In this document: positions 1-64,000 of the stretch, piece by piece | Position numbering within the stretch: the first letter of the stretch is position 1 | How the letters are laid out: each line of letters starts with the position of its first letter | Assembly (NCBI RefSeq): GCF_003704095.1 | Contig: NW_020847478.1 | Location: 1-64,000 of the forward strand | Origin: Pocillopora damicornis | Taxonomy: Eukaryota | Direction: 5' to 3' | Length of the DNA: 64,000 nt | The notes under the pieces: generated by a model | Told to the model about the DNA's origin: nothing | The model's input: the letters and a program-made list of their open reading frames with translations, nothing else | The model's database searches: none | Position numbers and translations under genes: made by a program

Positions 1-13401: not shown

Positions 13402-16399
13402 ATGCAAATATTTTGTGTAGTAATCTTTCTGACAGTTAGAATGGACAGGACTGCCACTCATTTATTGTTACTCTTTTTTATACGTTTTCTTTTTCCTAGC
13501 CGACGCCAAGCCAGACAAATCCTTGCAAACCAACCGAATACTGGGTTGAAAAGGAAGATGGCTCACAAGAGTGTATAGCATGCGGAACTTGCCCAGAAGG
13601 ACAAGGTCTCTCAACGGAATGTGGGAGTTCTGAACTGCTGCCTTCTAATACCATGGTGAAGTGTTTGGCATGCACCAAAGGAGTTTCATTTTCCAGATAT
13701 GAAGATTCGTCCATTTGCCTTCCTTGTGCATCATGCTCTAAAGGTCAGGTGGTAGAACAAAGGTGCTCTCCCAAGTGGGATGTCAAGTGCGCAAATAAAT
13801 GTTCCAGCAAGGACAGGTACAATTATTATTACAATTATTCATTAATTGTCCCAGAATTGATCATTGCAAGCGTTTTAATTGTTAGGTGAATATACTCGGA
13901 GTCTTTGGTGATTATTTTGTACGTGCAGTGTGTAGTTCTAATACTGGAACAGGCATAAACTGTGGGAATCGTTAAAGATAACTTACCACCAATACTGATA
14001 TCTCTAAGCCATCATAATATTTACAGAAAATTTTATGTTAGTTCAGTGGCGTGCCAGCGATTATATAAAAGTTATCACTATTTCACTGGTTAGGTATTAT
14101 GATATGGACAAGGGGGACTGTTTTAAGTGCTCAAGATGCTGTGGCGATGATAGAGATGTGGTGGTAAAAGAGTGCAAAGAGAAGTTGGGAGATGGCTCAA
14201 ACATGGTTTGTTCATTCGACAGCAGTGTGAACCGCTGTGGCAAAACAACGCCTCAACCAACAACTATCATTAGCCATGTCGACCCCAAACACGATGGTCC
14301 TTATACCACTCAAAAAAGTGATCATTCCACTAAAGCGAACAATCGGACAACAACTGTTATTCTTGTGGTGATAATAGTTGTTTTCGCTTTTTGTGTTTGT
14401 TCATGCGTTTTCAAGAAGAGACTGGCACAGATGTTGAGTTGCTGTTATCGTACTGTTGAAGTGGAAGACCATCATGATTTATCAGTCATGGAGGACGGAT
14501 CATCGACTGACGGAAAGGGTGGTAAGACTGTGTAGCTTTCCTTTGAGTTCGTTCTAATAGTGTCCATTATTCAAATATTGACCTGGATGAAACTCATGAA
14601 AAATAATGTTGGAAAGTCTGGCCACTAAGATGTACCCAATTGAACCAACAAAGCTCTCAGTATCTCCATAGAATTCTCCTCTCAAAAGTGATCTTTTAGG
14701 GTGTAGTTTCATTTAAGACGTCGTCGGTTGATAGCCTAACAATATTCAAATGTAAGCATACTTCATATAGCAACATAGGAAAAGTAAGCATTCGGGAACA
14801 ACATTTCTCTTTATCTCTTTTGCTAACTACAACAGTCCTCGAGATGCAGGTTGATTAAATTCCACTCACTTTTGTAGGTGATTAACCCTCTCTTGTCAAA
14901 CTCATTAATCAAACCGACTCTGTGACATGCCCCAGACTTTGCGTTGGCAGATACTGATTCTGTTACATTCATTCATGTCTGAAATGCTTCCTCCAAGCCT
15001 GTCACATTCATAGTTTTGTATATTATAATCTTTCCAGTAGAAAATGCTAAAGAAAACTTAGAAGAGAGTGATGAGTCATATGAGTTAGGAGAAGTTCATT
15101 CAGTTGCAGAGGAACCCTTGTTGAAAGAGGTATGCAAAAGAATAGTTTTCTACCTTAAAGTTCATCATAGGTTAAGTTTACACGCGGTATATTAAGCTCT
15201 TCCCGTCAAATGCATAGCTATTGGACCTCTACGACCAGTTCAATCGTCAAGCATATTTAGAACTTAAGCATTGCCTTGAGTCTGAGGCATTGTCAGAAAT
15301 CGAGATACAAATGAGGTACAACTAAATATGTGAAGATATTAAAATTGAGAAAAGATGTGCTTTAACATATGCATGCTCAATGAAAAATTCAATTTTCCAG
15401 AGTACGTTGTAACTTATGAAGGAGCCGTAAAATTGCCCTTCATTTATGCTCAGGTACACACTTTAATGATCCTCTTAACTTAAAGAGTTTGAAAATAGTC
15501 ATAAATTAATTTTAGTTCCTCTTTGTTAAAGGGTATTCCCGAAATCTTGGACGACACTGTAACCACCAAAGAGAAAGGTGTGATAGAACTTCAGTTGGAT
15601 AGAGACTTTGAACTTACTGTCAGGGGAATTTATTGTTAATCGGGACTTTTAAATTCTTGATTTTCATCAACCAAAAGCCATTGGTGCCATTAGGGACAAG
15701 ATAGCCCGATATTAATTTATCTGTTTGAGTAAATACTATTTAATCGGAGGTTTCTTATCTTCATGATTTGTAACACCTAATAGTTTCAAATACTATGCAG
15801 CGATTAAGAGTTGGAACAAAATGAACCCAGATAAAGGGACAAATTTCTTGCAAACGTTCTACTCTTTGATATAGCTGCTTCACCAATAGAGACCCTTAAT
15901 GGAAAAGATAAAAGCTAAAAATGATTTGAGACAGAGGAGTGGAAAACTCTCTGGGTGGTTGGAAGAAGACATAAGATGTTATTTTGTTTGGGGGGGGGGG
16001 AGAACCAAGAAATGAAATGTAATACGAGTAAACCCCTATGATGGAGGTTGTAATGTTGTCTATGTTTGACTGTCTTTCCTTATTGCAGGTTCCAAGCTAC
16101 TTAGCAGCTTGTTGGATAGTGAGTCTTACCAGTACTTAAAGAAAATCTGTGATCGTTTGGACACAACCATGGCAGGCGCTGGTGACTATCGCGATGTCTG
16201 TTCGTATTATGGTATTGATCGTTATGGGATTGCCTCAATTTATGAGAAGCAGAGGGATGGGCCATCCAGAGCTCTAATCGATTACTTGGCAGCCACACAT
16301 GAACAGCTAACAGTGGCTGAGTTTGTAACTGTGGTGAGAAAAGTAGCAAAGAGAGGTGATGTCGCAAAGCTGTTAGAGGAGTATGAAGAGGAGTTGTGA
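13402..16399 (+). CDS. G2: TNFR-superfamily death receptor (signal peptide, CRDs, TM, DD). Exons 13402..13434 (upstream in-frame ATG at 13315 possible), 13500..13816, 14094..14521, 15038..15129, 15532..15577, 16089..16399
   Basis: MQIFCVVIFLT|PTPSQTNPCKPTEYW..CIACGTCPEGQGLSTECG..CLACTKG..CLPCASCSKG..CFKCSRCCGDD; TM VILVVIIVVFAFCVCSCVF; DD exon ICDRLD..GDYRDVCSYYGI..GPSRALIDYL..LTVAEFV..RGDVAKLLE. GT-AG introns with consistent phases (0,2,1,0,1). Confidence 0.85.
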
Positions 16400-18269
16400 G
16401 AAAGAATGGCAAGGTTTTTTCATTACCGATAGTGTCATTTTCATTTCTTGTTCTACTAAATCAGTATTTGAGATCGTTGTAATTCTAAAGAGTTGCATTT
16501 TCTGATATAAATTTTATGTAGCCTCGGGTACTGAAAAGGACCCAAATTTAAAGGAGATGTCTTGATTAGCATGAATTCAATGTTATCTTCAATTTATTAA
16601 TGATTTAAATGTTAGAGCTATTTATGTACTTGCAAACGTAAATTTTAGATTACTGATTGTCTTGTTGTTTCACGTTGAATCGTTAACAAGGCAAAAGAGG
16701 GCAAACACCTTTTCTACGCTGCTTTGAGGCTAGTTACCTGTTACCTACCGCGAGGACACTGAATCCACCAGATAGTCCTTACCGGAAATGAAATCCCTTC
16801 CAAGTAGTTTTTAGATTCTAGTAGTCTCCAATTAAGCGTCGACAAATCAAAACCATAACAACCACACTGGCTAAAAAAAACAACGGTTATCAGAAACCAA
16901 TGAGAACTTAAAGTAAACGCAGGCAAACCACTTGAAGCGCGAGATAACGTGGGTGTCCGACTTGCGATTGGCTACTTCTTTGCATTTAATTGTTTGGTAC
17001 GTTAGCGCACCGAACGAAGTAAAGCAAAAAAATAATGCAATCCCATATTTTTTTGACGATGATTAAACTGAACAAAATTTTTTACTTTGTTCTGTTTAGA
17101 TCTAAGCACCATTAAGGCACTCATTTAAGAGCAATTTTTTTCTCATTTTTAGTTATATTTTTTAAATCACTGGTTAGTTTTTATTTTTGTATACCAGAAA
17201 CGCTACTTTTTTCGTTTTGTGTCAATGATAGAGTTATGTTACGTATTTAACAGTTAAAGATGTATTTGTGGTCACCCTTGCAAATGTTTCCGTGTTTAAT
17301 TTGATTTTAAGGGAGCGGAGAGGTCAAACCGCATTAAAAGTTTCATGCAGTAACAAATATTTTCCTTTAACCTCCAAGCTGAATCGTATTAGTTATTCAG
17401 CTTTCTAACTGCTAAGAAGTGCTTGGAGTGTCATGTCCGTTTACGTCAATTGTTTTTGCGTTTGAAATCGTTATCGTTATCATATACTATGTCATTTGTC
17501 TGCGAGAGTCACATTTTCGTATCTGAAACGGAATTGCAGAAGTTGCATAGCAAGTGTTTTTTCTTTTTCAAAGTCTTTCATTTCTATCCGCCGCTGAGAT
17601 AAAGATGCAACCCAGACGTTGTCTGACCGAAACTAATTTTGATTGATCTTCCCTAATCCTCTTATTATATTATGAGGATTAATGTCTTCTTAATAGGGAG
17701 TTCAAAGAACTAATGATGATATTATGAATAAAAACTATGAGGGTACTTTTTACCTTTTGTTTTCTTTGCAACCAAATCTCTGATTCCACGTTGCGAAGTG
17801 TTTGAGAATCCTGCGTGCGAATTTACGGTTGATATCCATGAAGCCTGGAAATATTCGAGTTTTGATTTTTGTGGATTTTCCGGTTGTCCTTAATCCCCAT
17901 TAATCCCCATAGGAAAAGAGAAAATTTCGCCATTTACCTTCAATTAAACCAGGGTGGATCAAGTGTCTTTCGTATTATTGAGGTCGAAATCGCTTGAAAT
18001 GCTCATTCATGACTAATCTACCATGTCGCTTTCCTCTCTATAGCTCAACAGGTTAGACAATTTTACAACATCAGGGTTCTTTCCTTGTTCGCGTTGTACT
18101 CATCAATATTAATTTCCAGAAATTTGGGCGATCTCGAACCATAATAAGTAGTTTGCTTAAACATACACGTGCTAATTCCCGTCTCGACATGGAGGCGACG
18201 TGGGCTGCCGCAACTTCCTGCTTCATTTCTTCACATGCCCATGGCTAAGCTTGGGGAAATTTCTCAACT

Positions 18270-19110
18270 CTTGATTACAGAGGAATTTGAACGTATCCAA
18301 AAAAGCCTTTCATTCCAAATTTGAAGAAAACCTATACGTAAACATGACTTCAAACGCTGCTATAAGTGAGTTATCCACTCATACGAAAATGCTTTCGGAC
18401 ACGTGTTCACACATACTTTTTGCCGCGGGAAATGCTACGGAAAACAGAATGTTCATTGGCGTGTTTAATCAAAGTTGAATATCGCGTTTTTCTGGTGTTA
18501 GCCGACCCGTGGTAACACATAGAAAATACTGTGTTACAACAACCTAGAAAATCAGTGGAAACATTTAGGAAAACGGAATGTTAGCCCGGGTAATGCTTGC
18601 GCTGAAAAACAAGTGTCGAATATCACCTCATTAACCGCTTCAGGAAAACACTAAACAGACACCGTGATAACCCACGCTGGATAACCGATGTAGAACTGTC
18701 AACAAAACACAGTGTACAGATGAGTTTTCCAGGCCCTGGAAGCCCTGTCGTTAACGCTATGTTTTCCCATAGTGAATATGCCACGCGTTCTCCGCAAAAA
18801 TGAAAACGAAATTTGAACGAGACATTTTCCCGGTATTCACTGTTTGGTTTAATTGTGGGAACGAGGGAATTCTTTTGCCGTGTAACGTTCAAGTTAAATA
18901 GATCGACTTCACATGTAGCGTAGCCTCGTGGAAATGGGAGTAAGATCCAAAATTCTCCTGCTTATGGTGTGGACGCGTTTCGATCAGAACTTGGAAATTG
19001 AGGGAGGATGTAAAGCAAGGCCTGGTCGAAAGAGTAGAACTGGGTCAAAAGAGAGTTGGTGAGGGTGATTGCGTTCGCATTCAATGGAGTCTTACAAATC
19101 CGTGCTAAAT
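18270..19110 (+). pseudogene. Possible decayed Mab-21/cGAS-like (cGLR) nucleotidyltransferase fragment; inverted copy at ~36300..37040 (-)
   Basis: Across frameshifts: ILFAAGNATENRMF../KVEYRVFLVL resembles hGSx(9-13)EhDh. In the partner copy, ILDAEKLVSNIINHFRKTL..GPGTPAMNVMF..QICSAFSV resembles the cGAS/Mab21 core. The catalytic residues are degenerate. Confidence 0.3.
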
Positions 19111-19197
19111 TCTGAGATTCTCCTTTCGATTGACTGATACCACCTCCCACCCCTTTTTGTTTCACCGTGTCTTGTTACCGTTGGGATTTCTTTGGGA

Positions 19198-19205
19198 TGA
19201 CGTCA
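19198..19205. promoter_or_regulatory. Perfect CRE palindrome TGACGTCA ~430 bp upstream of the G3 ATG
   Basis: Retained in the inverted copy (36178..36185). The variant TTACGTCA lies at a similar distance upstream of paralog G5 (46066..46073). Confidence 0.45.
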
Positions 19206-19631
19206 ACTGCCTTATTTTGGCAGTATAAGATTTCCCACATGGTCTAATCCAGTACCAACCGGTAGGCATTTTGCTTGTCAGCATATTTTTAAACATCTCG
19301 CTACTGAGCGGAACGAATGAGCTTCTACCGATTCTAATCATTACAAGATATTATTCATGTATCAAAAGTCTCAATTTGTTCAGCAAGATTCGACAAAAAA
19401 TTAAATGAAGACTGCACCGTAAGTATAGTGTTACTGTTCTTTCAAAAATCTCTTGATCGTTAAACGATTTGAAACCGGCATACTGTGACCTGTCTCGTTA
19501 CACAGTATCTTTTCATATCTCAAGCTTTGTAACTGTGCAAATTGCTTTACTTGACGAGAGTTTGCTACTTCGGACATAATATCCACGGAAACCTTGCCAA
19601 GTCGAGTGGACTGGAGAAGTGCTCCTGAACC

Positions 19632-20958
19632 ATGTGCTCCGTTGGAATATTAACGAAGACCGTAATTATTGCAGTTGTGGTAAGTTCACATTCTGTTTAT
19701 TCCAGGCTGGCAAAATTCAAGCGATGGATTAAATGCATATTGTTTCATTCAGATAGTTTGTGTTATAACCAGTAGAGAACGACGGAAATAATTATTTCTT
19801 GATATTGCTACCTATGACATGTGAGGTAAATTTCATGACATAGACCGGTAGTATTGAGCATATGAGATCGACTTCCCTTTTCCCTTATTTTTCCCTTTGA
19901 AATGCTAACTGTATACTGATTACCATGGGATAAGGAAAAAACGCTGATCTGGCGGTAACTGAGGAGGTAGACACTGTTCCAATAAAAGAAAATAAAGGTT
20001 CCTTCTTTTTCAGCTCCAAGCAAAAGGAAGAGATTGCTTGGGCTGTAAAGGTGATGAGATCACCTGGCGTAGGGATAAACCAGGAAAGAAAAACACGTGT
20101 ATACCGTGTATCGATTGCCCGGACGGAACTGAGCCGTCGATTCCTTGCGGAGGGACCGCCAAATATGGAACACACTTACATTGTGAGGCATGCAGGCAAG
20201 GAACCTATTCGGACAATTATGGAAAAGGGCCCTGTAAGCCATGCTCTCTATGCTCCGTTGGACGTACAGTGACAAGGAACTGTTCTGCGACGAAGAACGC
20301 TCAGTGTGGCTCTTGTAAATACGGCTATTACCAGAAAGTTGTCATCATGAACCTGCTTTTCTATTGCCTTCCGTGTTCTGTCTGCTGTGGGGACGGTAAA
20401 GATAAGGTAGAGAAGCAGTGCACAGATCAAGGGCTTCCAAGTCAACAACATTGCAAATTCAGAACCGCGCCCAGCTGTCAACTGTTGCGGACAACTTCAA
20501 AGATCACATCGAGCACTCCATTTCTAGGAGCAAATCATACGGCAAAGAAAGGAACAAGCCCAAAGGGACAATCAGAGGAAGCTTCTTCAGTTCCTTCATC
20601 AAGAACACCGAAGCCGTATGCAAGAACCACTGCCATAACCGCAAAACGACATGAAAAGTTAGCTGCTTCCCAGTATGGAACAAGTTCAGCCTTAGAAGGA
20701 TTCCACGGCAATAAATCAAAGGGATCTTTTTCCGATAGAAGTGTCGATATTAATAATGGCAATGGTATTGTCGTTTCTCCTTTGTATGGGATTCCCGTTA
20801 TTTTCATTGCAATAATTGTAATTGTTCTTAAGCGGAACAAGCTTGCAAGCTTCTTTGAAAGGACGAGGTGTGGTCCTATCCTGAGGTGTAGAGACGCTGA
20901 ACTCGGTAAACAAATAGAGAGTACTTGGTTGGATGTTGTGCCATTAGGAGGTAGGTGA
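19632..20958 (+). CDS. G3: TNFR-superfamily receptor (TROY/XEDAR-like CRDs, TM) with no visible DD exon. Exons 19632..19679 and 20014..20950 (donor) or ..20958 (read-through stop)
   Basis: Signal exon MCSVGILTKTVIIAVV|gtaagt; acceptor ttttcag|LQAKGRDC. CRDs CIPCIDCPDGTEPSIPCG..CEACRQGTYSD..CKPCSLC..CSATKNAQCGSCKYGYY..CLPCSVCCGDG; TM YGIPVIFIAIIVIVL. Phase-1 donor G|GTAGGT at 20951. An N gap follows at 21518. Confidence 0.8.
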
Positions 20959-21273
20959 ATTTGCACTATTTTGAACACGGTCAAATGATGGCAAATTACT
21001 CAGTCGTTGAGACACTTTCTTAAAGGACTAAGCAGTCAGGACAAAAACGCCGGGGAAGACGGTGATTAAAAAAATTTATATATATTTTTAACAAGAATTT
21101 CGTGAATGGCTAGATTTGTGAACTAGTCTTTTGGCGCTAAGCCTCAACTTACGAATAACGTACGTAAACAGTGCTGAGTTCCAAATGGAAACTTAAATAA
21201 TTTTTTGTCGAGGCTTCCGTTATCAGCTTTGACTCGTCCTTGGTGCAGTCGCTTTCGTAGTTTGCTTTAAGTC

Positions 21274-21350
21274 CCATTTTTGTGCCGCCAGCCAGAATTA
21301 TTGGCGGAAAGTGCCATTTTTGTACCGCCAGCCAGAATTATTGGCGGAAA
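21274..21350 (+). repeat. 40-bp tandem duplication
   Basis: ccatttttgt(g/a)ccgccagccagaattattggcggaaa occurs twice. Confidence 0.85.
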
Positions 21351-21673
21351 TTAGACCTTTAATATCAATCTATAGGTACAGCTGTTTCATGTTTAAGACA
21401 CAGATAATGACATAGATTGCTAAAAGCGAGGAGTGGTGAACATGTGCTTTGTGTACGACTTGACAAAACGGGTTTCATTTCAATTATCAATTAAATGCTA
21501 ACAGTGTAATATTTTCGNNNNNNNNNNNNNNNNNNNNNNNNNNNNNNNNNNNNNNNNNNNNNNNNNNNNNNNNNNNNNNNNNNNNNNNNNNNNNNNNNNN
21601 NNNNNNNNNNNNNNNNNTTTCCTCTGCTACACTTTCGTCGGTGTAATAACAGTAAAGGATAATATTGTAATAA

Positions 21674-22407
21674 TCATAAGAAATAGGACTGGTACCTTTC
21701 ATTTTCGCTCATTATAGAGAGCGACTGCAACATATAATTTNNNNNNNNNNNNNNNNNNNNNNNNNNNNNNNNNNNNNNNNNNNNNNNNNNNNNNNNNNNN
21801 NNNNNNNNNNNNNNNNNNNNNNNNNNNNNNNNNNNNNNNNNNNNNNNNNNNNNNNNNNNNNNNNNNNNNNNNNNNNNNNNNNNNNNNNGCCATATCCAGC
21901 GACAGACTCCTTCGCATGCCGTTTCCTCTTCTTTTACCTCTGAAAATACTTTGAGAAGGCCGGTGCCTTTACCACCAACTTCGGCGGGAACAGGATGGGT
22001 ATCTACAATAAAGAAGCAGTCGCTTGCAAGGCCAATTATGAAGACTAATGGCTCACAGGTGTAGATGGCAACGCAAAAATCTTNNNNNNNNNNNNNNNNN
22101 NNNNNNNNATGGACAAGGTTAGTCTGCCCTTTTTGGGAGAATACGAAGTCGCTCTCCAAGATTTCTTCGGAAAAATCGTACTTGCCAACTTCAGCACCAA
22201 CACTCCGTATCAGTTGGTACGCCGACAGAACATCGTAGAGTTCCTCACAATTCCTGTATGGATTTACCACTCGGGGGAACTCTGTGATGACATTTTCTGC
22301 CACTTCGCAAATATTTTGCCACAGCTTCTTACTACCCCCAATTGCTTCTTCTCGGAACTTACGTATTTCATGAGCAATTTTTACACATAGAAAGGCACAG
22401 GCATTAG
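21674..22407 (-). CDS. Papain-fold cysteine protease domain resembling herpes-tegument-like deubiquitinases (C76/VTD type), partial and interrupted by gaps; probably transposon cargo
   Basis: NDGTNACAFLC (catalytic Cys) and FFIVDTHP (Asp-x-His). No stop codons in the sequenced parts. An inverted paralog lies at 24084..24652. Confidence 0.55.
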
Positions 22408-22979
22408 TTCCATCATTATCCGGAAATTNNNNNNNNNNNNNNNNNNNNNNNNNNNNNNNNNNNNNNNNNNNNNNNNNNNNNNNNNNNNNNNNNNNNNNNN
22501 NNNNNNNNNNNNNNNNNNNNNNNNNNNNNNNNNNNNNNNNNNNNNNNNNNNNNNNNNNCATTATAAGTTTATTTTAGCTTGTTTTATCTGATGTTCGAGG
22601 GCTTTTTTAGGAGACAAGGACGACAAGACTGTCACCACGCATTGGAAATATTCCACTTTCCCAACAAATACTTCTCCAAATTCCTTTTTGCCNNNNNNNN
22701 NNNNNNNNNNNNNNNNNNNNNNNNNNNNNNNNNNNNNNNNNNNNNNNNNNNNNNNNNNNNNNNNNNNNNNNNNNNNNNNNNNNNNNNNNNNNTGAAGAAG
22801 TTACGCGCTTCTGATTACGCACCCGTCGCACACCCCTTTCTTACGAACAAGAGATCTTGTGTCGCATTTGCGCAAGTTCCACGTGTTGCAAGAAGTTTGC
22901 TTTTTGCTCGCTTTGTGTGCTGTTGAATCAGGCAGGATTATGGCTTTTCAGTTTCCTTTTCTTGAGCCCGACCATCATC

Positions 22980-23860
22980 TTTTCAGGTCTGCCAGTCTGT
23001 AATTTCAAGTGTTTGACAAACAAGGAAATCATTCATAAGGGTGCTTATGGTACTTTGTTCACTGCTGACTGGCAGACTCTTCCTGGTGCGGGTGGGAAAT
23101 CGGCCGCCGCGGAGAAAGTCGTCGCTAAGAAATTGCTCGACGAGGACATACTGGATAAGAAAACGTTTGTAAAGGAAGGAAGAATCATTCAAGAGTTGAA
23201 ACATCCAAACATTGTGAAGTTCAAGGGAATCTGCAATAACCCGTTTGCCCTCATTCTCGGATATGTGTATTTCGATTTCCAACCATTCGGTTTCGAGTCA
23301 AAAGTTAGCTTCCTTGCAGAATTTCTTGGTGTTCTTGAGTGCTCCGATTGCGACGGTTTCGTCACCCCTCAAGTCATCTCCAACATTTTCAAGGACGTAG
23401 CATTGGGTCTTAAACATCTACGCGTCAAAAGTGTCGCCCATCGTGATTTAAAGCCGGCTAACATCTTGGCCACCAATCAATACTACTGTTAACTGACTGC
23501 AAGTGATCAGAGAGAAGTCTGGGAACAGTGCCCTTTGATTTTACCGCTGGCATAGGGAGAAAATCTTAAGAGAGCCGACATTTGGTCTTTAGACATGACC
23601 CTGTTTGTATTACTAAACCCTTGTGTCAGGTATCCTTACTGAGATACAAGCAGCCTTTAGAGAGGGGGAAACACCTCTGCAAGCACTAGGGGATTTTTCC
23701 AGTCATGACAAGAAAATTGCCAACAGAGCCATGCAAATATCAGATTTGGCTTAAGTGTGCTCCATTTGACCCTGATAAACAGCCAAAGGTTGAAGAAGTG
23801 GTTTCCATGATCAGCCAGGGATCTACCATGTTTACTCTTAATATTCCCTTGAAGGTTAGT
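22980..23860 (+). pseudogene. Protein kinase pseudogene (intronless), immediately upstream of a protease domain
   Basis: GAYGTLF (Gly loop), VVAKKL, FVKEGRIIQELKHPNIVKFKG, VAHRDLKPANIL, and later ADIWSL. The DFG/activation segment is deleted. There is a stop at 23490, plus frameshifts. Confidence 0.8.
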
Positions 23861-24083
23861 CATTTGCATTTTTTAGAAGGGAAATGTTTTTTAATCTTAT
23901 TAAGAGCGTCATCTTGTGAAAGGGTCATTAATATAACCCAGCCAGTCATTGAGCTTTGCAAATTTCCTGAAGAGTGCGAAGTGCACCGTGTAGGAAGTGA
24001 TTTAACAAAATTGAAGTTTGTTAAAATAAACCATTTTAACTTTGTGCAAAGAACCTTGTTCTTCTCTCTTACATGCGTCGCGC

Positions 24084-24652
24084 ATGCCTGTGCCTTTCTA
24101 CGCGTAAAATTGCTCATGAAATACATAAGTTCCACAAAGAAGCAATTGGAGGTAGTAAGAAGCTGTGGCAAATTATTTGCGAAGTGGCAGAAAAAGTCAT
24201 AACAGAGTTACTCCGTGTGTTAAATCCACACAGGAATTGTGAGGAACTCTACAATGTACTATCGGCGTACCAACTGATACGGAGTATTGGTCCTGAGATT
24301 AGCAAGTACGATTTTTCCGAGAGATCTTGGAGGGCGACTTCGAATTCTCCTAAAAAGGGCGGACTAACCTCGTCCATGCCTTATCTTCTATGTTATCGAA
24401 GAAAGATTTCTGCGTTGCCATCTACACCTGTGAACCACTGGTCTTCATAGTAGGCCTCGGAAGCGCCTGCTTCTTTATTGTAGACACTCATCCTGTTCCC
24501 ACTGAAGTTGGTGGTGAAGGCACCAGCATTCCAATAGTTTTTCCATGGGTAAAATAAGAGGAAACGGCATGCAAAGGAGTCTGTCGCTGGATATGGCAGC
24601 GCCTGCTTTTTAGAGGTGTAAAAAATAATACGTTGCAGTCGCTCCCTATATG
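24084..24652 (+). pseudogene. Second, decayed copy of the tegument-DUB-like cysteine protease domain
   Basis: ACAFL..KIAHEI..LSAYQLIRS..DFCVAIYTCEPLVF..FFIVDTHPVP..GVCRWIWQRL, with stops and frameshifts. It is an inverted repeat of 21620-22400. Confidence 0.7.
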
Positions 24653-26659
24653 AAAAGTACCAGTCCTATTTCTTATGATTATTACAATATTATCCTTTTC
24701 TGTTATTACTCTTACGAAAGTGTAACAATGGAAATGGATCAATATAGCGTGATGTCCAGGTAACTCCCTTTCGAACTGGGTATCCCCTAAACCGGAGAGA
24801 ACATCAGCAAATTTACCATCCATATATTTGAAATTAACTTTGAACGGGTTGTCCAATAGATGATATTGCGAAGGCTCGTTTTCAAGATAATTTTTCTTTC
24901 ACTTCGGCGTTTCTCTATCTTCGACTACTGACGAGCTGGGATTAGCAGAGAGAAATGTTATGCTATCCTATCATTTAAGAAAAACACAGCTGTAAGAATA
25001 GCTTGCTCTATTACCACCAACTTAAAGCCGAGATGCAGGTATTCATATACTGTGCGAGCATTATAGTGAATGTAGTTTGACTGAAAGCATGGTTTAGCTT
25101 TACTTTAAAGCGTCACTTGTAAAATCAGTGGTCGGTTTTCATCTTTTAAGACTAGCACTTTCCTGCACAAACCATTAAGTTAAATATATCTCAGATGTAA
25201 CTGTACTCATTCATGTCTGAACAGAAAAAAAGCTTATTTGGTTTACATTCCAACGAATGCAGTAACACTGAAACCCCAGCCACTCCACTACGGTAAAATT
25301 TTGTATTTTTTTCGGCAGTTACTGACTGATTATTGCAGAGTCAGTAAGAATTTTAAATGCACGAGATTTAAACTGCATAAATTCCATGTTGCCATACTTG
25401 ATACTGTAACATTTACAGGTGATTGCTCACCGATTGAAAACAGCGGTCCCAAAGAAAGTGTAGGAAGGGCAAAGCTACCTGTTCTAATGATTGTGATAGC
25501 GTTAGTTATGGCTCCGACGTAGTCCAAATCACAGAAAGATGGCAAAGGCCAGATAGAAGAGGAACTGTGAAAAATTCTGTGAGCATCAGTTTAGCGTCCA
25601 TGGGGAGAGATGAGAATGTGGATTAACTGAATGTTAAGGGTTCCACGGATGACACTATTTACAAAAAACTGGAGCAGTTTATAGTCTCGACCACGTAGAG
25701 CCAAAACGAATACATTCTCCAAGACCAAAGTCAACCTAAGTGCAGCCCGCGAGCTGGAAGAGGAAAACCAAGACGATAGCGGAATCCCTTCATGTTCCAA
25801 ATGACCCTCGAATAGGTCCACGTAAGTGCCAAAAAACTAAACGAAATTTTTGTTTTTCGGTTATTAACCTTTGTAACCTCCATTAGTACTGACGAGAATT
25901 CTCCACTAATTAGCTGTGCTGTGACTTATGCAGGCTAGCTAACTTATTAGTGCCTCCTTTACTTTGAACAGTCCTTCTTAAAAGTATTCTTAAGAAAACA
26001 GGGACACTGAGTTGTTGCCTTTCCGAATAGCATACACACGTCACATAGGAAGAGAATTGTTACATACTAATGATAGCGCCCACTGAACAAATCAATTTCT
26101 TTCTTGCATTTGGAAACCAGTAGGTTGACTGACGTCGAAATAGAATCGCTAGTGCTGTTACAACAAAAGAAACAAAACAAAAAAAAAGGCGGCGATGATG
26201 AGCTCGAAGTTGGCTCCGGCAATGATATCTACGATCCCTACAGCAATTAAGACGACTCTGAGAAAGCTCGGGAAGGTAAAGTAAGATTAGAAAAGTACGA
26301 AAAAAAAAGCAAACAAAAATGAAAAGTAAAGGCAACAGACTACAGTTTAGACGATGAATTTTGAGAGGTTGGAAAAAAGTTATGGGAGACCACAAGTTTA
26401 GTTTCCTCTCAACTGCCCAGAGCCGATCAGAATTGCGATTTTAAAAGAAACAGACGGTTTTGAAACACCTTACGTGTATCATTTTAAGAAGAGGTTTTGT
26501 ATAAATGTTTTATAATAGGTAGACGTTCATATAAGATATTTCTAAAATACAGTTTCGCACGAAGCATAATATATTTTCCCATAATGATAGAGAAAATGGC
26601 TGCAAATACAAGTATCAAGATTTTTTTTGCTTATGATTGGTGTTTCGTTTGTCTTTTTA

Positions 26660-27548
26660 GGCTTCAAGATAAGTGGGCAACCTGTTTTTAAAGTTTCTCA
26701 GAGGGTTCTTTCAACAAAAGAGGTCATAGATATCTGCATCGCAGGTAATTTTGATGCCAAGAAAGTTTGCAGTAGGGTGCCAGACGGAGTTACCGAGTCG
26801 ATCTAAACATCGTTGGTGAAGGAGATTTGACGACGGATGGTAACGGAGTATACGCACGTCACTCTTGCCGGAGTACAGGGCCACAAAAAGCAGCCGATTT
26901 TACCAAATTAGTTACTCAACTGCAAAATTCTGACTTTGCCTAAGATGTTTCATTTGGTCTTCGCCACGGAAAAGATACCTCCCCATACACATTCGCAGCA
27001 AAATATTTGCATATCGAATAGTTAAAATTTTTTTTCAGGAAGCAGTCCCAAATCTCAATGCGGTATCGATACGACTTGCAACTGTGGACCTTTGTATTTG
27101 GTAACTTTAACTTTCCCACATCGAATGTTTGTTTATGGCAATGAAACTGACAGAGAAACTTCTCTAGAAACAGTCTTTGAGAAGGTCTTTCCAATTCATG
27201 GAACTTCTTCAAGTGACACTAGTATCGATCTCCGATGTTTTGACCATGTCAAAACAAACATATTAAAGAAGTCAACAGAACTGAAGGTACCGTCACCAAA
27301 GCATACGTAAATAGCTCGCGAGCTTCTAGGCCCTGAGCATGATGGAAGAAGGATTATGGGTCTTGTAGATTACACCTCTGAAGAGCGGTTTGACATAGGG
27401 CTGAAGGTTACTGAGCGCCAATGGCCCGCAGTGGCATTTACCAAGTAGCTTCACTCAAGTGAAGGCCGTCTTCGACCTTTATCTGAGAGTGTGACAAAAA
27501 ACGTATTGGCTTTGCTGCTGGCCTTGGAAACCCGCCGACCGCTCTAAG
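26660..27548 (+). mobile_element. Mutator-like (MULE) DDE transposase remnant
   Basis: CGIDTTCNCGPLYLVTLTFPH (first Asp), ETDRETSLETVFEKVFP..LRCFDHV (second Asp, CxxH), GLVDYTSEERFD..W, AGLGNPP. Internally deleted, with stops. Confidence 0.7.
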
Positions 27549-28561
27549 GAATAAAACAATACGTCAAATTCTCAATGAAAATAACTCACCTTACTTTCAC
27601 AGCGTATCACTTGTTATCTGACCATTTACTTTGATGAAAAGTACCCACTACATAAGAAAAGCCAAAGCCTGAACACTCCATTTCCGAACGCCCAATCCGA
27701 GGAGAGAAAAATGCCAGTGCAAAATCGTGTCTCTAAAACGTAGTTACATGTCCAGATCATTTGCGACGCATCTCTTATATTTGGCTTGACCTCGATGTTT
27801 TCGAAATAGGGTTTCCACTTTAATTTTTCTTACAGATTGGTAATTTAAGATATTTCATCTTCCATTCTGTTTCCCAGGTTTNNNNNNNNNNNNNNNNNNN
27901 NNNNNNNNNNNNNNNNNNNNNNNNNNNNNNNNNNNNNNNNNNNNNNNNNNNNNNNNNNNNNNNNNNNNNNNNNNNNNNNNNTTTTTTTCTGAGTAATCTT
28001 TGTACTTTGTCTCTCCTGAAAATTTTTGACCAGAAGGTAAACAAAATTAAATTGTTTCAGAATAAAATATGATTATTCTTTAATTCTAGGAACATTTTAC
28101 CTGTCCCTTGTTAACCAGCAGATAAACAGAATTAGTACAAAGAGACTAAATATAAATTGTGGATATTATCTTGTTCTTTAAATAATGAATTTTTTTAAAC
28201 TTCTTTACTTCTTTACAATCCAGTGGGCGAGATCTTTGAATTCAGCGTGTGATCAAAGTGTAACCTTTTCTTACAACCCAACAACATTATCCAAAACACT
28301 TGTGAAGTGGACAATTTAGCTCATTTAGAAGGAAACCCGGCCTTAAAAAAAGAGAGATTTATACGAATCAAATCATTCACGCAGTCAGTCTTCTTCAACA
28401 CAAATAGCTGCAATTCAGCTATGAATCCCACATACTTGTAAAAGTTGTCTGATGTAAAGCAAGTCTAGCATCACTTTCCATTAATTATCGCTTGAGAGAG
28501 CCTATGAAAAGCTTTGCTAATTTTATTGCTGGGCTCCCTGAAAGTCATCAATTCGCTAATA

Positions 28562-31500
28562 TTAGTTTTCCGCATTTTTCCTTATGTAGGGTCTTAGTTT
28601 TTGTGCTATATCATTTCTTCCGATCTCTTTCAGCATCCTTACAAGACAACGAATAGGATAGCTGGGGTACAAAGTTTGCAGCTGGTTCATCAGCCTCTTG
28701 GAGGGGCTTCCACCTTCACTTTTAAACTCATTTTTCAAGGATTTTCGTACTTCCGGGGAAATTAGTTTGTATTTAGCAGCCAAGCGCTCGTAGTCTTGCC
28801 GGAAACCTGATTTTCCGTTATCAAGCCGGGTGCAAACCCAATCCAACAAATCCAAGTTGTTTTCTTCCAGCTCCTCCAAGGTTACATCGTCTACAAAGAA
28901 ATACAAAATTCATCAATCTGATGAAAGCTTTACACAATTGTAATTCAAGATCATGTTCACAAGCTAATGCATGTAACGAGGAGTAGTGTTTGGAACGGGC
29001 CAAAGCAAAGAACGAAAAATGATAGAAACAATATTAGATTCGTGAAAAAAAATATATAAATCTAAGTAGTTTATTCAGTCAGTTTTGGTCGATATAGGAG
29101 CTCACCGGGCCTGAGTTCCTCTTGTGATGAAGCTGGCTTCACTTCGATTTGCGCCGGTGGAAACTCGACTGAATTCTCCGATTTTCCCCACCTGAGGAAA
29201 CAAGGCCTGCAGAACCATCCATGACGAGCCATTACCACTGTTAGTGCAAACAGGAATGTAATTCCAAGCGCTACGCCTACTCCGGAAAGAATAAGGAGCA
29301 CTTCATTTCCACTCCCCTCTTTCGGAGACTTTGTCGATTTGGTGGTGGTTATGGATTGGTCGATCCTAGATCTAGGAAATTCGACTGAGTAAGTGGAAAA
29401 TGCTGGCGATGTAACCTTTTCTCCTTCCTTGGTTGGAAAGGGTGTCGGTGTACCTCTTTGCAATGACATCTGTGTGGGAGCCCAGGGAATCCACTTGGCA
29501 GTTGTGGCCGGGGTATTTGTGCTGCGCACATAACTACAGGGCGACGAACGCATTTTGCACTTCTTCAGATAATTTCCGCTGCACTCTTTTGGAAGCTCAT
29601 CTTTACCATCATGGCAACAATCCGAGCAAGGCCAACAGGCAAAACTAAACGGAAAAGAATAAAAGCCTTTCTGGCACTCTGTGCTGCACCGAGTGTTCGA
29701 GACCAGGGTGCAGTTCTTGACCAGTGCTTTCCCTGTAGAGCATATTGTGCATGCTTTGCACTGCGCTTTGTCATATTTTTCTGAGTATGTTTTACCCAGT
29801 TGGCACGAAACGCAATGAATGGGTGTCCCGTATTTCACTGATGTACCACATGGCACAGAAATCTCTGATCCCACGGGACAGTCAGGACAATCTACGCATT
29901 TGTATTTTTTCTGAGTTGTGCCATTCCAGTGTATCTGTTCTGATTTGCACGGAAAGTCTCCTCCGACACGGCAGATCTATACGAGACAATGAGAAAAAAC
30001 ATATTTATATGGATAAATCAATTGCAGTTATCGTTTTTAAAGTAGATTCCGAATGACTCAAATCGTATCCATCAGGGAAGAGCTGAAATCGTATTCATAT
30101 TGTGAAACTGCTGTAATCCAGCTGAATGTAACTGAATGTATTCAAGAAATAATCAACCGATTGTCATAGAATTCTATGAAGCAAACCTGGCGGTATAAGT
30201 GAGTTCAGGCCACATTGCACTCATTCGTTTGTTTTGTAGCTTACTCTTTGGGTGAGTTTTTTCATCCCTCTTTTGTCCCTTCAAAATATACTTCGAACGC
30301 GACTCGTTCACAAAGTTAAATCACCTCTCCATTCTTTCCTGGGAACGATTGCGTGATTTAAAATTCACTTGTGGGAGCTAAAACGGCGTTCACATCGGGT
30401 CAGCAAAACCATCCTGAGATGGCTATCATGTTGCAAAACAATGTGTACATGCCATATCGTGGAGACCTCGATGATGAAACAAAAGGTGAGCATGCTGATT
30501 TCATTCATGTTCGTAGCGTCAAGAGCTGGTCGTTGAGAATCAGGTTTGGCACACTTCCCATCCAAAATTACTCACCCATATATGGGGTAATTTAGTTAGC
30601 CCTTTGTCAGAGCGATTGACGAAAAGATAACGCTCGAAACCTCAGCTTTTAAACTCTTTACGGTGGCCAATTTACGTTATCGACTCAGTTGATAATACTA
30701 AATTACCCCGTCATGCTCTCCCACCGACGCAGCACCACAGTTTCTATAGAAACTTACCCCTTCACCCATATATGACTTGAAAATACGGTATCTTTCATTA
30801 AAGATCTATGCTAGGTCGACATGCTTTAATTTTGTATTTTTTGTTAGCTTCATTGGCAACCTAAGTTTAGACGACTCAACAATCGCCGACACTTAACTAA
30901 AACAGTCGTGCGCCCAAGTCCAATTTTGTTACATGTTACGATACAAACCTTATGCTATCAGTTTCAACCATAAAAGGATAGGTTTGTGAAGTCGCAGTTA
31001 AGCTTAAGTCTCGTGACTACCTTGTGACAGGATATGCATATGACATCAACATTGCTATGAACTGATGTCATCATCAAGGGTGTTTTAAGATTTACTAGTC
31101 TTACAAAGAATGATCGCTGATACATATGTTGACTGTATGATTGAGAAATATAAATATTTTTAATTTTGGGTCATAAATGATTTACAGTATATTTCAATTG
31201 CGTGGTGTGATGCTGTCTAGTCAGTTTTTACAATAAACGAAAGTGAATGGACTTCCTGAAGATAGATAATCAAGCCAATTACACCTTTTACCTGTGCACT
31301 TTCTTCTAACAAAGTGAACTGTAAACCATACAATCTAAATTTCGACGTCATTTTTCTAGTTGGATAAGTCATGATTGAGTTCTAGACAACCACGGACAAA
31401 TGATTCGGTCGCTGTTTACAGGAATGTCGCGAATCATGAACCTTTGAGGTCGTATATCAAAATTGAGAATAGCGTGAGTCATCACTCTTCTGAAACTAAC

Positions 31501-31727
31501 ACGTAAGCACATTTAACTTCACCATTTACCACTTTTCGAAAAAACGAATATCATTTCATTAACGTAACCAAATTAGAGAAAAATAACTATACGAACACTG
31601 GAAAGTCAGAACGTGCATTGATCATGCTAAGTTAAAAGGTTTCCCTTACCAGCGTTCCGAAGATGAAAACAATCAAGAACCGTTTTGTCTTCGCATCGTT
31701 GTAACCAAACCACGATCTCCTCGACAT
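28562..31727 (-). CDS. G4: TNFR-superfamily death receptor. Exons (minus) 31727..31650, 29976..29106, 28890..28562
   Basis: Exon 1 MSRRSWFGYNDAKTKRFLIVFIFGTL|gtaagg. Exon 2 ICRVGGDFPC..CVDCPDCPVGSEISVPCG..CWPCSDCCHDG..; TM VLLILSGVGVALGITFLFALTVVMA; donor G|GTGAG. DD exon DDVTLEELEEN..VCTRLD..DYERLAAKY..GSPSKRLMNQL..IGRNDIAQKL. Phases 0 and 1. Confidence 0.87.
30585..30761 (+). mobile_element. Short Penelope-like-derived insertion with 13-bp target-site duplication, in intron 1 of G4
   Basis: TCACCCATATATG flanks both sides (30572..30584 and 30762..30774). The internal ..taacgctcgaaacctcagctttt..tacggtggccaatttacgttatc..cccaccgacgcagcaccacagtttc resembles a common anthozoan repeat (family from recall). 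Confidence 0.7.
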
Positions 31728-31914
31728 CGCGTTGAAGAAGCGTGAAACGTGATTTCCTTTCTCCTTTCTCAAACTCAAGCTGACTTCCACCGAGAAAAAA
31801 AGGTAAAAATCCTTTCCTGTTTGAACGACTACCACTCTATGATAAAACTACGCGACATAAAAATGACGCACGTTAAAACCACACCAGACGTTCAGCGTTT
31901 TCGGAGCATTATTT

Positions 31915-31925
31915 GGGGATTCCCC
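31915..31925 (-). promoter_or_regulatory. NF-kB (p50-type) site GGGGAATCCCC ~190 bp upstream of the G4 ATG
   Basis: The plus strand reads GGGGATTCCCC. An identical 11-mer lies upstream of G6. Confidence 0.6.
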
Positions 31926-31929
31926 TATT

Positions 31930-33360
31930 TAACAGCTATGTGACCTCAACACTCCAGGTGGTATATTAAGGTACGTTGTTTGAACCGGTTTGACCATATG
32001 AATTTCGTGCAAAGCCTCAGGAAGCAATGTGAAGTATGCAAACGATGTAGATATGTGGTTAGTTTTACAGTTTGCAGGAAGCTACTAATTAACCTCTACA
32101 CGTTATACCGTCTGACATTTTAATAACCTATCGCCATAATTAACTTAAGGATTTCAGTAAATTAGTTTGCTTTAAGCCTTGTCTTAAAAGAACAAAAGAT
32201 GATTTTCTTTCAATCTGTTTCGGACAGGGAATGGGAGCCTGTGGTTATTTTCAAATGCATCAGTTTCGTCGCTGATGAGCTGGGGACGCCCGGAAAACAA
32301 TGTTTTATCAGGTTTAACCATAAGGCTCCGGTTTTCGAAAGGTAGATAACGCTACAAATAACTGTCTATCCTGTGAGTAGCGCAGTAAGTGTTGCTGACA
32401 TTTATCCGCTGCATAGCCACTAAATAGCGTTATCCGCTCGGACCCTGATAGAATTCAAGGGTCACGCAAATGAATCAGCGGACACGAGCAACAAGGACAT
32501 ACGTTGCTTTTACTCGCACAAGCCACTGCTTCAAAGAGGCCTTAGACGTAGCAAAGACAACAGACACCTTAATAGGGCGAAAAAGGAAGTCAGTTTTATT
32601 TAAAACACATTGCAAAACATTTTATCAACAAAGAACCGCCCCTGTGTAAATTGTCCCGANNNNNNNNNNNNNNNNNNNNNNNNNNNNNNNNNNNNNNNNN
32701 NNNNNNNNNNNNNNNNNNNNNNNNNNNNNNNNNNNNNNNNNNNNNNNNNNNNNNNNNNNGAAGATAAAAATCGGCCGATTTTAATTTTTAGCCAGAAATC
32801 ATCGGTCGTTTCTCAGGCGCAGGGCCTCTCAACAGCTATGTGACCCAAACACTCAAGATGATATATTTAGGTACGTTGATTGAACCGGTTGTTGACCATA
32901 TGTCTTTCGTGCAAAGCCTCAAGAAGCAATGTGAAGTATGGAAATGACGTAGATGTGGTTAGTTTTACAGTTTACAAAAAGCTACTAATTAACCCCAACA
33001 CGTTATACCATCTGACATTTTAATAACCTATCGCCATAGGTAGGTAACGCTATGAATAATTGTCCATCCTGTGAGTAGCGCAGTACGTGTTGCTGACATT
33101 TATCCGCTGCATAGCCACTAGATAGCGATATCCGCTCGAACTCTGATATAAATCGAGTGTCACACATATGAGTCAGCAGACACAAACAACAAGCCCATAC
33201 GTTGCTTTTACTCGCACGTGCCATTGCTTCAAAAAGGCCTTAGACGTAGCAAAGACAACAGACATATTAATAGGGCGAAAAAGGAAGTCAGTTTTATTTA
33301 CAAAACATTGCAAAACATTACATCAACAAAGAACCGTTCCTGTGTAATCTGTCCCGATGG
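31930..33360 (+). repeat. Diverged direct tandem duplication (~31930..32659 and ~32830..33360) spanning a 100-N gap
   Basis: aacagctatgtgacc..ggtacgttg..tgaaccggtt..gcaaagacaacagaca..aagaaccg..tgtcccga occurs twice. Copy 2 lacks ~200 bp. Confidence 0.8.
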
Positions 33361-34551
33361 AAAACCTACAAAGCTACATGCAACACAACTCATCTCGCAA
33401 CGGTAACAGTGACGCTCAATCTAGTTTCGTGTCATGAGCTTTAGCCGCCTTAGAATTGTAAAAGTGAGAAATGTATGTGGTCGTGACCCGTTCCTAATTG
33501 ATCTCGCTCATATTACAAATTCCGCCTTTCTTCAATACGAACCTTATGTGTCTAAAAATTTCACTTATTTATGAATGTATTCTTTCAAAAGTTCAACGAC
33601 ATCGTTCCTCAGTATATTCAGTGAAAGGGACTTCAAATCTTTTAAGGAAACCAGAACTACAAAAAGAAAAGGAAAATTACTGATATTTATGTTGTTAGAC
33701 TGGAAAAGAACGCTACGTTGAAAACATTAAGCTGGTAAACGGAGGAGAAACTGGTCACGGAGAAACGTCACGGTCTGAGTATCTGAGTTCTAATCCTACT
33801 TTGTACTGTCCTCTATTTTGTTCCCTTTGTGTTTATTCGAACTTGTTTATTTACTTATTTGAAGCAACTTTTTCTTTCAATAATTAATTTTGAGAACCAA
33901 ACCTATCACGAAAATATTACGCTGTTAGCATTTCATAAATAAACGAAATGAAACCTGTTTTGTCAAGTCTTACATAAGGTACATGTTCACCACTCCTCGC
34001 TTTTAGAAATCTTTGTCATTATCTGTGTCTTAAACATGAAACAGCTGTTCCTATAGATTGATATTAAGGGTCTCCCTTGGGATCTGCGACTTTAAGCAAA
34101 CTACGACAGCGACTGCACCAAGGACGAGTCAAAGCTGAGAACGTGAGCCTTGACAAAAAATTATTTAAATTTCCATTTGGAACTCAGCACTGTTCACATA
34201 CGTTATACTTAAGTTGAGGCGTAGCGCCGAAAGAGATAGTTAACGCATGTAGCCATTCGCGAAACTCTAGTTAAAAATAGAAATAATTTTTTTAATCGCC
34301 GTCTTCTCCTGTGTTTTTGTCCTGATTGGTTGGTCCTTTAAGAAAGTGTCTCAACGACTGAGTAATTTGCTGTCATTCGACTGTGTTCAAAATAGTGCAA
34401 ATGCACCTATCTCCTATCTCTAATGGCACAACATCCAACGGAGTACTCTCTGTTAGTTTGCCGAGTTCAGCGTCTGTACACTTCAGGATAGGACCACACC
34501 TCGTCCTTACAAAGAAGCGTGCAAGTTTGTTTCGCTTAAGAACAATTACAA

Positions 34552-35747
34552 TTATTGCAATGAAAATAATGGAAATCCCACACATAGGAGAAACGACAAT
34601 AACAGTGCCATTATTATTGTCGACGCTTCTCTCGAAAAAAGTCCCTTTGATTTACTGCCGTGAAATCCTTCTGAAGCTGAACTAGTTCCATGCTGAGAGG
34701 TAGGTAACGTTTCATTAGAGGAAAATGTCGCGTTTGTGGTTATGACAGTGGTTCTTGCGGACGGCTCCAGTGTTCTTGATGAAGCAGCTGAAGTAGCTTC
34801 CTCTGATTTTCCCTTTCGGATTGTTCCTTTCTTCGCCGTATGATTTGCTCCTAAAAATGACGTGCTCGATGTGATCTTCGAAGTCGTCCGCAACAGTTGA
34901 CAGCTAGGCGCGGCTCTGAGTTTGCAATGTTGTTGACTTGGAAGCCCTTGATCTGTGCACTGCTTTTCTAACTTATCTTTACTGTCCCCACAGCAGACAG
35001 AACACGGGAGGCAATCGGAAAGCAGGTTAATGGTGACAACTTTCTGGTAATAGCCGTACTTACAAGAGCCACATTGAGTGTTCTTCGTCGCAGAACAATT
35101 CCTTGTCACTGTACGTCCGACAGAGCATAGAGAGCATGGCTTACAGGGTCCTTTTCCATAATTGTCCGAATAGGTTCCTTGCCTGCATGCCTCGCAATGT
35201 AAGTGTGTTCCATATTTGGCGGTCCCTCCGCAAGGAATCGACGGTTCAGTTCCGTCCGGGCAGTCGATACACGTTATACACGTGTTTTTCTTTCCTGGCT
35301 TATCGCTACGCCAGGTGATCTCATCACCTTTGCAACCCAAGCAATCTCTTCCTTGTGCTTGGAGCTGAAAAAGAAGGAACCTTCATTTTGTTATTGGGAC
35401 AGTATCTTCCCCCTCTGTTACCGCCAGATAAGCGTTTTTTCCTTACCCTATAGTAATCAGCTTGTATACAGTTAGCATCTTAAAGGGAAAAATAGGGGGA
35501 AAGAGAAGTTGATGTCATATGCTCAATACTACCGGTGTATGTCATGAATTTACTTCACATGTCATAGGTAGCAATATCAAGAAATAATGATTTCCGACGT
35601 TCTCTGCTGATTGTAAAACAAACTATCTGAATTAAACAATATACATTTAATCCATCGCTTGAATTTTGCCCGCCTGAAATAAACAGAATGTGAACTTACC
35701 ACAACTGCAATAATCATAGTCTTCGTTAACATTCCAACGGAGCACAT
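34552..35747 (-). CDS. G3': inverted paralog of G3. Intact ectodomain, frameshifted before the TM into a tail-less hydrophobic C-terminus (candidate GPI-anchored decoy, or pseudogene). Exons 35747..35700, 35364..34552
   Basis: Exon 1 MCSVGMLTKTMIIAVV|gtaagt; ectodomain cysteines retained. A 1-bp deletion near 34642 (GGGA-CTTTTTT vs GGGATCTTTTTC in G3) gives ..SKGLFSREASTIIMALLLSFLLCVGFPLFSLQ*. The donor equivalent is mutated (GATAGG vs GGTAGG). Confidence 0.65.
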
Positions 35748-38056
35748 GGTTCAGGAGCACGTCTCCAGTCCACTCGACTTGGTCAGGCAAGGTTTTCGAG
35801 ATATTGTGTCCGAAATGGCAAACTCTATTCAAGTAAAGCAATTTGCATGGTCACAAAGCTTGAGATATGAAAAGGTACTTTATAACGAGACTGGTCACAG
35901 CATGCCGGTTTCAAATCGTTTAACGATCAAGAGATTTTTGAAAGAACAGTAACACTGTACTTACGGTTTAGTCTTTATTTAATTTCTTGTCGAGTCCTGC
36001 TGAACAAGTTGAGACTTTTGATACATAAATAATGTCTTGTAATGAAAAGAATCGGTAGATGCTCATTCGTTCCGCTCAGTAACGAGATGTTTAAAAATAT
36101 GCTGACAAGCAAAATGCCTACCGGTTGGTACTAGATTAGAGCATGTGGGAAATCTTATACTGCCAAAAAAAGGCAATTGACGTCATCCCAAAGACATCTC
36201 AACGGTAACAAGACACGGTGAAACAAAAAGGGTTGGGAGGTGGTATCAATCAATCGAAAGGAGAATCTCAGAATTTAGCACGAATTTGCAAGACTCCATT
36301 GAATGCGAATGCAATCACCCTCACCAACTCTCTTTTGACCCAGTTCTACTCTTTCTACCAGACCTTGCTTTACATCCTCCCTCAATTTCCAAGTTCTGAT
36401 CGAAACGCGTCCACACCATGGCTATACTAAATGTGAAGTCGATCTATTTACCTCAAAAATTACACCGCAAAAAATCCCTCGTTCGCCCACAATTTAGCCA
36501 AATAGTGAATGCCTGGGAAACGTCTTGTTCAAATTTCGTTTTCATTTTTACGGAGAACGCGCTGCATATTTGGTATTCATTATAGGAAAACATGACGTTC
36601 ATGGCAGGCGTTCCAGGGCCTGGAAAACTCATTGTACACTGTGTTTTGTTGACAGTTTTAAATCGGCTATCCAGCGGGGGTTATCACGGTGTCTGTTTAG
36701 TGTTTTCCTGAAGTGGTTAATGATATTCGACACTAGTTTTTCAGCATCAAGTATTTTTTCCCCTGATTTTCTAGTGTGCTGTAACACAGTATTTTCTATG
36801 TGTTGCCATGGGTCGGCTAACACCGGGAAAACGCGATATTCAACTTTGATTAAACATGCCAATGAAAATCCTGTTTTCCTGAGCATTTCCCTTGGTAACA
36901 AGTATGTGTGAATCCGTGTCCGAAAGCATTTTCGTATGAGAGGATAACTCACGTATAGCAGCGTTTGAAGTCATGTTTTCTTCAAACTTGGAATAAAGGG
37001 CTTTTTTGGATACGTTCAAATTCCTCTGTAATTAAGAGTTGAAAAATTTGCCCAAGCTTGGCCCTGGGCATGTGAAGAAATGAAGCAGGAAGTTGTGACA
37101 GCCCATGTCGTCTCTATGTCGAGACGGGAATTAGCACGTGTATGTTTATGCAAACAACTTATTGTAGTTCGAGATCGCCCAAATTTCGGGAAATTAATAC
37201 TGAAAAGTACAACGTGAACAAGGAGAGAACCCTGATATTGTAAAATTTTCTAACCTGTTGAGTTATAGAGAGGAAAGCTACACGATAGATTAGTCATGAA
37301 TGAGCATTTCAAGCGATTCCGACCTCAATAATACGAAAAACACTTGATCCACCCTGGTTTAATTGAGGTAATGTGCTTTTGGTGGAATTTTTCCTTTTCC
37401 TATGGGAACTTGTGGTGGGGATTAAGGACAACCGGAAAATCCACAAAAATCAAAACTCGAAAATTTCCCAGCTTCATGGATATCAACCGTAAATTCGCAG
37501 GATACTCAAACAATTCGCAGCGTTAAATCAAAGATTTAGTCGCAAAGGAAACAAAGTTTAAAAAGTACCCTCATAGTTTTTATTCATAATACCATCATTA
37601 AGTAGACATTAATCCTCATAATATAATACGAGGATTAGGGGAGATCAATCAAAATTAGTTTCGGTCAGACAACGCCTGGGTTCTATCTTTATCTCAGCGG
37701 CGGACAGAAATAAAAGACTTCGAAAAAAGAAAGTACACTTGCTTCGCAACTTCTCCAATCCTGTTTCAAATACGAAAATATGCCTCTTGCAGATACATGA
37801 CATAATACATGACAACGATGACGATTTCAAATGCAAAGACGAGAAACAGTGAACGTAAACGGAAATGTCATCCCAAGTAGAGAGGTCAAGCATACATCCT
37901 AATCCAGGCCAACATATAAAATTAAAATGGAATCGAATTAGGGAATTTCCTTTGCAGGCGACAAAGACAACGGTATACTGCAAGCTGAAAGTGAAAAGAA
38001 ATCCCCCGACCAAGACTAAAGAGAGGAGGAAAATCGTCGTGCAGAGAAGAGGGAGA

Positions 38057-51620: not shown

Positions 51621-51924
51621 GAATAATGTCTCAAATCGCATCGTCTCGATAGAGTAGATCTGAGTTAGAAGTTCGGGTGTAGGCTCTAAAAGACTAAGTT
51701 TTTTTTCAAAAATCCTGTCAAGTGTTTATTACTGCTGTATCTGTATCGATTGCCTTTCACAAGCACAGAAATTTCGATTGTCTTGAAGATACGCACTACA
51801 CAGGCGGACTGCTCAATACAGCGAAGGGCGACGAGTGGCGCGCACGCCTTTTGTGAGTGAACTACTCATTTCTGTTAGCATCTGTTACTTCTTCGAGGAC
51901 ATTCGTAAAACACTAGACTCTAAA

Positions 51925-54900
51925 ATGGGAGAGCGATTGTTAAACATTGCACACCCGGACTCAGCAAATCTGACATCGAGTGGGGTGTCTACCGCAAAGA
52001 AGGATGCTATCATTGCCATTTGTTTTGTTGCGCTGGTGAGTAACGTTTTGATTCTTTTTTTGTAATAAAACGATAAGCACACCAATTTCTAACAAATCTA
52101 ACCATAATTTTTTCCTTTCATTGCCTCCATTTACGGCTGAATTTAAGGGGTGGTCAACATGTGCTTAGTCATCATTTAAAGCGAAAGTGCTTCGTCACGT
52201 AAAACCTTGGGCGTCTTAAATCGGCGAAATATCGTAAGGCTTCTGCTCGAATACATTTTCCGTTTGAGATATGACCACCAAATGGTTTTTTGTTTCCTAC
52301 ATTCATTTATTCGTCGTTTTTGACTATTATGTTTTTCACTGTTATATTTTTTCGTGTCGTAATAGCTGGCGATGAAATGAGATGCCAATGCAAACCACAA
52401 TCTGTATGACAAAAATTTGAAGCTTTTTGTCAGATACTGTGATTCCAGCATTCATATCCTACACTTACTGTAAACGTATGATGTATGATATTCCTTTATG
52501 CGCAAATTAGCTCTCCAAGTCGGCATGAGACCTTCGGTTCGCGTTTGAAGAACATAATAATTTTGCTGACCCCTGTGGTTGTAACATAACGATTTTGGAC
52601 TACTCAGCATTTCACTCGTATTGAACAATACATCAAGTGCGTTTAGACGTTAAAGACTTAAATAATTTGTGGTCATTATACGAATAAAACATTGAAGTAT
52701 AAGTCGCCAAAGTGCGTATTTTTACATTGAAAATAGCGTCCGATCCCACGCTCAAACTGGCCGCAAGACGACGAGGTCAAAAAAAGAAAATGATGATGTT
52801 TATATAATTAGATGATAACTCCTTTTAATATGTTTAAATTATGTAATTGAGATACGTTTCCGACAGTATTTGAAACGTTTTGTTTGCCTTTAATATAATG
52901 TGACATAAAACTAAATAGTTATCGAAATCGAGTTGTGACATTCACTGAGAAAATCATCGATGACAAACATTTTGTCACGGATTGGACGCATGCATAAGTC
53001 AGCGACGTACCGGTGTACCACAGAGAGGTTTTGATGTAGGTGAAATCTATGTTGAAGTGTTATATAAACTTGGATAACATTTGATTGTGTCGCTTCTTGC
53101 GTTAGTAAGGTTTTCTCTTGACGGGAAATGTACGTTATGGTTACGTCAAATCCAAAAATAAGTCGAAAGCGAGATTGGCATTTTATTTTTCTCCACAGAG
53201 CTTACATTTACGACAATTACTGTTACGAGTGTCAATGTAGAGCGGGGTTGTTCTTAGGCAAAATTCAGGATCGTCGGTAACAGCAACAGACTGATTTATT
53301 TCCACGTAGTCGACTTCTCGACTTTACAGCACTAAGCTTCTTCACATTTACACACACCCGTACACACTTCTTCTTTTTTTGACAAAACTATCGCTTTTAT
53401 AAAAATAAAGTCCAAGGATCTAGAAACTTTTCTAAAGAACTAAATTAAGAAGATTAACACGGTTTCTAAACCCGAGTAATTACATAAGAAATAGAACGTT
53501 CTTAAGAAGATTAACACGGTTTCTAAACCTGAGTAATTACATAAGAAATAGAACGTTCCAGAATGTTCTTATATAAGAAGGTCACCGCTGGATGACTTCG
53601 GGTTCTAGACTGTTCTATAGAATGTTCGAGGACTTTAATTTAGACAATTTTTCGTAACAATTATATTAATTGTAACTTTCAATCTTTATTTTATGAAAGT
53701 GGGCATATATCTTTTTATAACTATCTGTTTTGAGAGACAGGTTGATCTTTATTCTTTTTTCTTTAACAGCTTTGTAGGACTGGAGCAGATGTCCTGTGCA
53801 AGCCAGATCAGATACTGTTGACTTATACCGGAAAGGTGGGATATCAATGTTTAGACTGTCCCACATGTCCCCCCGGATCGCAGCCTTCTGTTCCATGTGG
53901 ATCCACTATCGAAAACTGGACAGCCATTCACTGTGTTCCATGCCCACTTGGAAAAGCATTTTCTGACAATTATGATAAAGCTCAGTGCGCAGCTTGTTCC
54001 GTATGCTCGACAGGGAAGGCAGTACTCAAGAACTGCACTCGCGTCTCAAACAGTAAGTGCAGTAGATGCAGAAACGGATATTACTATGAGTCTTTTTCAT
54101 TTGCTTGCAAGCCTTGTGTGGAATGTTGTAGCGATGGAAATGACGAGTTCGCCAAAGAATGCGAACGCTACGATCACAAATGCCAAGTTCGACCCACGCC
54201 CTGCAGCCACACCCGGACAACTCTTTTGGGAACAACAACACCCACTGGAACTTTGCCAACAACTCAGGAGACACATCTAACTGATATGTATAACAAAACA
54301 ACGACGGGACACAAAGAAGAGAAAGGCTTACCTTTTAATGAGTTGAAGTCGTCGTTGAAACCAACTCAGGTTGACTATAAGGTCTCAGAAGAAGAACGAG
54401 AGTCTGGAAATGCTACTGGAACTGAGATTCCGCTCGCAATAATCTCGTTTGCGGTAATTGCTTTGCTTTCCATAGTAATTATTGTCTTGATTGTTCTTAA
54501 GAAACCAATTAGACTACGACTAACACTGAGGCATCCAAGAGAGGTGGATTCGAGTGATATTGAGAATTATTCTTCTCACGGAAGAATACGGTTTGTGTCT
54601 AATCAGTCCCAGTCCCGTGGCTCTGCATCTCCTCTTCTCCATCCAGCTGCACTCTCTAATCATAATTCGTTTACACAACACCAGCAAAATGAATTAGCAG
54701 CAGATGCACTGATTGAGTCTGGAATATCTTTGTTAAGTGAACCAGCATCACTACTCCAAGATGGGTCTGAATCCTCTCTTCCAAACCGTCCGGAACCCCA
54801 TCGTCCTCTTCAGTCTGAAGCAACTCAAGCAAGTGGATCTACGTCATCTCTTCACACCTTGACTGATTCATCTGAGGCAACTGGGTCATCACCTCTAGTA

Positions 54901-55839
54901 GGTCTGTCGAAAGAGGCACCTACTCCAAACCCTTCCAATTCATCCGAACCCAACCAAGGTGCGTCTTCTTTGACCAGTGCCTGTCAATCAGCTCAGTTTA
55001 GAAGGCCTGAATCATCTCATCTAGATCACCGTGATTCACCCAAAGGCAATCCTTGTTCTATTTTGTCCTGTCCTACACAATTACCATCTCAGAATAGAAG
55101 ATGTGCATCTTCACAGGCAACTGATTCCTGCTCACCTATACAAGCTGAATACACATGTACATCAACGACTGGTAAGTTAATCGGGAGTAAAACCGTTGTG
55201 TTTTGTTATGCTTTTCTTTCTATTCTCCGGAAAGTTAAGCTCGACTCATAGGTGGACATTTACAACGATGCAGTACCATCTGTATCTTCCCCTTAAAATT
55301 TGACCAGAGGAAGCAGTTTTTAATCTCATAACCTTTGCTTTGAAACATTCAGAAAAGACTATAATTAACATCTCTTCTCCGGTGGTGTTAAGGAAGTAAC
55401 CGTTCCCGTGCAAGAGGTTTAATATTCATACTGTTGTGTCACAATGACTTGACTGTACTTACAATATTTATTTTGGTTCTTAGGTGGTATGACTCTTGAA
55501 AAGCTGGATGAAAATCATGTAGAAACGTTTGAATGGATGTGCATGAAACTTGATGAAAAAAGATCAGGTATGCGATATGACTTTGAAAAGTTGGCTTCAT
55601 GCTACAAAATTTCGCTCACAGCTCGTGAATCTTTGAAACAAGAGTTCCACAGAGGTAGTCCTTCTCAGGCTTTGATGGCTCATATTAAGGCTGAACACCC
55701 AAATCTGCCCATTTATCAACTTATTGAAGACCTGGAAAAAATCGGGCGGAAAGATATAGCGGAGGGATTAAAGCCACACGTGTTTGGAAACGATGACAGA
55801 TCACCAACACCAGATCGCTCACCTCGTGTTAATTGCTAG
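51925..55839 (+). CDS. G6: TNFR-superfamily death receptor with a long Ser/Pro-rich cytoplasmic linker. Exons 51925..52035, 53770..55171, 55484..55839
   Basis: Exon 1 ends ..KKDAIIAICFVAL|gtgagt. LCRTGADVLCKPDQ..CLDCPTCPPGSQPSVPCG..CKPCVECCSDG; TM IPLAIISFAVIALLSIVIIVLIVL; donor G|GTAAGT. DD exon MTLEKLDEN..MCMKLD..DFEKLA..GSPSQALMAHI..IGRKDIAEGL. Confidence 0.87.
53445..53558 (+). repeat. 57-bp tandem duplication in G6 intron 1
   Basis: ttaagaagattaacacggtttctaaacc(c/t)gagtaattacataagaaatagaacgttc occurs twice. Confidence 0.9.
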
Positions 55840-58263
55840 AGTAAGACTAACTTACTAATTGATGCGTCGATCAAATGGAAGCTTCAACATCCCCCCGAGC
55901 AGCCCCCAGGGCGTTTGAACTAAATTCAAAGATTAGTTAGATCAGCCCCCCCCCGGCCAAAATTGCGTTCAAATGTCGCACCCAATGTTGTAGAATCTAG
56001 CTAAGTCGGTGTTTGGTGTTGCTGTTGAATTTTTCGCTTGTAAGCATCAATCTGTGATGTAAAAATTGTCTTTCTAAGCCATTTGCTTGCGAAAGCAGAC
56101 TCTTTACCTTTACATTCTTGAAACACGTCTATAACGCCGGAGAGATTTGACATTTCCGGTTCAAACGCCTAATTCCATCCAGGCAAGGTTCAAATTCCCC
56201 TCCTCCCGGCACAGAGAGCAATCAAATACCTGTTGGCTGCCCGGGGGATGCTGTTACCGTAACTAGTCTAATAAGCTTGAGGTGTATGTAACTTTTTGGG
56301 CTCACAGATAAACTTTCTGAGACAAAAATGCAGATTAAAATTTTCTTCTGCTTTATTACCAAAATTTATGTACACATTCAGTTACTGCATTTACTTGGTT
56401 AAGTGCTTACGATACTGAATATAGGAACTTTCCAATATGAGTCATATTTTTTTTGTTATTGCAACGCTATCTGACCTGCCTATACAAAAATCATTTTTAC
56501 CGGAAAGGGGGGAGGGGGAAGCGGGAAAAGGGAAAAGAAGGGTTTGATAGAGAAGGAGGTAGCTTGTTGTATACTTGACGTTTAAGATGGTGGCTCACTA
56601 TAGCATTATCGGTAATCGTCTCGTAATAGAGATAGTTTCCACTGAAAGCCAGAGAAAATACTTTTTTTAACCGCAATTCAGTGAATATTTCTTTCAAAGT
56701 GCGCATTTATGCAAGGCGATAACGAAAATATGCTTTTACCCCTCTGAATAACATTATCGTCTTCACTTCAATTTGATCTATAGGGCTTGTAATGAGAAAG
56801 AATTTGACTTGATTTAAAAAAATGCGATCTCGTCTTAGCATATGATAAGATTGTCTTGAGGTTTGCTTTTTATGTAATGTCACAAGTCTAAATTTTTTAT
56901 GGACAAAATTTTCTTTATATTGACTTCAATTTGAATAAAAAAGTTTTGTCCCTTTTGTAACAGAGTGAACTAGGACTTTTGTGTCTTAGAATTGCGTGAC
57001 AATAAAGTCGCTTGTAGGATTTCGCAACTTTAGACTTTGTAATGGGAGCCCTTTGTGGGGGTCTCTTGTTACAGTTCTTGTGAGATTTTTGCTTCTACTT
57101 CTACTGCTTTTTGCTTCGTACTTGCGTGTACTTCCAGTCGTGCAAACTGTAAAGCTCATTTATAGAAAATAAACGCTGTTGGGTTTAGAGATGAATTCGA
57201 GATTTGCGGTTATTTACCCACTGCTACACTTTCTTGACTATAGCCTTAATTCAAATTATAGGACTAGTACTACTGATATACTGATTTCTAAAATGCTTAA
57301 ACCACGCGTGTCTTATTTTCAGGAATATTAAAGTTGTTATTCAACTACTGCTTAATTGTGTTCATCATGTTAATCATTCCACATATTTTCAACTCTATTC
57401 TTGAAAAAAAAAAATGAAATTACTGAGCCTCACCTCTCTACCCCTCCCCCCCAAAAAAGGAGCCGAATGCCTTTCTAGTGGCGACTTTTTTTTGTAGATG
57501 CTATTACAAGTTAATGTTACAATATATAGAAACATGTAAAGGAACTAGATCGAAACAAAATGTATGGCTAAGAAGGTTAACCAATTTTGAAAAACCCCAT
57601 TCGGTATGTTAAATTTAATAGAGAGATTTGAATTGATGAGTCCTTGGAATAATGTCATTTCCTAGTTTCCGTAACCGCTATTTTTAGACAAACGGAACTT
57701 ATTAACTACGTTGAAGGAAAAAAGTTACATACGATCACGCACGAGCAAATAACTAGGCTGTAACTATGTTAGGGTCAATTTCATTTGGGCCCATCTCCCA
57801 GCTTCAGTCTATGAGTGAGGTATCTGTATGAATATGAAAAAAAAAAAAAATATTAGGAAACGAGGTCTAGGTCTGGAATAACTGACATTAGAGCTAGCTA
57901 TTGGAACCAGTCCACATACCCAGCATTCCTTCTCTTTCCTCCCTAGAGGACGCGAATGTAAAGCTTTTTTTGGCGCTAGTGCAATTCGTGGGTGCTTTAG
58001 ATTTCGTGACGAAACGAGTATCACTTTTAGTGACGTGCTGAAAACTAATCGGTTCCTTACATTTCCTTAGGGGAAAAACCCAGACAATGTTCGTCTAGTA
58101 TGGCATTTTTAAGCTTATATCAGCAAGTTATAAGCTTTACTCAGTAGCTAGTAGCCATCTAATATTCAAGTGCTTTTATAGTGTTCCGAAATTGGTCCAG
58201 TGCCGTTTACTTGGTAAAAATCGCTGAACTAAAGGGAGCTTTCTGCAGGCAAGTACTGTGCAG

Positions 58264-61200
58264 ATGGGACAACAATCTTCTCGTCTACTGGAACTAAGCT
58301 CAACGAAGTTTACTTCGACAGGATTGCACCACTCTGTCTGTACCATGATGACAAGAAAGGACATCGTTGCTGCGCTGTGGCTCTTTATGCTGGTGAGTAC
58401 ATGGATCATAAGCTTTATCTTATTAGACAATTAACTCAGAGACCACGGTTCTATGGAACGTTTTGTAGTTTGCGCTTTCGAAGCGAATTTTCAAAATATT
58501 ATTTAGGGATGGCCTATTTGTGCTTACTCATCACATCATAGATCACGGGAAATAGTGCTTCGCCACATAATTCCATTCCGGGCCGCTGGAACTGGTAAAT
58601 TGTACTGTTTTCGTTAGACTATGGTTTTATTTCGAATTTGTTTGATTGAATGTCGATGCTTGTCCTTCTATATGTTTTCATAAGAGGTGATTTTCGTTTA
58701 TAATCATCTAATTGAGAGCCACGTTGAATGGCAAAAGGGATTAATCTTGGGACACTTACTGGAGTTTAATATCTACTTGCTGTAGTTTGTCTTTAATGTA
58801 TATCATTTTAATGCAATATAGCTTACCAGGTTCCTTCTCTGTCGTCGCTCTAGTTTTCATTACGGTGTGCTCGAAAATTTTGAATTCTGTAACCAAAAGC
58901 TGCTCGTGGTCTACCTTTCGACTCTACGAACTTTTAAGGAAAATGATCATCTGCGCCGTAACTGGCTGTTATAAATAACGACCGGTTGTGTGCTGTCTAG
59001 GCCGAATCGAATGGCTTACGACTGAAATGACGACAAAAAGTAATATTTTTATACTTCGATAGGGTATTTTGACTCATGTGTGACCCTTGTTATTAACTCG
59101 TGAAAGGGGCTTAACGACTCAATTTACCATCGTTCATTTTGGCTTGTTCGGCAAGTTTATCCAAATCTAACAAAAACTGTAAACGCAGTCTGCCTCTCGA
59201 ATTTGGTCGTCAACTTAATGAGTGAGTAGAGTAAAGAACGGAGATGTGCCTTTGGCGAAGGTTTCTTTCTTTACGTTGTTTGCTTTACTGACTAAAGCAC
59301 GAAGCTTCGTGACAAAAATAGTGGTGAATCGTTGGATGTGAGCCGTTTTATACGTACACTTGCTATTTGGTGGTCACACCATTTTCACAACGGAACACCG
59401 GCAAATAATTCAGTCAAAAAGATTCAACTGGGAAATTCATTTTTGATAGAGTTTCATCTTAATACACTAGAAGGCTGTTTTTCGTTGATGCCAAAATCAA
59501 CCACAACTAATGACGTAATTTGGAAAGCCATGATATCGTCTGTCTACAGTAAACGGATTTCCTGAAAACACTCCCTGATAAATTTCTGACGCCTGAAACT
59601 TTCAGTTTTCAAAACTAGGTAATAAGTAATTCCTCATTTCAATGGTCTGTATGGAGCATTAACTATTGCATTGATATCATGTGAGCTTAAATAAAGTACA
59701 CTGAAAGTTGTGTGTTTCTGGCGTTCTCAAAAAATACCTAAAATTATTCACATAACCGAATGTGACAGCAGGTGTCAATTTGCCTACTCAAGTGATTTCA
59801 TAACAAAAGGTCAAAGTACTTCAAGTTGTTTTTCATTTACCTCCCATCATGCAATTCAACATTGATGTACAGGTGTCAACCGACCAATGTACCTTCTATC
59901 ACAAATAGTTTATGAAAATGTAAGGGATACGATACAAATTCAAACTTTATAGACCATATTATACAATTTCACTAAGAGTGAGTGAGTTGATAGAAAATTC
60001 CACATGAACGTAGGTCAGGCTGAGTTTGCTCCTCGTTCAAATAAATTAGAAGATCAAATCAATTCCTTTTCTTATGGAATGAAGTTTTCATATCCACAAT
60101 ATCTAGGGAGAGTCATACTTCGTAAAAAGAACACAACTGATGTACCACATTTTACGTGATTCAAGCGTTCTTGAACATCATTGATGAAAAATGTAGACCT
60201 ATCCATAAAAAAGGAAATGTGTCCAGGAAACATTTTAACTCAGGTAATAAGCTTTTTTACCATATGATGAAATCACACCGTTAGATTAATAATGGTAATT
60301 GGACTGAGTAGAGTGCAATTTGTATAGGTAATCACATGATTTCGAGTGCAATTAGCAATTAATAAGCACGAGTAAATTTTTTTAAAGGCTAACAAATTTG
60401 TGATCTTTGAAAAATTAACAAGTGCTTGTTTATTACAAATTGCGCAAAAAAATGATGTGATTACGTGGAAAAGAAACTCACAGAAACTCACTTTCTTTGC
60501 ACTGAATCAACCCTCTTCTGCACTGAATTAACTCTTCTGCATTGAATTACCTGAAAACTGCATTTATCTTAACCAATCAGAACTGAGTAATTTTTCCATG
60601 TATATTATTAGGTCTGGAATTATACGCGTGAAATTTTAATTCACAAGTACGATTTCAGATCAAATTGCTCGACACATACCTTGATTATCACTTCATTACA
60701 TTCATTTGGAAATTGCAAAATTCAATCGGCCAAATACAGGGTTTTTTGTTGTTTAGTTTTGAGGACAAAATTTGCTAAAATTCGCCCCGCAATGGTATCT
60801 TTGTCTTTCATTTTCCTATAATTTGATTAGTTATTTTGTTTTAGCTGCTTTTTCATTTATTGGGAAAAAGATGCTATTTAGAGCAAAATATGGTGCGATT
60901 TGTGAACAAATTGTACCGCTCAAAGTCAGTCATGGCTCACCAGTGATTTCAAAATGGATGGAATAAATGTCTTAATTCGTCTTCAACTGCAACACTATTT
61001 ATCAGCTCATTTAACTAAAACAAGCAGGAGGTTTTGGTAATCAAATGCAAAAACAAGCTTTTTTCTCAATGTGTCATTCTTTCGTCAATAGGTTTGTCCC
61101 ATTGGAGCAAATTTCTTGTGTAAACCGGAACAAATAATTTGGACCAACGCCGCTGGAAAGGCAGGATATCAATGCTTGGACTGCCCCTCCTGTCCGGCTG

Positions 61201-62672
61201 GATCAGAGCCTTCGGTACCATGTGGAACCAAAATTGAAAATTGGACCGATATTCACTGTGTTCCATGTCATCTTGGCAAAACATACTCTGACAAATACGA
61301 CAAGGCTCATTGCAAGCCCTGCACGGTATGCTCGACAGGGAAAGCAATATTGAAGAACTGCACCCTTCAGTCAAACAGCAAGTGTAGCAGGTGCAAAGAA
61401 GGATATTACTATAAACCTTTGTCGTTTTCATGTGACCCTTGTTCAGAGTGTTGTGGAGATGAAAAAGACTTAGTTGAAAGCGAATGCAGTAGTTACAAAC
61501 ACAAGTGCAAAGTTCGGTCCACACCGTGCAACAAACAAATCAGGTCCACCAAATCAACGCTCAGACTGACAAAACCCACGCCTCCTCCAAGCATTGTGTC
61601 AACACATCAACCAACAAGTTCAATTGTCCTGAAAGAAACTAAGTCGTCAATAATGTCAACTCAGGTGGTTGATAACGACGCGCCGACAGACATAGGAAAG
61701 ATCGGAATAATTCTGCTTGCAGTTGCAGTCGTAGTTTCTTTGGGAATTTTCGTCGCGATCGTTATTACGAAATGCGGCAGACCAAGAAATACACTGAAGC
61801 CTTCCGGGGAGCAGGAATCGACGAGTATTGAAAAAATCTCTCCCAAAATCAATGCAGCTTCACAATCCAATGAATCCATATCACCTTCTCTGCATCCCGT
61901 TTTTATTCAATCAAGTGGATCAATGACACTTCTTCACAACTGGTGTGAGTCGTCCGATGGAAGTGGGCTTCCAATACCACAATCTCAAGATTCAGCATCG
62001 TTACCGCCTTCACGGTCCGACGCGCCTGCACATGTTGAATACGCAGTTAGCCCAGGTAAGTTCAGCGGTAGTCGTTGATTACTTAATTTCATTTTATGAA
62101 ATATTTCAAAAACTCCTCGCGCTCTAATTTGTAAATAGGTGCGTTTAGACGAGAGTATGTGAACAGGGTTTTAGCAGTTTAGACTAGATTTTTTCATTTT
62201 ATGAAAACATAGCATAGTTCCCTATTGCTCAAATGTCACCCTTATCAGATTTGGTAGGGTATTTCGTTATGGGAACTGTAGTTATTGGAAATAGGGTTGT
62301 TTCGGTTTGAGCAATTCAAATAATCATCACCAAACTGGATTTCTTCTAGAGGATGTGACCCTCGAAAAGCTGGAAGAAAATCACCATGACGTGTTCGACT
62401 TGATGTGTGATGAGCTTGAAACCATGCAAAGAGGCCGATGGAACTTTGAAAGACTAGCTTTCCGGTACAACATTCCATCCACAATCGTGAGATCTTTGAA
62501 AAATGCGTTCCAACGTAACGGTAGTCCCTCTCATGAATTAATGGACCATTTGAAGGCGATACACCCCGATTTACCTCTTTATCATGTTATCAATAACCTG
62601 GAGAAGATTGGAAGGAATGATATCGCACAGGGATTGAGGCCGTACCTGAAAAAAACGATGAAATTTCATTAG
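58264..62672 (+). CDS. G7: TNFR-superfamily death receptor. Exons 58264..58392 (alternative ATG at 58345), 61092..62055, 62350..62672
   Basis: Exon 1 ends ..MMTRKDIVAALWLFML|gtgagt. VCPIGANFLCKPEQ..CLDCPSCPAGSEPSVPCG..CDPCSECCGDE; TM IGIILLAVAVVVSLGIFVAIVI; donor G|GTAAGT. DD exon EDVTLEKLEEN..MCDELE..NFERLAFRY..GSPSHELMDHL..IGRNDIAQGL. Confidence 0.87.
60289..60720. repeat. Nested short interspersed repeats/MITE fragments in G7 intron 1
   Basis: aataatggtaattggactgagt.., a self-complementary gtaatcacat..aataagcacg../..agtgcttgtttatt..atgtgattac segment, and short ctgcactgaat tandem units. Confidence 0.45.
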
Positions 62673-62794
62673 CTTAAAGACTTTCGCAAAGATTGTTAAC
62701 TCGTGCTCTGTGCATGTGAGTATACGAAAACATTTTTAGACAGGAATGATTGAGAATGATTTTTTGATGCAGCCCTTTTGATATGTAAATTGGC

Positions 62795-63720
62795 AAAACT
62801 AAACACTGTAGGACACCATAAGAAATGACGTTCCATAGCAGAAAAGCGTGACAGTTCATCCGTTCTGTGTATATTTTTACTAAAATGTTATTTAGGTTGT
62901 TGTCGTTGTCGTTGTTGTTTTTATGTTTGTAGAACACGGCCCATGGTTTGAAATGTAGAACCAAGATGTAGGCAGGTTTCCTAGAATTGTTCAGTGTCCA
63001 GGCATTGTCAACATATAGTAAGGAATTGATAGCAGCTGTTTTCTTTTAGTTAGTTTTGGGGAAAGAATTTAAAGAAGCATTTGTCAATACGTATTTACCA
63101 TAGCTTTCCATCATTTAATGTAGTTAAATGCTTAGGATTCTGCAATCACCCCCTTCAGATTACGGGTTTTTTTAATAGTTTACGAGAGTAGCGTTGTAAC
63201 GCTAGAAGCCTTATCAGTATACACTGGTATATGTATTGTGAGAAACAAACAAGCATATAAACAAACAAAACTAAACACTGTAGGACACCATGAGAAATGA
63301 CGTTCCATAGCAGAAAAGCGTGACAGTTCATCCGTTCTGTATAAATTCTTTACTCAAATGTTATTTAGGCTGTTGTTGTTGTTGTTGTTGTTTTTATGTT
63401 TGTAGAACACGGCCTATGGTTTGAAATGTAGAGCCAAGATGTAAAGAGGTTTCCTAGAATAGTTCAGTGTCCAGGCATTGTCAACATATGGTAAGAAATT
63501 GATAGAAGCTATTTTCTTTTAGTGTGTTTTAGGGAAAGAATTTAAAGACACATTCGTCAATAAGTATTTATAATAGTTTTCCATCATTAAATGTAGTTCA
63601 ATGCTTAGGATTCTGTAATTACCCCTCGGATTACGGGTTTTTTATACTTTACGAGGGTAGTGTTGTAACGCTGGAAGCTTTATCAGTATACTTTGATACA
63701 TATATTGTGAGAAACAAACA
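62795..63720 (+). repeat. ~470-bp direct tandem duplication just downstream of G7
   Basis: aaactaaacactgtaggacaccat..gaaatgacgttccatagcagaaaagcgtgacag occurs at ~62795 and ~63268. Each unit ends ..attgtgagaaacaaaca. Confidence 0.9.
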
Positions 63721-64000
63721 CGTAAACAAACAAACAACAACACAGCAAAAAGGATTACAGGGGATATTTATCACCGATATAATTTAAACAGTGAAAGATC
63801 AAGGTTCATTAATTATTTTCTTCGCAAAAAGAACGCATTACGGTATTTTGAGGAATCTGTAAAAACTATTTAACTGATAAATGTAAACATTCATTTTTGG
63901 TAATGGCTTGATAGCGCCATATCTATTTGGTTGTATTTAAACCATTGATAAATCCTTAGTAGAAGCATGAAGCCGAGTGCTATTTAAAATAAGGTCTGTG

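What the first reader, a model, noticed from the sequence alone, without database searches (positions are those of the whole stretch)
34552..34680. A single-base deletion turns a TNFR paralog into a candidate GPI-anchored decoy
Seen: relative to G3, a 1-bp loss near 34642 shifts the TM-coding DNA into another frame that is also hydrophobic and ends at once: ..GSKSKG-LFSREAS-TIIMALLLSFLLCVGFPLFSLQ*. The signal exon, acceptor and CRD cysteines remain intact, while the now-unneeded downstream donor is mutated. Known: GPI signals consist of small omega and omega+2 residues, a polar spacer and a terminal hydrophobic tail; the human TRAIL decoy DcR1 is GPI-anchored. Inference: a decoy receptor born by frameshift, convergent with DcR1.
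Basis: partly seen in the sequence, partly recalled or inferred. Interest (0 to 1): 0.7.

Follow-up and report, generated by a model that had tools for sequence, protein, structure and literature searches.

The report
Frameshift-born coral TNF decoy receptor candidate
In a stony coral, a duplicated cell-death receptor gene lost one DNA letter and its signalling end, yet is still switched on and conserved, and it now ends in what looks like a lipid-anchor signal, so it may act as a decoy that soaks up the ligand; the anchor and the decoy role are untested.

Summary
G3' (minus strand) is an inverted duplicate of TNFR gene G3 in a coral TNFR/death-domain cluster. A 1-base loss at 34642/34641 opens a hydrophobic frame that stops at 34552. 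It is not an assembly error: 27 of 28 G3' proteins listed from other assemblies carry the new tail (14 variants), and RNA contigs from 4 of 4 studies span the site without a gap. G3' is spliced onto its signal exon and reads through the dead donor (34410). It keeps only a 37-nt stump of the death-domain exon, so the loss of signalling does not rest on the frameshift alone. The cysteine-rich region is under purifying selection (pN/pS 0.24; 0 of 29 variable sites at 20 cysteines). The tail fits published GPI geometry (omega Ser at 34650, Gly at omega+2, hydrophobic from omega+10), but lysines flank omega and the propeptide is long. No predictor, ligand or protein evidence was obtained. The hydrophobic frame already lay hidden in G3; 13 relatives have none. 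Best reading: a young, signalling-dead, probably GPI-anchored TNFR decoy (about 50%). It parallels DcR1 in form and primate CEACAMs in origin: a new variant of a known kind.

The parts
35965..36112 (-). 5' untranslated exon of G3' (upstream limit not fixed)
   Evidence: RNA joint 35965 to 35824, skips 140 nt with GT..AG ends on the minus strand, in X15 and X17
35700..35824 (-). signal exon; ATG at 35747, 16 codons, phase-0 donor GTAAGT
   Evidence: joint 35700 to 35364 in X15 and X17; the X17 contig has 0 differences from G3' in this exon
34900..35364 (-). end of signal peptide and TNFR cysteine-rich region (155 codons, 20 Cys after codon 9)
   Evidence: PF00020 at 51.5 bits, cut-off 29.4; pN/pS 0.24 against G3
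34651..34899 (-). Ser/Thr-rich stalk (39% S+T, 3 N-x-S/T sequons in the window's allele)
34648..34650 (-). candidate omega Ser (residue 239 of the exon peptide, 255 of the precursor); alternative Ser two codons upstream
   Evidence: geometry table, against rules in PMC2571997 and 10.1101/838680; inferred
34641..34642 (-). site of the 1-base loss relative to G3 (G3 base 20725)
   Evidence: shared by other assemblies and RNA contigs
34552..34641 (-). new-frame C-terminus: 8-residue spacer, 21-residue hydrophobic run from 34617, stop TAA 34554-34552
   Evidence: helix 245-269 in a low-confidence model
34409..34410 (-). dead splice donor (AT where G3 has GT), about 140 nt past the new stop
   Evidence: G3'-type RNA contigs run through it unspliced (X15 33634-34562, X19 34045-34512)
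33620..33658 (-). old acceptor and 37-nt stump of the death-domain exon, now in the 3' UTR
   Evidence: tblastn with the G4 death-domain exon hits only 33669-33613; translation beside G4; G3-type RNA contigs splice to this sequence and go on differently at 33620
33271..34551 (-). 3' UTR including the retained ancestral intron; AATAAA at 33298; 3' end approximate
   Evidence: contig ends at 33271 (X17) and 33187 (X15); signal scan; contigs cannot fix an RNA end
19632..20952 (+). G3, the sister copy: signal exon (ATG 19632), exon 20014-20950 with transmembrane segment in the old frame, live donor GT 20951-20952; its death-domain exon is not in the window and would fall in the N gap at 21518-21617
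33909..39195 (-). inverted duplicate block (of 15028-21517) that carries G3' and a fragment of the neighbouring gene's death-domain exon (38242-38060)
   Evidence: self-BLAST, tblastn; non-coding divergence 9-11%

Best explanation
G3' is a young, expressed, signalling-dead copy of a coral death-domain TNF receptor that most likely reaches the cell surface on a GPI anchor and competes with G3 for ligand or poisons its oligomers. Shown: inverted duplication; 1-base loss; truncated death-domain exon; dead donor; transcription and correct splicing of the signal exon; purifying selection on the CRDs. Inferred: (1) the signal peptide takes the protein into the ER; (2) the new 21-residue hydrophobic end, with no charged cytosolic tail, is read by GPI transamidase, which cuts at the Ser of K-S-K-G and adds the anchor; (3) because the donor is dead the stop lies in the last exon, so the mRNA escapes junction-dependent nonsense-mediated decay (50-55-nt rule recalled, not checked for cnidarians); (4) CRDs nearly identical to those of G3 bind the same TNF-family ligand without signalling. 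The tail was not built by many new changes: it lay ready in the -1 frame of the ancestral transmembrane DNA and the deletion exposed it.
For: Frameshift in 27 of 28 listed G3' proteins, none in the old frame; a search with the stalk and tail found only the three G3' clusters and the G3 cluster. 4 of 4 RNA studies cover it gap-free; GT-AG joints upstream; read-through of the old intron. CRD pN/pS 0.24, Fisher p 0.0002; on the G3' branch 7 synonymous and 5 non-synonymous changes, binomial p 0.009; 0 of 29 variable CRD sites among G3' alleles at 20 Cys, P 0.008 (0.012 after dropping 2 sites that could come from G3). Omega Ser with Gly at omega+2 and the hydrophobic run from omega+10 or +11 matches the layout in PMC2571997 and 10.1101/838680. 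No D, E, K or R in the hydrophobic run of any of the 14 tail variants. Only 84 of 1872 possible single-base indels in G3 give such an end. Precedent: CEACAM GPI signals arose repeatedly from transmembrane exons, in Old World monkeys by a single-base deletion followed by a stop (PMC2832619), and one pig case was released by phospholipase C (PMC13212111).
Against: No GPI predictor, protein detection, ligand or signalling test. Omega-1 and omega+1 are Lys, not small; propeptide 31-33 residues. 3 of 28 sequences have Glu at omega+2, 12 of 28 a Pro in mid-tail, 2 listed proteins end 10 residues early; 10 variable sites in 28 tail positions against 29 in 146 CRD positions, and new-frame pN/pS 0.83 (p 0.72) show no measurable selection on the tail itself. 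Part of the CRD constraint may predate the frameshift or come from gene conversion with G3; branch polarisation uses distant outgroups. Hydrophobicity often survives frameshifts in membrane proteins (PMC7084103). The GPI-like rule is my own crude filter, set with the observed tail in view. Contigs do not give expression level or prove one continuous mRNA. G3's intact death domain rests on one 22-letter loose end (2 contigs, one run).
Confidence: 0.5

Rival explanations
1. The protein is functional and signalling-dead, but the tail is not cleaved: it stays as a C-terminal membrane helix (type I protein without a cytosolic domain). Same decoy logic, different anchor.
For: 21 hydrophobic residues can span a membrane; helix 245-269 is among the better-predicted parts of the model; imperfect omega context and long propeptide.
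Against: No basic residues after the helix; Pro in mid-tail in 12 of 28 sequences and a 10-residue-shorter allele suit a disposable signal better than a lasting helix (inference).
Confidence: 0.17
2. G3' is a young transcribed pseudogene; the hydrophobic tail is an accident of T-rich transmembrane DNA and the product, if any, is inert or degraded.
For: Three lesions in one copy; a neighbouring duplicate (42676-43502) is broken the same way by indels; tail polymorphic with no measurable selection; frameshifts often keep hydrophobicity (PMC7084103).
Against: Synonymous excess on the G3' branch and no cysteine change among alleles; intact ATG, signal exon and both upstream splice events; one frameshift shared by three tail haplotype groups; GPI-like ends are rare among possible indels.
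Confidence: 0.18
3. The protein is made and matters but is not a decoy: it is shed or secreted, or acts as a ligand-presenting co-receptor, or triggers reverse signalling through membrane TNF.
For: GPI proteins can be shed by phospholipases (PMC13212111); decoys may have other functions (PMC10445540); nothing here tests the sign of the effect.
Against: Near-identical CRDs beside a death-domain sister copy is the paired-receptor pattern expected of a competitor (inference).
Confidence: 0.13
4. On origin only: the G3' tail is partly the ancestral transmembrane frame, and G3 carries an older pair of compensating frameshifts, so the deletion restored rather than invented a hydrophobic frame.
For: Orthologue helices start R-[VI]-I-[KM]-[AG]; the G3' frame scores 13.0 and the same frame of G3 9.2 on a 10-column orthologue profile, against 3.4 for the G3 coding frame; P 0.009 and 0.055 against synonymous recodings of G3; MAFFT puts the new tail on the orthologue helix; no relative has such a hidden frame.
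Against: A frameshift-aware alignment gains nothing at costs of 5, 8 or 12, and at cost 3 gains less than 442 of 500 recodings; DNA alignment prefers in-frame gaps. No DNA of the closest orthologue (P0008) was available.
Confidence: 0.15
5. Assembly or homopolymer error, or G3' is merely the other haplotype of G3.
For: The loss lies beside a run of 6 T and the window has 10 N gaps.
Against: Same frame in 27 of 28 proteins from other assemblies and 4 of 4 RNA runs; G3-type and G3'-type contigs occur together in all four runs; 14 DNA or untyped runs from 4 studies hold 77-87% of the G3' words.
Confidence: 0.02

Closest known systems
Human DcR1 (TNFRSF10C, TRAIL-R3)
   Same: TNFR cysteine-rich ectodomain, no intracellular domain, GPI anchor (shown for DcR1 per PMC10445540; inferred here), beside death-domain relatives.
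   Different: No sign of orthology: the only solved-structure hits at E up to 0.001 are p75NTR/TNFRSF16 chains. Ligand unknown. Here the anchor signal comes from a shifted frame of the transmembrane DNA.
GPI-anchored CEACAMs (human CEACAM5-8, pig CEACAM60)
   Same: A duplicate of a signalling receptor turns its transmembrane exon into a GPI signal by a small deletion or a stop, repeatedly and independently (PMC2832619, PMC13212111).
   Different: Ig family, not TNFR; there the stop follows the lesion directly and the tail is the old helix cut short, whereas here all 29 tail residues are read in a new frame; there PI-PLC release was shown.
Cnidarian TNFR expansion (Acropora digitifera, 40 TNFRs, 13 with a death domain)
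   Same: Same superfamily and gene-cluster setting; PMC4979521 lists the role of invertebrate TNFRs without death domains as an open question.
   Different: The passages read and searches made showed no GPI-anchored or frameshift-derived coral decoy.
Frameshift-preserved hydrophobicity (PMC7084103)
   Same: Proposes duplication followed by frameshift as a route to new sequence with a kept hydrophobicity profile.
   Different: That paper is a proteome-wide computation; this is a single natural, shared and transcribed case, and among 13 relatives the shifted frame gave no such end.

Membership tests
TNF receptor superfamily | TNFR cysteine-rich domains | tested here: met
   PF00020 51.5 bits against cut-off 29.4; cysteines invariant in a 26-sequence alignment; p75NTR chains hit at E 6e-7
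TNF receptor superfamily, death-receptor type | transmembrane helix followed by a cytosolic death domain | tested here: not met
   stop at 34552; only a 37-nt stump of the death-domain exon
GPI-anchored proteins | N-terminal signal peptide | tested here: inconclusive
   16-codon hydrophobic exon spliced in frame, like G3's; hydrophobic core short; no SignalP available
GPI-anchored proteins | small omega residue and G/A/S at omega+2 | tested here: met
   Ser239 with Gly241 in 25 of 28 sequences; Ser237 with Ser239 as alternative, Ser237 to Lys240 not variable
GPI-anchored proteins | small side chains from omega-1 to omega+2 | tested here: not met
   omega-1 and omega+1 are Lys at the best site; rule from PMC2571997, which says no strict consensus exists
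GPI-anchored proteins | polar spacer omega+3 to omega+9, hydrophobic tail from about omega+10 to the end, no cytosolic tail | tested here: met
   spacer L-F-S-R-E-A-S, hydrophobic run from residue 249 or 250, mean Kyte-Doolittle of the last 20 residues 1.5-2.1 in all tailed sequences
GPI-anchored proteins | predictor call (NetGPI, PredGPI, big-PI) | not testable with these tools
   no such tool here; the Atlas search on the tail gave no usable hit
GPI-anchored proteins | cleavage and PI-PLC-sensitive surface display | not testable with these tools
   needs experiment
Decoy TNF receptors (DcR1 type) | no signalling domain | tested here: met
Decoy TNF receptors (DcR1 type) | binds the ligand of a signalling relative and dampens its signal | not testable with these tools
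   no ligand known; CRDs differ from G3 by about 12 non-synonymous changes in 155 codons
Decoy TNF receptors (DcR1 type) | orthology to TNFRSF10C | not tested
   no tree built; no TRAIL-receptor chain among the 3 solved-structure hits
Transcribed pseudogene | neutral evolution of the former coding sequence | tested here: not met
   CRD pN/pS 0.22 on the G3' branch, no cysteine variants; stalk 0.58 and tail 0.83 not significant

The most novel reading that the evidence does not exclude
A coral lineage gained a GPI-anchored TNF decoy receptor by exposing, with one deleted base, a complete anchor signal hidden in another reading frame of its parent's transmembrane DNA; loss of the downstream donor shielded the mRNA from decay; the copy spread through the lineage and tunes death-receptor signalling of G3. 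It would be an invertebrate counterpart of DcR1 and a natural case of function gained by frameshift.
Probability: 0.4. Interest if true: 0.72.

Novelty: new variant of a known kind. Interest (0 to 1): 0.55.

Why it matters
Corals have many TNF receptors without death domains and their role is listed as an open question (PMC4979521); coral TNFRs respond to heat stress (same paper). G3/G3' is a clean pair for testing decoy function: near-identical ligand-binding parts, one with and one without a signalling end, both transcribed. It also gives a datable natural example of a frameshift that creates a targeting signal instead of killing a gene, and warns that annotation pipelines would call such genes pseudogenes or homopolymer errors.

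Tried and rejected
Whole genome: none held, so synteny and the G3 death-domain exon could not be read directly. Assembly-error reading: rejected. Idea that the tail is the ancestral helix frame: suggestive locally, not supported by frameshift-aware or DNA alignment; kept at low odds. Idea that any TNFR helix gives such a tail on frameshift: rejected (0 of 15 for a -1 and 0 of 15 for a +1 change at the equivalent place; 0 in 13 genes over all positions scanned). Selection on the tail: no power. AlphaFold model: mean pLDDT 42, not used for fold search. ESM Atlas: nothing for the tail; TNFR clusters under 0.9 for the exon peptide, leads only. Search for longer relatives gave one Nematostella protein with TNFR and ZU5 domains, not informative. 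JGI metagenome scan gave 33 loci of other corals, none of G3 or G3' type (best full-length identity 40-44%). Cluster sizes were not used as allele counts: the G3 cluster mixes in kinase proteins (7 of 15 listed). RNA depth was not used to rank expression. No complex prediction: no ligand candidate. Earlier findings of this scan: none by place, words or sequence. Searches on mouse decoys and on cnidarian nonsense-mediated decay gave nothing that I read beyond listings.

Full report
Setting. The window is eukaryotic, A+T-rich DNA with 10 N gaps. Six-frame translation and Pfam show a cluster of TNF-receptor genes, most with a separate death-domain exon. Public runs that hold the stretch are labelled marine or coral metagenome or by coded organism names, and the nearest Atlas cluster is mostly cnidarian; I read it as a stony coral. 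G3 (+ strand, ATG 19632) and G3' (- strand, ATG 35747) lie in an inverted duplicate, 15028-21517 against 39195-33909, with 9-11% substitution divergence in non-coding parts.

Observation. The alignment shows one base missing in G3' after 34642. G3 reads on through a helix and a basic K-R-N-K stop-transfer stretch to a donor at 20951. Orthologous DNA from 15 loci of other corals and paralog G4 aligns with G3 at the site, so G3' is the derived copy.

It is real and shared. A protein search returned three clusters at 93-95% identity to G3' (11, 182 and 2 members) and the G3 cluster at 83%. Of the 28 members listed, 25 end in the full new tail, 2 stop 10 residues early, 1 ends before the site and none uses the old frame; the 27 tails fall into 14 variants in about three haplotype groups. 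These may include repeated assemblies of one sample, and 167 members of the large cluster were not seen. A search with the stalk and tail alone found no further cluster.

It is transcribed and spliced. I laid 4 of the 6 RNA runs listed, one per study. Each has a contig across the indel with 0 gaps and 0-9 other letters. Joints 35965-35824 and 35700-35364 have GT..AG ends on the minus strand in X15 and X17, on contigs of G3' type. G3'-type contigs run unspliced through the old donor (X15 from 34562 to 33634 with 1 difference; X19 from 34512 to 34045). A joint from 34420 to 33658 is seen in X15, X18 and X19, but on contigs that carry G3 letters: it is the G3 mRNA. Contigs cannot give level, strand or one continuous molecule.

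A second lesion. The exon at 33656 is the start of the death-domain exon: it matches that of G4 for 12 codons, then diverges. Two X17 contigs leave the window sequence at 33620 with letters that read D-T-Y-T-K-V-W in the frame of the stump, where G4 has E-T-Y-E-K-V-W; these letters are not in the window. I infer that G3 has a whole death domain, hidden in the gap at 21518-21617, and that G3' has a 37-nt stump. G3' is therefore cut off from signalling three ways: frameshift, dead donor, truncated exon. Their order is unknown. With the donor alive the new stop would lie about 140 nt upstream of a junction, the usual trigger for nonsense-mediated decay (rule recalled; a search found nothing I read for cnidarians), so donor loss may have been useful and not merely harmless.

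Selection. Between G3 and G3' the CRD region has 15 synonymous and 12 non-synonymous differences, pN/pS 0.24, p 0.0002; stalk 0.58, tail in the new frame 0.83, tail in the old frame 1.37 and old frame past the stop 0.86, none significant. Polarised with 14 distant outgroup sequences, the G3' branch has 7 synonymous and 5 non-synonymous changes (p 0.009; 2 of 27 unassigned). Among 29 G3' sequences, 29 of 146 CRD positions vary and none of the 20 cysteines does (P 0.008; 0.012 without 2 sites explicable by exchange with G3). Allelic variation should post-date a shared frameshift, so this points to constraint after it; gene conversion and pre-frameshift history weaken the inference.

Is the tail a GPI signal? 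Published layout: small residues from omega-1 to omega+2, spacer omega+3 to +9, hydrophobic tail from omega+10 (PMC2571997, passages); omega+2 mostly G, A or S, and the hydrophobic tail drives NetGPI calls (10.1101/838680, passages). The best site is Ser239 of the exon peptide: Gly at +2, a 7-residue spacer, hydrophobic run from +10 or +11, propeptide 31 residues. Against: Lys at -1 and +1; Glu at +2 in 3 of 28 sequences (Ser237 is then the fallback); Pro in mid-tail in 12 of 28; two early-stop alleles. No predictor could be run. I put a GPI anchor at roughly 60-65% if the protein is functional.

Where the tail came from. The same frame of G3 already encodes an almost identical hydrophobic end. 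This is unusual: under my crude rule 84 of 1872 single-base indels in G3 give a GPI-like end with CRDs intact, all -1 changes within an 85-nt stretch, and none does in 4 window paralogs or 9 orthologous loci; 356 of 20000 synonymous recodings of G3 do. General preservation of hydrophobicity under frameshift (PMC7084103, passages) helps but is not enough. I tested whether the new frame is the ancestral helix frame: it resembles orthologue helix starts locally (P 0.009 and 0.055), but frameshift-aware and DNA alignments do not support it.

Mechanism committed to. A signalling-dead ectodomain on a Ser/Thr-rich stalk, GPI-anchored, that competes with G3 for a TNF-family ligand or joins and blocks its oligomers (0.5). 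Rivals: uncleaved C-terminal helix (0.17), transcribed pseudogene (0.18), non-decoy role (0.13), artefact (0.02).

Comparison. It would work like DcR1, which lacks membrane-spanning and intracellular domains and is GPI-anchored (PMC10445540, passages), but nothing shows orthology; the solved-structure hits are p75NTR. The origin resembles CEACAM GPI signals made from transmembrane exons (PMC2832619 and PMC13212111, passages). PMC4979521 (passages and table) gives 40 TNFRs with 13 death domains for Acropora digitifera and names death-domain-less invertebrate TNFRs an open question; it has no mention of GPI. 10.1101/2024.07.27.603686 and PMC9897584 (term look-ups) have no mention of GPI or decoy. 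Searches listed no paper on a GPI-anchored coral TNFR; the library lacks most subscription papers, and no supplements were read, so gene lists there may already hold this gene.

Verdict. Observation confirmed, interpretation partly supported, new variant of a known kind, interest 0.55.

Noticed in passing
window:1-4579: TNFR gene with a ZU5 domain (756-1355) and a death domain (4220-4579), an UNC5-like intracellular layout on a TNFR ectodomain; a Nematostella protein has TNFR plus ZU5 too.
   Followed up: partly
window:42499-43502 against 30144-29076: A second inverted duplicate of a TNFR gene, with a 69-nt deletion near the CRD start and a 7-nt frameshifting deletion at about 43181; similarity ends at about 43501, before the death-domain exon. 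Looks like a pseudogene and is a natural control for G3'.
   Followed up: partly
window:21618-24734: Element with nested inverted repeats (123 bp at 82%, 516 bp at 84%) around a protein-kinase ORF (22815-23489), right after G3 and among N gaps; near-identical kinase proteins occur in many assemblies.
   Followed up: no
window:38060-38242: Partial copy (61 codons, 79% identical) of the death-domain exon at 16070-16396, carried in the same duplicated block as G3'.
   Followed up: partly
window:33656-35700: One X17 contig joins the signal exon directly to the death-domain acceptor (exon skipping), and another joins 34496 to sequence like 32803-32832, a possible 3' UTR splice or deletion.
   Followed up: no
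window:34552-34600 (alleles P0036, P0039, P0004 group): Tail alleles: two proteins stop 10 residues early; 10 of 28 read two residues past the stop to a second stop.
   Followed up: partly
window:20745-20830: The first half of G3's own helix region (Asn, Gly, Pro, Tyr) fits the orthologue profile poorly and is 4 codons longer than in orthologues; unexplained.
   Followed up: partly
window:31931-33357, 5861-10802, 62794-63737: Direct repeats (31931-32659 against 32831-33357; 5861-6816 against 9857-10802) and an inverted pair (62794-63268 against 63266-63737) of unknown nature.
   Followed up: no
window:50578-51015: ORF with a weak DUF6451 hit that looks like a retroelement fragment (my reading).
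   Followed up: no
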